In this document: in pieces, positions 1-64,000 of the stretch
Numbering within the stretch: position 1 is the stretch's first letter
How the letters are laid out: every line of letters starts with the position of its first letter
Assembly: GCA_934667065.1 (NCBI GenBank)
Contig: CAKULD010000001.1
Location: 145,105 to 209,104 of the forward strand
DNA: 64,000 nt
Direction: 5' to 3'
From: an uncultured Collinsella sp.
GTDB taxonomy: Bacteria; Actinomycetota; Coriobacteriia; Coriobacteriales; Coriobacteriaceae
Program-made: the position numbers and the translations under genes
Notes under the pieces: model-generated
Database searches by the model: none
What the model was told of the DNA's origin: nothing
What the model saw: only the letters and a program-made list of their open reading frames with translations

Positions 1-259
1 CGATCTGCGACACATCGGTGAGCGAGACCTCACAGGTGTCGTGGCCGTCAACCATGACGGAGCCAAAGAAGGTGCCGGTAAAGTGGTGGGGTACGGCTCC
101 CGACAGGCAGGCGGCAAGCGTGGATTTGCCTGCGCCCGAAGGCCCGATGATGCCGATAAAGTCTCCCTTGTTCACGTCGAGCGAGATGTGCTTAAGCGCC
201 TGCTCGGTCTGCGTGCCATAGGAGAACGAGACATCGTCGACGTTGATGATCGTTTCCAT
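1..259 (-). CDS. ABC/ECF-type transporter ATP-binding protein, N-terminal fragment (gene continues past the window edge)
   Basis: Absent from the ORF track because it is truncated. The reverse strand from ATG (comp. 257-259) reads METIINVDDVSFSYGTQTEQALKHISLDVNKGDFIGIIGPSGAGKSTLAACLSG..., with Walker A GPSGAGKST. It lies directly downstream of two S-component-like genes. Confidence 0.8.
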   Translation of the reverse strand, partial: METIINVDDVSFSYGTQTEQALKHISLDVNKGDFIGIIGPSGAGKSTLAACLSGAVPHHFTGTFFGSVMVDGHDTCEVSLTDVSQI

Positions 260-389
260 GGATACCTTTCATAGTCATCGGGGACGTTCTTACACGACGA
301 GTCGTCTATGAACGTCCCCAAAAGCTAGCTGTTTGGGACAGTCCTTAGTGACGGGGCCGCTAGCGCGCGGCCCCGTCCATCATATCAGG

Positions 390-941
390 CTATTTGTTGA
401 GCACCTTGCGCAGGGGGAAGAAGAGGGCCTGGACCACGACGGCGTTGAAGACGGCAGTGCCGAGCACAATGGGCACCTTGGCGAGCGCCGTGGGCAGCGC
501 GGCACCCATGATGACGGTGCCCAGGACGGCGAAGAGGGCACCCGAGACCAAGGTGGTGAGCAGGCCGGCGATGAAGGGGTTGAGCTTGCTGCCGCCGATG
601 TTGGACTTGACGAGCGCGGCCATGGTCAGCGCACCGGCGAGTTCGGTGACAAAGTTGAGGCCAGGGATCGACGTGGTGATTTGGATGACGGCGGCGGACA
701 GGATGCCAAAGATGGCGGCCTGGGCAAAGTTCGCCTGCGTGAGCGCGATGGCTAGGGCATAGGCGGCAATGATGAACTGCGGCTTGATGCCCGTTGCGGC
801 AAGCGCGTTGCCGACGGTCATGTTGAGGATAAAGCCGGCGGCAAGCAGGACGGCGAGTAGGACGAGCGAGGTGATATCAAGGATGCCCTTGTCGGAAGCG
901 GCGTTGGCGGAAATAGTACGAGCCTGGGTGTTGGTGGCCAT
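390..941 (-). CDS. TrpP-family (tryptophan-type) ECF transporter S component, paralog 1
   Basis: 183-aa polytopic membrane ORF with AAGGAG 6 nt upstream of the ATG. It shares the blocks LLAAGFILN, SAAVIQITT and TAVFNA with the ORF at 1150-1722. From memory, the layout resembles B. subtilis TrpP/YhaG. Confidence 0.7.
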   Translation of the reverse strand: MATNTQARTISANAASDKGILDITSLVLLAVLLAAGFILNMTVGNALAATGIKPQFIIAAYALAIALTQANFAQAAIFGILSAAVIQITTSIPGLNFVTELAGALTMAALVKSNIGGSKLNPFIAGLLTTLVSGALFAVLGTVIMGAALPTALAKVPIVLGTAVFNAVVVQALFFPLRKVLNK

Positions 942-1149
942 GATGTTCTCCTTAAGGTGGGATTTGAGATAAGAGTGTCCTAGACCCCCACGAAAGGGGT
1001 TAAATCGAAAAGGGGATTAATTTTGAATAATGGAGCACGGAGACGGCTTTGCGAGGGGCCCACGTTGGCGCGAAAGAGGAGCGAAGCGTACTTGGGTACG
1101 CGAGCGACGAATGAACGCCAAGATGGGGTGGCTCGTAAAGCCGAGTGGG

Positions 1150-1722
1150 TTAGTTGAGCTTCAGGGCCTTCTGGATGGGCAGGTAGAGGGCACCGACCAG
1201 AATGGCGTTAAAGACGGCGGTCATGGCGACGACGGGAAGCATGGCGGCGGCGAGCTCGCCCACCACGCCGAGCATGGCCATCTTGATGACCATGAAGATG
1301 ACGCCGGAGACAAAGGTGGTCACGAAGGTGGCGACAATAGCGACAGCGGGCTTAACCTGGCCCTTCTTGCCGGCGGCGTTGACGATGGCGGCCATGAGCA
1401 TGGCGGCGATGCCCTCGGCGGCAAAATCGATGAACGGCGAGGTGGTGGTGATCTGGATCACGGCGGCCGAGATAAGGCCGATGACGAGTGCCTGACCGAT
1501 GTTGGGGCGCACGACCAGGATGGTGAGGCAGAAGGCCGAGATGATGAACTCGGGGCTGATCATGCCGCCCGAGATACCCGAGATGGCCTTGCCGACGGTG
1601 AAGTTGAGGATAAAGCCGGCGGCAAGCAGAATGGCGAGCAGGACGAGGGCGCGGACGTCAAGTTTGCCGCGGTCGGCGGCCTGGACGGTGCGGGGCTGGG
1701 TGGCGGTGGTGTTCTGAGACAT
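1150..1722 (-). CDS. TrpP-family (tryptophan-type) ECF transporter S component, paralog 2
   Basis: 190-aa polytopic membrane ORF. The segment GGMISPEFII...LVIGLISAAVIQITT resembles the B. subtilis TrpP core GGMKPDMMLI...LVIGIVTGIISALTT (from memory). It is preceded by a Trp-codon leader ORF and a terminator. Confidence 0.7.
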   Translation of the reverse strand: MSQNTTATQPRTVQAADRGKLDVRALVLLAILLAAGFILNFTVGKAISGISGGMISPEFIISAFCLTILVVRPNIGQALVIGLISAAVIQITTTSPFIDFAAEGIAAMLMAAIVNAAGKKGQVKPAVAIVATFVTTFVSGVIFMVIKMAMLGVVGELAAAMLPVVAMTAVFNAILVGALYLPIQKALKLN

Positions 1723-1793
1723 GGTAAAGATCCTTTCGGAAGGGGAGTGTAAGAGAAAAGCGGAGGCGCGTGATGCGAATGCGATCGGGCTCG

Positions 1794-1829
1794 AGATAGA
1801 AAAAGGCCCCCGGTCGAAACCGGAGGCCT
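1794..1829 (-). terminator. Intrinsic terminator inside the 5' leader of the TrpP-type genes (attenuator)
   Basis: The minus-strand RNA forms an 11-bp stem AGGCCUCCGGU-UUCG-ACCGGGGGCCU (one U-G pair, UUCG tetraloop) followed by UUUUUCUAUCU. It sits between the leader ORF stop (1867) and the transporter start (1722). Confidence 0.8.
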
Positions 1830-1866
1830 TCCAATCACCTAGAGCGCAAAAACAGGCGTGAGGGAC

Positions 1867-1935
1867 TCACTGTCGACCGATCGTATTCGCATCACGCCAC
1901 CACCAGTTGTTGAGAGACTCCATCGTGTTCTTCAT
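1867..1935 (-). CDS. Leader peptide MKNTMESLNNWWWRDANTIGRQ with three consecutive Trp codons
   Basis: 22 codons plus TGA. The SD AAAGGAG (comp. 1944-1950) lies 8 nt upstream of the ATG (comp. 1933-1935). UGG UGG UGG is at comp. 1897-1905. The ORF is shorter than the 60-aa cut-off of the ORF track. Confidence 0.7.
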   Translation of the reverse strand: MKNTMESLNNWWWRDANTIGRQ

Positions 1936-1993
1936 GTTGGTGGCTCCTTTCGTGATGCCGTGGCGCGGTCGCACCTAGTTGCTGTTGCGCTGC

Positions 1994-2002
1994 ACTATAG
2001 CA
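1994..2002 (-). promoter_or_regulatory. Candidate extended -10 promoter element (TGCTATAGT) for the leader/TrpP operon
   Basis: Reverse complement of actatagca. It lies about 60 nt upstream of the leader ATG. The -35 is poor (TTCCCC). Confidence 0.4.
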
Positions 2003-2020
2003 CAGCAAAGTGTGTGCGGG

Positions 2021-2043
2021 GAAATCTTTTTTGAAAAGATTTC
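2021..2043. promoter_or_regulatory. Perfect AT-rich palindrome GAAATCTTTT-TTG-AAAAGATTTC
   Basis: 10-bp arms with a 3-nt centre. It lies between the C69 gene terminator and the -35 position of the candidate leader promoter, so it is either an operator or an auxiliary terminator. Confidence 0.35.
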
Positions 2044-2063
2044 AGCGATGTTTCCCGCCGGTC

Positions 2064-2099
2064 AAAAGGACGGGCGGGACGAACCGTGCCATCCCGCCC
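2064..2099 (-). terminator. Intrinsic terminator after the C69 peptidase gene
   Basis: The minus strand forms GGGCGGGA-loop-UCCCGCCC followed by GUCCUUUU, 15 nt after the stop codon. Confidence 0.65.
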
Positions 2100-2113
2100 G
2101 CACCAGTGAGGGA

Positions 2114-4072
2114 TTACTCCTTGTTGCGGCGATAGAGGATATAACCGCCTGCGGAGATGACGGCAACGCCAGCGATGGCGAATGCGGCCACCATGCGGCC
2201 ATCAAAACGATCGCCAGTGGTGGGCAGGCCGCCCTTGGTGTTCGTCTTATTGGTGGTTACCGTGGTCGTGGTGTTGTCCGACTTGCCGGGCTTCTCAGGC
2301 TTGGCAGCGGGCTGCTCGGGCTTAGCGGGCTGCTCAGGCTTCTCGGGGGTGCTGGGCTGTTCGGGCTTGCCGGGCTGATCCGGGGTGCCGGGCTGATCCG
2401 GGGTGACCGGGTCGGTGGCAAGGGCGTCCTTGGCGTAGGTGATGGACTCCTTGAGGCCGTTGGTCTCGGTGTTCAGATCACTCGGGGTGAAGCGTTCGTC
2501 AAAGTTTCCGGCCTTCTGATAGGCGCGCATCTCCTGGAGCAGGGCCTTGCACTTCTTGTAGGTGTTCTCGGTAGCAGCATTGCCGGCCTTGTTGGCCAGG
2601 GCGGTGCGGCCCTCGGTGGTCGTTTCGGCCAGCATGGCGGCGTCAACTTCCTTGTTCTGCTCGATGAGCTCATTCTGGAGCGCGTCGAGGTAGGCGCGGA
2701 CACCGACGCCAAGGGTGTCAGGGTTCTCAAAGCAGAGCGAGCTGATGTCCATGAGGACGTAGTTGATGGAGTTCTCCGGCTCCTCGTTGTACACGACGTC
2801 AGTCTGTTTGCAGTGATCGAAGGAGACGGTCTGGTCGCTGAAGTACGGGCTGACCTCAGTCATCAGAGCGGAGTACAGCGGGATGGCGACAGAGTACGCG
2901 GCACGGGAGAGCATCTCCCACTGGATGGTAGCGACTTCGGGATCATACCCGCGACGAATTTGGAAGAGATTGATCTCGGTGTTACGCTCGCTGCCGATGG
3001 CGTAGACGCCGTCAGTGTTGGCGTTAAGGCCAGGGACGCTTTCGCCGCGGTTGCCAAAGGCGCGAATCAGTTCAAAGGTGCTCCAACCAGACTTGCTAGG
3101 CTTGAAGAACAGGGGCTGGATTTCGCTGACCATAGCTCCCTTTTGGGTGGGTTTTCCTTCCTTCTCAACTGTGATAATTTCGTAATCCGTGCCTTCGGTC
3201 AGCGGATTTGCAAAATAATCGCGACCTTGCACATAGCGAGACCACTGGTGAACGCCGGAATCGGCGAGGCTTTCGCCATAGGTCTTGGCAACGTCGAACT
3301 TGCCGTCGGTGTACTCGGCAAAGCCCTTCTCCACAGGCATGGACTCGATGCCCTCGGAGTGGAGGCAATTCTTGGTGTCATTGAGGTCGACATCGTAGTT
3401 GAGGCTACCGATATTGGGGTTGACCGAGGCGACGTCGTCAGCGAGCTTCATGGCAATCCACTGATGGGCGGAAAGCGTGGCGAACAGCCAGGTCTCGTTG
3501 TTGTCGGCGATGATGATCTGGTCGTTGGTGCAGACGCCTTGATCGTCGATCAGGCTGCCGAGGAGCTCGACGCCCTCGCGGGCCGTGGCGCTCTCGCCCA
3601 GGATGATGCTGCCGTAGCTATATTCGCCCAGACCTACTTCCTCATCGATGGGGTCTGCTGCTTCGGCATCCTCGTTATAGGAAGTGCTCAGCGTGGCAGA
3701 GCAGGACACGCCCTTCTCGTTGATTCCGGCCTCGGAGTAGGCATCGGTGCGGCCATACCAGTTTGAGGGATGGTCACGTACATAGCTGTAGCGATAGGTG
3801 GGCTTGTTCGAGGTGTATTCAAAAGCAGATTCAACCGAGCTGTACGTAAAGCCAGCTTCGTGGGCAGGCTCGATGCCGAAGTGCTTGAGGTAGCGCTTGC
3901 CAAAGTCCTCGGCACGGCCATAGTACGTGTTGCCGTCTGCCGTAAGGTTTTTGCCCATGTACATCTGCGTGCAGGCGAGCGCAGAGGTCGGCATGGACAT
4001 GATGGTTGCAGCTCCAAATGCGAGGCCTATGCCAAGCTTTTTGAGCGCGTTGACGGGGTGAGTTTTCCTCAT
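2114..4072 (-). CDS. C69-family dipeptidase, secreted and LPXTG cell-wall anchored
   Basis: A signal peptide is followed by ALACTQMYMG (the C69 N-terminal Cys nucleophile context). A Pro-rich linker PDQPGTPDQPGKPEQPSTPEKPEQPAKPEQP precedes a C-terminal LPTTG, a hydrophobic stretch and RRNKE. I chose the MRK start (GGGAGGG SD); the ORF extends to 4087. Confidence 0.85.
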   Translation of the reverse strand: MRKTHPVNALKKLGIGLAFGAATIMSMPTSALACTQMYMGKNLTADGNTYYGRAEDFGKRYLKHFGIEPAHEAGFTYSSVESAFEYTSNKPTYRYSYVRDHPSNWYGRTDAYSEAGINEKGVSCSATLSTSYNEDAEAADPIDEEVGLGEYSYGSIILGESATAREGVELLGSLIDDQGVCTNDQIIIADNNETWLFATLSAHQWIAMKLADDVASVNPNIGSLNYDVDLNDTKNCLHSEGIESMPVEKGFAEYTDGKFDVAKTYGESLADSGVHQWSRYVQGRDYFANPLTEGTDYEIITVEKEGKPTQKGAMVSEIQPLFFKPSKSGWSTFELIRAFGNRGESVPGLNANTDGVYAIGSERNTEINLFQIRRGYDPEVATIQWEMLSRAAYSVAIPLYSALMTEVSPYFSDQTVSFDHCKQTDVVYNEEPENSINYVLMDISSLCFENPDTLGVGVRAYLDALQNELIEQNKEVDAAMLAETTTEGRTALANKAGNAATENTYKKCKALLQEMRAYQKAGNFDERFTPSDLNTETNGLKESITYAKDALATDPVTPDQPGTPDQPGKPEQPSTPEKPEQPAKPEQPAAKPEKPGKSDNTTTTVTTNKTNTKGGLPTTGDRFDGRMVAAFAIAGVAVISAGGYILYRRNKE

Positions 4073-4299
4073 ATTCCCTCCCAGCATGCGAAAGCCCTCT
4101 GTCGCCAGAGGGCTTCAGCCAATAAAGACACTCCCTTAGCGTAACGAATCGGAAACAATATTCATCTATGAAAAATGCTTACTCGATAAGCGTAATGAAA
4201 TATGCGATGAGCGGTTAAATATACTCAGTTTGTAGCTTTAGCCAAATAAAGACACCTGCAATTACTGCATCTGGATAAAGCGTCTGGAAATACCGAAAT

Positions 4300-4341
4300 G
4301 AAAAATCCCCCGCTGTTTGGCAAATGCATAAACAGCGGGGG
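4300..4341 (-). terminator. Intrinsic terminator after the lipid kinase / small-peptide operon
   Basis: The minus strand forms UCCCCCGCUGUUU-loop-AAACAGCGGGGGA followed by UUUUUCAUUUC. Confidence 0.75.
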
Positions 4342-4377
4342 AGACGATAATTGGATGAATATCATACCAATGTGGAG

Positions 4378-4470
4378 TTACTTCTTCCGGCGGTGAATCA
4401 CGTTAATCGCGTAGCCGACGAGCATGGCCAAAACGATGACGATAAAGCCGAGCAGGGGATTGTCGTTCAT
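4378..4470 (-). CDS. 30-aa single-TM peptide MNDNPLLGFIVIVLAMLVGYAINVIHRRKK
   Basis: The strong SD AGGAGGA overlaps the TAG stop of the upstream lipid kinase gene, with a 5-nt spacer to the ATG. The peptide has a hydrophobic core and a basic C-terminus and is followed by the terminator. It is below the ORF-track cut-off. Confidence 0.55.
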   Translation of the reverse strand: MNDNPLLGFIVIVLAMLVGYAINVIHRRKK

Positions 4471-4479
4471 GGGGTCCTC

Positions 4480-5397
4480 CTATTTACCAAGCGGTGAGAA
4501 TTCGTCGACGATCAGGTCGAGACATTGCGGAAGCGCGCGGGCGCCAAAGACGCCGGAGTTGCTGGAGATAATCTCGCCATCGAACTGCATGCCCAGCGAT
4601 GGTGTACAGGTAATCTTAGCTTCCTTGGTCTGGATGATCTTGAACTGCGGGCGACCGAGCACCTTGCCGGCGGGGTCGAGCGCAGCGGTGATCACGGTGG
4701 GCAGCAACTGCACGGTTTTTACGGGCTCGATGACCGCGATGTCGACCATGCCGTCGTTCATGCGACAGTCGGGGAACAGGTTGATGTCGTTTTGGATGAC
4801 CGAGGTGTTGCCTGCCATGCAGCAGATGCCGTCTAGCTCCTCGACAATGCCGTCATGCTCAATCGTAAAGTGCGCCACTGTGGGATTGGGCGTGGCAAGC
4901 GCCGACAGGAAGTAGGCGATCTCGCCGATGTCGTTTTTGGTGGGGGCGGCCTTCATCATAATCTCGGCATCGTAGCCCGAGCCGGCGATGATGATAAAGC
5001 CGTGGCGCTTCTCGTTGCCGTCCTCGTCGAGCCAAAAGAGCTCACCCATGTCGACCTTGACCGTGCGGCCTGCGCGGCAGGCCTTGGCGAGTGCCGCCGC
5101 CTCGGGGGCATTGCCGATGTTGTTGAAGAACAGGCATGCCGTGCCAGAGGGAAAGACGAGTGTGGGGACGCCGCATCCGCGCATCTGGTCGAGCACATTG
5201 GAGACGGTGCCGTCGCCACCCGAGACCACCACGCGATCGAACTCGCGCACGTCTGCCACGGCGTCTTCGGGCTCCATACCGTCGCCGATAAAGCGCATCA
5301 CGACCTCGTCGCCGCCCTGCGAGAGGGCGTGCGTGAATGCGAAGATTTCATCTGAGCTGGGGCCCGATGCCGGGTTGTGGATGATAAGGCAGCGCAT
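4480..5397 (-). CDS. Diacylglycerol/lipid kinase family protein (YegS/BmrU type)
   Basis: 305 aa. It has an N-terminal NPASG and the GGDGT motif (VVVSGGDGTVSNV). Confidence 0.85.
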   Translation of the reverse strand: MRCLIIHNPASGPSSDEIFAFTHALSQGGDEVVMRFIGDGMEPEDAVADVREFDRVVVSGGDGTVSNVLDQMRGCGVPTLVFPSGTACLFFNNIGNAPEAAALAKACRAGRTVKVDMGELFWLDEDGNEKRHGFIIIAGSGYDAEIMMKAAPTKNDIGEIAYFLSALATPNPTVAHFTIEHDGIVEELDGICCMAGNTSVIQNDINLFPDCRMNDGMVDIAVIEPVKTVQLLPTVITAALDPAGKVLGRPQFKIIQTKEAKITCTPSLGMQFDGEIISSNSGVFGARALPQCLDLIVDEFSPLGK

Positions 5398-5495
5398 ACT
5401 TACGTTCCCGTTCTGTGACTAACCGAGTATAGTTGTAAGGCAATGCCGATATCCTACCCGTGTTTTTCGGGCCTAACCTTATTCGATGGGTTGAT

Positions 5496-6629
5496 ATGTA
5501 CATTTCCACACATCAGGCTCTACTCGACTTTTGCCAGCGCGCCCGCGAGTTCGACGCGATTGCCGTCGATACCGAGTTTTTGCGCGAGCGCACGTTCCAT
5601 CCGCGTCTGTGCCTGGTTCAGATTGCCACCCCTGCCGAGAGCGTCGCGGTCGACCCCCTGGTGATCGACGACCTGTCGCCGCTCGCCGAGCTTATGGCCG
5701 ATGAGAGCGTAACCAAAGTGTTCCACGCCTGCTCGCAGGATATGGAGGTCATGCTCCATACTGTGGGCGTGCTGCCACGTCCTATTTTTGATACGCAGGT
5801 GGCCGCCGCCTTTTTGGGCGAGCGCCAGCAGATTTCCTACGGCGCGCTCGTGCAGACGTTTTGCGGCGTATCGCTGCCCAAGACCGAGTCGCTGACCGAC
5901 TGGTCGCGCCGTCCGCTGACCGACAAGCAGATTGAGTACGCGATCGATGACGTCAAGTACTTAATCGTGGCCTATACCGAGATGATGAGCCGTCTGCGTG
6001 AGCTGGGCCGCGTGGACTGGGTGCTCGACGAGCTACGCCCGCTGGCCGACGAGTCGCACTATCGCGCCGACCGTCACGAGGCATTCCGTAAGGTCAAGCG
6101 CATCAACTCCTGCAGCCGCCATCAGCTGGGTATTGCGCGCGAGCTTGCCGCCTGGCGCGAGGACCGTGCCGAGCGCCGCAACATCCCGCGCAAGTGGGTC
6201 ATGTCCGACGATACGCTGCTGGCGCTCGTCAAGCGCAATCCCGTGCGCGTCGAGGAGTTCCGCAGTATCCGCGGTACCGATCAGCTGGGGGAGCGCGACG
6301 TGGACGGCGCGCTCATGGCCATCAAGCGCGGCGCGAGCTGCCCGCACGATCGCCTGCCGCTCATGGTGCGCGGGCATCGCCAGATCTCGCCGGAGCTGGA
6401 GAGCGTGACCGATCTTATGTATGCGCTCATTCGCTTGGTTGCCGAGCGCTCGGGCGTGGCAACCTCGGTCATTGCCTCGCGCGATGACCTTGCCGACTAT
6501 ATTGAGCATCCCGAGCAGAGTCCCTTGCGCGAAGGCTGGCGCTTTGAGCTCGTGGGCTCGCGCCTGGACGATCTGCTTTCGGGCAACATGGGGTTGACGG
6601 TCAAAGACGGCAAAATCGAGCTGCTATAG
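5496..6629 (+). CDS. rnd: Ribonuclease D
   Basis: DEDD exonuclease motifs (AVDTEF, HACSQD, YAIDDV) plus an HRDC-like C-terminal half. The ATG at 5496 is preferred over the GTG at 5460. Confidence 0.85.
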   Translation: MYISTHQALLDFCQRAREFDAIAVDTEFLRERTFHPRLCLVQIATPAESVAVDPLVIDDLSPLAELMADESVTKVFHACSQDMEVMLHTVGVLPRPIFDTQVAAAFLGERQQISYGALVQTFCGVSLPKTESLTDWSRRPLTDKQIEYAIDDVKYLIVAYTEMMSRLRELGRVDWVLDELRPLADESHYRADRHEAFRKVKRINSCSRHQLGIARELAAWREDRAERRNIPRKWVMSDDTLLALVKRNPVRVEEFRSIRGTDQLGERDVDGALMAIKRGASCPHDRLPLMVRGHRQISPELESVTDLMYALIRLVAERSGVATSVIASRDDLADYIEHPEQSPLREGWRFELVGSRLDDLLSGNMGLTVKDGKIELL

Positions 6630-6754
6630 TTACGCGGTTTTGCCAGGCGCTGCAAACGTTCTAGTGCGGTAATGCCGAAACATCGATGCTGACTTGCTGG
6701 TCGGCTGAATGGGTAGAATGCCTCCAACGTGTAACTCGATTCGGAGGAATTCGC

Positions 6755-7459
6755 ATGCCTTATTACTATGGATACGGCTTTGGCATCGACCCGCTGTACC
6801 TGCTGGTTGTTCTTGTCTGTACGGTGCTCGGTCTTGCCGCGCAGAGTTATATCAACTCGACGTACAAGACGTGGTCCAAGGTGCGCTCGGACGGCGACAC
6901 GGGTGCTACGGTCGCTCGCCGCATGCTCGACGCCAACGGCTGCATCGCGGTGGGCATCAAGGGTGTCGCCGGCGAGCTCACCGACCACTACAACCCGCAG
7001 GATAACAACCTGTATCTTTCGGACGCCAACCGTTCGGGTGGGTCGGTCGCAAGCGTTGCCGTCGCCTGCCACGAGGCGGGTCATGCCGCCCAGCGTCAAA
7101 GTGGCTACGCCATGATGAAGGTTCGCACCGCTTTGGTCCCCGTCGTCAACTTTACCCAGAACACCTGGACGATCGTGCTGCTCATGGGCCTGTTCATGAA
7201 CATCGCGGGACTCACGACCCTCGCACTGATCTTCTTTTCGTTTAGCGTGCTGTTCCAGCTGGTTACGCTTCCGGTCGAGATCGATGCCAGCCGCCGCGCT
7301 GTGGCCTACATTGAGCAGTCGGGCATGAGCTCCAAGCAGGTTAACGGTGCCAAGAAGGTGCTGACGGCAGCTGCGCTCACCTATGTGGCAGCGGCGCTCA
7401 CCTCGATTATTCAGCTGCTCTACCTTATGGCTCGTTACAACAGAAACTCCAACCGATAA
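6755..7459 (+). CDS. Putative neutral zinc metallopeptidase (membrane, Zn_peptidase_2-like)
   Basis: HEAGHAAQ zinc motif with N- and C-terminal TM segments. The start is at MPYYYGYGF, with a GGAGG SD 7 nt upstream. Confidence 0.8.
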   Translation: MPYYYGYGFGIDPLYLLVVLVCTVLGLAAQSYINSTYKTWSKVRSDGDTGATVARRMLDANGCIAVGIKGVAGELTDHYNPQDNNLYLSDANRSGGSVASVAVACHEAGHAAQRQSGYAMMKVRTALVPVVNFTQNTWTIVLLMGLFMNIAGLTTLALIFFSFSVLFQLVTLPVEIDASRRAVAYIEQSGMSSKQVNGAKKVLTAAALTYVAAALTSIIQLLYLMARYNRNSNR

Positions 7460-7475
7460 GAACTTGGACTGACAG

Positions 7476-7505
7476 GCGCCGCGGGGATTTGTGTCCCCGC
7501 GGCGC
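7476..7505 (+). terminator. GC-rich hairpin after the Zn-peptidase gene
   Basis: 12-bp stem GCGCCGCGGGGA / TCCCCGCGGCGC with a 6-nt loop. The T tract is weak. Confidence 0.5.
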
Positions 7506-7574
7506 TGTACTATGTGTGGGACTTGAATTTGCGCAGGGCCGGAGCCCTTGTGCACGATGACGAAAGGAGGCTGC

Positions 7575-9026
7575 GTGGCAGGCTGGAATCTAACCGGCAA
7601 TGCCGTTTCCGCCGAGTTCGACGGGGCGGACGAACAGGAGCGCAAAGAGCTCAGCGTGAGCCAGGCGGTCGAGATCGCCGCTGGTGCGCTCGATGCCATT
7701 CCGCAGCTGAGCGTTTTGGGCGAGGTCACGGGCTTTCGTGGCCCCAATGCCCGAAGCGGCCACTGCTACTTCCAGATCAAGGACGACTCGGCTGCCGTCG
7801 ACTGCATCATCTGGAAGGGCGCCTATCTTAAGCGCACCTTCGATTTGCGCGACGGTATGCAGGTGAGCTTTAAGGGCAGCTTTAACCTCTACAAGCCCAC
7901 GGGCCGTATGAGCTTTGTCGCTCGCTCATTCTCGCTGGCGGGGGAGGGCCTGCTGCGTCAACAGGTGGCGCAATTGGCCGAAAAGCTGCGCCGCGAGGGG
8001 CTGATGGACGAGTCCCGCAAACGTCGCATCCCAGTGTTTTGCTCACGCGTGGCGGTCGTCACCTCGCTTTCCGGCGCCGTGATCGATGACGTCAAGCGTA
8101 CGCTGCGCCGTCGCAACCCGCTCGTCGAGCTTGTCTGTGTGGGTGCCAAGGTCCAAGGCGAGGGTGCGCCTGCCGAGCTTATTGAAGGCTTGCGCCGCGC
8201 CGCTGCCATTACGCCGGCGCCCGATTGCATTTTGCTCGTGCGTGGCGGCGGTTCCTTCGAGGATCTTATGACCTTTAACGACGAAGAGCTTGCCCGTGCG
8301 GTGGCGGCCTGTCCCGTGCCTGTGGTGACCGGTATTGGCCATGAGCCCGATACCTCGATCTGCGATATGGTGAGCGACCGTCGTGCCTCCACGCCCACGG
8401 CAGCGGCAGAATCCGTGGCACCGGCTATGACAGAGCTGGCGGATGTGCTCGAGACGCGCCATCAGCGCCTAGGTGCTGCGATGGCTTCGATGATCGGGTC
8501 GGATCAGGTCGATCTGGAGATGCTCGATCAGCGTGGTCGGCGTGCCTGGGATACCTATACGACGCGCTTGGGCGATGCGCTCGATGCGGCCGCGTGCCGC
8601 CCGTGCCTGAACGATCCAACGTTTATGGTTGAGCGTCGCGAGTCGGAGCTTGCCCTGACGGCCGATCGCCTGTCGGGCGCCATTGCGCGCTCGGTCGGTG
8701 CCTTCCGCTCCAACTTCGAGCGTCTGCCCGAGCGCTTGGTCGCAAGCACCTCGGGGCTCGATGGCAAGCGCCATGCGCTCACGCTCGCGAGTTCCCGTCT
8801 GGAGCATCAGGGACGCACGATGTTGAGCAAACCCGCGTCCGACTTGGGTCGCGCAGCGGCCTCGCTCGATGCCCTGTCACCGCTCAAGGTGCTTGCCCGC
8901 GGCTACTCCATCGCATACAGCGATGGCGGCGTGGCTACGAGCGCTAAGACTTTTAAGCCCGGTGACGCCATCCGCGTGCGTATGGCGGATGGTAACGTGG
9001 CAGCAACCGTCGATACGGTTGAGTAA
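7575..9026 (+). CDS. xseA: Exodeoxyribonuclease VII large subunit
   Basis: OB-fold N-terminus (GEVTGFRGPNARSGHCYFQIKD), a catalytic core (LVRGGGSFEDL, TGIGHE.D) and a coiled-coil tail. The GTG at 7575 follows AAAGGAGG; the ORF opens at 7548. Confidence 0.9.
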   Translation: MAGWNLTGNAVSAEFDGADEQERKELSVSQAVEIAAGALDAIPQLSVLGEVTGFRGPNARSGHCYFQIKDDSAAVDCIIWKGAYLKRTFDLRDGMQVSFKGSFNLYKPTGRMSFVARSFSLAGEGLLRQQVAQLAEKLRREGLMDESRKRRIPVFCSRVAVVTSLSGAVIDDVKRTLRRRNPLVELVCVGAKVQGEGAPAELIEGLRRAAAITPAPDCILLVRGGGSFEDLMTFNDEELARAVAACPVPVVTGIGHEPDTSICDMVSDRRASTPTAAAESVAPAMTELADVLETRHQRLGAAMASMIGSDQVDLEMLDQRGRRAWDTYTTRLGDALDAAACRPCLNDPTFMVERRESELALTADRLSGAIARSVGAFRSNFERLPERLVASTSGLDGKRHALTLASSRLEHQGRTMLSKPASDLGRAAASLDALSPLKVLARGYSIAYSDGGVATSAKTFKPGDAIRVRMADGNVAATVDTVE

Positions 9027-9068
9027 ACCGTGTTTTATGGTGATAGACCTTTAGGAAAGGAAACAGAT

Positions 9069-9335
9069 ATGGCAGAGAAGACCCCGGTCGAGCAGCTTAC
9101 GTACAAGCAGGCCTCGCAGGAGCTGGAGCTCATTATCCGCAGCCTGGAGTCGGGCGACATGGAACTCGAGGAGTCGCTCGAGAGCTACACCCGCGGCGTC
9201 GAGCTCCTCAAGAGCCTGCGTACCCGCCTGGCCGATGCCGAGCAGAAGGTCTCGGTGCTCCTTAAGGACGTCGACGGCAACGACGTGCTCGCCGACGGCG
9301 AAGCCGCTAACACCGAGGACAACCTCTCGTTCTAA
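9069..9335 (+). CDS. xseB: Exodeoxyribonuclease VII small subunit
   Basis: 88 aa. It carries the LTYKQASQELELIIRSLESGDMELEESL signature and lies immediately after xseA. Confidence 0.9.
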   Translation: MAEKTPVEQLTYKQASQELELIIRSLESGDMELEESLESYTRGVELLKSLRTRLADAEQKVSVLLKDVDGNDVLADGEAANTEDNLSF

Positions 9336-9336
9336 C

Positions 9337-9478
9337 CACCTCGCAGCCCACTTTGGGGTAGTCTTTTGGGAGGGGGCTTTTTTGACTACCCTTGCGCGAT
9401 AGCTCGCCGAACGCTTGTGTTCGCGCCAAAAGTAGTCAAAAAAGCCCCGTCCCAAAAGACTACCCAGGTGGGTGGGTC
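9337..9478. repeat. About 140-nt imperfect palindrome between convergent xseB and the MerR gene
   Basis: 34-nt arms at 9356-9389 and 9432-9465 (GGGTAGTCTTTTGGGAGGGGGCTTTTTTGACTAC and its complement, 1 mismatch). There is an inner GCGCGA/TCGCGC pairing. Each arm resembles a terminator (G-rich stem plus T6). Confidence 0.8.
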
Positions 9479-9530
9479 ATTAGGGGTGAATGTGGCTTGC
9501 CTTTCGGCGCGCTAAAGATGAGTTGAGATG

Positions 9531-10361
9531 CTATCGCTTCTCAATTACATTGGGTTCAACCATTATTTCAAGCGTGTGTAAATACTCATCTTGATTGTCG
9601 GATATGTATTCGCTTACATACCAGAATTCTAAAAGGGGACCCGTGGCAACGAGGCGATTCCGGTCCATGAATTCGTTCATTTCCCTCCATACTATCGGCG
9701 TTATTTCTGCAGGGCCGGTGGTTGTCCTGCAAAGATAGTCGCCTTCCGGGAAAATCTCACACCCTTTATCGTCACTTGACCCGAGCGAAAGCAGCGTTTT
9801 CTTTGCTACTAAGCAACCGTCGGTGCTCCTGCGCGATGGGTCAAGGATGAAGCATGGAACCGTGTGTATCGAGTCGATTTCCATCCCGAGTTCTTTCATG
9901 CGTTTAATGGTGGCGTAGGGAATTATGTCGCCGCTTAGCTCGTCTTCGCTTACGATGACATATCCTCGGGGTCCCTTATGAACCACCCTCGATTGCTTCT
10001 CCTCGCGCGCTCTTAACGACATGGATATATTTTGCATGCAATGCTCGATCTTTCGGCGCCGTTGCGATAGCTTTGCAATGGCTGCGTCGATGCTGTCAAG
10101 TTCGTTGCTGAACAGCTCAAAGCTTGTTTCGAGCGAATGGTTGTCTAGGAAAGACCTGATTTCGCTAAGCGTGTAATTCATGTTGAGCATTGACATGATG
10201 ATGTTAAGCCTGCCGAAATCGTCCTTCCTGTATTCACGGTAGGCATTCGCTCCGCGCTTTGGGGCAACTAGACCAATTGACTCGTAATAGCGAAGGGTGT
10301 CTGCGCTTACGCCGTAGAGGCCGGCCGTCTGCTTGATATTAAGGGAAAACTCGCGTTCCAT
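9531..10361 (-). CDS. MerR-family transcriptional regulator with GyrI-like effector-binding domain
   Basis: The N-terminal HTH is IKQTAGLYGVSADTLRYYESIGLV. The C-terminal ~150 aa looks like a GyrI/BmrR effector domain. The start is at MEREF; the ORF extends to 10394. Confidence 0.8.
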   Translation of the reverse strand: MEREFSLNIKQTAGLYGVSADTLRYYESIGLVAPKRGANAYREYRKDDFGRLNIIMSMLNMNYTLSEIRSFLDNHSLETSFELFSNELDSIDAAIAKLSQRRRKIEHCMQNISMSLRAREEKQSRVVHKGPRGYVIVSEDELSGDIIPYATIKRMKELGMEIDSIHTVPCFILDPSRRSTDGCLVAKKTLLSLGSSDDKGCEIFPEGDYLCRTTTGPAEITPIVWREMNEFMDRNRLVATGPLLEFWYVSEYISDNQDEYLHTLEIMVEPNVIEKR

Positions 10362-10606
10362 GTCACACCTTCCGACTGCCCTAGGGCCACTCAAAACCTT
10401 GGAACTATTCTAATGTTTGTTACACCGTCATTGTCGGGCAAGCGGTCGTTTTGACGAGGTGAACGGTATTAAGCGCCTGGTTTCCAGTTGGTATTCCATT
10501 GAAACACGTCGTTGACCTTTGACTTTCCCCAAATATTAAGATGGCTTCAAGCCAGCTAGCTTAAACCATATCGATCTAGCATCTTAATTGTGAGGAAGGA
10601 CAAGCA

Positions 10607-12097
10607 ATGAAGGTCAAGACTAGGACGGGCATAGTTTCGGGCAAGACGCTCGATAACGGGGTTGAAGCATTTTTGGGCATCCCCTATGCAAAGCAACCGG
10701 TAGGTGATCTTCGCTGGCGTGCCCCCGAGCGCCTTGACGATTCCGATGAGGTAATTGAATGCGTGGAATTCGGGCATTCTGCCAGGCAGTTTATCGATGA
10801 AGTCGAACTCGCTTCGCTTCATGAGCAGGGGGAGGATTGCCTGAGCCTTAACGTGTGGGTCAGGGGACACGAGCGCAAGAACCTTCCTGTCATGGTGTAT
10901 ATCCATGGAGGTGCCTACTTCTCAGGCGGATCTGCCGACCCGCTATATAACGGCTCCAATTTTGCGGCAGCGAAGGATGTCGTTATTGTTTCGATTAACT
11001 ACCGTCTGAACTTGTTTGGATCGCTGCTGCTCGATTGCCTGCCGGGTGGGGAGGATTACAAAGAGGCTGGTTATCTTGCCATTCTTGATCAAATCCGCGC
11101 GCTCGAGTGGGTGCATGAGAATATTTCCGCCTTCGGCGGTGACCCCAATTGCGTTACGCTTTTCGGTGAGTCGGCAGGTTCTTCCAGCCAGGCTCTTCTA
11201 TCCATTTTGCCAGAGGCAAATAAGTATTTCCAACGTGCGATTTTGGAATCCGGCCCTATCCAGCTTTATAAGACCCGTGAGCGCGGCGAGCACTTTGCTC
11301 GGGAGTTCGCCGAAATCATGGGATGCAAAACCGCCCAAGATCTCTTGGCGAAGTCGGCAGACGAGCTCATTGAGGGCATGCAGGTGTGGTGCGATCGTCA
11401 TACTTACGAAGTGTCGCTAATTTTCTCGCCGGTTTGCGACGGTACTTTCCTTCCTAAAAAGCCGATGAAGGCCTGGGCGGAGGGCGCAGCCAAGGATATC
11501 GATATTATGATTGGGTGTACCGAGGACGAGTTTACGTATTTCCATTTCTACTTCGATGACCTTCCCGGATTCTGGCACGGCCAATTCCCGATTCATTTTG
11601 ATGATCAGATTGATATTGATTACTGGGAGCAGGCATATCGAGAGGCATGGCCTGAGCGCGATTTTGCCGAGAATTACACCAATTTTATGAACTCAACCGG
11701 TTTCTTTGTCGGCACCGACCTTATGGCTGAAGAGCAGTCGGCGTTTAAGCCCGTGTACAACTATTTGTTCCGTTATAAATCTCGTGTCGAGGGAATGGGT
11801 TCTTGCCACGCAATCGAGGTGCCGTTCGTTTTCAAGAATCTTGATACCGCGAGTGGTCTGATGTTTACGGGCGACAATCCTCCAGCGCATCTCGCGGATG
11901 AAGTGAACGATGCGTGGTTCAGCTTTGCGAAGACGGGCAAGCCGATTGTTGAAGGCAAGGCGCCATGGGACCCCTATACCGCTGAGAACCACATTCATAT
12001 GGTAATTGACGACAACGAGTGGAAGCCGGTGCATTCGCTGCATGCGAAAGAAGATTCGGTGTTCCGTCCTATGTACGAGGTGCTACTCAACGATTAG
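10607..12097 (+). CDS. Carboxylesterase/lipase family protein (type B)
   Basis: 496 aa. It has the nucleophile elbow FGESAGS and an oxyanion region HGGAYFSGG. It is divergent from the MerR gene. Confidence 0.9.
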   Translation: MKVKTRTGIVSGKTLDNGVEAFLGIPYAKQPVGDLRWRAPERLDDSDEVIECVEFGHSARQFIDEVELASLHEQGEDCLSLNVWVRGHERKNLPVMVYIHGGAYFSGGSADPLYNGSNFAAAKDVVIVSINYRLNLFGSLLLDCLPGGEDYKEAGYLAILDQIRALEWVHENISAFGGDPNCVTLFGESAGSSSQALLSILPEANKYFQRAILESGPIQLYKTRERGEHFAREFAEIMGCKTAQDLLAKSADELIEGMQVWCDRHTYEVSLIFSPVCDGTFLPKKPMKAWAEGAAKDIDIMIGCTEDEFTYFHFYFDDLPGFWHGQFPIHFDDQIDIDYWEQAYREAWPERDFAENYTNFMNSTGFFVGTDLMAEEQSAFKPVYNYLFRYKSRVEGMGSCHAIEVPFVFKNLDTASGLMFTGDNPPAHLADEVNDAWFSFAKTGKPIVEGKAPWDPYTAENHIHMVIDDNEWKPVHSLHAKEDSVFRPMYEVLLND

Positions 12098-12174
12098 TGA
12101 AAGAAACTGCAATGGAGTGGGCTGATTAGCCCCATTGAATTCAGCTTGAACTATCCCTGCGTAAGGAGAAAGAA

Positions 12175-13392
12175 ATGGCTCAAGAAGAAAAGCTATCGGG
12201 TTATCGATGGATGATTTTATTCGTAGTTTGTCTCATTTGTTTTATGGCAAACTTCATGCAATATCAGGTTTCAGCGTGGGGCGTCGTTGTGATGACGACT
12301 CTCGGTATCGATGCTGGTGGACTTACCAATCTTATGCTGATGCCGATGCTCACCGCTGTGTTTTTGTCGATTCCAGCAGGATCTCTTGCTGATCGCTACG
12401 GCGTTAAGCTTGTCGTGTCAATTGGCATGGTGCTTTCTGCCGTGGGCGGCTTTCTGCGCTATTTCATGATTAATGACTTTACCATGCAGATCGTTTCGAT
12501 GTTTATGATCGGCTTTGGCATTGCGGCGCTCAATGCCAACCTGGCAAAGGTACTGGGTTCCTGGTTTAAACAGCAGACCTCCCTTGCCGTGGGAGTTTTC
12601 TATGCCGCTTCATGTGTGTCCATCGTGATAGCCCAGGCATTCAGCACTTATTTTCCTTCGCTTGACGTGTCTTATCTGGTTGCTGCTATTGCCGAAGCTG
12701 TAGCTGCTGCTCTGTGGATCTTCTTTATGAGGAACGTCCCGGAGGGCGAGCCCATGCCCGAGCCCGAGCCGGTCATGAAGTACATTAAGATTGCCGCAAA
12801 GTCGCGCGGCGTTTGGTGCATTGCCTTGGCTTATGGCCTAACCCTCGCTTCAACCACGGCATATTGTGCAATTCTCCCGTCTGCACTCGAACTCGTTCGC
12901 GGTGTTGATACTGCTACTGCTGGATCTATGGCAGCAATCATTACTGTCGGCAGCTTCTTTGCCTGTTTTGCGGGACCGGCTGCCGTCCTCAAGCTCGGTA
13001 AGAACAAGCCGTTTCTCATTGTAACGACGGTGATTGCCGCTGTTGTAATGGTTGCAAACTGGTTTTTGCCGCTTGGCACCGTCATGTGGGTGGCTCTCGT
13101 CCTCAACGGTTTTATGACGGCTCTTTCCGGCCCTATTATTCAGGCAATGACTCCTGACCTTCCCGAGATTGGTGCAAAATATGCTGGTAGCGCTGGCGGA
13201 ATAATCGGTACCGTTGGCCTTCTTTGCTCCTATTTTGTTCCCGTTATTGTCTCGTCAATTTCTGGCGACAATTGGACGTTGAACTTTACGATCGAATCGA
13301 TTCTCTTCCTCGCCAGTGTTTTGCCTATTGCGATGCTGCCTGAAACTGGCGCTGCGGCAAAAGCCGAGATGCCTGAGGCCACTGAAATATAA
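12175..13392 (+). CDS. MFS transporter
   Basis: 405 aa with about 12 TM segments and the MFS loop motif GSLADRYG. Confidence 0.85.
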   Translation: MAQEEKLSGYRWMILFVVCLICFMANFMQYQVSAWGVVVMTTLGIDAGGLTNLMLMPMLTAVFLSIPAGSLADRYGVKLVVSIGMVLSAVGGFLRYFMINDFTMQIVSMFMIGFGIAALNANLAKVLGSWFKQQTSLAVGVFYAASCVSIVIAQAFSTYFPSLDVSYLVAAIAEAVAAALWIFFMRNVPEGEPMPEPEPVMKYIKIAAKSRGVWCIALAYGLTLASTTAYCAILPSALELVRGVDTATAGSMAAIITVGSFFACFAGPAAVLKLGKNKPFLIVTTVIAAVVMVANWFLPLGTVMWVALVLNGFMTALSGPIIQAMTPDLPEIGAKYAGSAGGIIGTVGLLCSYFVPVIVSSISGDNWTLNFTIESILFLASVLPIAMLPETGAAAKAEMPEATEI

Positions 13393-13466
13393 TAGAACGC
13401 TGTTTCGCATGGTCGCGGCCTCCTGATGATAGGGGACGCGACCATTTTTAAAGTGAGGTGGGCACC

Positions 13467-14687
13467 ATGGACGGTGACGCACGGGAAATAACGCTCAGGG
13501 ATGAGCAGGGGCCGGCTTCGAGCGGTTACCGCTGGTTAATATTGCTGTTGACGTGTGGCCTCTGTTTTTTGGGCAACTATATGCAGTATCAGGTCGCCGC
13601 CTACGCCACGGTCATCATGCCTCAGATGAATATCGACCCTGTCGGATTCTCGTCTCTCTTTCTGGCGCCAATGCTCGCGGCGGTTTTCTTTAGTCTTCCG
13701 TTCGGATCACTTGGAGATAGGTTTGGGCCCAAAGTAGTGATACTTGGCGGGTTTTGCGTTTCCTTAGTTGGCGGCGCGATCAGAATAATCAGCCTATCGA
13801 ACTTTCCTGCTCAACTTGTCTCGATGTTTTGCATTGGCGTGGGGATGGCGGCATTGACTGCCAATAATGCAAAGACGCTTGGACTTTGGTTTGCAGATAA
13901 GACGGATGTTGCGATGGGCATTTACTATGCGGCGACTTGCTTTGGCATCGCGGCGGCCCAGGCGTCATCGGCGTTTATGCCTTCCGTGCTAATGGGCTAT
14001 ACAGCTGCAGAAGGGTTGTTGGCCGTTCTGACTATCTTCTGGAGCATATTTGGTAGGAACGTGCAGAATGACTCACTTATTCCTGATGGCATTGAGCACG
14101 ACCAAGCACTTTTGACTGCATTTCGCTCGCGCAACGTTTGGCTTTGCGCGATTTGCGCCGCTTTCTCACTTGCTGCCACGACCGCCTTTTCTGGTGTGCT
14201 GCCTCAGGCTCTTGAGCTTGTGCGAGGCACCGATGCCTCGACGGCCGGCGAAATGGCGGCGCTGACAACCGCTGCTGGGATTGTCGGTTGCTTGATTGCT
14301 CCGATTCTTTACGGCAAATGCCGCCTTACGCGACCGTATCTTGTGATTGTCGGGCTTCTTGGTTCCATTTCAATTGCGGTTGCGTGGTTTGCCTCGGGCT
14401 TAAAGTCCATGGGGGTATTGCTTGCGGTGTGCGGCATCGTTACGAGCATGATGGGTCCAGTTGTCCAGGCTCTGCCAGTCTCATTTGCAGAAATCGGCAC
14501 TCGTTATGCAGGCAGTGCTGGTGGCATTATGGCCGAAGTTAGCCTTTTGGGTTCTTATATGCTTCCTATTGGGATTGCGGCTATTTCCGGTTCAGATTAC
14601 GACAAACAAATGATGCTTATTACTCTGCTTTACGGTCTATCTGTCCTCCCGGTATTGATCATTCCCGAGGTCAAACGCTCTGAATAG
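13467..14687 (+). CDS. MFS transporter (paralog of 12175-13392)
   Basis: It shares SGYRW.IL...C....N.MQYQV and GSLGDRFG with the upstream gene. The ATG at 13467 has a GAGG SD; the ORF opens at a GTG at 13458. Confidence 0.85.
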   Translation: MDGDAREITLRDEQGPASSGYRWLILLLTCGLCFLGNYMQYQVAAYATVIMPQMNIDPVGFSSLFLAPMLAAVFFSLPFGSLGDRFGPKVVILGGFCVSLVGGAIRIISLSNFPAQLVSMFCIGVGMAALTANNAKTLGLWFADKTDVAMGIYYAATCFGIAAAQASSAFMPSVLMGYTAAEGLLAVLTIFWSIFGRNVQNDSLIPDGIEHDQALLTAFRSRNVWLCAICAAFSLAATTAFSGVLPQALELVRGTDASTAGEMAALTTAAGIVGCLIAPILYGKCRLTRPYLVIVGLLGSISIAVAWFASGLKSMGVLLAVCGIVTSMMGPVVQALPVSFAEIGTRYAGSAGGIMAEVSLLGSYMLPIGIAAISGSDYDKQMMLITLLYGLSVLPVLIIPEVKRSE

Positions 14688-14838
14688 GTACGAGCATATG
14701 GATGGATGAAGCCCTCTGGCCATTGCGATTGCCGGGGAATAGAATTCGCTCAATTGGGATCTTTGAAGTGGGCTAAACTGTTTTGGTGTTTCATTGAACA
14801 ACAGGACTTTTTGCGTTGTCACTAGAAAGGAACCAGCC

Positions 14839-15174
14839 ATGTGTGATTGCATCTTCTGCAAAATTGCCAACCACGAGATTCCCTCGACTGTTGTCTATGA
14901 GGACGACCAGGCCATCGCGTTCGACGACCTCAATCCCCAGGCGCCCGTCCACACGCTCGTGATCCCCAAAAAGCACTACAGCGACATCGCCGACAACGTG
15001 CCCGCCGAGACCATGGGCGCCATGGCTCACGCCATCCAGGAGGTCGCCAAGGCCAAGGGCCTGGAGGACGGTTTCCGCGTCATCTCCAACAAGGGCGTCA
15101 ACGCCGGCCAGACCGTCATGCACCTCCACATGCACGTTCTCGGCGGCAAGAACCTGGGCGAGAACCTCATCTGA
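14839..15174 (+). CDS. HIT-family (histidine triad) protein
   Basis: It has CIFCKI... and the HLHMHVLGG triad. Its G+C is visibly higher than that of the flanking genes. Confidence 0.9.
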   Translation: MCDCIFCKIANHEIPSTVVYEDDQAIAFDDLNPQAPVHTLVIPKKHYSDIADNVPAETMGAMAHAIQEVAKAKGLEDGFRVISNKGVNAGQTVMHLHMHVLGGKNLGENLI

Positions 15175-15215
15175 GGGCGCGCAGCCCGTCGCCTTGGCTG
15201 CCTTTGGAGTAATCT

Positions 15216-16106
15216 ATGCAGCTTTCTCAACTCGAATACCTTCAAGCGGTAGCGAACTATGGCGGCGTGCGCAAAGCAGCTCGCGCCGTTCATGTGAGTC
15301 CGCAGGCCGTTTCATCGGCAATTAAGAAGTTGGAATCTGAGTATCAGATTGTTTTGCTCGACCGATCGGTGGGGGAGGCTGTTTTGTCTCCGGCGGGCAG
15401 AGAATTTGCGCGTCGTGCACGCGTGATCCTGGCGCAAGTCGACGATCTCAAAAAGTACGCTCAATCGAGGGGCGATGGCGTTTCGCCCGACGGCCACTTT
15501 CGTCTTTACGCCCCTTGCCTTCATGGACGGGGGCGCCTTTTTGCCGAAAACTGGTATGACTCGTTTGAGCGCTTGCATCCTCAGATCCACCTCGATGTGT
15601 GGCATCAGCCAACTGCAACATGTTTTGAGTCGCTCATGCTTGGTATTTCGGATGCAGCCATCTCATTTGAAGAACCACGGGACAGCGCCCTTTCTTCGAA
15701 ATACTTGGGTGAAAAGGAGCTCAAGGTTCTTTCGTGCCCGGCGGGCCATCAATCTGTGGACGCTATGACCATTCGTGAGCTACTGGGCGGAAGGCTCGCT
15801 GTTCCAATTAATTTGTCGCCCTGTCTCAATGCAATCAACCAATGCCCCGAAGCTCAGCTCGTTAATTTCCGCTTCCGTGATGTTGAATACGGAAGCAGAG
15901 CTCAGGTTGAGTTTCTTCAAGCCGGGGGATTGATATTGAGTTTGTCTGGGTCCTCTCTCGCATCGGATGGATCAGAAGTGAGCGAGTGTTCCATTGAAGG
16001 ATCGCGTGACGTAACTCTGCCTATCTACTTTTGCTATCGGCAAAATGCGTGGACTGATCGACATCAGACAGTTTTCCTTCACCTATTGCGACATCTCGCT
16101 TCGTGA
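15216..16106 (+). CDS. LysR-family transcriptional regulator
   Basis: N-terminal HTH (LEYLQAVANYGGVRKAARAVHVSPQAVSSAIKKLE) followed by a substrate-binding-like C-terminus. Confidence 0.85.
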   Translation: MQLSQLEYLQAVANYGGVRKAARAVHVSPQAVSSAIKKLESEYQIVLLDRSVGEAVLSPAGREFARRARVILAQVDDLKKYAQSRGDGVSPDGHFRLYAPCLHGRGRLFAENWYDSFERLHPQIHLDVWHQPTATCFESLMLGISDAAISFEEPRDSALSSKYLGEKELKVLSCPAGHQSVDAMTIRELLGGRLAVPINLSPCLNAINQCPEAQLVNFRFRDVEYGSRAQVEFLQAGGLILSLSGSSLASDGSEVSECSIEGSRDVTLPIYFCYRQNAWTDRHQTVFLHLLRHLAS

Positions 16107-16225
16107 GACTATTTGGTATCGTGGCATCAAGTGAATATTGACGCTTTGCAACGCATGGTTGACGGCTTCGCCCTCATACTTTTCAACGATTTCGGTTTGG
16201 ATTATTGACTCTTGGAGGGCGAAGC

Positions 16226-17386
16226 ATGAAAAACCGTATGGTTTTGCTTTATATGGCGTTCGTTTTCCTATCGAACTTCAGCACCATCTTGTTTTTTCTG
16301 ACGGTTTACCTTGAGTTTGTCGGATTCTCGATGGTGGCGATTTCTGGCATGATGATTGCATACCAAGTGAGCAAGTTCATTCTGGAGATTCCCACTGGCT
16401 TTATTGCTGACAGGTTTGGGCGAAAGGCGAGTGGCCTCGTCGGCGTCGTGGGAATGCTCGGGTACTATGCCGCCCTGCTTCTCATCCGGTCTCCTCTGCT
16501 TTTAATCGGAGCATTTGTTCTCAAGGGTTTTGCCGTCGCATGCGTGAGCGGATCCATCGAAGCGATTTATATTGACAGCGTCTCCCAAGAACAGCTCGTG
16601 AGACTTAATGTGGTTGAGCGATTCGTCTTCTATGCGTCTTATGCCCTTTCTGCTTGTGTGGGCGGTTTCATCTCGTCTGCCAGCGCGTATCTCATCGGTC
16701 TTTCGATCGATATCGTTGCAATGCTGTTGACGTTGGTTGTCGTTGCCTATATTCCTGGGGGACGAAGAGGGGACACCACTGTGACGCCCGGGCGTGGAAT
16801 TAGCCCGAAGATGATCGGGGACGCAATTGCGGGTAACGGCATTCTTCGCTCAGCGTTCATCATGGACTGTTCTCAGGCATTTGCTTTCGTCGCTTTGGAA
16901 GACTTTTTCTCGCTGCTGCTTGCGGGTCGCGGAATGAATGCCATCGCTTCGGGTGTGACCATTGCGGTCCAGCTCTTTGTCTCCGCCTCCATAGGGTTCA
17001 TTGTGCCCAGCGTGATTGCTCGTGTCGACAAGGGCCGTTTTGCGCGCATTTGCGGCATAGCGCGTCTTTGCCTAACCGCCTTGTTTTTGCTCCCCTTTAC
17101 TCCAGCCTATTTATTGCCTGTGTTTTATGTGCTGCAGACGGTCGCTTACGCGTTGTTTGCCCCAATCAAATACTCAGTTTTTCAAAATGCTGCTGATTCA
17201 TCGATGCGCTGTTCACTGATTTCGGTTCAAAGCCAGATGGTGGCGGTGGGCGCCGTTCTTTTCTATCTGCTCAATGCTGTGTTGAGTAGCGTTGTGGGTA
17301 TTCGGGTTGTGCTGCTTGTTGCGCTTGGGATTTCTTCTCTGGCGTATATTCCCGCGTTATTTCGTCTTACAAGCCAAAGACCATGA
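16226..17386 (+). CDS. MFS transporter
   Basis: About 12 TM segments and the motif GFIADRFGRK. The ATG at 16226 has a GGAGGG SD. Confidence 0.8.
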   Translation: MKNRMVLLYMAFVFLSNFSTILFFLTVYLEFVGFSMVAISGMMIAYQVSKFILEIPTGFIADRFGRKASGLVGVVGMLGYYAALLLIRSPLLLIGAFVLKGFAVACVSGSIEAIYIDSVSQEQLVRLNVVERFVFYASYALSACVGGFISSASAYLIGLSIDIVAMLLTLVVVAYIPGGRRGDTTVTPGRGISPKMIGDAIAGNGILRSAFIMDCSQAFAFVALEDFFSLLLAGRGMNAIASGVTIAVQLFVSASIGFIVPSVIARVDKGRFARICGIARLCLTALFLLPFTPAYLLPVFYVLQTVAYALFAPIKYSVFQNAADSSMRCSLISVQSQMVAVGAVLFYLLNAVLSSVVGIRVVLLVALGISSLAYIPALFRLTSQRP

Positions 17387-17506
17387 GCATGCATGCATCG
17401 ATAACTTATATATCAACGCAATAAACCCGAGCGCGAGGGCGTTTGGGTTTATTATTGAAGCGTATGTAACCTGGCGGCGCCACACCGCCTGTTAGTAGGG
17501 AGACAC

Positions 17507-18685
17507 ATGAACGTTCTGGTCGTCAACGCAGGATCTTCGACCCTTAAGTATCAGGTCATCGATACCAAGTCCCACAAGGTGTCCGCAAAGGGCTCCTGCG
17601 AGCGCGTCTGCTTTACCGGCGGCACCTTCACCCACGCTGCCAACGGCTCCAAGAAGGTGACCGAGAACATCGAGTTCCCCGACCACAAGGTCGCCATTGA
17701 GGTCGTCCTGAAGGACCTCGAGGCCAACGGCGTCAAGATCGAGGGCATCGGCCACCGCATCGTTCAGGGCGGTTGGTACTTTGGCGATTCCTCCCTCGTC
17801 GACGAGGACGTTCTTGCCAAGATCCGCGAGGTCGCCCCGCTCGCCCCGCTGCACAACAACCCCGAGGCCAACGTTATCGAGTTCTGCCTGGAGCAGTATC
17901 CCGACCTGCCCAACGTCACGGTCTACGACACCGCTTTCCACTTCAACATGCCCGAGGTCGCCAAGACCTACGCCCTGCCCAAGGACGTCTGCGACAAACT
18001 GCACATCCGTAAGTACGGCGCCCACGGCACCAGCTACCGCTACATCTCCAAGAAGGTTGCCGAGATGACCAACGGCGAGGCCCGCAAGGTCGTCGTGTGC
18101 CACATCGGTTCCGGCGCCTCTCTATGCGCCATCGAGGACGGCAAGTGCATGGACACCACCATGGGCCTTACCCCGCTCGACGGCGTCATGATGGGCACCC
18201 GTTGCGGCTCCATCGACCCGGCTACCGTGTGCTACCTGCAGCGCGAGGGTGGCTACACCTTCGACGAGGTTGACGAGATGATGAACAAGAAGTCTGGCCT
18301 CATGGCTGTGACCGGCGGCAAGACCAACGACTGCCGCAACGTCGAGGAGCTCGCCGCCGCTGGCGACCCCGAGGCTCAGCTCGCCTTCGACATGTTCGTC
18401 TACAAGATTGCCGCCAAGGCCGCCGAGATGGCCACCTCCATGTGCGGCATGGACACGCTCGTCTTTACCGCCGGCATCGGCGAGCACGCTCCGGCTGTTC
18501 GCGCCGGCGTGGCCGACCGTCTGGCCTTTATGGGTGTCAAGATGGATCACGCCCGCAACGCCCTGCGTGGCGACGGCGCTTGGTGCCTGTCCGCCAAGGA
18601 TTCCAAGGTCAAGATCTTCGTCATCCCCACGGACGAGGAGTTTATGATCGCTTCCGACGTCGAACGCATCGTCAACGGCAAGTAA
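17507..18685 (+). CDS. ackA: Acetate kinase, copy 1
   Basis: 392 aa, with the motifs MNVLVVNAGSSTLKYQ, GHRIVQGG and KYGAHGTS. Confidence 0.95.
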   Translation: MNVLVVNAGSSTLKYQVIDTKSHKVSAKGSCERVCFTGGTFTHAANGSKKVTENIEFPDHKVAIEVVLKDLEANGVKIEGIGHRIVQGGWYFGDSSLVDEDVLAKIREVAPLAPLHNNPEANVIEFCLEQYPDLPNVTVYDTAFHFNMPEVAKTYALPKDVCDKLHIRKYGAHGTSYRYISKKVAEMTNGEARKVVVCHIGSGASLCAIEDGKCMDTTMGLTPLDGVMMGTRCGSIDPATVCYLQREGGYTFDEVDEMMNKKSGLMAVTGGKTNDCRNVEELAAAGDPEAQLAFDMFVYKIAAKAAEMATSMCGMDTLVFTAGIGEHAPAVRAGVADRLAFMGVKMDHARNALRGDGAWCLSAKDSKVKIFVIPTDEEFMIASDVERIVNGK

Positions 18686-18849
18686 TTGATGCAAGGGGAG
18701 GGGACTGGATGGCCTTGTGCCGTTCAGCCCCCTTTTATGCGCTTTGGGCGAAGAGTTTAATAGATATTTATTGAATTCTGATAACTTCTTATTAAGGATA
18801 CGGCCGCCTTATGGGTTTGCCGACCGTACTGTAATCACGAAGGAGTCTC

Positions 18850-20028
18850 ATGAACGTACTTGTTGTCAACGCCGGTAGCTCAAGCCTTAAATATCAGCTT
18901 TTGGATACCGATACCCGCGAGGTTTTCGCTAAGGGCAACTGCGAACGTATCGGTTCGGACATGGGCATCTTTGGCCACTCCGAGAACGGCGGCGCCAAGC
19001 AGACCGAGGAGATTCCCTTCCCCGACCATCGCTCTGCCATTGCGCGCGTGCTCGAGGAGCTCGAGAAGACCGACTTTACGATCGATGGCATCGGCCACCG
19101 TATCGTTCAGGGCGGCTGGTACTTCGATGATTCCGCGGTCGTCGACGATGAGGTCATGGCCAAGATCCTTGAGGTGGCGCCGCTTGCCCCGCTGCACAAC
19201 TACGGCGAGGCCGCAGCAATTGAGTATTGCCGCGAGAAGTATCCGGAGCTGCCCAACGTGGCTGTTTTCGATACGTCGTTCCACATGACCATGCCCGAGG
19301 TCGCCTACACCTATGCGCTGCCCAAGGACGTGTGCGACAAGTACCACGTGCGCAAGTACGGCGCCCACGGCACGAGCCACCGTTACGAGTGGATGATGGC
19401 CAAGGAGATCCTGGGCACGCGCTGCCACCGTCTGCTGTCGTGCCACCTGGGCAACGGCGCCTCGCTCGCCGCTATCGAGGACGGCGTATGCCGCGATACC
19501 ACGATGGGCCTCACGCCGCTCGACGGCCTGATGATGGGTACCCGTTGCGGTTCCATCGACCCGGCCACCGTGTGCTACCTGCAGCGCGAGGGCGGCTACA
19601 GCTACCAGGAAGTCGACGACATGATGAACAAGCAGTCCGGTCTGCTTGCCATCTCGGGTATCTCCAACGACGCCCGCGACATCCGCACCCGCGCCTCCGA
19701 GGGTGACGAGCGCTGCCTGCTCGCCTTCGACATGTTCGCCTACAAGGCCATGCAGCAGGCAGGTTCCATGATTGCCTCCATGGCTGGCGTGGACACCATC
19801 ACCTTTACCGCCGGCATCGGCGAGAACGACTGGTCGATCCGCAAGGCCTTCTGCGACTGCTTTGAGTGGCTGGGCGTGCGCATCGACAACAACAAGAACC
19901 GCGAGGCCGTGGGCAACGGCCCGCAGGTCATCAGTGCCGCCGGCTCCACCGTCACGGTCATGGTCATCCCCACCGACGAGGAATACATGATCGCCCACGA
20001 CGTCGAGCGTCTGACCGCGAATAACTAG
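18850..20028 (+). CDS. ackA: Acetate (or related short-chain acyl) kinase, copy 2
   Basis: 392 aa. It aligns without gaps to copy 1 (roughly 60% identical by eye) and has its own AT-rich upstream region and an AGGAG SD. Confidence 0.9.
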   Translation: MNVLVVNAGSSSLKYQLLDTDTREVFAKGNCERIGSDMGIFGHSENGGAKQTEEIPFPDHRSAIARVLEELEKTDFTIDGIGHRIVQGGWYFDDSAVVDDEVMAKILEVAPLAPLHNYGEAAAIEYCREKYPELPNVAVFDTSFHMTMPEVAYTYALPKDVCDKYHVRKYGAHGTSHRYEWMMAKEILGTRCHRLLSCHLGNGASLAAIEDGVCRDTTMGLTPLDGLMMGTRCGSIDPATVCYLQREGGYSYQEVDDMMNKQSGLLAISGISNDARDIRTRASEGDERCLLAFDMFAYKAMQQAGSMIASMAGVDTITFTAGIGENDWSIRKAFCDCFEWLGVRIDNNKNREAVGNGPQVISAAGSTVTVMVIPTDEEYMIAHDVERLTANN

Positions 20029-20052
20029 TGCGTTCGCTTGCGATTGAACGAA

Positions 20053-20085
20053 AGGCCTCCAGAGCAACAGCTCCGGAGGCCTTTT
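20053..20085 (+). terminator. Intrinsic terminator after ackA copy 2
   Basis: GGCCTCCAGAGC-AACA-GCTCCGGAGGCC followed by TTTTT. Confidence 0.8.
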
Positions 20086-20234
20086 TACTAGCAGGCGGAA
20101 ATGCCAGTCCCAAAGTGACCATCACCAGTAACGCCTGCGCTCTCAACAACGGCACCCAGCCATTCAGATTCTCAGCCCAAGCTCGTAGCCAAGCCGCCGT
20201 CCACCCCAGATTCCCTGAGCACCACGTAGCGGCA

Positions 20235-20359
20235 GGGTCCCTACGGTGTAAACCTCTGAAAACAATCCGCAAGGCGCGAGAAGCCCCGCCGCACGTAGTG
20301 CGCAGCGGGGCTTCTCGCATGCCTGAGGACGTTTTCAGAGCTTTACACCGTAGGGACCC
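20235..20359. repeat. Nested 125-nt palindrome downstream of pta
   Basis: Outer 29-nt arms at 20235-20263 and 20331-20359 (1 mismatch). Inner perfect 14-bp arms at 20276-20289 and 20305-20318. The apical hairpin is CGCAC-GTA-GTGCG. Confidence 0.85.
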
Positions 20360-20374
20360 GAGGGGATACGTCCG

Positions 20375-21355
20375 CTACTCAGCCATCTGAGCCTGGACGG
20401 CGGTGATGGCCACGACACCCACGATGTCGTCGGCAGAGCAGCCGCGCGAAAGGTCGTTGACCGGCTTGGCGATGCCCTGCAGGATGGGGCCGTAGGCGTC
20501 GGCGCCGGCGAAGCGCTGGACGAGCTTGTAGCCGATGTTGCCGGCCTCGAGGTCGGGGAACACGAGCACGTTGGCCTTGCCGGCGACGGAGGAGCCGGGA
20601 GCCTTGAGCTGGGCGACGGTGGGGACGATAGCGGCGTCGAGCTGCAGGTCACCGTCGATGGCGAGCTCGGGAGCCTTCTCCTTGCAGAACTTCACAGCCT
20701 CTTGGACCTTCTTGGCGACCTCGCCGCCGGCGGAGCCCATGGTGGAGTAGGAGAGCATAGCCACGTGCGGCTCGACATTGCCCATGAAAGTGGACCAGGA
20801 GTGAGCCGAGGCGATGGCGATCTCGGAGAGCTCGTCAGAGGACGGGTTGATGTTGAGGCCGCAGTCGGCGAAGATCAGCGTGCCGTCGGTGCCAAACTGC
20901 GGGGTGTCGGTGCACATCACAAAGAAGGCCGAGACCAGCTTGGTACCCGGAGCGGTCTTGAGGATCTGCAGCGCGGGGCGCAGGGTGTCGGCGGTGGAGT
21001 GGCAAGCGCCGGAGACCAGGCCGTCGGCATCGCCCATCTTGACCATCATGGTGCCAAAGTAGGTGGCATCCATCACCTGGGCGCGAGCCTGCTCGATGGT
21101 GACGCCCTTCTTAGCGCGGAGCTCGGCAAACTTCTGCGCGTACTCCTCGTGCTTCTCGGCGTTGCGCGGGTCGATGACGGTGGCACCGGGAACGTTGATG
21201 TCATCAGGATTGCCCAGGATGACGATGTTGGCCAGGCCTTCTTCGATGATCTTGTTCGCCGCGACGATGGTGCGCGGGTCCTCGCCCTCGGGCAGGACGA
21301 TGGTCTTAAGGTCGGCCTTGGCGGCAGACTTCATACGGTTTAGGAAATCGCTCAT
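20375..21355 (-). CDS. pta: Phosphate acetyltransferase (short PTA_PTB form)
   Basis: 326 aa with typical Pta blocks (IVLPEGEDPR, GLVSGA.HST..T, KPVNDLSRG). Confidence 0.95.
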   Translation of the reverse strand: MSDFLNRMKSAAKADLKTIVLPEGEDPRTIVAANKIIEEGLANIVILGNPDDINVPGATVIDPRNAEKHEEYAQKFAELRAKKGVTIEQARAQVMDATYFGTMMVKMGDADGLVSGACHSTADTLRPALQILKTAPGTKLVSAFFVMCTDTPQFGTDGTLIFADCGLNINPSSDELSEIAIASAHSWSTFMGNVEPHVAMLSYSTMGSAGGEVAKKVQEAVKFCKEKAPELAIDGDLQLDAAIVPTVAQLKAPGSSVAGKANVLVFPDLEAGNIGYKLVQRFAGADAYGPILQGIAKPVNDLSRGCSADDIVGVVAITAVQAQMAE

Positions 21356-21587
21356 GTTACTCCTTACAAGCGTTTCGCTAAGCTCCAGGCACCCGGCTGT
21401 TCACGAATAAACCCGCTGCTAGCGGGTTTACCTTTCAATTATGTTCGCCGCGGTGCTTGAGCTTTCCTTGTGTGGCAAGCTCATTATAGGACGCATTAGC
21501 GCTATAATCGCTCTGATAAATATGTCTCGACGTATGTTCGAGAAAAAGCCCAGTTAAAAAGCGTGTGGCTTTTGACAAGGAGTATCG

Positions 21588-22790
21588 ATGCAGATTACCT
21601 CAGGCCTGCCTGAAGGCTTTAATGCCGGTGCGTACGACATGATCGTTGTCGGTGCCGGGTACGCTGGTGCCGTTTGTGCCCGCCGTCTTGCCGAGACTAT
21701 CGGCTATCGCGTTGCCGTTCTGGAGCGTCGTAGCCACATTGCGGGCAATGCCTACGACTGCGCTGACGAGGCTGGAATCCTGATCCACGAGTACGGTCCG
21801 CACATTTACCACACCTTTAACGAGCGCGTGCACAATTTCCTGTCGCGCTTTACCAAGTGGACGGACTATCAGCACAAGGTGCTTGCCAACATCAACGGCA
21901 CTCTTATGCCCGTGCCCTTCAACCACGCGAGCCTCAAGCTTGCTTTTGGCGATGAGCGCGGCGAGGAGCTGTATCAGAAGCTCGTGGAGACCTTTGGCAA
22001 GGACGTCAAGGTGCCCATTATGGAGCTGCGCAAGAAGAACGACCCGGATCTTGCCGAGGTCGCCGATTACGTCTACGAGAACGTCTTTTTGCATTACACC
22101 ATGAAGCAGTGGGGTCAGACTCCCGACCAGATCGATCCCTCGATCACTGGTCGCGTTCCCGTCTTTGTGGGTGATGACGATCGCTACTTCCCGCAGGCCC
22201 CCTTCCAGGGTATGCCGCAGGACGGCTACACTGCGCTGTTCGAGCATATGCTCGATCACGACCTGATCGATGTATTCTGCGACGTGGACGCTCGCGATCT
22301 CTTTGAGATCGATGAGACCACCGTCAAGGTCGACGGTAAGGTCTATGGCGGCGAGATCGTCTACACCGGTCCGCTCGATGAGCTGTTCAACCTCGACCTG
22401 GGCGCCCTGCCGTACCGCACGCTCGATATGAAGTTCGAGACGCTCGATATGGATCAGTTCCAACCCGTGGGCACCGTCAACTACACCACGAGCGAGGACT
22501 ACACGCGCATTACCGAGTTCAAGAACATGACCGGTCAGGTCCTGCCCGGCAAGACCACCATCATGAAGGAATACTCCAAGGCCTATACGCCCGGCTCGGG
22601 CGAGACGCCGTACTACGCCATTCTTGAGCCCGAGAACCGCGAGCTCTATGAGCGCTATCTTGAGCGCGTCCAGAACCTGACGAACTTCCACCCGGTGGGT
22701 CGCTTGGCCGAGTATCGCTACTACGATATGGACGCCGTGACCAATTCTGCCCTCGATCTTTCGGATGAGATTATCGCCTGCCATGCATAA
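21588..22790 (+). CDS. glf: UDP-galactopyranose mutase
   Basis: FAD-binding N-terminus YDMIVVGAGYAGAVCA, plus GPHIYHT and a YRYYDMD C-terminus. Confidence 0.9.
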   Translation: MQITSGLPEGFNAGAYDMIVVGAGYAGAVCARRLAETIGYRVAVLERRSHIAGNAYDCADEAGILIHEYGPHIYHTFNERVHNFLSRFTKWTDYQHKVLANINGTLMPVPFNHASLKLAFGDERGEELYQKLVETFGKDVKVPIMELRKKNDPDLAEVADYVYENVFLHYTMKQWGQTPDQIDPSITGRVPVFVGDDDRYFPQAPFQGMPQDGYTALFEHMLDHDLIDVFCDVDARDLFEIDETTVKVDGKVYGGEIVYTGPLDELFNLDLGALPYRTLDMKFETLDMDQFQPVGTVNYTTSEDYTRITEFKNMTGQVLPGKTTIMKEYSKAYTPGSGETPYYAILEPENRELYERYLERVQNLTNFHPVGRLAEYRYYDMDAVTNSALDLSDEIIACHA

Positions 22791-23814
22791 AGTCATAACA
22801 TTCGGTATTCCCTCGTATAACGCCGCTAAGGACATGGACCATTGCATCACCTCCATCTTGGAGGGGAGCAATTATGCCACCGATATCGAGATTATCGTGG
22901 TGGACGACGGCTCCAAGGATGAGACGGCCGCCAAGGCCGACGAGTGGGAGGCCCGTTATCCCGGTATCATCCGCGCGGTACACCAGGAGAATGGCGGCCA
23001 CGGTATTGCCGTCCTTTCGGGTCTGCGCGAGGCGCAGGGTACGTACTACAAGGTCGTAGACTCCGACGACTGGCTCGACGGTGCAGCGCTTTCGACCATG
23101 CTGTCGATCCTGCGCGGCTTCGAGGAGCGCGATCAGCGCGTTGACCTGTTTATCTCCAACTACGTGTACGAGAAGGTCTACGAGGGTACGCATACCGCTA
23201 TTGGTTACAAGTTTGCCCTGCCGCGTAAAAAGATCTTTACCTGGGACCAGATCGGCCATTTCCGCCTGGACCAGAATCTGCTCATGCACAGCCTGTGCTA
23301 TCGCACGGATGTGCTGCGCGAGTCCAACCTTCCCATGCCGCCGCACACGTTCTATGTGGACAACATCTACGCCTACGTGCCGCTGCCGCGTTGCAAGACC
23401 ATGTACTACGCCGACATCGACCTCTATCGCTACTTTATCGGTCGCGAGGGCCAGAGTGTCAACGAGGCCACGATGGTCAAGCGTCTGGACCAGCAGTTCC
23501 GTGTTACGCGTATCATGATGGAGTCGTACCACCTGTACAGCGATGTCGAGTCGTCGCGTCTGCGTTCTTACATGATGGGCTACTTCACCATGATGATGGC
23601 GATCTGCTCGGTGCTCACCAAGCTTTCCGAGGAAGAATGCGCCGATGAGCGCCTGAAGACGCTGTGGAATGATCTGAAGGCTTACGACGAGCGCATGTAT
23701 CGTCGCGCACGTTATGGTGTGGTGGGCTTCTTTACCAATCTGCACGGACGGGCCGGAGACAAAACCACACTCGGCCTATACCGTCTTGCCTCAAAGATCT
23801 TCAAATTCAACTAG
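22783..23814 (+). CDS. Family 2 glycosyltransferase
   Basis: It has FGIPSYNAAKDMDHCI...IIVVDDGSKDET and a DSDD motif. The ATG at 22783 overlaps the glf stop. Confidence 0.85.
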   Translation: MHKVITFGIPSYNAAKDMDHCITSILEGSNYATDIEIIVVDDGSKDETAAKADEWEARYPGIIRAVHQENGGHGIAVLSGLREAQGTYYKVVDSDDWLDGAALSTMLSILRGFEERDQRVDLFISNYVYEKVYEGTHTAIGYKFALPRKKIFTWDQIGHFRLDQNLLMHSLCYRTDVLRESNLPMPPHTFYVDNIYAYVPLPRCKTMYYADIDLYRYFIGREGQSVNEATMVKRLDQQFRVTRIMMESYHLYSDVESSRLRSYMMGYFTMMMAICSVLTKLSEEECADERLKTLWNDLKAYDERMYRRARYGVVGFFTNLHGRAGDKTTLGLYRLASKIFKFN

Positions 23815-23846
23815 CTGCTGAGTAATCGCTGCTGATAGGTTGACTG

Positions 23847-23956
23847 GGCCCCTTGGCCTTTAGTTTGCTACTGCGAACAGTCCTGCTCGCACGGAAAGCA
23901 CATTAAGTGCTTTCCGGCTCGTGCGGAACTTGTATCAAACTAAAGGCCAAGGGGCC
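23847..23956 (+). repeat. Structured 3'-end element, copy A (long hairpin)
   Basis: 21-bp perfect outer stem at 23847-23867 / 23936-23956. The inner part is CGCAC-GGAAAGCAC-ATTAA-GTGCTTTCC-GGCTC(bulge)-GTGCG. Confidence 0.8.
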
Positions 23957-24049
23957 TTTGCTATAAGAATCGATTGTCAGACAGTTTGAATTTGAAGATC
24001 TTCGACGCGCGGTACACAGGGGCCTGGGCTGAAAAGAAGCTAGTTGGTA

Positions 24050-24174
24050 GGTTGCCCGGTGGGGCTTGGTTATGTTTGTCGCGAGTTCCGCACGAGCCGA
24101 AGAGCACTTAATGTGCTCTTCGTGCGAGCCAGGACTGTAGAGCAGCAAACATAACCAAGACCCGCCGGGCAACC
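24050..24174 (-). repeat. Structured 3'-end element, copy B (inverted relative to A)
   Basis: 29-nt outer arms at 24050-24078 / 24146-24174. On the minus strand the inner core reads CGCAC-GAAGAGCAC-ATTAA-GTGCTCTTC-GGCTC-GTGCG. This is the same architecture as A, with compensatory stem changes. Confidence 0.8.
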
Positions 24175-24186
24175 GGTCAGGTGAGG

Positions 24187-25188
24187 TTATTTGGCGGCGC
24201 CGGGGATGCCGTGGGAGGTTTTGGCGGTTTTGGCTCCGTTTACGATGGCGGTCTGTAGGACCCTTACAGCGAGCATGCCCAACAGGTCGAGGGGCACGGC
24301 GGCGCTTGCCTGGGTGCCCAGTTTGCCGCTGGCGAGGGTGTAGATGGTGTCGCCGTCGTTGGTGGTGTGCGTGGGGCGAATGGCGTGCGCGTAGGCGTCT
24401 GCGGCCATCTGGGAGACCTTGGTGGCCTGGGCCTTGGTGAGCTCCACGTTGGTGACGATGCAGCTGATGGTGGTGTTGGTGCGGTCGAGCGGCATTTGCA
24501 TGGAGCCAGCGGCGGCAAAGGCTGCGAGCTCCATGTCGACGATCTGGTCGCTATTGGCTGCGGTTCGCATGCCGGCGACCCACTTGCCGGTGAGGGGGTC
24601 AACGACGTTGCCGCAGGCGTTGACCGAGACCACGGCACCCACCTTGATGGGACCGAGTGCCACGGCGGCGGCGCCAAGACCGGCCTTCATGCAGGTGGCA
24701 GGTCCCATGAGCTTGCCCACCGTGGCACCGGTGCCGGCGCCTACGTTGCCCTGCTCAAGGGTGGCGGGGGTGTTATCGAGCGCCTCGCGTACGGCGGCGA
24801 TGCCGGCATCGATGTCGGGACGAACCGTGGGGTCGCCGTAGGCGAGGTCGAAGATGCAGCTGGAGCACACGATGGGCACCTGCGTGGGGCCGACGGGCAG
24901 GCCGATGCCGCGGCTCTCGAGCTCGCGGGCAACACCGCTTGCGGCCTCGAGGCCAAAGGCCGATCCGCCCGAGAGGCAGACGGCGTGAACCTTGTCGACG
25001 GTGTTCTCGGGGCGCAGCAGGTCGGTTTCGCGCGATGCCGGGGCACCGCCGCGAACGTCGACACCGCCGGTGGCGCCTTCGGCTGCCACGATTACGGTGC
25101 AACCGGTGCCGGCCTCCTCGTCCGTATAGTTGCCAAAGCAAAAGCCATCGACATCGCAAACGTCAATGGCCTCAAGCAGTGTATCCAT
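24187..25188 (-). CDS. P1/S58 (DmpA-type) family aminopeptidase
   Basis: 333 aa with the motifs GTGCTVI, GGAPASRETDLL, LSGGSAFGL and NTTISCIVTNVELTKAQ. Confidence 0.85.
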   Translation of the reverse strand: MDTLLEAIDVCDVDGFCFGNYTDEEAGTGCTVIVAAEGATGGVDVRGGAPASRETDLLRPENTVDKVHAVCLSGGSAFGLEAASGVARELESRGIGLPVGPTQVPIVCSSCIFDLAYGDPTVRPDIDAGIAAVREALDNTPATLEQGNVGAGTGATVGKLMGPATCMKAGLGAAAVALGPIKVGAVVSVNACGNVVDPLTGKWVAGMRTAANSDQIVDMELAAFAAAGSMQMPLDRTNTTISCIVTNVELTKAQATKVSQMAADAYAHAIRPTHTTNDGDTIYTLASGKLGTQASAAVPLDLLGMLAVRVLQTAIVNGAKTAKTSHGIPGAAK

Positions 25189-25289
25189 GTTTTACTCCTA
25201 TCGGTTTTCCGCCGGGCCTTATGCCCGGTCGGGATCCGTACGGTACGCCAAAATTGTAGGCGCTGGGGGATACCCAGCGCCAGATGCAA

Positions 25290-25871
25290 TTACGAGAGTT
25301 TTTGAATCGCGCGTGCGACGCGTGCGATGGGTAGACCCACCACGTTGTAGAAGTCGCCCGAAATATCGCGCACGAGCATGCGTCCGCCGACACCCTGAAT
25401 ACCGTAGGCGCCGGCCTTATCCATGGGTTCGCCCGAGTTGACGTAGCGCTCAATCTGCTCGTCAGTGAGCTCATAGAACGTCACGTTGGTCACATCGACA
25501 AAGGATAGGCTCTCGGCGGCATGCGGGGCGGCTGTGTCGCCTGCCTTAACGATGCAGACGCCGGTTGCGACCTGGTGCGTGCGGCCCGAAAGCTCACGGA
25601 GCATAGTGCGTGCTTCGTCCTCGTTTGCCGGCTTACCCAAGATCTTGCCGTCGAAGGTGACGATCGTGTCGGCGGCGACGGTCAGCTCGTTGGGCTCGGC
25701 GTGCTCGGCGGCAACGGCAGCGGCCTTAGCGCGTGCCAGGCGCTCGACAAGCGTAAGCGGCGCCTCGCCGTCAAACGGCGTTTCATCGATATCGGCAGGG
25801 ATGATGCGGATGTCATAGCCCGCCTCGCGCATAAGCTCGATGCGGCGCGGCGATTGCGAAGCCAAAATCAT
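25290..25871 (-). CDS. maf: Maf-like nucleoside triphosphate pyrophosphatase
   Basis: It starts MILASQSPRRIELM and has AGAYGIQG. Its start overlaps the stop of the upstream DJ-1 gene (ATGA). Confidence 0.9.
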   Translation of the reverse strand: MILASQSPRRIELMREAGYDIRIIPADIDETPFDGEAPLTLVERLARAKAAAVAAEHAEPNELTVAADTIVTFDGKILGKPANEDEARTMLRELSGRTHQVATGVCIVKAGDTAAPHAAESLSFVDVTNVTFYELTDEQIERYVNSGEPMDKAGAYGIQGVGGRMLVRDISGDFYNVVGLPIARVARAIQKLS

Positions 25872-26410
25872 AGCTGGATGCCCTCGGCAACCTTCTCGAC
25901 GGCCTTGTCGCCGGCGAGCGTGCGAAGCAGCTCAAGCGCAAAGGGGAGCGACTGGGCCATGCCGCTGGCGGTGATGATGTTGCCGTCCTGCGTGACCTTC
26001 TCACCGGTATAGGTGCCCTCGGGGAAGCTCTTCTCAAAGCCGGGGAAGCACGTGGCGTGGCGCCCCTCGAGCAGGTCGAGCTCGCCCAAGATAAACGGGG
26101 CGGCGCAGATGGCGGCAACGTGCTTGGTCGCGGCGAACTCGCAGACCACGTCGCAGACGCGCTGATCGGCGCGCAGATTGGTAGCGCCGGGCAGACCGCC
26201 GGGCAGCACAACGCAGTCGTACTCGTCAAAGTTGATCTCGTCAAAGAGCGCATCGCAGGTCACGGGGATCTGCAGCGAGCTCACGACCTCGCGCGTGGGC
26301 ATGATAGAGACGAGCGTGGCACGCACGCCGCCGCGACGCATGACATCGACCATGGTCAAGCATTCAATAGTTTCAAAGCCATCGGCGGCGAGAACGGCAA
26401 CGCTGGGCAT
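25868..26410 (-). CDS. DJ-1/PfpI (ThiJ) family protein
   Basis: It starts MPSVAVLAADGFE and has the nucleophile elbow AICAAP. The start at 26410 has an AAGGAA SD. The longer ORF to 26617 is low-complexity and overlaps rlmD. Confidence 0.85.
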   Translation of the reverse strand: MPSVAVLAADGFETIECLTMVDVMRRGGVRATLVSIMPTREVVSSLQIPVTCDALFDEINFDEYDCVVLPGGLPGATNLRADQRVCDVVCEFAATKHVAAICAAPFILGELDLLEGRHATCFPGFEKSFPEGTYTGEKVTQDGNIITASGMAQSLPFALELLRTLAGDKAVEKVAEGIQL

Positions 26411-26516
26411 GAGGGTTCCTTTCATAGGCGGCATACAATTAGCCGTCTTATACCCCGAACGCGCCCGCTTGCCACGCTCAATCGCCGAATGATTTTTCCG
26501 CGCAATGGTTAAGTGG

Positions 26517-27830
26517 CTAGTTGCGCTTGAGGTGGACGACGGTCTCGCAGTGGAAGGTTTGTGGGAACAGGTCGACCGGTGTGATCTTGACGGGGGAGAA
26601 GGTGCCTTCTTCGACAAAGCGCTTGAGGTCGCGCGCTAGGGTGGCAGGGTCGCAGCTCACGTAGGCGACATCGCGGGCGCTCGTGCTGGCGATAAGGTCG
26701 ATGGCCTCGGGGGCGAGGCCTGCGCGCGGCGGGTCGACCACCAAAACGTCGGCATCCTGATCGGGGAACTCGCGCACCGCGTCGCCGCCAATGACGTCGA
26801 CATTATCGAGCTTGTTGATTTCCAGGTTACGGCGCAGGTCGCGCACGGCGGGGCCATAGGCCTCGACGGCGGTGACAAAATCGCAGCGGCGGGCGAGCGG
26901 CAGGGTAAAGGTGCCGGCGCCGCAGTACAGGTCCACGGCCAGCTCGTCTTCCTGCGGGTCGAGCGCTTCCATGACGAGCTCGATTAAAATCTCGGCGCCC
27001 TTGGTGTTGACCTGGAAGAATGACGGGGCAGACAAGCGCATCTGGCCGTCGGCGATATTCTCGGTCCAGGAGCCCTCGCCGGCGAGCATCTCGACCTTGG
27101 AAACGCGGCGGGCTTTCTTCTCGCCCTTGCTCATCACGCGCACGATGCTCGTGGGATGAGCGGCGTCTGCCAGCACGCGGGAGACCTGCGAGCGCGGGAA
27201 GGAGCCCGTGGGCGTCCATAGCGCCACCTCGAGCGCCTTGGTGCGACGCGAGGCGCGAATACCCACGCGCTCAAGGCCAAGGTCATGGCTGCCGCTCAGA
27301 TAATTGAGTGCGCCGACGACCGATTTGAGTGCCTTGGGAAAGCGTTTGTCGAACAACGGGCACGAATCAACGGTCACGATCTTGCTGGGGTCGACGCCGT
27401 GCATGCCAAGACGCACGCGGCCGTTGACAACGGTCGGCTCGAGCTCGATTTTATTGCGGTAGCCCCAGTCGTCCTTGGTACGACGGATAGGCTGCACCAG
27501 CTCATCGACCTGATCGGGGCTGAACTTGCCGATGCGCTCGAGCGTGGAGCGCAAGTTTTGCTCCTTGGCGGCAAGCTGCGCGGTGCGCGAGAGATTGCCC
27601 CACGAGCAGCCGCCGCAAATACCCACGAAGGGGCAGGGAGGCTGGATGCGATCGGGGCTCGGCTCCAGAATCTCGGTGGTGCGGGCGCGCATAAACGACT
27701 TGCCGTCCTGCACGATCTCGGCCTCGACGGTGTCACCTGCCACGGCGCCCTGGACAAAGACGGCCTTGCCGTTGTCGGCGTGCGCCAGCCCGTCGGCGCC
27801 GTACGTCATCGATTCTATGGTGAGCTTCAT
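26517..27830 (-). CDS. rlmD: 23S rRNA (uracil-C5)-methyltransferase, RlmD/RumA type
   Basis: TRAM-like N-terminus, an Fe-S Cys cluster (CPFVGICGGCSW) and a SAM motif DLYCGAGTF. The start is at MKLTIE. Confidence 0.85.
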   Translation of the reverse strand: MKLTIESMTYGADGLAHADNGKAVFVQGAVAGDTVEAEIVQDGKSFMRARTTEILEPSPDRIQPPCPFVGICGGCSWGNLSRTAQLAAKEQNLRSTLERIGKFSPDQVDELVQPIRRTKDDWGYRNKIELEPTVVNGRVRLGMHGVDPSKIVTVDSCPLFDKRFPKALKSVVGALNYLSGSHDLGLERVGIRASRRTKALEVALWTPTGSFPRSQVSRVLADAAHPTSIVRVMSKGEKKARRVSKVEMLAGEGSWTENIADGQMRLSAPSFFQVNTKGAEILIELVMEALDPQEDELAVDLYCGAGTFTLPLARRCDFVTAVEAYGPAVRDLRRNLEINKLDNVDVIGGDAVREFPDQDADVLVVDPPRAGLAPEAIDLIASTSARDVAYVSCDPATLARDLKRFVEEGTFSPVKITPVDLFPQTFHCETVVHLKRN

Positions 27831-27874
27831 ATTCCTGCCTGTCATTCGCGTTGTTGTCCGCACCATGGTAGCAG

Positions 27875-27920
27875 GGAAAAGCGCCCCGCATCCGAGGCTT
27901 TCCTCAAATGCGGGGCGCTT
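27875..27920 (-). terminator. Intrinsic terminator after ppk1
   Basis: The minus strand forms AAGCGCCCCGCAU-loop-AUGCGGGGCGCUU followed by UUCCC. Confidence 0.75.
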
Positions 27921-27930
27921 CTACAAACGT

Positions 27931-30402
27931 CTATTTGGTCTTGCCGGTAATGAGCGTCTTAAGGCCTAGACCGATCAGGCCCAGACCCATGCGCACGCGA
28001 CCGGGACGATGGCGCTCAATGGCCTGGGTCTTGCCAACGGGCTTCTCACGACGGACGCTCGTCTCGGGCGCGGGCCTAGCGGCCTGCGGCTCGGGCTGAG
28101 GTGCGGGCTCGGGCTCAATGACGGTCGCCTGGACCTTCTGGACCACGGGCGCCGCCGGCTGTGGCTCGGGCTCGGGGACGGTTACAGGCTCCGCTTCAAC
28201 GACGGGCTCTGGTGCGGCCTCGACCATGGATTCCGGTTCCGTGACAAGCTGAGGTTTTGCCGCCGGGGGAGCGGAGACGGCCTCGGCATTACGATAGGCG
28301 CGCTCCAGCAGGGCCTCTTGCGAGTTGAAGGGCTTCTCGCCTTCCTTGCGCTCCACGGGAACCCAGGTGCCGTCGCTTGTCAGGCTGCGGGCCTTCACGT
28401 TGTCGCGCAGCTGCATGCCCATGTACTCGTGCACCAGGGCGCGGCAGGTGGGGTCGAGCACGGGGAAGGCGATCTCCACGCGGTGCTCAGTGTTGCGCGT
28501 CATCATGTCTGCCGAGCTCAGGTAGATCATGTCCGAGTCCACGCCAAAGGCGTAAACGCGGGCGTGCTCCAAAAAGCGCCCGACGATAGAGCGGACGTGT
28601 ACGTTCTCAGTCTTGCCCGGAACGCCGGGCTTGAGGCACGAGATGCCGCGGATGATCATGTCCACGCGGACTCCTGCGCACGATGCCTCGGCGATCTTGT
28701 CGATAACCTCGCGGTCGGTGAGCGAGTTGAGCTTAAAGAACACACGGGCGGGCTCGCCGGCAAGGGCGCGCTGAATCTCGCGATCCAGGCCGCGCATGAT
28801 GAGCGGCTTGAGGCCTACGGGCGCCACGCCCAGGAAGCGGTAATCGCCGCGCAGGTTGCCCAGTGACAGGTTGCGGAAGAACAGGTTGGCGTCCTCACCG
28901 ATGCCGGGATGGGCGGTCATGAGCATAAAGTCGCTGTAGAGCTTGGCCGTCTTTTCGTTAAAGTTGCCGGTGCCCAACAGCGTCAGGCGCGTAAGCGCCA
29001 TGCCCTCGCGATAGGTGAGCTGGCAGATCTTGGAGTGGCATTTAAAGCCCTCAGAGCCGTAGATGACGGTGCAGCCGGCCTCTTCCAGGCGCTCGGCCCA
29101 CTCGATGTTGTTCTGCTCGTCGAAGCGGGCGCGGAGCTCCATAAGCACCGTGACCTCTTTGCCGTTCTCGGCGGCGTCGATGAGCGACTCGCACAGGCGG
29201 CTCTGCTTGGCCACGCGGTAGAGCGTGATGCGCAACGAGATGCACTCGGGGTCGTAGGCTGCCTCGTGAACCAGGTCCAAGAACGGGTTCATGGCCTCAT
29301 AGGGATAAAAGAGCAGCTTGTCGTGCTGCAGCACCTGTTCGCGGATGGAGCGGTTCATGTCGATGGTGGGATTGGGCTGCGGCTTAAACGGCGTAAAGAG
29401 CAGCTCGTTGCGCAGGTGCTCGGGAATCTTGCCCTCAATGCCAAAGACATAGCCCAGGTTGAGTGGAATATCGCAGGTAAAGACCGAGCGGCGCGAAAGC
29501 TCGAGTGCCTTGCGGATGGTCTTGAGCGTTTGCTTCTCGAGCGAGCCCGAGACGGCGAGTACTACCGGCTGCAGGCGCAGGCGCTTCTTGAGGATGCGCT
29601 TCATGTGCTGGCGGTAGTCCTCTTCCTCCTCGACGCCCTCGCCGTCCGGATCGATGTCGGCGTTGCGGGTGACGCGGATGAGCGCGCGATCGAGCGGCTT
29701 ATAGGAGCCAAAGCAACTGTCCAGACAGGCGAGGATGACGTCCTCGAGCAGGATGTAGGAGTAGGTGCCGGTGGGCGAGGGGATCTCAACCACGCGGTTC
29801 ATCGAGGCGGGAATCTCGATGAGGCCCAGCAGACTTTCCTCGTCGGTGACGCCGTCCAGGCCGCAAGCCAGGTGGAGTGCACCGTTGCGCAAGTTGGGGA
29901 AGGGGTGGCGCGGGTCGATGACCAACGGCGAGATGACCGGCGACACGTAGGCCTGGAAGTAGCGGGTGACAAAGGTGCGCTCCTCGGGCGTAAGCGAATC
30001 GACGCGCGCGCGGTGGACACCCAGGGCGTCGAGCTTGCCCTCGATGCTCTTGAAAATGGACTCCCAGCGGTCGAGGAGCCCGGGCAGCTCCGCCACGACG
30101 GCTTCGACCTGTTCAGAGGCAGTCATATTGCTCTTGTTGTCCACGGGTTGCTTTTTGAGCTCGGCCAGGTCAGACAGGCCGCCTACGCGGACCATAAGGA
30201 ACTCGTCGAGGTTGGACTCGAAGATCGAGACGAACTTTAGGCGCTCGAACAGCGGCACGGACTCATCGAAAGCCTCATCGAGCACGCGGTTGTCAAAGCG
30301 TAGCCAGCTGAGCTCTCGATTCTGCGTGTACGAGAAGTCGCGCGGCGGCTTGCGCAGCTTTGCGGCGGCTTGCTTCTTTTCGATTTTGCTCGGCATATGC
30401 AT
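27931..30402 (-). CDS. ppk1: Polyphosphate kinase 1 with a ~120-aa Pro/Glu-rich C-terminal extension
   Basis: PPK1 N, H, C1 and C2 blocks (SNLDEFLMVRV, GFKCHSKICQ, RFLEHARV). The tail is PEPVVEAEPVTVPEPEPQP...RVRMGLGLIGLGLKTLITGKTK. The start is at MHMPSK. Confidence 0.9.
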   Translation of the reverse strand: MHMPSKIEKKQAAAKLRKPPRDFSYTQNRELSWLRFDNRVLDEAFDESVPLFERLKFVSIFESNLDEFLMVRVGGLSDLAELKKQPVDNKSNMTASEQVEAVVAELPGLLDRWESIFKSIEGKLDALGVHRARVDSLTPEERTFVTRYFQAYVSPVISPLVIDPRHPFPNLRNGALHLACGLDGVTDEESLLGLIEIPASMNRVVEIPSPTGTYSYILLEDVILACLDSCFGSYKPLDRALIRVTRNADIDPDGEGVEEEEDYRQHMKRILKKRLRLQPVVLAVSGSLEKQTLKTIRKALELSRRSVFTCDIPLNLGYVFGIEGKIPEHLRNELLFTPFKPQPNPTIDMNRSIREQVLQHDKLLFYPYEAMNPFLDLVHEAAYDPECISLRITLYRVAKQSRLCESLIDAAENGKEVTVLMELRARFDEQNNIEWAERLEEAGCTVIYGSEGFKCHSKICQLTYREGMALTRLTLLGTGNFNEKTAKLYSDFMLMTAHPGIGEDANLFFRNLSLGNLRGDYRFLGVAPVGLKPLIMRGLDREIQRALAGEPARVFFKLNSLTDREVIDKIAEASCAGVRVDMIIRGISCLKPGVPGKTENVHVRSIVGRFLEHARVYAFGVDSDMIYLSSADMMTRNTEHRVEIAFPVLDPTCRALVHEYMGMQLRDNVKARSLTSDGTWVPVERKEGEKPFNSQEALLERAYRNAEAVSAPPAAKPQLVTEPESMVEAAPEPVVEAEPVTVPEPEPQPAAPVVQKVQATVIEPEPAPQPEPQAARPAPETSVRREKPVGKTQAIERHRPGRVRMGLGLIGLGLKTLITGKTK

Positions 30403-30593
30403 CTGTCCGTTCAGTCCCCACAGGGGACGGTAGCCTAACACTATTCACTATTGTCTCAATTTAGTCGACTTGTGGCACGGATGTATCGCGTGAACGGTAT
30501 CTTTACCTACTTCTTACGCTGTCAAGGCATGTAGCTAACTGCCCGCCTTGTTTTGAAGGCAATTGATATCCACACTCAACTGGTGAGGATATA

Positions 30594-30632
30594 TGAATAA
30601 GAATGATTGCAAGCTGAATATTATCGAATCCA
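30594..30632 (+). promoter_or_regulatory. Tandem ARG-box-like 18-mers upstream of arcA copy 1
   Basis: TGAATAAGAATGATTGCA, then agc, then TGAATATTATCGAATCCA. The TGAAT starts are exactly 21 nt apart. The same spacing occurs upstream of copy 2. Confidence 0.4.
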
Positions 30633-30919
30633 AATCGAATCGTGGACAAACGTCATATATATGCAGAAAATCGTTTTAGCTATGCAATTCCTAAACATGA
30701 AAATATTTGTGTGATCTAGCTTAATTCCTCAGAAAAAAGAACGTTTACCTTTGAAAACCTGCTTTAGAGAACCGAAGTGCATCATGGGGGAATCATATGC
30801 GATATACCGTTCATCGCACTTTGTTGACCGTTCGGGGGCGAGGTGGAATTGCGGGTGGTTTTTGGATATAACTAGAGCTGTCAGCAAGCAGCGTCCCATA
30901 CGGAGGGGCGCTGATACAT

Positions 30920-32200
30920 TCGGCCCCGACAAGGGCCCGAAAGAAAGGTAGGAGGCCATGACGAAAGGTCTGCACGTGCCTTCCGAGATCGGCAAGCTCA
31001 GGAAGGTCTGCCTGCACCGTCCCGGCGACGAGCTCCTCAACCTGCCGCCCGACGAGCTCGAGCGACTCCTGTTCGACGACGTCCCGTTCCTGGAGGTCGC
31101 ACAGCAGGAGCACGACACCTTCGCCCAGATCCTGAGGGACCAGGGCGTCGAGGTCCTCTATCTCGAGAACCTCGTCGCGGAGGTGTTCGACCAGGTCCCC
31201 GGCGCCCGCGCCGAGTTCACCGACCAGTACATCGCCGAGGCAGGCATCCGCGGCCAGCACATGCCGCAGATCGTCCGCGAGAAGCTGGACTCCATCGAGG
31301 ACAACCTCGAGTTCGTCAAGAAGACCATGGCCGGCATGACCAAGTCCGAGATCGAGATGCCCCTCACGGCCTCCACGACCCTCGACTCCCTGGTCAACTC
31401 CGAGTCCGAGTCCGACCTGATCATCGACCCGATGCCCAACCTCTACTTCACCCGCGACCCGTTCGCGGTCGTCGGCGAGGGCGTCAACCTCAACCGCATG
31501 TACTCGGTCACCCGCAACCGCGAGACCCTGTACGGCAAGTACATCTTCAAGTACCACCCCGACTACAAGGACGTCTCGCTGTACTTCCGCCGCGACTGCC
31601 AGTTCCACACCGAGGGCGGCGACGTGCTGAACATCAACGAGAAGACCCTCGCCGTCGGCATCTCCCAGCGCACCCAGGCAGCGGCGATCGACGTCATGGC
31701 CCAGAACATCTTCTGGAACTCCGACTCCAAGGTCGAGCGCATCCTGGCCTTCGACATCCCGGTCTCGCGCGCCTTCATGCACCTCGACACGGTCTTCACC
31801 CAGATCGACGTCGATAAGTTCACGATCCACCCCGCCATCATGGGCACCCTGCGCGTCTACGAGCTGACCGCCGGCAAGAACCCGGGCGACGTGAACATCC
31901 GCCTGATCGAGGACACCCTCGAGCACGTCCTGGAGGACGCCACCGGCGTCGACCAGGTCAAGCTGATCCCCTGCGGCGGCGGCGACCCGATCGCGGCCTC
32001 CCGCGAGCAGTGGAACGACGGCTCCAACACCCTGTGCGTCGAGCCCGGCAAGATCTGCGTCTACGCCCGCAACACCGTCACCAACGACGTGCTGTACAAG
32101 GAGGGCCTGGACCTTCTCGTCGTGCCCTCCGCCGAGCTCTCCCGCGGCCGCGGCGGCCCGCGCTGCATGAGCATGCCCTTCTGGCGCGAGGACCTCTAAG
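30920..32200 (+). repeat. Perfect direct repeat, copy 1 (arcA CDS plus 38 nt of 5' UTR)
   Basis: By eye it is identical to 34009-35289 (offset 3089). All six-frame ORF translations in the two intervals are identical. Confidence 0.9.
30958..32199 (+). CDS. arcA: Arginine deiminase, copy 1
   Basis: 413 aa with ADI signatures (LRKVCLHRPGDEL, NLYFTRDP, FHTEGGDV, GGPRCMSMP) and an AGGAGG SD. Confidence 0.95.
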   Translation: MTKGLHVPSEIGKLRKVCLHRPGDELLNLPPDELERLLFDDVPFLEVAQQEHDTFAQILRDQGVEVLYLENLVAEVFDQVPGARAEFTDQYIAEAGIRGQHMPQIVREKLDSIEDNLEFVKKTMAGMTKSEIEMPLTASTTLDSLVNSESESDLIIDPMPNLYFTRDPFAVVGEGVNLNRMYSVTRNRETLYGKYIFKYHPDYKDVSLYFRRDCQFHTEGGDVLNINEKTLAVGISQRTQAAAIDVMAQNIFWNSDSKVERILAFDIPVSRAFMHLDTVFTQIDVDKFTIHPAIMGTLRVYELTAGKNPGDVNIRLIEDTLEHVLEDATGVDQVKLIPCGGGDPIAASREQWNDGSNTLCVEPGKICVYARNTVTNDVLYKEGLDLLVVPSAELSRGRGGPRCMSMPFWREDL

Positions 32201-32348
32201 GTTTTCAAAGACCCGTACAGGTCTTAAACACACATCTAGCTGCCATTAGATGTCTCCCATTGGGGCGGTGCGCTCTTGCGTGCTGCCCCAAATTTGTATG
32301 AGGAACGACAGCACTATGTGAATGGCCGCTTTTGTCAGGAGTCTAGCC

Positions 32349-33473
32349 ATGGATATCAAGACAATCGGCGTTGAGGAGTGGCTTAACGTTTGGGAGAAGA
32401 GCGCTACGTGGGATATCGCCCAGTCGACGATTTCGTCGCTCACCATGGGCGAGCTACGCGCACTTGACGAGCAGGACGGCGCCACGTTCTACGAGCGCCT
32501 GGACCGCGAGAAGATGAACTACGGCTGGATCGAGGGTTCGCCCGACTTTAAGGCCGAGGTCGCCAAGCTCTACCGTCGCGAGGTCAACCCCGACCACATC
32601 CTGCAGACCAACGGCTGCACGGGCGCCAACCTCAACGCCATCATGGCCGTCGTCGAGCCCGGCGACCATGTTATCGCCGAGTGGCCCACCTATGCGCCGC
32701 TCTACGAGATTCCGCGCACGCTTGGCGCCGAGGTCGAGTACTGGGAGCTTCGCGAGGAGCTCGGCTGGAAGCCCGATATCGAGGAGCTCAAGCGCCTGGT
32801 GCGCCCCAATACCAAGCTCATCTGCATCAACAACGCATCGAACCCCATCGGTACGGTGCTCGATGCCGATACGCTCGGTCAGATTGCCGAGGTCGCCCGC
32901 TCGGTGGGCGCCTACGTGCTCTGCGACGAGGTGTACCTGCCGCTCGAGAACACCGAGTCCTTCATGTCGATGGCCGATGTGTACGAGAAGGCCATCGTCA
33001 CCAATTCGGTATCCAAGACCTATTCGACGCCTGCGGCCCGCGTGGGCTGGGTCGTGGCCGACGAAGAGGTGTCTAATCGCATCCGCACCTATCGCGACTA
33101 CACCATGATCTGCGGCGGCGTGTTCAACGATGCCCTGGCGACCTATGTGCTCGAGCACAAGGACAAAATCCTGGAGCGCAACCGCAAGATCGTGTTTGGC
33201 AACCGCGATATCACGCAGGCCTGGATCGACACGCAGCATCGCGTTTCCTGGACGGCCCCGCAGGGCGTGTCCACCTCGTTTATCCAGCTGGATATTCCCG
33301 AGGACGACGAGGAGTTCTGCAAGCGCCTGCTGGCCGAGAGGGGAGTGCTGCTGGTTCCCGGCAGCCGCTTTGAGCTTCCCTGCGGCGCGCGCTTGGGTTA
33401 CTGCGCGAGCGAGGATGTTCTTCGCGAAGGCCTGAGGCTTTTGGTCGAGGCGCTGGCCGAGTTCGATCGCTAG
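32349..33473 (+). CDS. Class I/II PLP-dependent aminotransferase (arcT-like position)
   Basis: It has NNASNPIG and the PLP-Lys context NSVSKTYS..RVGW. An AGGAG SD precedes the ATG at 32349. Confidence 0.85.
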   Translation: MDIKTIGVEEWLNVWEKSATWDIAQSTISSLTMGELRALDEQDGATFYERLDREKMNYGWIEGSPDFKAEVAKLYRREVNPDHILQTNGCTGANLNAIMAVVEPGDHVIAEWPTYAPLYEIPRTLGAEVEYWELREELGWKPDIEELKRLVRPNTKLICINNASNPIGTVLDADTLGQIAEVARSVGAYVLCDEVYLPLENTESFMSMADVYEKAIVTNSVSKTYSTPAARVGWVVADEEVSNRIRTYRDYTMICGGVFNDALATYVLEHKDKILERNRKIVFGNRDITQAWIDTQHRVSWTAPQGVSTSFIQLDIPEDDEEFCKRLLAERGVLLVPGSRFELPCGARLGYCASEDVLREGLRLLVEALAEFDR

Positions 33474-33520
33474 GTTTCCGACATCCTTCGAAAGCCGTTC
33501 ATAACTGCCTACGATTATCG

Positions 33521-33561
33521 AAAACAGGCCCGTTCCCCACGAGGGGAGCGGGCCTGTTTTT
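33521..33561 (+). terminator. Strong (bidirectional-type) intrinsic terminator after the aminotransferase
   Basis: AAAACAGGCCCGTTCCCC-ACGA-GGGGAGCGGGCCTGTTTTT. Confidence 0.85.
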
Positions 33562-33686
33562 CTATACCGAGAAGTCAAGTTGTTACAAATGGAGCCGTAG
33601 GACAAGCGAGTATCCGCTGGGCCTTATACTGAGCTTCCGGTGAACGGTACCAAGCGTCTGGTAAACGGTAATTTGTTTACTAGAAA

Positions 33687-33725
33687 TGAATAGGACAAAC
33701 TTTTTTCTGAATAAAAATGAAAATG
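33687..33725 (+). promoter_or_regulatory. Tandem ARG-box-like 18-mers upstream of arcA copy 2
   Basis: TGAATAGGACAAACTTTT, then ttc, then TGAATAAAAATGAAAATG, with 21-nt phasing. The second box is close to the AhrC/ArgR consensus CATGAATAAAAATKCAAK (from memory). Confidence 0.45.
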
Positions 33726-34008
33726 GTTGAGACGCGGTGTGAATCGCTAATTCTATTCATAGCTTTATTGGAAATATGCAATTTGAGGGTGGTTTATCAA
33801 AGATTCGTTCCATTCGATATTTGGATTGAAAACACGTTTAAGCACGTAAATACACTTTATTATGACGAAGTGTGCCATGCGTGAAGTATATGTGTATGCC
33901 GTTCACCCCCTATAAAAAACCGTTCGGGGGCAAGGTGGAAGTATGAGCTGATTTTGGATATAAATATGTCGTCAGCAATAACGCCTCACACGGAGGGGCG
34001 CTAACGAA

Positions 34009-35289
34009 TCGGCCCCGACAAGGGCCCGAAAGAAAGGTAGGAGGCCATGACGAAAGGTCTGCACGTGCCTTCCGAGATCGGCAAGCTCAGGAAGGTCTGC
34101 CTGCACCGTCCCGGCGACGAGCTCCTCAACCTGCCGCCCGACGAGCTCGAGCGACTCCTGTTCGACGACGTCCCGTTCCTGGAGGTCGCACAGCAGGAGC
34201 ACGACACCTTCGCCCAGATCCTGAGGGACCAGGGCGTCGAGGTCCTCTATCTCGAGAACCTCGTCGCGGAGGTGTTCGACCAGGTCCCCGGCGCCCGCGC
34301 CGAGTTCACCGACCAGTACATCGCCGAGGCAGGCATCCGCGGCCAGCACATGCCGCAGATCGTCCGCGAGAAGCTGGACTCCATCGAGGACAACCTCGAG
34401 TTCGTCAAGAAGACCATGGCCGGCATGACCAAGTCCGAGATCGAGATGCCCCTCACGGCCTCCACGACCCTCGACTCCCTGGTCAACTCCGAGTCCGAGT
34501 CCGACCTGATCATCGACCCGATGCCCAACCTCTACTTCACCCGCGACCCGTTCGCGGTCGTCGGCGAGGGCGTCAACCTCAACCGCATGTACTCGGTCAC
34601 CCGCAACCGCGAGACCCTGTACGGCAAGTACATCTTCAAGTACCACCCCGACTACAAGGACGTCTCGCTGTACTTCCGCCGCGACTGCCAGTTCCACACC
34701 GAGGGCGGCGACGTGCTGAACATCAACGAGAAGACCCTCGCCGTCGGCATCTCCCAGCGCACCCAGGCAGCGGCGATCGACGTCATGGCCCAGAACATCT
34801 TCTGGAACTCCGACTCCAAGGTCGAGCGCATCCTGGCCTTCGACATCCCGGTCTCGCGCGCCTTCATGCACCTCGACACGGTCTTCACCCAGATCGACGT
34901 CGATAAGTTCACGATCCACCCCGCCATCATGGGCACCCTGCGCGTCTACGAGCTGACCGCCGGCAAGAACCCGGGCGACGTGAACATCCGCCTGATCGAG
35001 GACACCCTCGAGCACGTCCTGGAGGACGCCACCGGCGTCGACCAGGTCAAGCTGATCCCCTGCGGCGGCGGCGACCCGATCGCGGCCTCCCGCGAGCAGT
35101 GGAACGACGGCTCCAACACCCTGTGCGTCGAGCCCGGCAAGATCTGCGTCTACGCCCGCAACACCGTCACCAACGACGTGCTGTACAAGGAGGGCCTGGA
35201 CCTTCTCGTCGTGCCCTCCGCCGAGCTCTCCCGCGGCCGCGGCGGCCCGCGCTGCATGAGCATGCCCTTCTGGCGCGAGGACCTCTAAG
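34009..35289 (+). repeat. Perfect direct repeat, copy 2
   Basis: See 30920-32200. Identity stops 1 nt after the TAA and about 38 nt upstream of the ATG. Confidence 0.9.
34047..35288 (+). CDS. arcA: Arginine deiminase, copy 2
   Basis: Its protein is identical to that of 30958-32199. Confidence 0.95.
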   Translation: MTKGLHVPSEIGKLRKVCLHRPGDELLNLPPDELERLLFDDVPFLEVAQQEHDTFAQILRDQGVEVLYLENLVAEVFDQVPGARAEFTDQYIAEAGIRGQHMPQIVREKLDSIEDNLEFVKKTMAGMTKSEIEMPLTASTTLDSLVNSESESDLIIDPMPNLYFTRDPFAVVGEGVNLNRMYSVTRNRETLYGKYIFKYHPDYKDVSLYFRRDCQFHTEGGDVLNINEKTLAVGISQRTQAAAIDVMAQNIFWNSDSKVERILAFDIPVSRAFMHLDTVFTQIDVDKFTIHPAIMGTLRVYELTAGKNPGDVNIRLIEDTLEHVLEDATGVDQVKLIPCGGGDPIAASREQWNDGSNTLCVEPGKICVYARNTVTNDVLYKEGLDLLVVPSAELSRGRGGPRCMSMPFWREDL

Positions 35290-35398
35290 TCTTTCCGTTT
35301 CCGGTGCGGTCCCCCCTACAACCGCACCGGTTTCGCCCGTCAAACGGGCACCGCTTCTACTTTATTAAGTAATTCATTTCTTCGAAAGGAAACGAACC

Positions 35399-36394
35399 AT
35401 GGGTGTTAACCTCTCCGGCCGTAGCTTCCTCAAGCTCCTCGACCTCACCACCGAGGAGATCGAGTACCTGCTCAAGCTCTCCAAGAACTTCAAGGATATG
35501 AAGCGCGCTGGCGTTCCGCACCGTTATCTCGAGGGCAAGAACATCGTCCTGCTCTTCCAGAAGACCTCCACTCGTACCCGCTGCGCCTTCGAGGTCGGCG
35601 GCATGGATCTGGGCATGGGCGTCACCTACCTCGATCCCGGTTCGTCGCAGATGGGCAAGAAGGAGTCCATCGAGGACACCGCTCGCGTTCTCGGCCGCAT
35701 GTATGACGGCATCGAGTTCCGCGGCTTTGCCCAGGACGACGTCGAGGAGCTCGCTGCTAAGTCCGGCGTGCCCGTCTGGAACGGCCTGACCACCGAGTGG
35801 CACCCCACCCAGATGCTCGCCGACATCCTGACCGTCCAGGAGAACTTCAACTACGACATCAAGGGCAAGACCCTCGTCTTCATGGGCGACTGCAAGAACA
35901 ACGTCGCTCGCTCCCTCATGGTCGTCTGCTCCAAGCTCGGCATGAACTTCGTGGCCTGCGGCCCCGAGGAGTGCATGCCCGCTGACGACGTCATCGAGGC
36001 CTGCAAGCCCATCGCCGAGGCCAACGGCTGCACCATTAAGCTGACCACCGACGTCAAGGACGGCGTCACTGGCGCTGACGTTCTCTACACCGACGTGTGG
36101 GTCTCCATGGGCGAGCCCGACGAGGTCTGGGCCGAGCGCATCGCTCAGCTCACCCCGTATCGTGTCACCTCCGAGGTCATGGCTATGGCCAACCCGGGTG
36201 CCATCTTCCTGCACTGCCTGCCCAGCTTCCACGACACCAACACCACCATTGGCGCCGAGAAGTGCGAGCAGTTCGGCATCACCGAGCAGGAGGTCACCGA
36301 CGAGGTCTTCGAGAGCCCCGCTTCCAAGGTCTTTGACGAGGCCGAGAACCGCATGCACACCATCAAGGCTGTCATGTACGCCACGCTCAAGTAA
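35399..36394 (+). CDS. argF: Ornithine carbamoyltransferase (catabolic arcB role inferred from context)
   Basis: It carries STRTRCAFE, HPTQMLAD and HCLPSFH. Confidence 0.95.
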   Translation: MGVNLSGRSFLKLLDLTTEEIEYLLKLSKNFKDMKRAGVPHRYLEGKNIVLLFQKTSTRTRCAFEVGGMDLGMGVTYLDPGSSQMGKKESIEDTARVLGRMYDGIEFRGFAQDDVEELAAKSGVPVWNGLTTEWHPTQMLADILTVQENFNYDIKGKTLVFMGDCKNNVARSLMVVCSKLGMNFVACGPEECMPADDVIEACKPIAEANGCTIKLTTDVKDGVTGADVLYTDVWVSMGEPDEVWAERIAQLTPYRVTSEVMAMANPGAIFLHCLPSFHDTNTTIGAEKCEQFGITEQEVTDEVFESPASKVFDEAENRMHTIKAVMYATLK

Positions 36395-36542
36395 GAGCAT
36401 CTAGCATCTCGCTCGGGGTGTATTGCTGCACACCCCGAGCGGTTTTGTCTGGTAAAAATCTCGCGTCGAGCGGTGGGCACGGCACGGAAGATCCGTTTTG
36501 CGCGAGAAGAGTTAAATGATTTATGAAGGGGGGATGAGAACC

Positions 36543-38021
36543 ATGACTGAGACCGCTAAGAAAAAGCGCGGTATGCCTTCATCGTTCACCATTCTTCTTG
36601 CTCTGCTGGCAATTGTCGCAGTGATTACCGTTATCGTCTCCGGCACGTCCGGCGGCGAGGTTACTGCAGCCCGCCTGAGTGATTTCTGCACCGCCCCGAT
36701 TTTGGGCTTCGCTGACGCTCTGCCCGTCTGCCTCTTCGTTATGATCCTGGGTGGCTTCCTCGGTATGATGACCGAGACCGGCGCTCTGGACAACGGCATT
36801 GCCGTTCTGGTGCAGAAGCTTAAGGGCAACGAGATCATGCTCGTTCCTGTGCTGATGCTCATCTTCTCCCTCGGTGGTACCACCTATGGTATGTGCGAGG
36901 AGACCGTTCCCTTCTACGCCCTGCTTGCCGCTACCATGATGGCCGCTGGCTTCGACCCCATGGTCGGCGCCGCTACCGTCCTGCTCGGCGCTGGCTGCGG
37001 CTGCCTGGGCTCCACGGTTAACCCGTTCGCTGTCGGTGCTGCCGTCGACGCTCTGACCGGCGTTGACATCGCCGTGAACCAGTCCATCATCATCGGCCTC
37101 GGCGGCGTCCTGTGGCTTGTCACCACCGTTATGTCGATCGTCTTCGTGATGAACTATGCCAAGAAGGTCAAGGCCGACAAGGGTTCCACCATCCTTTCGA
37201 TGCAGGAGCTCGAGGATGCCGAGGCCGCCCACGGTAAGGCTGCTTCTGAGGTTAACAAGGAGGTCAAGCTCACCGGTCGTCAGAAGGGTGTCCTGATCGC
37301 CTTCGCCTTCACCTTTGTCGTCATGATCGTCGGCTTCATCCCGCTGGCCGACCTCAACGAGGGCGTCGCCAACTTCTTCGATGCTGGCGCTGTCTACGAC
37401 GCAGACGGTAACACCGTCGTCCAGGGCTGGTCTGCCCTGATCACCGGCCTGCCCATTGGCCAGTGGTACTTCGACGAGGCTTCCACCTGGTTCTTCCTCA
37501 TGGCTATCCTGATCGGTATCATCGGTGGCCTGTCCGAGAAGCAGATCGTCAACACCTTCATCACCGGCGCTGCCGACATGATGTCCGTTGTTCTCGTCAT
37601 CGCCCTCGCCCGTGGTATCTCCGTCCTCATGGCCAACACCGGTCTCGACGTCTACGTCCTCGACGCTGCCGCCAACGCTCTGGCTGGCCTATCCGGCGTG
37701 ATCTTCGCTCCCATGAGCTTCCTGGTCTACTTCGGCCTGTCCTTCCTGATCCCCTCGACCTCCGGTATGGCCACCGTCTCCATGCCCATCATGGGACCGC
37801 TGGCTGTCAAGCTCGGCTTCTCGCCCGAGGTCATGGTCATGATCTTCTCCGCCGCCATCGGTGTCGTGAACCTGTTCACCCCGACCTCCGGTGCCATCAT
37901 GGGCGGCCTCGCCCTGGCCAAGATCGAGTGGACGACCTGGCTCAAGTTCGCCCTTAAGCTCATCGTCGCTCTCTCCGTCGTCTGCGCTGTCATCCTGACC
38001 GTCGCCTGCGTGATGCTCTAA
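36543..38021 (+). CDS. YfcC/DcuC-like anaerobic carrier family protein (putative arginine/ornithine antiporter)
   Basis: About 490 aa and polytopic. It lies directly downstream of arcA-argF. The start is uncertain (ATGs at 36534 and 36543; the ORF opens at 36516). Confidence 0.75.
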   Translation: MTETAKKKRGMPSSFTILLALLAIVAVITVIVSGTSGGEVTAARLSDFCTAPILGFADALPVCLFVMILGGFLGMMTETGALDNGIAVLVQKLKGNEIMLVPVLMLIFSLGGTTYGMCEETVPFYALLAATMMAAGFDPMVGAATVLLGAGCGCLGSTVNPFAVGAAVDALTGVDIAVNQSIIIGLGGVLWLVTTVMSIVFVMNYAKKVKADKGSTILSMQELEDAEAAHGKAASEVNKEVKLTGRQKGVLIAFAFTFVVMIVGFIPLADLNEGVANFFDAGAVYDADGNTVVQGWSALITGLPIGQWYFDEASTWFFLMAILIGIIGGLSEKQIVNTFITGAADMMSVVLVIALARGISVLMANTGLDVYVLDAAANALAGLSGVIFAPMSFLVYFGLSFLIPSTSGMATVSMPIMGPLAVKLGFSPEVMVMIFSAAIGVVNLFTPTSGAIMGGLALAKIEWTTWLKFALKLIVALSVVCAVILTVACVML

Positions 38022-38123
38022 GTACCCAACGGGTACCCCACGGAAACCTTGACGATCCTGTAAAGGATCACCTGGTCATCGTCTGTCCGGTGGGGTCAAC
38101 CCACCGGTAGACTCCTACCTTTA

Positions 38124-38162
38124 GCCCCCTCCCGTTCCGTGCGCGGGAGGGGGCGCTTTTTT
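38124..38162 (+). terminator. Intrinsic terminator after the YfcC-type transporter
   Basis: GCCCCCTCCCG-loop-CGGGAGGGGGC followed by GCTTTTTT. Confidence 0.8.
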
Positions 38163-38295
38163 GTTCCGCGGTTTTACCAAACCGCGGAACTGCTCGACGC
38201 TGCGCGCTGCCCAGAACGACAATTTGTCATTCAAAAGGCAAGGCATGACCAAAAGGTCTATGCCTTGCCTTTTTCATGCCAACTTGTACGTTCTG

Positions 38296-38430
38296 GACGG
38301 CGCTCGCTGACGTTGGCTCTACCAGCGGCGTTGCCATTGTTGGTGCAGGGGGCGCCTTGCTCGCTCTGGCGGGCTTTCGCTGACTTATGCTCAACCTGCG
38401 ATGTTTCCTTTGTTGGTGCAAGGGGGCGCC
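38296..38430 (+). repeat. Degenerate tandem repeat (about 57-73 nt units), each unit ending TTGTTGGTGCA(A)GGGGGCGCC
   Basis: The unit ends are at 38337-38356 and 38409-38430 (period 73). The unit bodies share TCGCTGAC.T..GCTC.ACC.GCG. Further TTGGTGCA copies occur at 38431, 38464 and, inverted, at 38487. Confidence 0.6.
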
Positions 38431-38495
38431 TGGTGCAAAGGGGTCAGGTTTGTCTGCTCCAGGTTGGTGCAAAGTAGCCTGACCCCTTTGCACCA
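38431..38495. repeat. Long hairpin H1 (18-bp perfect stem)
   Basis: TGGTGCAAAGGGGTCAGG (38431-38448) pairs with CCTGACCCCTTTGCACCA (38478-38495). Confidence 0.75.
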
Positions 38496-38504
38496 AAAGG
38501 GGGA

Positions 38505-38568
38505 GTTGCGGTGGAATAGTTCCTGTTTGGCTGCCCTGAGGGCTAAGCAGGAACTATTTCACCGCAAC
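38505..38568. repeat. Long hairpin H2 (21-bp stem, one G-U pair)
   Basis: GTTGCGGTGGAATAGTTCCTG (38505-38525) pairs with CAGGAACTATTTCACCGCAAC (38548-38568), followed by TTATT. Confidence 0.75.
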
Positions 38569-38680
38569 TTATTCGAGCACGTGTTTGGTTGGTGCCTGTT
38601 GGTTGCCTGGGTGTTGGTGGGGGCTGGCTCCGTTATAATCGCGTAGGAACTTTATTTACGAAACGGGACGGGAGCCATAC

Positions 38681-40162
38681 ATGCGCCAGGGTTTCGACAA
38701 CGCGAAGTATATCGAGCTGCAGGCCGCTCATATTAAGGAGCGCATCTCGCAGTTTGGCGGCAAGCTGTATTTGGAGTTTGGCGGCAAGCTGTTTGACGAC
38801 TATCACGCGAGCCGCGTGCTGCCGGGTTTTGAGCCGGATAGCAAGTTCCGCATGCTCAAGAGCATCGCCAACGACGTCGAGGTCATCATCGCGATCAACG
38901 CGAACCACATCGAGAAGAACAAGGCCCGTGGCGACCTGGGCATTACCTATGACGAGGATGTGCTGCGTCTGGTCGACCTGTTCCGCGGTAACGGCTTTGC
39001 CGTCGCGGCCGTGGTCATCACCCAGTATGCCGGCCAGCCTGCTGCCGACGTGTTCCGCAATCGCCTGAACGCGCTCGGTATTCCCGCCAAGCTGCACTAT
39101 CCCATCGAGGGGTATCCGCACGACGTCGACTTGATCGTGTCCGACGACGGCTACGGCAAGAACGAGTTCGTCGAGACCACCCGTCCGCTCGTCGTGGTCA
39201 CCGCCCCCGGCCCCGGTTCGGGCAAGCTTGCCACCTGCCTGTCGCAGCTCTATCACGAGCACAAGCACGGCACTGCCGCCGGCTACGCCAAGTTCGAGAC
39301 CTTCCCGGTCTGGAACCTGCCCCTCACACATCCGGTCAACATTGCCTACGAGGCCGCCACGGCCGACCTCGACGACGCCAACATCATCGACTCCTTCCAT
39401 CTTGAGGCTTACAACAAGACCACGGTCAACTACAACCGCGACGTCGAGGCCTTCCCGGTGGTCCGTGCCCTGATGGAGAAGATCTTGGGCGAGAGCCCTT
39501 ACCAGAGCCCCACGGATATGGGCGTCAATATGGTTGGCTTTGCCATCACCGATGACGATGCCTGCCGCGATGCCTCCAAGATGGAGATTGTCCGTCGTTA
39601 CTTTGCCGCGGTCGAGGCCGTGCGTCGCACCGGTGTGGGCGACGAGCAGGTCGACCGCCTCAAGCTCATTATGAAGAAGGCTGGCATCGACAAGAATTAC
39701 TCGCCGGCGCGCTCGGCCGCCCTTACCAGGGAGCAGCTGACGGGCGGTCCCGTGGGCGCTATGGTCATGCCGGACGGCTCTGTGGTGACGGGTAAGACTT
39801 CCACGCGCCTGGGCGCCGCGAGCTCGCTCATCATGAATGCCCTCAAGCATGTCTCGGGCGTCGACCTTGAGCTCGAGGTTATCAGCGACGAGGCGATCGA
39901 GCCCATCAGCAAGCTCAAGACGCATTTCCTGGGCAGCAAGAATCCGCGCCTCCACACCGATGAGACGCTCATGGCGCTTTCGATTACCTCGGCCACGAGT
40001 GAGACGGCGGCCCGCGTTCTTTCGGGCCTGGAGCAGCTGCGCGGCTGCGACGCCTTCTTTAGCGTGATTATCTCTCCGACGGATGAGACGGTGCTGCGCA
40101 AGTTGGGCATCAACGTGTGCTGCGAGCCCAAGTTCGAGCGCCGTGGGTTCTTCCACCGCTAA
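38681..40162 (+). CDS. DUF1846 / UPF0371 family protein
   Basis: 493 aa. The N-terminus FDNAKYIELQAAHIKERI...LYLEFGGKLFDDYHASRVLPGF is typical of UPF0371 (from memory). A TATAAT at 38634-38639 lies upstream. Confidence 0.8.
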   Translation: MRQGFDNAKYIELQAAHIKERISQFGGKLYLEFGGKLFDDYHASRVLPGFEPDSKFRMLKSIANDVEVIIAINANHIEKNKARGDLGITYDEDVLRLVDLFRGNGFAVAAVVITQYAGQPAADVFRNRLNALGIPAKLHYPIEGYPHDVDLIVSDDGYGKNEFVETTRPLVVVTAPGPGSGKLATCLSQLYHEHKHGTAAGYAKFETFPVWNLPLTHPVNIAYEAATADLDDANIIDSFHLEAYNKTTVNYNRDVEAFPVVRALMEKILGESPYQSPTDMGVNMVGFAITDDDACRDASKMEIVRRYFAAVEAVRRTGVGDEQVDRLKLIMKKAGIDKNYSPARSAALTREQLTGGPVGAMVMPDGSVVTGKTSTRLGAASSLIMNALKHVSGVDLELEVISDEAIEPISKLKTHFLGSKNPRLHTDETLMALSITSATSETAARVLSGLEQLRGCDAFFSVIISPTDETVLRKLGINVCCEPKFERRGFFHR

Positions 40163-40185
40163 GACGAGTTTATTGGTCTGATAAG

Positions 40186-40219
40186 GCCGCATGGGGTATA
40201 TGCCCCATGCGGCTTTTTT
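40186..40219 (+). terminator. Intrinsic terminator after DUF1846
   Basis: GCCGCATGGGG-loop-CCCCATGCGGC followed by TTTTTT. Confidence 0.85.
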
Positions 40220-40298
40220 ATCAACAAAGCCTTAGTTCGAGGTAAAAATAGGCCGTTTACCTGCCTATAAGCGATTTGGGCGGTATACAATATCGCTG

Positions 40299-40712
40299 AT
40301 GAAACATCCTTTGCGGGATGCGCCGGTCGTGCACGGCGCGTTAGATGCTCGTGCTCGGTTTGAGGAGGCTGCCATGGCGGGCAAGGGTCGTGCGAGTGTC
40401 AACGATATGAAGCGTGTCGAGGTGCTGGTGCTGATGGAGATCGCTCAGCAAACCGAAGGCAATGGCGGGCTGTATGGTTTCTCGCGCAAAACGCTTGCCG
40501 AGCGCGTGGGGGTTTCGCCGTATCGTGCCCGCGCCGCAATCGATCGCTTGGATTCGGAAGGCATGATCGATGTCGTCTCGCGCTATAGCGACGATGGCGG
40601 TCAGCTTGCGAATGGAATTCGCCTTACCGAGTGCGGCGAGTGGTATCTAAAGGGCGTCCGCGCCGGCATGCTCGTTCAAGATATGCTCGAGGACGAGGCC
40701 GCTGATCGATAG
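40299..40712 (+). CDS. Small winged-helix (MarR-like) DNA-binding protein, hypothetical
   Basis: 137 aa. The segment FSRKTLAERVGVSPYRARAAIDRLDSEGMIDVV looks like an HTH plus wing. TACAAT at 40286-40291 ends 7 nt before the ATG, so the mRNA may be leaderless. Alternative internal starts exist. Confidence 0.55.
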   Translation: MKHPLRDAPVVHGALDARARFEEAAMAGKGRASVNDMKRVEVLVLMEIAQQTEGNGGLYGFSRKTLAERVGVSPYRARAAIDRLDSEGMIDVVSRYSDDGGQLANGIRLTECGEWYLKGVRAGMLVQDMLEDEAADR

Positions 40713-40737
40713 CAGTGTGCAATCCTTGCCGCAGCAG

Positions 40738-40769
40738 CGCCGTCTGGGAAACCGGGCGGCGTTTTGTTT
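40738..40769 (+). terminator. Intrinsic terminator after the wHTH gene
   Basis: 10-bp stem (two G-U pairs) with a GAAA loop, followed by TTTTGTTT. Confidence 0.7.
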
Positions 40770-40884
40770 CGAGTTTGAGAAATGCGATTGCGCCTGAGAA
40801 AAAATGTGAACGGCTCGGGGCTCAAGTATTACAATGAAGACCCGTAAGATGTGTATGGACAACTTCTACGGGAAGCGCAGGTAA

Positions 40885-42552
<1,668 letters not shown>

Positions 42553-42554
42553 GG

Positions 42555-43496
42555 GTGCCGGCGAACAAAGAACATACCGAAGCTACTCCCTCGTCGCTCG
42601 CTGTGGCGGCGGGGGAGTATCTCGATTACCTCGCGGTTGAGCGGGGTTTGGCGCGCAACACGATTGCGGCCTATCGCCGTGACTTGATGACGTACTGCGC
42701 CTATCTGGAGCGGGCGGGTATTGCGTCTTTTAAAGATGTGAGCCGTCAGGTCGTGGAAGGCTTTGTCGCCGATCGCCGTGACGGAGGCTATTCCGATGCC
42801 TCGGTGGAGCGCGCGCTTGCGGCCGTAAAGGGTCTGCATGCCTTTTTGGTGCGCGATGGGGCTGTGGCCCAAAATCCGACTGCGGCGTTGCGCCTGCCCA
42901 AAAAGGCCGAGCGCCTGCCGGAATACCTTTCGGTGGAGGATGTCTCGGCACTGCTCGATCAAGACTTTCCCAAGAGCGAGATGGGGCTGCGCGACCACGC
43001 TATCTTGGAAGTGCTCTACGGTTGCGGCTTGCGCGTGAGCGAGCTTGTGGGGCTCGATGTGGGCGATATCCATATCGATGATGGGTTTGTCCTGGTGCGC
43101 GGTAAGGGCTCAAAGGAGCGTCTGGCTCCACTGGTGGGAAGCGCGGCACGTGCCCTGACACGCTATATATATGACGGGCGCGCCCTCCTGGCTGCTCATG
43201 CTCGCGGGGCGGAAACCTCGGCGGTCTTTTTAAATAAGAACGGACGTCGCCTGTCGCGCCAGGCCGTGCATGCGATATGTGAACGCTATGGGCGTCAGGT
43301 GGGATTGGTGGGACTCCATCCCCACACTTTGCGCCACTCCTTTGCTACCCACATGCTCGCGGGCGGTGCCGACCTGCGCGTGCTGCAGGAAATTTTGGGC
43401 CATGCCGATATTTCGACCACGCAGGTCTACACGCATGTCGACCGCACGCAGCTGACTGAGGTCTATCTGGCGGCACATCCGCTGGCGCATCGCTAG
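42555..43496 (+). CDS. xerD: Site-specific tyrosine recombinase XerD
   Basis: The GTG at 42555 lies 2 nt after the pyrG stop. It has an N-terminal SAM-like domain and the C-terminal catalytic motifs HTLRHSFATH and GH....TQVYTH. Confidence 0.85.
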   Translation: MPANKEHTEATPSSLAVAAGEYLDYLAVERGLARNTIAAYRRDLMTYCAYLERAGIASFKDVSRQVVEGFVADRRDGGYSDASVERALAAVKGLHAFLVRDGAVAQNPTAALRLPKKAERLPEYLSVEDVSALLDQDFPKSEMGLRDHAILEVLYGCGLRVSELVGLDVGDIHIDDGFVLVRGKGSKERLAPLVGSAARALTRYIYDGRALLAAHARGAETSAVFLNKNGRRLSRQAVHAICERYGRQVGLVGLHPHTLRHSFATHMLAGGADLRVLQEILGHADISTTQVYTHVDRTQLTEVYLAAHPLAHR

Positions 43497-43530
43497 CACC
43501 TCGCTGACCTGCATATTCATAACTATTAGG

Positions 43531-43599
43531 GGGACGGGCCCCAGATTGCCGTGACACGTTTTTGCACGCACGCGGCAATCTGGGGCCCGTCCCATTTTT
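43531..43599 (+). terminator. Long-stem terminator after xerD
   Basis: 21-bp perfect stem GGGACGGGCCCCAGATTGCCG / CGGCAATCTGGGGCCCGTCCC followed by ATTTTT. Confidence 0.75.
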
Positions 43600-43813
43600 C
43601 GCCATGCACTACCGCGGTGGTGGGTCGCGTGTGTCGTGGGTGGGGGAGTTTGGGAGCGATGTGAACGGCATGTAAAGGGACGTAAAAATCGCCTCAAGGT
43701 CAACTTGAAGGTTGAGGTTCACGGGCGGGGTGCTACAGGTGGCATCCCGCCTTTGCTGTAAACACAACATATTGTGTTTTCGAACATATGCTCGGGGGTG
43801 TTTTACAACATAT

Positions 43814-43874
43814 TGGGGGTGGAGTGGTGGGGCGGGGTGGGGGAAGGGGTGGGGAAAGGTGTTGAAAAATGGGG
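43814..43874 (+). promoter_or_regulatory. Phased TGGGG repeats / G-quadruplex-type tract upstream of mraZ (candidate MraZ operator)
   Basis: TGGGG starts at 43814, 43828, 43838, 43850 and 43870. The tract GGGG-c-GGGG-t-GGGGG-aa-GGGG-t-GGGG spans 43829-43854. An AT-rich -10-like TATTATTAAT lies at 43885-43894. Confidence 0.45.
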
Positions 43875-43958
43875 CGGTTCCCCATATTATTAATGTCGTC
43901 GACAGGCGGGGTGGTTCCCCGCGTACGTGCCATCTGAGTAACCGAGGGGAGGGCGCAC

Positions 43959-44393
43959 ATGGGAATGACGGGTGCATACGAGCGCAATCTCGATGCAAAA
44001 GGTCGTCTGTCCCTGCCTGCACCCCTTCGCGAGGAGCTTGGAGAGCACGTTCGCGTGTTCAAAGCCCTGGATGTCGATGCTCTGTACGTGTTCTCTGCCG
44101 AGGCCTTCGATAAGTGGGTCGAAGGACTCTTCGCGGGTCGTGAGGGCCACGAGGGTTTTAACCCGCGTGACATCAACGACCAGAAGCTCATGAGGGCGAT
44201 CAACAAGCGCACCACGTCGATGGATGTGGACAGCGCCGGTCGTATCGGTCTTTCTGAGTCTCTCCGCAAGCAGGCGAACCTCGACCGCGAGGTCACGGTT
44301 GTGGGCAACTACGACCACCTTGAGGTCTGGGACCGCGCTACGGCCGATGAGGACGATGACGACGAGGCCCTGCTGGACCTCTTCTTCTCGTAA
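43959..44393 (+). CDS. mraZ: Transcriptional regulator MraZ
   Basis: 144 aa. Two SpoVT/AbrB-like repeats, each with a D..GR..LP motif (LDAKGRLSLP and VDSAGRIGLS). Confidence 0.95.
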   Translation: MGMTGAYERNLDAKGRLSLPAPLREELGEHVRVFKALDVDALYVFSAEAFDKWVEGLFAGREGHEGFNPRDINDQKLMRAINKRTTSMDVDSAGRIGLSESLRKQANLDREVTVVGNYDHLEVWDRATADEDDDDEALLDLFFS

Positions 44394-44413
44394 GGGCAAG
44401 GCACGAGTAACGG

Positions 44414-45379
44414 ATGGAGCGTGGGATCTTGACACAAGAATATCGGCATGAACCTGTCATGCTCGGCGAAGTGCTTGAGTCGCTGCAGCTAAAGAGCGGC
44501 TCCGTCGTCTGCGATTGCACCCTTGGCGGTGCCGGCCATTCGGTAAAGATGGCCGCGCAGGTGGGGGAGACGGGCCTTTTGCTCGGCGTCGATCAGGACG
44601 ACATGGCCCTCGAGGCCGCTGGTGCCCGTCTGGACCGCGAGGTTCCCGGCGTACCGCACCAGCTGCTGAAGGGCAACTTCGGCGACTTGGACGAGCTTCT
44701 TTGCTCGGCCGAGGTGCCCGGGGTCGATGGCTTCCTGTTTGACTTGGGCGTTTCGTCACCGCAACTCGATATCCCTGGCAGGGGCTTTTCGTATAACGAG
44801 GACGCCCCATTGGACATGCGGATGGATCCGGGTAACAACACCTTAAACGCAGCTGAGGTCATCAACAGCTATAACGAACACGACCTCGCCCGGATTCTAC
44901 GCGTCTACGGCGAAGAGAAGTTCGCCTCGCAGATTGCGCGCGAGATCGTGCGCCGCCGCGAGCAAGAACCGATCGAAACCACCGGCCAGTTTGTCGAGAT
45001 CATCAAGGCTGGAATACCGGCTGCCGCTCGTCGGCATGGTGGTCATCCGGCCAAAAAGAGTTTCCAGGCCATTCGCATCGAGGTCAATCATGAGCTCGAT
45101 GTGCTCGAACGAGGGCTTGACGCCGCCACCAGGTGGCTCAACCCGGGCGGACGCATCTGCGTCATCTCGTATCACTCGCTCGAGGACCGTATCGTAAAGA
45201 ACCACTTTAAGGAGATGAGCCAGGGGTGCACGTGTCCGCCGGAGATTCCGGTGTGCGTGTGCGGCAACGTGCCGATACTCAAGGTCATCACCCGCAAACC
45301 CCTGGTTGCCCAACCCGATGAGGTTGAGCGCAACCCTCGGGCGAGATCAGCCAAGATCCGCGTGGCGCAGCGCCTGTAG
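44414..45379 (+). CDS. rsmH: 16S rRNA (cytosine1402-N4)-methyltransferase
   Basis: It has HEPVML.E, DCTLGGAGHS, DLGVSSPQLD and SYHSLEDR. Confidence 0.95.
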   Translation: MERGILTQEYRHEPVMLGEVLESLQLKSGSVVCDCTLGGAGHSVKMAAQVGETGLLLGVDQDDMALEAAGARLDREVPGVPHQLLKGNFGDLDELLCSAEVPGVDGFLFDLGVSSPQLDIPGRGFSYNEDAPLDMRMDPGNNTLNAAEVINSYNEHDLARILRVYGEEKFASQIAREIVRRREQEPIETTGQFVEIIKAGIPAAARRHGGHPAKKSFQAIRIEVNHELDVLERGLDAATRWLNPGGRICVISYHSLEDRIVKNHFKEMSQGCTCPPEIPVCVCGNVPILKVITRKPLVAQPDEVERNPRARSAKIRVAQRL

Positions 45380-45469
45380 GCGTGTCCGCGCGATATTGGA
45401 CCTCCCGCTCGCACTATAAACGAAGCTTAAACACACTACCAACGTACTCGGGATGGGAGGCGGCATATC

Positions 45470-45940
45470 ATGGGCTATAACACCTCAAACGCAGCACTCG
45501 CCTATGATATGAACGCCATGCCCGCCTATCGTGAGGCACCGCAGGCCCCCGTTGCTCCCCGCGAGCAGCGCACGCCGCGCTTTGATGTCTACACGGGCGC
45601 GGGCCGTCAGGCAAACCAGGCGGTAAGCCCGGTTTTCATGAGCGTTCTTAAAACGTTTTGCATCATTGCGGCCATCTTCATGACGATCGGTGTCGCCCGC
45701 GTGGCGCTCGCCGGCGTTACGGCCCAGGTGCTCAACAGCAACGCCGAGCTTACCAACACGCTCGAGAAGGCGACCGATGAGAGCTCCGACCTCGAGGTCA
45801 TGCACTCGGTCTATGGCGCCGACACGCGCATTCGCGACCTTGCGGGCGCTTATGGCATGGTGGAGCCCAGCGAGAGCGTTACACTTGATTTTTCGCAGGA
45901 TGCAGCCGCGGGCGCCAACGCAACCGCGACCGCTCAGTAA
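45470..45940 (+). CDS. FtsL-like cell division membrane protein
   Basis: 156 aa with a single TM (FCIIAAIFMTIGVARVALAGV) followed by a coiled-coil-like segment. It sits in the canonical position between rsmH and ftsI. Confidence 0.55.
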   Translation: MGYNTSNAALAYDMNAMPAYREAPQAPVAPREQRTPRFDVYTGAGRQANQAVSPVFMSVLKTFCIIAAIFMTIGVARVALAGVTAQVLNSNAELTNTLEKATDESSDLEVMHSVYGADTRIRDLAGAYGMVEPSESVTLDFSQDAAAGANATATAQ

Positions 45941-45957
45941 CAAGACGGTAGCTGAGT

Positions 45958-47823
45958 ATGACAAATGACTATCGCCGCGGTCCCGATGGGGGCCGTGGTT
46001 CTGGACGTCCCTCATCGCGGGGACGTTCTGGTTATCAAGGAACGGGTCGGCCATCTTACAACGCGGGGCCGTCCCGTGGCAACGACCCCGCATCGCGACT
46101 TCGCGGTTCGGGTGGTCCTCAAGTGCATAACACCAGGTCGCGCAAGAACTCGTCGACCGAATGGCTCACGGGCACGCCGCTGCCTCGCCGCAACGTCGTC
46201 ATGGGGTGCATTGGGCTCGGTTTGGCTGCGGGCGTCTATCGCCTTGCCGACTATCAGATCGTGAACGCCGGCAAGCTGCGTGAGCGCGCCGATGCGCGTC
46301 GCCTTCTCGCCCAGACGCTCTATGCCAAGCGCGGCACTATCTACGACCGTAACGGCAACGTGCTGACGTCTTCGGTCGAGTGCCGCAATATCGCCGTGAA
46401 CCCGCAGCTGGTCGAGGATGTCGACAAGACGGTGTCAGCGCTGGTCAAGGCGACGGGTATCGATAAAAAGACCTGTCGTAAACTCGTTGATTCCGATGGC
46501 ACCTGGGTGTATATCAAGCGCCAGGTGGACGAAGACGACGCCGCGGCGCTGGAGAAGAAAAACCTGCCCGGTGTGCTCTTTGAGCAAGCTATGAAGCGCG
46601 TGTACCCTTACGGCAATCTGGCCTCGCAGGTGCTGGGCGTGGTGAATGTGGACAACGATGGCCTGACGGGTCTGGAAAAGCAATACAACAAGCTCTTGAC
46701 CGGCACGAACGGTTCTCTTGTGCGCGAGCGCGCGAGAGATGGCAGCTATATCGCAGGCGGCGCCTATAAAAAGGTTGCCGCGGTCGACGGCGTTGATATC
46801 GTGACGACGCTTGACGTCAATATCCAGCGTGCGGCTGAGGATGCTCTGGCCGAGGCGGTCGAGAAAACGAAGGCCAAGAACGGCTCGGCCCTTGTGACCG
46901 ATCCTACAACGGGTGAGATCCTCGCCGCCTGCTCGTACCCGACGTATGACCAGACCGATCTGGAAAATGCCAAGACCGAGGATATGAACTTGCGTCTCGT
47001 CACCGATGCCTATGAGCCCGGCTCGGTCTTTAAGACGCTCGTGGCGGGCACCGGCTTTGATTTGGGCGTCGTGCGCTCGAGTACGTCGTTTGAGGTGCCG
47101 GCGAGCATCAAGGTGGGCGACGATACCGTCACCGATGCCGATAAGCGCGACTACGCCATGACCATGGATGTGCGCGAGATGATGCGCCGTTCGTCCAACG
47201 TGGGCTTTGTCCTGGTAGGGCGCAAGATCGGCGCCGACGACTTTGCCGCCTATGTGGACAAGTGGGGCATCGGACACAGCTCGGGCGTCGATTTTCCGGG
47301 AGAGAGTCTGGGTATCGTCAAGGAACGCGACCAGTATGATGGCGCCACACTGGGCTCGATGAGCTTTGGCCAGGCACTGTCCGTCTCGCCGATTGAGATT
47401 GCGCGTGCCGTGGGCGGTATCGCCAACGGCGGCGTGATGATGACCCCGCACTTCTATAAGTCCAGCAAGGGCGATGAGAAGGATTGGGGCGAGGGCGAGC
47501 GTGCGATTTCGCAGGATGCCGCCGCGCAAGTGACGTCGTGCATGCAGACGGTTGTCTCGGAGGGCACCGGCATGGGCGGTGCGGTGGATGGCTATGACGT
47601 GGCGGGTAAGACCGGTACGGCCGAGCGCGCCGACGAAAACGGCGGCTACCTTAAGGAGAACTACATGTCGTCCTTTATGGGCTTTGCGCCGGCTCAGTCG
47701 CCCAAGGTGCTGTGCTATATCACGCTCGACGGGACGCCGAGCGGCTCGGACGCTGCTGCGGTGCCGTTCCAGTCCATCATGGCCAACGCGCTCGATGTAC
47801 TGGGTATCCCGCGCGCAAAGTAG
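45958..47823 (+). CDS. ftsI: Penicillin-binding protein, FtsI-type D,D-transpeptidase
   Basis: It has SxxK (GSVFKT), SSN and KTG(T) motifs, and an Arg/Gly-rich disordered N-terminus followed by a TM segment. Confidence 0.9.
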   Translation: MTNDYRRGPDGGRGSGRPSSRGRSGYQGTGRPSYNAGPSRGNDPASRLRGSGGPQVHNTRSRKNSSTEWLTGTPLPRRNVVMGCIGLGLAAGVYRLADYQIVNAGKLRERADARRLLAQTLYAKRGTIYDRNGNVLTSSVECRNIAVNPQLVEDVDKTVSALVKATGIDKKTCRKLVDSDGTWVYIKRQVDEDDAAALEKKNLPGVLFEQAMKRVYPYGNLASQVLGVVNVDNDGLTGLEKQYNKLLTGTNGSLVRERARDGSYIAGGAYKKVAAVDGVDIVTTLDVNIQRAAEDALAEAVEKTKAKNGSALVTDPTTGEILAACSYPTYDQTDLENAKTEDMNLRLVTDAYEPGSVFKTLVAGTGFDLGVVRSSTSFEVPASIKVGDDTVTDADKRDYAMTMDVREMMRRSSNVGFVLVGRKIGADDFAAYVDKWGIGHSSGVDFPGESLGIVKERDQYDGATLGSMSFGQALSVSPIEIARAVGGIANGGVMMTPHFYKSSKGDEKDWGEGERAISQDAAAQVTSCMQTVVSEGTGMGGAVDGYDVAGKTGTAERADENGGYLKENYMSSFMGFAPAQSPKVLCYITLDGTPSGSDAAAVPFQSIMANALDVLGIPRAK

Positions 47824-47948
47824 GGGGTTACAATCTTGGGCGTGGTCCATTGTTCAATCTGAGGGGTGTTCACATGCCCTGCACCACGTATGCGTGGCAC
47901 TGGGATACAATACGCCGATAGCATTATTAGGTTTACAGGGGAGCAGCA

Positions 47949-49373
47949 ATGATAGAGATCGCCGTCAACAACCTCGTGGCCGCAACAGGGGCCCGAACCG
48001 TGACGGAAGGAGTCGATCGTGTTTGCCGCGGGTGCGTTATCGACTCGCGTCAGGTCGAGGAGGGGACGATCTTTGTCGCCTTTCCGGGCGAAAAAGTCGA
48101 TGGCAATGACTTTGCTTCCCGTGCTATCGAGGCGGGTGCCGGTGCGGTTGTGATGACGCGCGAGCCCGACCCCGAGTCGGTCTCGCTGGCGCAGGACAAG
48201 GGTTGCGCCATCTTGCTGACCGACGATCCCGAGGAGTTTCTGCTGCGTCTGGCGCATGCGTATCGCTTGGAGCTTGGCTGTCTGGTCGTTGGCATTACCG
48301 GCTCGATCGGCAAGACGACGACCAAGGACGTACTTGCCGCGGTGCTCGCCAAGCGCTATCGCGTCTGGGCGACCAAGGGCAATTACAACAACCTGATCGG
48401 CATGCCGCTCACGGTGCTGAGCGCTCCCGCCGATACCGAGATCCTGGTGCTCGAGATGGGCATGAACCATTTCCACGAGATTGAGCGCCTGTCCCAGTCT
48501 GCCAATCCCAACCTTGCCATCGTGAGCAAGATCGGCACGTCCCATATCGGTATTTTGGGCAGCCGCGAGAACATCGCCCGCGCCAAGTCCGAGATTGTCC
48601 AGGGCATGTGCGCTGCCGGCGACTTCTTGCCGCTGCTCGTTTTGGGCGGCGAGGACGACTTTACTCCCTTCATCCGTGACACGTTTGCCGCGCCTGCCGG
48701 CGTTGACGTGATGCTGGCCGGTGTTTCTGACGACGACGAGGTCCGCGCACGTGACATTCGCGTTGACGACGAGGGCCATCCGGTCTTTACGCTCGACTTT
48801 GGCCAGGGCGAGACGGTCGATACCATGCTTGCCATTCCCGGCGTGCAATCCGTGCCCAATGCCGTCAAAGCCGCTGCAGTCGCCTATCGCCTGGGCGTGA
48901 CGCCCGAGCAGATCGATGCTGCCTTTAGGGGCCTCACGATCACCGGCCACCGTCAGGAGATCAAGCACGCCAAGAGCGGAGCCCGCATCATCGACGACTC
49001 CTATAACGCCAGTGCCGAGTCTATGGCCGCCGGTCTCGATCTGCTGTGCTCGCTTATCTGCCAAGGCTCGCGCATGGCGATCCTGGGCGAGATGGGCGAG
49101 ATGGGCGACGAGGCCCCTCGCATGCATGAGCTCGTGGGCGCCTATGCCGCCGCCAAGAAGCTCGACATGCTGGTGTGTGTGGGCGGCGAGCTGGCTCAGC
49201 TTATGGCCGATGCCGCGCGCATGATGGGCATGGACGAGGACCGCATTCAGGTGTTTTCCAATTATCAGCAGGTGCTCGACCGCATGGGCGGCGCACTCGA
49301 AAATCATGATGTTGTACTGGTCAAGGGTTCCCGTTTTGTTGAGCTCGACCGCTTTGTGGAAGGTGTGTGCTAG
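47949..49373 (+). CDS. murF: UDP-N-acetylmuramoyl-tripeptide--D-alanyl-D-alanine ligase
   Basis: Mur ligase P-loop GITGSIGKTTTK, with C-terminal DDSYNAS. Confidence 0.92.
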   Translation: MIEIAVNNLVAATGARTVTEGVDRVCRGCVIDSRQVEEGTIFVAFPGEKVDGNDFASRAIEAGAGAVVMTREPDPESVSLAQDKGCAILLTDDPEEFLLRLAHAYRLELGCLVVGITGSIGKTTTKDVLAAVLAKRYRVWATKGNYNNLIGMPLTVLSAPADTEILVLEMGMNHFHEIERLSQSANPNLAIVSKIGTSHIGILGSRENIARAKSEIVQGMCAAGDFLPLLVLGGEDDFTPFIRDTFAAPAGVDVMLAGVSDDDEVRARDIRVDDEGHPVFTLDFGQGETVDTMLAIPGVQSVPNAVKAAAVAYRLGVTPEQIDAAFRGLTITGHRQEIKHAKSGARIIDDSYNASAESMAAGLDLLCSLICQGSRMAILGEMGEMGDEAPRMHELVGAYAAAKKLDMLVCVGGELAQLMADAARMMGMDEDRIQVFSNYQQVLDRMGGALENHDVVLVKGSRFVELDRFVEGVC

Positions 49374-49376
49374 CCC

Positions 49377-50396
49377 ATGTTCGGCAATCCCTCGTATCCT
49401 ACGTATCAGGCCTTTTTGGGGCTTGGCATCGCTGCCGCCATTGCGCTGCTGCTCATGCCGTGGTGGATCAAGCTGCTCAAGGTCGAGGGTATCGGCCAGC
49501 AGGTTCGTGCCGATGGCCCCAAGCGCCATCTGATTAAGCAGGGTACGCCCACTATGGGCGGCGTCGTCATCCTCGTCGCGATTTCGCTGACTTGCCTGCT
49601 GATGGGCAAGCTCACCACCGAGCTCGTGCTCGTGCTGCTCGCCACGCTGGCGACCGGCGTACTGGGCCTGATCGACGATCTGACCTCCGTCACGCATGGG
49701 CGCTCGCTCGGCCTGACGCCTCACGCCAAGATGATCGGCCTGACCATCATTTGCGTCACGTTTACGGTGCTTGCCGTCAACTGGTGTGGCGTCGCCCCCG
49801 AGATTCGTTTTCCCGGTGGCCTGACGATCGACCTCGGCGTTCTTTCGACTACCATCGGCGGGTTTACCTTCCCGTGGCTCTACATCGTCTTTTGCTGGCT
49901 GATGATCGCCGGTCTTTCCAATGCCGTGAACCTGACCGACGGCCTGGACGGCCTTGCCGGCGGCACCTCCATGATCGCCATGCTCGCCATGGCTGCCATG
50001 GCGTTTTTGCACGGCGATGTGAACCTGTCCATCTTCTGCACCGCGTGTGCCGGTGCCTGCTTGGGCTTTTTGTGGTTCAACTGCTATCCGGCGAGCATCT
50101 TTATGGGCGATACCGGTTCGCTTGCCCTGGGCGCCGCGTTTGCCTGCACGTCCATCATGACCAACACCGAGGTCGTCTCTCTCATCATCGGCGGCCTGTT
50201 TATCATGGAGACCCTGTCGGTCATGATTCAGGTCGTGTACTTCCACTTTACGCACAAGCGCGTCTTCCTTATGGCGCCCATCCATCATCATTTCGAAAAG
50301 AAGGGCTGGGCCGAGACCAAGGTCGTTATTCGTTTTTGGATTATCGCTGCGGCATTTGGCGCCGTTGGCCTTGCTCTGTTCTTCCAGTTGGGATAG
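49377..50396 (+). CDS. mraY: Phospho-N-acetylmuramoyl-pentapeptide transferase
   Basis: Polytopic, with the motifs GTPTMGG, NAVNLTDGLDGLA and HHHFE. Confidence 0.95.
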   Translation: MFGNPSYPTYQAFLGLGIAAAIALLLMPWWIKLLKVEGIGQQVRADGPKRHLIKQGTPTMGGVVILVAISLTCLLMGKLTTELVLVLLATLATGVLGLIDDLTSVTHGRSLGLTPHAKMIGLTIICVTFTVLAVNWCGVAPEIRFPGGLTIDLGVLSTTIGGFTFPWLYIVFCWLMIAGLSNAVNLTDGLDGLAGGTSMIAMLAMAAMAFLHGDVNLSIFCTACAGACLGFLWFNCYPASIFMGDTGSLALGAAFACTSIMTNTEVVSLIIGGLFIMETLSVMIQVVYFHFTHKRVFLMAPIHHHFEKKGWAETKVVIRFWIIAAAFGAVGLALFFQLG

Positions 50397-50405
50397 TGGT
50401 CATTT

Positions 50406-51812
50406 ATGCCTCTTGCAGATTCCTTTAGCCTGCTCGTTTTGGGCCAGGGCAAGTCCGGCCTCGATGTTGCCCGCTGGGCGCTGGCACATCCCGAGCGTGT
50501 GAGCGCCGTTACCGTCTATGGCGGCGGTACCTCCGAGCCCAATGACGCCACGCGTGCGCTTGAGGCTGCCGGCGCATCGTTTGTCTATGGTACCGAGCAG
50601 GTTGAGGGCGCTTACGACGTGTGCGTGACGTGCCCGGGCATCTCGGAGTTCTCGGCCTTCTTCAAGGCCGGGCGCGAGCACGCCGCTCAAATTATGGGTG
50701 AGCCTGAGTTTGCCTATCGCCTGTCTCCCCATAATTGGATTGCCATCACGGGCACCAATGGCAAGACGACCACCACGTCTTTGACCGATTATCTGCTCAA
50801 GGCAGCCGGAGAGGCCAGCGTGGCCGTCGGTAACATCGGCGAGCCGCCGGTCAATGAGGTCGATGGACGCGCGCATAATGAGTGGTTTGTGGCGGAGCTT
50901 TCGAGCTACCAGATTGCTACGAGCTCCGAGCTCCATCCTCGCGTGGCGGTGCTGCTCAACATCACGCCCGATCACTTGGGCTGGCACAAGAGCCATAAGA
51001 ACTATGCGCTTGCCAAGATCAAGCTGTTTGACAATATGTCCGACGATGACCTCGTGGTTGTCGATATCGAGGATGCCGGCATCCATGAGTTCGATGAGTA
51101 TATCTACACGCCGGGTCGCCGCATCTGCAAGGTCGCCTTTGATGAGCCTGAGGGTGAGGACGCTGCCTTTGTGCGCGACGGCAAGATGATCGTGCGCCTG
51201 AAGGGTGTCGAGACCCCGCTCATCGCTACATCCGAGCTCAAGATCTCGGGTCATCACAATGTCATCAATGCCCTGTGCGCCGCTACGGCGGCCCTGGCCG
51301 TCGGAGCCGATGCCGACGGAATCTGTCGTGGCCTGACCACGTTTCAGCCGCTTGAGCATCGCGTGGAGCCCTGCGGCGAGATCGATGGCGTGCGCTATGT
51401 CAACGACTCCAAGGCGACGAACACCGACGCCGTCGAGAAGGCCCTGACGGCGTTTCCCGACGATGACGTGATTTTGCTGCTCGGTGGCCATGACAAGGGA
51501 ACGCCGCTCGCTGACTTTGCCCGCGTCGTTATGGATAACGTGCGCTCGGTCGTCTGCTTTGGCGATGCGCGCGAGCGTTTTACCGCCGCTATGGACGAGG
51601 CAGATGTCGATGGCGACGTGGATATCGCCCAGGCCGATGACCTGCGCGACGCCGTGGACGTTGCCCGCTCGCTTTCGAGCCGTGGCGACGTGGTTCTGCT
51701 TTCGCCCGCTTGCTCTTCGTTTGACGAGTTCTCGGGCTACGAGGAGCGCGGCCGCGTGTTCAAGGGCTATGTGGCCCAGCTTGCCGCCGCGGCGAAATCG
51801 CAAACGGAATAG
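50406..51812 (+). CDS. murD: UDP-N-acetylmuramoylalanine--D-glutamate ligase
   Basis: It has ITGTNGKTTTT and NDSKATN. Confidence 0.92.
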   Translation: MPLADSFSLLVLGQGKSGLDVARWALAHPERVSAVTVYGGGTSEPNDATRALEAAGASFVYGTEQVEGAYDVCVTCPGISEFSAFFKAGREHAAQIMGEPEFAYRLSPHNWIAITGTNGKTTTTSLTDYLLKAAGEASVAVGNIGEPPVNEVDGRAHNEWFVAELSSYQIATSSELHPRVAVLLNITPDHLGWHKSHKNYALAKIKLFDNMSDDDLVVVDIEDAGIHEFDEYIYTPGRRICKVAFDEPEGEDAAFVRDGKMIVRLKGVETPLIATSELKISGHHNVINALCAATAALAVGADADGICRGLTTFQPLEHRVEPCGEIDGVRYVNDSKATNTDAVEKALTAFPDDDVILLLGGHDKGTPLADFARVVMDNVRSVVCFGDARERFTAAMDEADVDGDVDIAQADDLRDAVDVARSLSSRGDVVLLSPACSSFDEFSGYEERGRVFKGYVAQLAAAAKSQTE

Positions 51813-51815
51813 GGG

Positions 51816-53342
51816 TTGCCGGTGAGAGAGGAGAGCCCCCGACAAAGCATGAGGAGGCCCGACTCGGACCGTGCTTCCTCACGGCGCAGCACGCCGCGTT
51901 CTGGCCGCGGTGGGCAAACGTTCAGCGAACGCTATATTGCCGGCGTTCCCGCTCGCATCATGCGCCCCCGATTGGTATTTTTGGCCTGCTTGTTTTCGCT
52001 GGTGTGCTTTGGCTTGTTGATGGTGTACTCGGCATCTTCGGTCGAGGCGCTGCACGAGAACGGTTCGGCGACGTTCTTCCTGTTTCGACAAGCCGCGTTT
52101 GCCGGGGTTGGCGTGCTGGCCATGGTTGCCATAGCCCGCTATTTGCCGGACAGCTGGTTTGGGGAGGATGTGCTCAGGATCTTCCTGTTCGTCATGATGT
52201 TCTTGCTGCTGTTGGTGTTCTTAGTGGGCAGCGGCAGTCGTGGCGCCACGCGCTGGCTCAACATCGCCGGCATTCAGTTCCAGCCCTCCGAGTTTTTGAA
52301 GCCATTTGCCATTGCGTACTCGGCCATTATGCTCGATCGCTTCTTTTCGCCCGGTGGCAACATCAACGAGTTCCTTAGCAAGATGGGCATCTGTTTGGGC
52401 CCTTCGATTCTTCTGATTTTTATCCAGCCCGACTTCGGCACCATCCTGATCATCTTGCTGACGCTGGTGTGCATGGCGCTGTTTGCGGGATTGGACCCCA
52501 AATATATCGTTTGGACGATCGCCGGTGGCATCGTTGTTATTGCAATCGCCCTTATCGCCGAGCCGTATCGTATGACGCGTGTCGAGGTCGCTTGGAATCC
52601 CTGGGCCGATGAGTACGGAGATGGCTACCAAGCCACGCTCGCCATTATGGCGTTTGCATCGGGTGGCCTGTTCGGCCGTGGTATCGGTAACTCCACCATG
52701 AAGTACTCGTATTTGCCCGAGGCGCATAACGACTACATCCTTGCCATCATTGGCGAGGAAGTCGGCTTTGTCGGGACCGTTCTGTTCTTCTTGGTATTTG
52801 CGATGCTGATTTACTCGGCATTTCGCATTGCTGAGCAGGCGACCGACCGTCGCGGGGCACTCATGGCATCGGGTTCCGCGGTCATTCTCGCAGTGCAGTT
52901 TTTGATTAACGCGCTGGGCATCCTCAACGTGTTTCCCATGACGGGAAAGCCGCTGCCGTTTATCAGCTACGGTGGCTCGTCGATTATCGTGTCGCTTATG
53001 CTTGCCGGGTTGATCCTGCGCGTTTCGTACGAGAGCGCCCGCCGTGATGAGTACGACCGTCGTCGCGAGAGCTTTGCCGTTATGGACGAGAGCACTGCCG
53101 GCGTGCCCCATGTGCGCGGTGAGCGATCTACGCGCAATGGCTTTACCGTTTTGGATGGCTCTGCGTCCGAGCCGGCTGCTCGTCCGCGTGCGCGAACGGC
53201 GCCGCAGGGTCGCCCGCAGCGCCCCACGCCTCGCAACGCGGGCGGCGGATATAATCGAATCGATTTGAATTCGGACCCGTCGGCGCGCCTGCGCACCGAC
53301 GACCAGGGGCCGCGCGTACGAAGGGACTACCATGACCGATAA
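51816..53342 (+). CDS. ftsW: SEDS-family peptidoglycan polymerase FtsW with basic disordered termini
   Basis: About 10 TM segments, with the motifs QPSEFLKP, PEAHNDYI and PFISYGGSS. The start is uncertain (TTG 51816, GTG 51822 or ATG 51849). Confidence 0.9.
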   Translation: MPVREESPRQSMRRPDSDRASSRRSTPRSGRGGQTFSERYIAGVPARIMRPRLVFLACLFSLVCFGLLMVYSASSVEALHENGSATFFLFRQAAFAGVGVLAMVAIARYLPDSWFGEDVLRIFLFVMMFLLLLVFLVGSGSRGATRWLNIAGIQFQPSEFLKPFAIAYSAIMLDRFFSPGGNINEFLSKMGICLGPSILLIFIQPDFGTILIILLTLVCMALFAGLDPKYIVWTIAGGIVVIAIALIAEPYRMTRVEVAWNPWADEYGDGYQATLAIMAFASGGLFGRGIGNSTMKYSYLPEAHNDYILAIIGEEVGFVGTVLFFLVFAMLIYSAFRIAEQATDRRGALMASGSAVILAVQFLINALGILNVFPMTGKPLPFISYGGSSIIVSLMLAGLILRVSYESARRDEYDRRRESFAVMDESTAGVPHVRGERSTRNGFTVLDGSASEPAARPRARTAPQGRPQRPTPRNAGGGYNRIDLNSDPSARLRTDDQGPRVRRDYHDR

Positions 53343-54447
53343 GATGACCGTTGCTATCGCAGCCGGCGGCACGGCAGGACATATCAACCCCGCGCTCGCC
53401 TTGGCCGAAGAGCTGCGTGACCGCGGGCATCACGTCGTGTTTGTGGGCCAGTCGCACAAGCTCGAGGGCCGTCTGGTCCCCGAGGCCGGGTTTGATTTTG
53501 TGCCCATTACGGTCACGGGCTTCGACCGCTCCCGTCCTTGGACGGCGCTGACCTCGCTGTGGCGTGTCAACAAGGCCAAACGTGCGCTCGCCAATCATTT
53601 CTCAAAGGTCGGTAAGCCCGATGCCGCCATTGGTTTCGGTGCCTATGTCGAGGTGCCGCTGTTGGGCTGGTGCAAGGGTGCGGGCGTTCCGTATTTGCTG
53701 CACGAGCAAAACTCCGTTCCGGGCCTGGCTAACAAGATGATGAACTCGCATGCCGCCCGCGTGTGCATCTCGGTGCCGGCCGCGCGCTCGGTCTTTGAGC
53801 GTGAAGATGACCCCGAGCATGTGCTTATGACCGGTAATCCGGTGCGTCGCTCGGTGATTGAGGGAGATCGTTCCCGCGGCCGCAAGGCGCTCGGCGTGCC
53901 CGAGGACGCGACGCTGCTGCTGGTCTTTGGTGGCTCGCTCGGTGCCCAGCATCTCAACGAGCGCGTGGCCTCGCTCAAGGGCGAGCTGCTGGGCCGCGAG
54001 AACCTCTACGTCTTACATTCGACGGGAGCCGACGGCTTTGAGGAGACCGAGCGTGCCCTGGCGCTGACGCCCGAGGAGGCGAAGCGCTATCGCGTGCAGC
54101 CCTACATCGACAACATGGGCGACATGCTGGCTGCGGCCGATCTGGTGCTCTCGCGCTCCGGCGCCTCGAGCGTGGCCGAGATCGCCGCTCTTGCCGTGCC
54201 CTCGGTGCTGGTGCCCTATCCGCATGCCACGGCCGACCACCAGACCACGAATGCCCGCTATCTGGTCGATGCCGGTGCGGGCGTGCTTTGCGCCGATGCC
54301 GATATCGATGCCCCCGCTTTTGCCGAGGAGCTGTTGCACCTTGTCGATGACGCTGCGGCGCGCGATGCCATGCGCCAGGCGGCGCGCGGCTTGGCGCAGG
54401 ATCGCGCCGCCGCACTTTTGGCCGACGCGGTAGAGGGTTTGCGTTAG
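53332..54447 (+). CDS. murG: UDP-N-acetylglucosamine--N-acetylmuramyl-(pentapeptide) pyrophosphoryl-undecaprenol GlcNAc transferase
   Basis: It has AAGGTAGHINPALA and HQ..NA. It overlaps the end of ftsW by 11 nt. Confidence 0.93.
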   Translation: MTDKMTVAIAAGGTAGHINPALALAEELRDRGHHVVFVGQSHKLEGRLVPEAGFDFVPITVTGFDRSRPWTALTSLWRVNKAKRALANHFSKVGKPDAAIGFGAYVEVPLLGWCKGAGVPYLLHEQNSVPGLANKMMNSHAARVCISVPAARSVFEREDDPEHVLMTGNPVRRSVIEGDRSRGRKALGVPEDATLLLVFGGSLGAQHLNERVASLKGELLGRENLYVLHSTGADGFEETERALALTPEEAKRYRVQPYIDNMGDMLAAADLVLSRSGASSVAEIAALAVPSVLVPYPHATADHQTTNARYLVDAGAGVLCADADIDAPAFAEELLHLVDDAAARDAMRQAARGLAQDRAAALLADAVEGLR

Positions 54448-54544
54448 TTAGACGGGATATCGCCGGTCGCCCTCGCGCTGATGAGGTAGGTGCGGTACAG
54501 TTAACGGGTTACAGGCAGTGTTTACGCAAGGAGTACACGAGCAC

Positions 54545-55963
54545 ATGGCTGATTCCCAGACTGCAACCTCCGCGCCCGAGTTTAAGAGCGCCCACTTCAT
54601 CGGTATCGGTGGCGCCGGCATGAGCGGCATCGCCCTCGTTTTGCACGAGCGCGGCTATGCCGTTACCGGTTCCGACCTTAAGACTTCGCGCTACATTCGT
54701 CAGCTTACGCGCGCCGGCGTGAAGGTTCACGTTGGTCACGAGTCTGCGACGATCGACGAGGTCAAGCCCGACGTGGTCGTGGTCTCCACCGCTATTCCCG
54801 AGTCTAACCCCGAGCTTGTTCGCGCCCGCGAGCTGGGTATTCCCGTGTGGCCTCGCGCCAAAATGCTCTCGGCCCTGGGCCACGACTATACCACCGTCGC
54901 CGTCGCCGGCACGCACGGCAAGACCACGACGTCTTCGATGTGCGCCACTATGCTCGATCGCATGGGCCTGGATCCCAGCTTCTTGATCGGCGGCATCGTT
55001 GAGGGCTATGACACCAACGGCAAAAACGGCTCGGGCGATTACTTTGTCGCCGAGGCCGACGAGTCCGACAGCTCTTTCCTGTTCCTGAACCCCAACGTGG
55101 TCATCGTGACCAATGTCGAGGCCGACCATCTCGATCACTACTCGGGCATCGAGGAGATCGAAGCCACCTTTGCCAAATTCATGAGCCTGGTGGGCGAGGA
55201 CGGTACCGTCATCGTCTGCGGCGAGGATCCGCATCTGGTCGAGCTCGCCAAGTCGACGGGCCGCCGCGTGCTTTCCTATGGCTTTGCCGAGAGCAACGAC
55301 ATCGTCTGCGTGCATCCGGATGTCAAGGGCATCCAGAGCGACTTTGTCGTTCGCTTTGAGGACGGCACCGAGCACGCTGTGGAGATCAAGAGCAACCCCG
55401 GTCGCCACAACATGCTCAACGCCACGGCAGTTTTGACCGTCGCTCACGTCCTGGGTCTCGACATCGATGCTGCCGCCAAGGCGCTGTCGAGCTTTGAGGG
55501 CGTTCGCCGTCGCTTTACCCATGTGGGTGATATCGACGGCATCACCGTGGTCGACGACTACGGCCATCATCCCACCGAGATCAAGGCGACGCTTGCCGCC
55601 GCCTCGTCGCTGGGTTACAAGCACGTCGACGTCGTGTTCCAGCCGCACCGCTATTCGCGCCTGCAGGCTCTGTGCGACGATTTCGCCGACGCCTTTGCCA
55701 ATGCCGACAAACTGCTGCTGATCGACGTTTTCTCTGCCGGCGAGATGCCCATCCCCGGCGTTACCTCCAAGATGCTCGCCGATACCGTTCGTGCCAAGCA
55801 TCCCGGCAAGGAAGTCGTGTACTGCTCCAGCCGTCTCGAGCTCAACCAGGAGCTCGAGCAGATGGTGGGCGAGGGCGACCTGCTGCTTACCATGGGCGCC
55901 GGTGATGTCACGACGGTCGGTCCCGAGTTCATCGATTATCTGACTGCCAAGAAAGACGCTTAA
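54545..55963 (+). CDS. murC: UDP-N-acetylmuramate--L-alanine ligase
   Basis: It has HFIGIGGAGMSGIA, GTHGKTTT and DDYGHHPTEI. The ATG at 54545 is preferred; the ORF opens at a GTG at 54518. Confidence 0.93.
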   Translation: MADSQTATSAPEFKSAHFIGIGGAGMSGIALVLHERGYAVTGSDLKTSRYIRQLTRAGVKVHVGHESATIDEVKPDVVVVSTAIPESNPELVRARELGIPVWPRAKMLSALGHDYTTVAVAGTHGKTTTSSMCATMLDRMGLDPSFLIGGIVEGYDTNGKNGSGDYFVAEADESDSSFLFLNPNVVIVTNVEADHLDHYSGIEEIEATFAKFMSLVGEDGTVIVCGEDPHLVELAKSTGRRVLSYGFAESNDIVCVHPDVKGIQSDFVVRFEDGTEHAVEIKSNPGRHNMLNATAVLTVAHVLGLDIDAAAKALSSFEGVRRRFTHVGDIDGITVVDDYGHHPTEIKATLAAASSLGYKHVDVVFQPHRYSRLQALCDDFADAFANADKLLLIDVFSAGEMPIPGVTSKMLADTVRAKHPGKEVVYCSSRLELNQELEQMVGEGDLLLTMGAGDVTTVGPEFIDYLTAKKDA

Positions 55964-55968
55964 GCTCC

Positions 55969-56880
55969 ATGGGTCTGTTTAATGCCGTCATGGCGCTTTC
56001 GGGCATGATCGACACGGATGTGATTGAGGACGAGCGACTTGCGCGCCATACGAGCTATCGTATCGGCGGCAAGGCCGACCTCTTTGTGACGTGCCACAGC
56101 TATCATGCCCTCCGCCGCGCCGTGGCGGTGCTCGACCGCGAACAGGTGCCGTGGGTGATTATCGGCAAGGGATCCAATCTTTTGGTTGCCGATGCCGGCT
56201 ATCGCGGCGCCATCATTTCGCTGGGGCGTGAGTTCCAGCGCACGGTTGTTGCCGAAGACGGCCGTACGCTGACCGTTGGCGCGGGCGTGATGTTCGCGCG
56301 CTTGGTCAATGACGCCCTGTCTCGCAGCCTCTCGGGCCTTGAGTTTGCCGTCGGTATTCCCGGTTCGGTCGGCGGCGCCATATCTATGAATGCCGGCACG
56401 CGTACCGAGTGGATCGGTTCGCTCGTTGAGGATGTCGTAACGTTCGACCCCTCCTCCGGCATTAAGCACTATTCGGGGTCCGAGATAACCTGGGGCTACC
56501 GCGAATGCAGCCTTCCTCGCAATGAGATTATCCTCGAGTGCGTTCTTAAGCTAAAACCGGCTCCTAAAGCCGATATCCGTGAGCGCATGGAGCGGTATCT
56601 GACCCGGCGAAAGCGTACGCAGCCCATGGGGCGCGCATCTTGCGGATCGGTCTTTCGCAATCCGCCCGATGCGAGCGTGGGCAAGCTCATCGAGGATTGT
56701 GGATTAAAGGGTTTTTCGGTCGGCGGCGCGGAAGTTTCGCCCGTGCACGCTAATTTTATCGTTAATAACGGAACCGCTTCGGCCGATGATGTGGCCGCGG
56801 TTATCAGACATGTGCACGGAAAGGTGAGGGAGGCGTATGGCATCGAGCTCAGACCGGAAGTTAAATTCCTCGGCTTCTAG
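55969..56880 (+). CDS. murB: UDP-N-acetylenolpyruvoylglucosamine reductase
   Basis: FAD-binding GKGSNLL, plus GSVGGA and SCGSVFRNP. Confidence 0.93.
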   Translation: MGLFNAVMALSGMIDTDVIEDERLARHTSYRIGGKADLFVTCHSYHALRRAVAVLDREQVPWVIIGKGSNLLVADAGYRGAIISLGREFQRTVVAEDGRTLTVGAGVMFARLVNDALSRSLSGLEFAVGIPGSVGGAISMNAGTRTEWIGSLVEDVVTFDPSSGIKHYSGSEITWGYRECSLPRNEIILECVLKLKPAPKADIRERMERYLTRRKRTQPMGRASCGSVFRNPPDASVGKLIEDCGLKGFSVGGAEVSPVHANFIVNNGTASADDVAAVIRHVHGKVREAYGIELRPEVKFLGF

Positions 56881-58093
56881 AGCATCGAAACCCACCTTCC
56901 GCCGCGCCGGAGGGCGTTCCGGCGCACCTGCCAAACTTCAGCGTAAGGCCGTCACGCCTTCGAAGCCCTCCGGACATGTGCGACCTGCCAAGCGTCCGGT
57001 TGTCGGCTCGCAGCTCGGCAACCGTCCTGCCGCAAAAAAGACCTCGCGTCCCTCGGTGACGCCAAGGCCCGTCATGGGCACCAAGTCCGCTCGTCCCGTG
57101 GCAACGCCTAAAACCTCGATGGGGGCCAAAGCGCCGCGCCCGGGCCACACGCTGGGTGCATCGAAGCCGCGTTCGCTGACGTCGGTGCCGGCTGCCGCTG
57201 AGAAACCTTCGAGTAAAAAGGGCTTCAACCCGCTGACTTCGCTGGGGGCCATGGCTAATAAGACGACCGATGCCGTTCCCGCCGTTAAGGGCAAAGGCAA
57301 AATCGTGGGCGGCGTTCTTGCCGCATTGGCCGTGCTCGTCGTCATTGCCATCGTAGTGATCAACTCTGGATTGTTTGCCGCTACCGACATTCAGATTCAG
57401 GGCAGCGAGCATGTGACCAAGCACGATGCCATTCAACTGATCGATTTGCCCGAGGGCACGTCGCTGTTTAACGTCGACCCCGATCAGATCACCGAGGACC
57501 TCAAGCAGAATCCGTGGGTTTCGGGCGTGGATGTCCAACGCCAGTTTCCCCATACGCTCATCATTACGCCGACGGAGCGCAAGGTTGTTGCAATCGCCTA
57601 TATCAGCTCGGACGATCTTGCCTGGGCCATCGGCGACGATGACACCTGGATCGCTCCGCTTTCGACCTCGGTTGAGGTGGATGACCAGGGCAACGTCATC
57701 ACGACGGGTCAGGGCTCAAACACCCTGACCGGCATTGATGCCGCGCTGGCACTGGCCAAGCACTACGGCGCCGTGCTGTTGACCGATGTATCGGCCGATG
57801 TCGCCCCGGTCTCTGGTCAGGCGGTGAGTTCCAAGGCCGTTAAGGCCGGCTTGGACTACGTGCGTGGTTTTTCGAGCGAGTTTCTGGGGCAAGTCAAGGA
57901 TATTTCCACGCCTTCGGTCGAGGCCATCTCGGCAAACCTCAATAACGGTATTGAGGTGTCGCTGGGCGATTCTAATGATATCGCCAAGAAGGAGCGCATT
58001 GTCACCAAGCTGCTTTCGCAGGTAGAGGGCGTGACGTATGTCAACGTGCGCTCTCCGGGCAACTATACGTTTAGGAACGCACCCACCTCATAG
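56837..58093 (+). CDS. ftsQ: FtsQ-type POTRA domain cell division protein with a long basic N-terminal region
   Basis: A TM segment (GGVLAALAVLVVIAIVVI) is followed by a POTRA-like segment (IQIQGSEHVT...FNVDPDQI...NPWV) and QFPHTLIITPTER. The start overlaps murB by 44 nt and is uncertain. Confidence 0.8.
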   Translation: MASSSDRKLNSSASRASKPTFRRAGGRSGAPAKLQRKAVTPSKPSGHVRPAKRPVVGSQLGNRPAAKKTSRPSVTPRPVMGTKSARPVATPKTSMGAKAPRPGHTLGASKPRSLTSVPAAAEKPSSKKGFNPLTSLGAMANKTTDAVPAVKGKGKIVGGVLAALAVLVVIAIVVINSGLFAATDIQIQGSEHVTKHDAIQLIDLPEGTSLFNVDPDQITEDLKQNPWVSGVDVQRQFPHTLIITPTERKVVAIAYISSDDLAWAIGDDDTWIAPLSTSVEVDDQGNVITTGQGSNTLTGIDAALALAKHYGAVLLTDVSADVAPVSGQAVSSKAVKAGLDYVRGFSSEFLGQVKDISTPSVEAISANLNNGIEVSLGDSNDIAKKERIVTKLLSQVEGVTYVNVRSPGNYTFRNAPTS

Positions 58094-58292
58094 CGGCGTT
58101 TGGGCCTTTGTTGACAGGCCATACCACGCCGTTTATCTGGTTTGTTTGGTTTTCACGGTCAATTATTTGACTGATACGTTCATAATGTGCAAACATAATA
58201 CGGTTTACCTTTGCATTTACTTTCAACCTGAAGGTTAATGTGCGCAGGGGTCGACCCATGCTATGGCTATAACCTTTGTTCGGAGGACCGAC

Positions 58293-59444
58293 ATGCACGA
58301 GACAGAGATCAACAACTACCTTGCCGTCATTAAGGTGGTCGGCGTCGGCGGCGGCGGTACCAACGCGGTCAATCGAATGATCGAAGAGGGCATCCGCGGC
58401 GTCGAGTTTGTCGCCATCAACACCGATGCTCAGGCACTCGCGATCTCTGATGCCGATATCAAGGTGCACATCGGCACCGATCTTACCCGCGGCCTGGGTG
58501 CTGGCGCCAACCCCGAGGTTGGCCGCAAGGCTGCCGATGAGTCCCGCGACGACATCGCCGAGGCGCTCGCTGGCGCCGACATGGTGTTCATCACCTGTGG
58601 CGAGGGCGGTGGCACCGGTACCGGCGCCGCTCCCATCGTTGCCGATATCGCGATGAACGAGGTCGGCGCGCTGACCGTCGCCGTCGTGACCAAGCCCTTC
58701 ACCTTCGAGGGCCGCAAGCGCAAGAAGAGTGCCGAGGAGGGCATCAAGACCCTCTCCGATTGCGTCGACACCATGATCGTTATCCCTAACGACAAGCTGC
58801 TCGACATCGCCGAGAAGAAGACCACCATGCTCGAGGCCTTCGCGATTGCCGATGGCGTCCTCTCCCAGGGCACCCAGGGCATCACCGACCTCATCACCGT
58901 CCCCGGTATCATCAACCTGGACTTCGCTGATGTTAAGACCATCATGAAGCAGGCCGGTACCGCCATGATGGGCATCGGTACCTCCTCTGGGGACACCCGT
59001 GCCGTCGACGCTGCTCAGCAGGCTATCTCCAGCCCGCTGCTCGAGAGCTCCATCGATGGTGCTACCCGCGTCCTGCTTTCCATCGCCGGCTCCAAGGACC
59101 TGGGCATCCAGGAGATCAGCGACGCTGCCGACGTTGTCGCCAACGCCGTCGATCCCGAGGCCAACATCATCTTCGGTACCGTTGTCGACGAGTCCCTGGG
59201 CGATCAGGTGCGTATCACCGTCATCGCTACGGGCTTCTCCGACTCCAACGTCAACCGTCAGGACGAGCTCTTTGCCGCCCAGCAGTCCCAGAGCAAGGCC
59301 GCTGCCGCCGAGCCCCAGCGCACCGCTCCTGCTACGAGCCCGGCTCAGGCCGCCCCGACTCGCAACGTCGGCGGCACCGAGCTCCCGAACTTCGGCAACG
59401 ATCAGTTCGAGCTTCCCGATTTCCTTAAGCGTGGCAGCTTCTAA
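58293..59444 (+). CDS. ftsZ: Cell division GTPase FtsZ
   Basis: It has the motifs [12 protein letters not shown] and [10 protein letters not shown]. The ATG at 58293 has a GGAGGA SD 5 nt upstream; the ORF opens at 58263. Confidence 0.97.
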
Positions 59445-59469
59445 TCGGTTGTTCTCAACGTTTTGCATG

Positions 59470-59501
59470 GGGATGCGTCCATTTGGATGCATCCCTTTTT
59501 T
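59470..59501 (+). terminator. Intrinsic terminator after ftsZ
   Basis: GGGATGCGTCC-loop-GGATGCATCCC followed by TTTTTTGTTT. Confidence 0.8.
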
Positions 59502-59533
59502 GTTTCGCTTTTGTAAACGAAAGCCTCCAATCT

Positions 59534-59553
59534 CTTTACGTTCCCTTTACGTT
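59534..59553 (+). promoter_or_regulatory. 11-nt-phased direct repeat CTTTACGTT x2 (Pho-box-like) upstream of pgeF-pstSCAB
   Basis: CTTTACGTTcc CTTTACGTT. A TATCCT -10-like hexamer lies 18 nt downstream (59572-59577). Confidence 0.3.
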
Positions 59554-59656
59554 TGCCCTTGGTGCAGCGGGTATCCTTTTAGGGAAGTATGACAGCCGCG
59601 TACATGCGGGCTGCAGCGGCGATGCCGCGGTACTTGTGTTATTAGGAGGCTTTAGT

Positions 59657-60457
59657 ATGGCAGCACGTGCGGACAGAGTTTCGCGTGTCGACCATGATGG
59701 AGTTACGTTGGTGGAGGGCGCGACGTCAAATGTCCGTTTTGCCTTTACCGAGCGCACCGGTGGCGTTTCCGAAAAACCGTACTCCTCGCTCAACCTGGGC
59801 TCGCATGTGGGCGATGACCCCTTTTCCGTTCAAGAAAATCGTCGGCGTGCGCTCGACGCTATGGGAGCTGCAGAGTGCGAGCACAACCTGCTTGTTCCCA
59901 ATCAGGTACATGGGGATCGCATTGTTACGGTGACTTCGAACGGTGCCGATGATCTTGAGCTTATTCGCGAGCAGATTGCCGCGGGCTGCGATGGCATTGT
60001 GTGCACGGCGCGCGAAGTGCCCGTGCTGCTCTGCTTTGCCGATTGCGTGCCCGTGGTGCTGGTGGCCCCCGGCGGATTTGCCGTGGTGCATTCCGGATGG
60101 AAGGGCACGATCGCGCGCATTTCCGCCAAGGCGTGCCAGGCGCTCTGCGATGCTGCCGGCTGCGATGCGAGCGACGTTTCCGCCTATATCGGCCCCCACA
60201 TCTTGGGTGACGAATATGAGGTATCCCAGGAACTCATGGATCGTTTTGCCTCCGAGTTCGCATGCATCGATGCGAGCGCTTCTCGTATGCTTGACCTTTC
60301 GGCCGCGATTCGCGAGGCACTTGAGGGCATCGGTGTCGCCACGGCAAATATCGTGGATGCCCAGCTTTCCACCGTGCGTCAGAACGGCCGCTTTTATTCC
60401 TACCGTAACGAGGGCGGCACCTGCGGGCGCCATGCTGCGATCGGCGTGATGCTATGA
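59657..60457 (+). CDS. pgeF: Peptidoglycan editing factor PgeF (YfiH / laccase-domain protein)
   Basis: It has the His/Cys ligand context NQVHGD, FADCVPV and VHSGWKG. The ATG at 59657 has an AGGAGG SD. Confidence 0.88.
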   Translation: MAARADRVSRVDHDGVTLVEGATSNVRFAFTERTGGVSEKPYSSLNLGSHVGDDPFSVQENRRRALDAMGAAECEHNLLVPNQVHGDRIVTVTSNGADDLELIREQIAAGCDGIVCTAREVPVLLCFADCVPVVLVAPGGFAVVHSGWKGTIARISAKACQALCDAAGCDASDVSAYIGPHILGDEYEVSQELMDRFASEFACIDASASRMLDLSAAIREALEGIGVATANIVDAQLSTVRQNGRFYSYRNEGGTCGRHAAIGVML

Positions 60458-61290
60458 GAAAGATCGTATCGGTCCTGAGCGCCGCGGTGCTCACGCTCAC
60501 GCTGTGCGCCTGCTCTTCGGGATCCTCCACCTCTTCCATTACCGTGGCTGGCTCCACGACGTGCCTTCCCATCGCCGAGATTGCGGCAGAGGGTTTTAAG
60601 GAAGAAACGGGCACCGATGTGCTCGTTTCGGGCTTGGGCTCTTCTGCCGGCATTGAGGCCGTCAGCGCCGGCACGGCCGATATCGCCAGCTCCTCTCGTG
60701 GCCTCAACGCCGACGAACAGGATCTGGGCCTGACTCCAATCGTTATCGCCCATGACGGCATCGCGGTCATCGTGAATGAGGACAACCCTGTTGAGAACCT
60801 CTCGACCGAGCAGCTTCGCGATATCTATGCCGGCAAGATCACCAACTGGAAAGAGGTCGGTGGCGAGGACCTGAAGATTCAGGTTATCAACCGCGATGAG
60901 GCTTCCGGTACGCGTGAGGCCTTCCGCACTATCGTGATGGACGGCACGCCGTTCGATCGCCGTTCGGCCGTTCTTTCGGGCACGGGCCAGGTGCGTGATG
61001 TCGTGTCCCGTTCGCGTGGGGCCATCGGCTACATTTCGCTGGGCTTCGTCGATAGCCTCAACGCCAAGACTTCGGTCAGGGCCGTCTCGGTCAATCATGT
61101 CGAGGCCTCCGAGAAGACGGTTGCAAGCGGCGGCTACCCCATTTCGCGTGACCTCTACTTCTTTGTGAAGGGAACGCCTTCCAAGCAGGCTCAGGATTAC
61201 ATCGACTACGTGACGTCCGAGAAGATGGACAAGCAGATTCGCGAGGCGGGCTTTATTCCCGTCACCAATGACGGGAAGGGGAGTGAGTAG
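60454..61290 (+). CDS. pstS: Phosphate ABC transporter substrate-binding lipoprotein
   Basis: Lipobox LTLCAC, plus the GSTT and GSS.G PstS-family blocks. Its ATG overlaps the pgeF stop (ATGA). Confidence 0.9.
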   Translation: MRKIVSVLSAAVLTLTLCACSSGSSTSSITVAGSTTCLPIAEIAAEGFKEETGTDVLVSGLGSSAGIEAVSAGTADIASSSRGLNADEQDLGLTPIVIAHDGIAVIVNEDNPVENLSTEQLRDIYAGKITNWKEVGGEDLKIQVINRDEASGTREAFRTIVMDGTPFDRRSAVLSGTGQVRDVVSRSRGAIGYISLGFVDSLNAKTSVRAVSVNHVEASEKTVASGGYPISRDLYFFVKGTPSKQAQDYIDYVTSEKMDKQIREAGFIPVTNDGKGSE

Positions 61291-61291
61291 C

Positions 61292-62218
61292 ATGGAAGCA
61301 CAGGAAAGCCCCCAGACTGAGCAGACGGCTCAGGCACCCAAGAAGCGTGAGCTGGCGCTTGTTTCGCGCAGCACCTATGTCAAGGAAAAGGCGCTCCAGT
61401 GGATCTTCTTTGCGTGCGCATTCTTGGCGGTCGTCACCGTCATCCTGATTTTTGTCTTTACCACGTACTCGGCCCTGCCCGTCTTTACCGATATTGGCCT
61501 GGCAGACTTCTTTAGCTTTACGTGGGCGCCTTCCGAGGGCCACTACGGCATTATGTCGCTGCTGGCCGGTTCGGGCCTGGTGACTGTCGGCGCCCTTGCC
61601 ATGGGCGTGCCCCTGGGCGTAGGTACCGCCGTGTATCTGGTCGAGATTGCCAGCAAGCGCGTGCGCAAGCTCATCAGCCCTGCTGTCGACCTGCTGGCCG
61701 GTATCCCCTCTATTATCTACGGCTTCTTTGGCATGATCATCATCCGCCCGTTTATCGCACAGCTGACCGGCGGCCTTGGCTTTGGTGCGCTGACGGCGTG
61801 GTTCGTGCTCGCCATCATGATCGTGCCCACCATTACTACGCTCACCATCGATGCCCTCAATTCCATTCCCATGGGCATTCGTGAGGCATCGTATGCCATG
61901 GGCGCCACCAAGTGGCAGACCATCTATAAGGTTGTGCTGCCGGCAGCCAAGCTGGGCATCGTGGATGCCATCGTGCTGGGTATGGGTCGCGCCATCGGCG
62001 AGACCATGGCCGTGCTTATGGTTGTTGGTAACGCCCCAGTCATTCCGGACAGTATCGCGAGCCCCATCTCGACACTTACGAGCCAGATCGCGCTCGACAT
62101 GAGCTACTCCTCGGGCCTGCATCGCTCCGCCCTGTTTGGCATGGGCGTGGTCCTGTTTATCATCTCCGCTGCGCTGGTGGGTATCGTCCGCCTGATTTCC
62201 AAGAAGAAGAGGGGGTAG
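61292..62218 (+). CDS. pstC: Phosphate ABC transporter permease PstC
   Basis: 6-TM permease with an EAS-loop-like REASYAMGATKWQ. Confidence 0.9.
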   Translation: MEAQESPQTEQTAQAPKKRELALVSRSTYVKEKALQWIFFACAFLAVVTVILIFVFTTYSALPVFTDIGLADFFSFTWAPSEGHYGIMSLLAGSGLVTVGALAMGVPLGVGTAVYLVEIASKRVRKLISPAVDLLAGIPSIIYGFFGMIIIRPFIAQLTGGLGFGALTAWFVLAIMIVPTITTLTIDALNSIPMGIREASYAMGATKWQTIYKVVLPAAKLGIVDAIVLGMGRAIGETMAVLMVVGNAPVIPDSIASPISTLTSQIALDMSYSSGLHRSALFGMGVVLFIISAALVGIVRLISKKKRG

Positions 62219-62221
62219 GCT

Positions 62222-63127
62222 ATGTCCGATTCCGTTGACACGACAGTCGATACGACCTCGTCGCGCGAGCGCATCAAGCGTGCCCTTTCCCACGGTAAGA
62301 AGGGTCGCATCAACAAGGACCTGTCCAACAAGATTATGCTTGGCGTGTTCCGCGCCGCGGCCTATATCACCACGCTGGTGTTGGTCGCCATCATCGCCTA
62401 CGTGGTCGTTAACGGCCTGCCGCATATCTCGCTCGACTTTATCTTCGGTTGGCCCCAAGGCGTGAACGCTGAGGGCGGTATTTGGCCGACGATCGTCTCG
62501 ACCGTCTACGTGACGGCGCTCGCCATGCTCATCTGCACGCCGGTTGCCGTGCTGGCTGCCGTCTATCTGGCCGAGTACGCTAAACAGGGCAAGGTCGTCG
62601 AGCTCATTCGCTACGCTGCCGATGCCTTGGCCTCGGTGCCGTCCATCGTTATGGGCCTGTTTGGCTATGCCCTGTTTGTCGAGGCTATGGGCTTGGGCCT
62701 TTCGATGGTCTCGGCCGCTCTGGCGCTCGCACTTTTGATGCTCCCCATCGTCATGCGCACCACCGAAGAAGCCATTCGCGCCGTGCCGCGCTATATCCGT
62801 TGGGGCGCGTACGGCCTGGGCGCCACTAAGTGGCAGGTCGTCTCAAAGATCGTGCTTCCCTCTGCCTTTGGCCGTATCGCCACTGGCATCGTGCTTGCCA
62901 TCGGCCGCGCCATCGGCGAGACCGCCGTCGTGCTCTATACGATGGGCCAGGCCATCAACCTGCCGATCTCGCCGCTCGATTCCGGCCGTCCCATGACGGT
63001 TCACCTGTACCTGCTCGCCAACGACGGCATCAACATGAACGCAGCCTACGGCACCGCGCTCTTGCTGATGGTGATTATTTTGGCCTTCAACTTGTTTGCG
63101 CGCTTCCTGTCGCGCAAGCGCCGCTAG
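62222..63127 (+). CDS. pstA: Phosphate ABC transporter permease PstA
   Basis: Permease with GAYGLGATKWQ. It lies downstream of pstC. Confidence 0.9.
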   Translation: MSDSVDTTVDTTSSRERIKRALSHGKKGRINKDLSNKIMLGVFRAAAYITTLVLVAIIAYVVVNGLPHISLDFIFGWPQGVNAEGGIWPTIVSTVYVTALAMLICTPVAVLAAVYLAEYAKQGKVVELIRYAADALASVPSIVMGLFGYALFVEAMGLGLSMVSAALALALLMLPIVMRTTEEAIRAVPRYIRWGAYGLGATKWQVVSKIVLPSAFGRIATGIVLAIGRAIGETAVVLYTMGQAINLPISPLDSGRPMTVHLYLLANDGINMNAAYGTALLLMVIILAFNLFARFLSRKRR

Positions 63128-63139
63128 CTAAGGAGTCCC

Positions 63140-63943
<804 letters not shown>

Positions 63944-64000
63944 TCGGTGCGACTAGTCCCAAACCGATCGGACCTAGTCCGGTGCGTATTCACTGTGCGG

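Follow-up and report, generated by a model that had tools for sequence, protein, structure and literature searches.

In the trpL attenuator of Escherichia coli (RF00513), a short translated leader with tandem Trp codons is followed by RNA that can fold into a 1:2 hairpin, a 2:3 antiterminator or a 3:4 intrinsic terminator. The ribosome masks region 2 when it is at the stop codon and frees it when it is stalled at the Trp codons, and the decision is kinetic, the terminator being the more stable structure. The trp attenuators of Corynebacterium and Streptomyces encode TrpL peptides with double or triple UGG (PMC1262725, PMC11995493), and trpP of C. glutamicum is found on a separate leaderless transcript adjoining the trp operon (PMC11995493). 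Histidine leader-peptide attenuators are known from Firmicutes (PMC9413887), and for other amino-acid genes it has been documented that a leader peptide in one taxon takes the place of a T-box in another (PMC2965389, PMC9413887). In Sinorhizobium meliloti, trp attenuation releases the trans-acting RNA rnTrpL (PMC6614838).

Here we analyse a leader and its operon on the minus strand of a 64,000-nt stretch of Collinsella DNA (CAKULD010000001.1, positions 145,105-209,104), hereafter the window. A preliminary description of this DNA had proposed a leader peptide with three Trp codons and an intrinsic terminator in front of TrpP-type transporter genes, and every element that it named is present in the sequence (Table 1). 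We propose that the element is very probably a classical trpL-type ribosome-mediated transcription attenuator controlling a putative ECF tryptophan-uptake operon, and that leader and terminator would most likely switch the transporter on when charged tryptophan tRNA is low. We infer that termination and read-through respond to tryptophan supply and that tryptophan is the substrate of the transporter. All the trpL features named above, namely the short translated leader with tandem Trp codons, the three alternative structures, the masking or freeing of region 2 by the ribosome and the kinetic decision in favour of or against a more stable terminator, have their counterparts in this model.

Table 1. 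Features of the leader and of the transporter operon, in positions of the window.
Feature	Position	Strand	Sequence or remark
Candidate extended -10 promoter element	1994..2002	-	TGCTATAGT; predicted transcript start ~7 nt downstream
Shine-Dalgarno sequence of leader ORF	1944..1950	-	AAAGGAG; 8-nt spacer to ATG (ATG at 1935)
Leader ORF	1867..1935	-	MKNTMESLNNWWWRDANTIGRQ, 22 codons + UGA (1869-1867)
UGG UGG UGG, proposed stalling site	1897..1905	-	Invariant in protein-first loci
Segment A (region 1)	1877..1898	-	GGCGUGAUGCGAAUACGAUCGG; directly 3' of the Trp codons; first 7 nt pair with segment D
Region 2, antiterminator 5' strand	1859..1880	-	UCGGUCGACAGUGAGUCCCUCA; last three codons + stop + next 8 nt; contains CGGUCGA
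Segment D	1855..1861	-	UCACGCC; just past stop codon; partner of A in a 1:2-type hairpin enclosing region 2
Region 3, antiterminator 3' strand	1810..1832	-	GGAAGGCCUCCGGUUUCGACCGG; terminator 5' arm + loop + first 5 nt of 3' arm
Intrinsic terminator	1800..1829	-	11-bp G+C-rich stem + UUCG loop + U5; -21.0 kcal/mol
Region 5, beyond terminator	1768..1788	-	CCGAUCGCAUUCGCAUCACGC; 21-nt complement of segment A, one A.C mismatch
First TrpP-like ECF S-component gene	1150..1722	-	190 aa; PF17099; SD GAAAGGA at 1737-1731
Second TrpP-like paralogue	390..941	-	183 aa; 46% identical to first; PF17099 23.9 bits
ECF ATPase gene start, runs off window	1..256	-	ABC_tran match, E = 6e-10

Three samples were compared: 80 Collinsella genome loci; seven more distant orthologue lineages, fetched by protein at 75-85% protein identity; and 34 non-redundant leaders from Collinsella, Enorma, Olsenella, Parafannyhessea and an Atopobiaceae/Olegusella-type lineage. 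Pairing and folding were counted on 31 diverse leaders, and a model-fitted alignment comprised 61 distinct sequences. The run TGGTGGTGG is found a single time in the 64-kb window, where 0.5 occurrences are expected, and is therefore not improbable by itself; its significance comes from conservation. The short ORF, the Trp run and the terminator, whose presence in relatives had been named as a check, are kept in 80/80 Collinsella loci, in 7/7 more distant lineages and in the 34 non-redundant leaders, and the ORF is also kept in about 105 metagenome leaders. Upstream of the leader ATG, GAAAGGAG or GAGAGGAG is conserved in relatives. Within the ORF, N-WWW followed by exactly nine codons and the stop is invariant, whereas the N-terminal part varies in sequence and length. 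The codons GGU CGA near the ORF end show no change, even synonymous, in any lineage. The freedom of the N-terminal peptide together with the fixation of GGU CGA at the nucleotide level indicates an RNA constraint. Leader and terminator stand directly before TrpP-like ECF S-component genes in two Coriobacteriales families, whatever the upstream neighbour.

The Trp residues are 9-11 codons away from the stop, and this fixed, conserved distance would also suit a TnaC-like arrest peptide, in which the nascent chain would sense free L-tryptophan in the tunnel and arrest the ribosome at or near the stop codon, tRNA charging not being sensed. A ribosome held at the stop would likewise mask region 2, favour termination and give repression by tryptophan. 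However, the residues after WWW vary freely (RDANTIGRQ, RSLSAVGRS, HNSLSNGRS, RNFSSLGRW), and the sole conserved ones, G-R, are fixed as nucleotides, which RNA pairing explains. Moreover, a row of three UGG codons is characteristic of sensing at the codon level, and TnaC systems terminate via Rho, not via a hairpin and U-run. We consider an arrest peptide very unlikely.

Sequences around the candidate promoter are conserved as well. The motif TGnTAnAGT is kept in four lineages (L083, L086, L089 and L090), L087 has CCTATAGT instead, and GCA.CGCAAC following the motif is also conserved in divergent relatives. A simple consensus promoter scan left the -10 uncalled for lack of a matching -35. The candidate extended -10 of the preliminary description is thus present and conserved in divergent relatives, although uncalled by the consensus scan.

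The terminator, which begins 37 nt past the leader stop, consists of the hairpin AGGCCUCCGGU-UUCG-ACCGGGGGCCU (1829-1804) and a U5 run reaching 1800. A terminator is found in 34/34 non-redundant leaders, with energies from -15.6 to -28.9 kcal/mol and starts 26-37 nt after the stop; its stem is 93% paired, with compensatory changes. Equilibrium folding with ribosome masks was uninformative as a test of the ribosome states, as the terminator won in every one of them (probability 0.91-0.99), and folding of the nascent RNA was used instead. Since the terminator is favoured at equilibrium throughout, the attenuator model rests on co-transcriptional kinetics.

The same equilibrium result is what one would expect if the short ORF and hairpin were an independent small gene or small RNA and the transporter were transcribed from a separate downstream promoter with no regulatory link. 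The spacer between terminator and gene would offer room for such a promoter, being 76 nt long in the window and reaching ~170 nt in some relatives. Yet in four lineages (L113, L205, L160 and L183) it measures only 31-44 nt with the SD included, and the promoter scan called no promoter-like site in the spacer. The upstream neighbour genes differ between lineages while the leader always travels with the operon, homologous transporters have a Trp T-box at the same place (see below), and the terminator overlaps an alternative structure whose formation depends on where the ribosome stands. An unlinked small gene is highly improbable in our judgement.

This alternative structure is the antiterminator. 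CGGUCGA (1879-1873) is complementary to UCGACCG (1817-1811), and in 31 diverse leaders the pairing is kept in 93.5% of cells versus 14-53% when slid. The 7-bp pairing had been put forward as the candidate antiterminator; the pairing stands, but it is the base of a helix of ~16 bp rather than the whole antiterminator. As modelled, the longer region 2:3 helix also sequesters the terminator's whole 5' arm. The antiterminator pairing is the sole explanation found for the invariance of the loop nucleotides G-A, of which the G (column 103 of A2) is invariant in 31/31 leaders. With a ribosome placed on WWW, so that only downstream RNA is available, the region 2:3 stem-loop is the minimum free energy (MFE) structure in 31/31 leaders, its mean energy across leaders being -27.2 kcal/mol versus -23.0 for the terminator hairpin. 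In the window, the energy of the region 2:3 duplex is -19.0 kcal/mol; the average over the leaders is -23.8, and comparison with shuffles gives a mean z = -3.0 and a median p of 0.007. These values hold for a duplex that takes in the loop and 5 nt at the start of the 3' arm. A shorter antiterminator, made of the stop region and the 5' arm alone, scored no better than shuffled sequence (mean z = -0.8) and was rejected. Region 2 holds region 3 with a probability of 0.76 when the ribosome is stalled, 0.47-0.57 when there is none and 0.01 when it stands at the stop. In silico, the proposed geometry thus holds: at the stop the ribosome masks the helix, and at WWW it leaves the helix free. The antiterminator of the window is among the weakest of the leaders, with the duplex energy given above and a stalled-state probability of 0.48.

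In a structure-blind alignment the main helix is 87% paired versus 29-57% when slid, and covariation of the antiterminator is modestly above shuffles (8/500; six double-change pairs versus 4.4 expected). The alignment of 61 distinct sequences was fitted to the structure and includes two matches that are weak and probably spurious; in it, double changes are seen at 16/21 pairs, and none of the measures is reached by a shuffle (0/500). RNAalifold on a MAFFT alignment of truncated leaders recovered a consensus of only 4 bp because the stems change register between lineages.

A competing helix between GGCGUGA (1898-1892), right after the Trp codons, and UCACGCC (1861-1855) had also been noted, and its complementarity was confirmed. 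The A:D pairing comprises two helices, paired in 93% and 80% of the cells of alignment A2, and four A:D pairs are changed on both sides, for example GGCGCAG:CUGCGCC, GGCGCGA:UCGCGCC, GGCAUG:CAUGCC and GGCAG:CUGCC. Taken together, A:D and terminator are 89.6% paired versus 36-55% when slid, with seven compensatory pairs and 0/500 shuffles. Duplex energies of cognate and non-cognate A:D pairs are nearly equal (-12.3 versus -11.7 kcal/mol), because a GGCG:CGCC core is common and U.G wobbles bridge the types; column-wise counts were more informative here than these energies. In nested-structure folding with no ribosome, the A:D hairpin suppresses the antiterminator only partly, which leaves the intermediate probability of 0.47-0.57.

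We propose the following course of events for the attenuator. Transcription would start at the extended -10 promoter, and the 22-codon leader would be translated while being made. With plentiful Trp-tRNA, the ribosome would reach the UGA and cover region 2 (UCGGUCGACAGUGAGUCCC), so that the terminator hairpin would form and transcription would end at ~1800. With scarce charged tRNA-Trp, it would stall on UGG-UGG-UGG, where it is predicted to cover segment A and not region 2. The free region 2 would then pair with the emerging 5' arm of the terminator and later also with its loop and the start of its 3' arm. This would keep the terminator from forming, and RNA polymerase would read into the transporter genes. 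In the case of no ribosome, segment A would pair with segment D, enclosing region 2 in the hairpin loop and disfavouring the antiterminator.

The genes downstream belong to an ECF operon. The first S component matches the Pfam family TrpP (PF17099) with E = 5e-5 over profile positions 2-168 of 169. PF17099 is the only family matched, and 11/11 family members match it end to end, the best with E = 3e-6; many homologues also carry a precomputed PF17099 match. The assignment to the TrpP family, for which an HMM search had been suggested, therefore holds as to family and extent of the match, but with 23.5 and 23.9 bits (E = 4-5e-5) the two window proteins score below the gathering score of 27.2. 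An NCBIfam search of the S-component proteins gave no match, and a PDB sequence search with the family profile gave marginal matches only, including a folate S component at E = 0.43. The S-component proteins that we looked up in public records are labelled 'hypothetical protein'. In relatives, the S-component gene or genes are followed by a 580-600-aa EcfA-A' fusion (double ABC_tran) and then by EcfT (CbiQ). The layout with two S components is also found in L083, L085 and L090, and in the Olsenella oral-taxon-type and Olegusella-type lineages (L148, L138) the WWW leader stands directly before a protein of the second-paralogue type.

Homologues in Eggerthellaceae (L211-L214) are without the WWW leader and have full-length T-box leaders instead (RF00230, E = 1e-11 to 1e-13, 61-69 bits), with AAA-UGG at the specifier position and then a terminator. 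A UGG-specifier T-box on homologous transporters ties the transporter to tryptophan independently of the leader peptide. Together, the WWW leader and these T-boxes make it a putative tryptophan transporter.

The T-boxes of Eggerthellaceae, like the regulation of B. subtilis trpP by TRAP, also raise the possibility that a trans-acting factor reads the Collinsella leader RNA, be it a TRAP-like protein, an uncharged tRNA or another antiterminator, with the ORF being incidental; invariant nucleotide blocks could then be protein-binding sites. Against this, an Rfam search of window positions 1-4500 matched no leader, T-box or riboswitch family even at E <= 10, Trp_leader (RF00513) included, and gave chance-level matches only. 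TRAP-regulated leaders carry nine to eleven (G/U)AG repeats 2-3 nt apart, and between 1700 and 2010 no run of three or more such repeats was found. In addition, ORF, SD, frame and WWW are conserved while the N-terminal sequence varies, and the three-way pairing of region 2, 5' arm and 3' arm accounts for the invariant blocks. Control by a trans-acting factor is accordingly extremely unlikely, and sensing by the translating ribosome is the reading that we retain.

Beyond the terminator, a further complement of segment A had been reported. The pairing of 1897-1877 with 1788-1768 over 21 nt with one A.C mismatch was confirmed, and it is part of the MFE fold (z = -5.4). In the window the A:5 helix reaches -47 kcal/mol (z = -6.6). 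An exact 10-mer complement is present in the cognate UTR of 12/31 lineages, with four core sequences, versus 1.6% of non-cognate pairs, and compensatory A-U/G-C changes occur within the Collinsella type. As judged from these sequence comparisons, the A:5 helix is real and covarying, and the attenuator model assigns it no role. A search for other segment A targets across the 64-kb window gave chance-level matches only.

Several functions were considered for this helix. Control of transporter translation was rejected, as RBS accessibility showed no consistent change between states. A second terminator formed by A:5 and a U-run was rejected as well, a U-run after region 5 being found only in the window and L086. 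The idea that A:5 modulates specific loading of Rho on the C-rich UTR was likewise rejected, since the C>G bias of this UTR continues throughout the coding sequence.

In lineages of the Collinsella type, control might be mainly post-transcriptional or have a second, post-transcriptional layer: the A:5 duplex of ~21 bp would inactivate leaky read-through mRNA, putatively through cleavage by an enzyme such as RNase III. The duplex could form in cis, or in trans between the terminated leader RNA and the mRNA of its own operon, and stalling of the ribosome at WWW would prevent it. Consistent with this are the great strength of A:5 in the window, its cognate complements and compensatory changes, and the fact that its 5' strand is the exact stretch that a WWW-stalled ribosome would cover; rnTrpL of Sinorhizobium is a precedent for a trans-acting terminated attenuator RNA (PMC6614838). 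However, the helix is present in ~40% of lineages and missing from ~60%, including all those with short UTRs, and hence cannot be the core mechanism; the RBS and U-run results also speak against this layer. We regard post-transcriptional control as unlikely, though less so than the other alternatives. If it were true, a single stalling of the ribosome would decide on termination as well as on the fate of the mRNA, and A:5 is a concrete, testable lead. The analogy to rnTrpL is a possible one: in both cases a terminated Trp-attenuator transcript has a free region able to pair with mRNA, whereas the complementary target in the window is on the same transcription unit, just beyond the terminator.

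The leader provides a regulatory, function-predicting handle on a widespread operon of S components annotated as hypothetical proteins, and the covariance model of the element that was built in this analysis could serve annotation. It points to a tryptophan-responsive ECF uptake system in Collinsella, Enorma and Olsenella, gut and oral Actinobacteria that compete with the host and other microbes for tryptophan.

Literature searches for TrpP or ECF genes with a leader peptide, and for Collinsella or Coriobacteriia with attenuators, found nothing specific; together with the Rfam searches, they agree with the earlier view that a WWW leader on a TrpP-type ECF S component is a new context. With the T-box(Trp) leaders of Eggerthellaceae and the TRAP-controlled trpP of B. 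subtilis, the element shares the gene family, the position directly 5' of the S-component gene, the intrinsic terminator at its end and the logic of the signal, shortage of charged tRNA-Trp or of Trp turning uptake on. The sensors differ, being uncharged tRNA on RNA in the T-box, a Trp-activated protein in TRAP and, as proposed here, the translating ribosome in Collinsella. Within one transporter family, control would thus lie with a Trp T-box in Eggerthellaceae but with a Trp leader peptide in Coriobacteriales, which extends the known interchange of sensors. The Firmicutes histidine attenuators resemble the element in being lineage-restricted and discovered by comparative genomics (PMC9413887), but differ in amino acid, phylum and transporter class.

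Compared by features, the attenuators of Corynebacterium and Streptomyces share with it the phylum, WWW leader peptides, G+C-rich terminators with U-tracts and long-range-conserved short motifs that are shared three ways between antiterminator and terminator arms (CGGUC, CCGGU and GACCG in the Collinsella element). They precede trp biosynthetic operons or trpS, whereas the Coriobacteriales element precedes an ECF transporter operon, so that leader-peptide attenuation in Actinobacteria would extend from biosynthetic operons to a transporter. E. coli trpL has no sequence or covariance-model similarity to the Collinsella leader, which has three Trp codons instead of two and regulates transporter genes rather than biosynthetic enzymes. 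Furthermore, region 2 of the Collinsella element contains the stop codon, its antiterminator reaches into the terminator loop and 3' arm, and many Coriobacteriales lineages have an extra helix beyond the terminator. The mechanism proposed here is classical; its place, a putative tryptophan-uptake operon of Collinsella and relatives, is new.

The leader peptide with three consecutive Trp codons (WWW) ahead of the TrpP-like genes is very probably a ribosome-mediated tryptophan attenuator. Each leader element of the preliminary description was located at its minus-strand position and all of its complementarities were found in the sequence; its interpretation is supported with one refinement, a far longer antiterminator than the one first suggested. 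As TGGTGGTGG occurs once in the 64-kb window versus 0.5 expected, the codon run proves nothing alone; what carries the argument is its context and its conservation.

Features of the leader, its neighbouring genes and the Eggerthellaceae T-box leaders
Feature	Position	Strand	Basis
Candidate extended -10 promoter element TGCTATAGT	2002-1994	minus	sequence read
Leader Shine-Dalgarno (SD) sequence AAAGGAG	1950-1944	minus	sequence read
Leader ORF MKNTMESLNNWWWRDANTIGRQ	ATG at 1935, stop 1869-1867	minus	sequence read
Trp codons UGG UGG UGG	1905-1897	minus	sequence read
Terminator hairpin AGGCCUCCGGU-UUCG-ACCGGGGGCCU	1829-1804, then U5 to 1800	minus	sequence read
First downstream gene	starts 1722	minus	sequence read
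Two TrpP-like proteins	1150-1722 and 390-941	minus	Pfam TrpP (PF17099), sole family match
ABC ATPase gene	starts 256	minus	ABC_tran match
Upstream gene: 657-aa peptidase C69, Pro-rich linker, LPXTG cell-wall anchor	2114-4087	minus	protein match
Hairpin and U-run of upstream gene CGGGCGGGA...UCCCGCCCG UCCUUUUG	2063-2100	minus	sequence read
T-box leaders, Eggerthellaceae loci	L211 1062-1302, L212 1095-1345, L213 1056-1296, L214 1124-1377		RF00230 match

The source of the window is Collinsella, MAGs of which contain loci 100% identical to it. The short ORF, Trp run and terminator are kept at 80/80 Collinsella genome loci, with WWW invariant, and in 7/7 more distant orthologue lineages (75-85% identity; among them Olsenella uli, Candidatus Olsenella avistercoris and Parafannyhessea umbonata). 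The latter were fetched by protein rather than by motif, and each displays an SD sequence, a short ORF ending in N-WWW, exactly nine codons and a stop, and a hairpin with a U-run. Scanning metagenome contigs for the leader pattern yielded ~105 more leaders, and the non-redundant set from all sources comprises 34 leaders of <93% mutual identity, including Enorma massiliensis, Olsenella oral-taxon/phocaeensis and Atopobiaceae/Olegusella types. The N-terminal part of the leader peptide varies in both sequence and length, as do the residues following WWW, except for G-R. These are always encoded by GGU CGA, suggesting a constraint on the RNA and not on the peptide. Despite differing upstream neighbours (peptidase C69, MarR/DegV, diacylglycerol kinase, response regulator, dehydrogenase or helicase), the leader accompanies the operon in every lineage.

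Two further features surround the Trp codons. An Asn codon, AAC, precedes WWW (1906-1908, minus strand) in the protein-first lineages, to which this evidence is confined because the metagenome pattern itself demanded AAC; the attenuator model gives no explanation for it. The spacer between SD and ATG, GCCACCA (1938-1944, minus strand), can pair with the Trp codons (UGGUGGC, 1897-1905) and does so in the unconstrained fold of the window leader. GCCRCC recurs in this spacer among several relatives, but the transporter genes, too, commonly have CACC before their ATG; the complementarity may simply be local start context.

One strong terminator hairpin with a U-run is present in 34/34 leaders (-15.6 to -28.9 kcal/mol), beginning 26-37 nt past the leader stop codon. 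A structure-blind alignment shows 93% pairing in its stem as well as compensatory changes. Equilibrium folding with ribosome masks did not discriminate the states, the terminator winning whichever part was masked, as it likewise does in the textbook trp leader. We therefore folded the nascent RNA instead, taking only the RNA 3' of a ribosome stalled at WWW, with transcription up to 5 nt into the 3' arm. In 31/31 leaders the minimum-energy structure was then the same long stem-loop. Its 5' strand (region 2, window 1880-1859) takes in the final three codons, the stop and ~10 nt more, and its 3' strand (region 3, 1832-1810) the terminator 5' arm, the loop and the first nucleotides of the 3' arm. 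This antiterminator averages -27.2 versus -23.0 kcal/mol for the terminator hairpin (31 leaders), and the duplex of regions 2 and 3 outperforms dinucleotide shuffles, with a mean z of -3.0 and a median p of 0.007. The pairing CGGUCGA:UCGACCG, proposed earlier as the antiterminator, is indeed conserved (93.5% of cells versus 14-53% when slid), but forms the base of the much longer helix. It explains why, in a terminator loop that otherwise varies, the G-A towards the 3' arm is invariant.

In the structure-blind alignment the main antiterminator helix (16 pairs) is 87% paired versus 29-57% when slid, and its covariation modestly exceeds that of shuffles (8/500). With 61 distinct leaders aligned by a covariance model, both partners have changed in 16/21 pairs, and none of the shuffles attains any of the measures; this alignment is biased to the structure, and two of its matches are weak and probably spurious. 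Without the loop and 3'-arm extension the antiterminator was no better than chance and was rejected in that form, and RNAalifold on a MAFFT alignment of truncated leaders found almost nothing. The support for the antiterminator is therefore good, not overwhelming.

A ribosome awaiting Trp-tRNA at any UGG would cover the RNA to roughly 1884-1878 at most, thus occupying segment A (1877-1898, directly after the Trp codons) and leaving region 2 essentially free. At UGA it would cover about 1881-1853, that is, segment D (1855-1861, past the stop) and nearly all of region 2. The proposed masking by ribosome position is borne out in silico: the probability that region 2 holds the terminator 5' half is 0.76 with the ribosome at WWW, 0.47-0.57 without a ribosome and 0.01 with the ribosome at the stop codon. 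The suggested competing helix between segments A and D, GGCGUGA right after WWW with UCACGCC just 3' of the stop, has counterparts in other lineages (GGCGCAG:CUGCGCC, GGCGCGA:UCGCGCC, GGCAUG:CAUGCC, GGCAG:CUGCC). Together with the terminator it is paired in 89.6% of cells versus 36-55% when slid; seven pairs are compensatory, and 0/500 shuffles do as well. As region 2 is enclosed in its loop, this 1:2-type hairpin should work against antitermination in an untranslated leader; the suppression is partial in silico.

The 21-nt complementarity reaching beyond the terminator (1897-1877 with region 5, 1788-1768) has one A.C mismatch and belongs to the minimum-energy structure of the complete leader (-110.7 kcal/mol, z = -5.4). 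The duplex amounts to -47 kcal/mol (z = -6.6) in the window and is comparably strong in several relatives. The 10-mer that opens with the final G of the WWW codons has its reverse complement (<=1 mismatch) in the cognate UTR of 12/31 lineages, with four distinct core sequences (GCGTGATGCG, GCGCGATTCG, GCATGACGCG, GCACAACTGG), whereas only 1.6% of non-cognate combinations match; within the Collinsella type an A-U/G-C exchange is seen. The helix is absent from Olsenella-type lineages, whose UTRs are down to 31 nt, and is therefore accessory and not the switch core. No consistent effect on accessibility of the transporter RBS, no conserved U-run 3' of region 5, no UTR C>G bias beyond that of coding sequence and no other target for segment A within the 64-kb window were found. 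Since its 5' strand is exactly the footprint of the stalled ribosome, the helix would form only when tryptophan is plentiful. We conjecture that it might serve as a fail-safe inactivating leaky read-through RNA, either in cis or through the terminated leader in trans, by comparison with rnTrpL, a terminated leader acting in trans (PMC6614838). Beside segment D and region 5, a third, 8-bp complement of segment A (CGUGAUGC) is GCAUCACG, just 5' of the leader SD (1951-1958, minus strand); it is not conserved among four related loci (L083, L086, L089, L090).

The peptidase C69 gene upstream ends in its own hairpin and U-run, and the leader promoter therefore opens a separate transcription unit. 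The two TrpP-like proteins share 46% identity. Pfam TrpP matches them end-to-end and is matched by 11/11 aligned family members, but the scores (23.5 and 23.9 bits) lie below the gathering score of 27.2; NCBIfam gave no match for the two proteins. The next operon genes in relatives encode a 580-600-aa EcfA-A' fusion and EcfT/CbiQ. The operon is therefore that of a dedicated ECF transporter whose S components, one or two in number, are TrpP-like. Public records that name these S-component proteins call them 'hypothetical protein'. In two metagenome loci, L138 and L148 (Atopobiaceae/Olegusella-type and Olsenella oral-taxon/phocaeensis-type lineages), the WWW leader lies directly 5' of a protein resembling the second paralogue, not the first, so that the leader is associated with at least two branches of the TrpP-like family. 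Between the paralogues, the 208-nt spacer (942-1149, minus strand) folds as a long imperfect stem-loop of ~100 nt directly 3' of the first gene's stop (930-1160, 231 nt folded: MFE -62.1 kcal/mol, z = -4.5); as no U-run follows, it is no obvious terminator. Spacer length is highly variable in relatives (72 nt in L083, ~313 nt in L085).

For one divergent S component that has the leader (L125), the closest homologues are Eggerthellaceae proteins. At the four Eggerthellaceae transporter loci examined the WWW ORF is absent, and all four carry full-length RF00230 T-boxes (E = 1e-11 to 1e-13; 61-69 bits, where the gathering score is 93). Their specifier position reads AAA-UGG, and a terminator comes next. 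The same transporter family is thus wired to uncharged tRNA-Trp through a different sensor in the sister order. These T-boxes support the substrate assignment as well as the direction of regulation. For other amino acids, cases in which one taxon has a leader peptide in place of another's T-box are documented (PMC2965389, PMC9413887).

As in the preliminary description, which knew of no WWW leader in this gene context, we found none in the literature or Rfam on a TrpP/ECF transporter or in Coriobacteriia, and curated RNA families gave no match to the window leader at E <= 10. The mechanism is classical; the element is not previously described, occurs widely among gut and oral Actinobacteria, is of use in annotation and also bears a covarying long-range helix. 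In Corynebacterium and Streptomyces, leader peptides with two or three UGG codons precede trp biosynthetic operons and trpS, with G+C-rich terminators and antiterminators (PMC1262725), and TrpL of C. glutamicum has three tandem Trp codons (PMC11995493). The Collinsella leader falls outside the curated Trp_leader family and is predicted to work like trpL, and its ribosome-position logic is the same as that of the E. coli trp attenuator.
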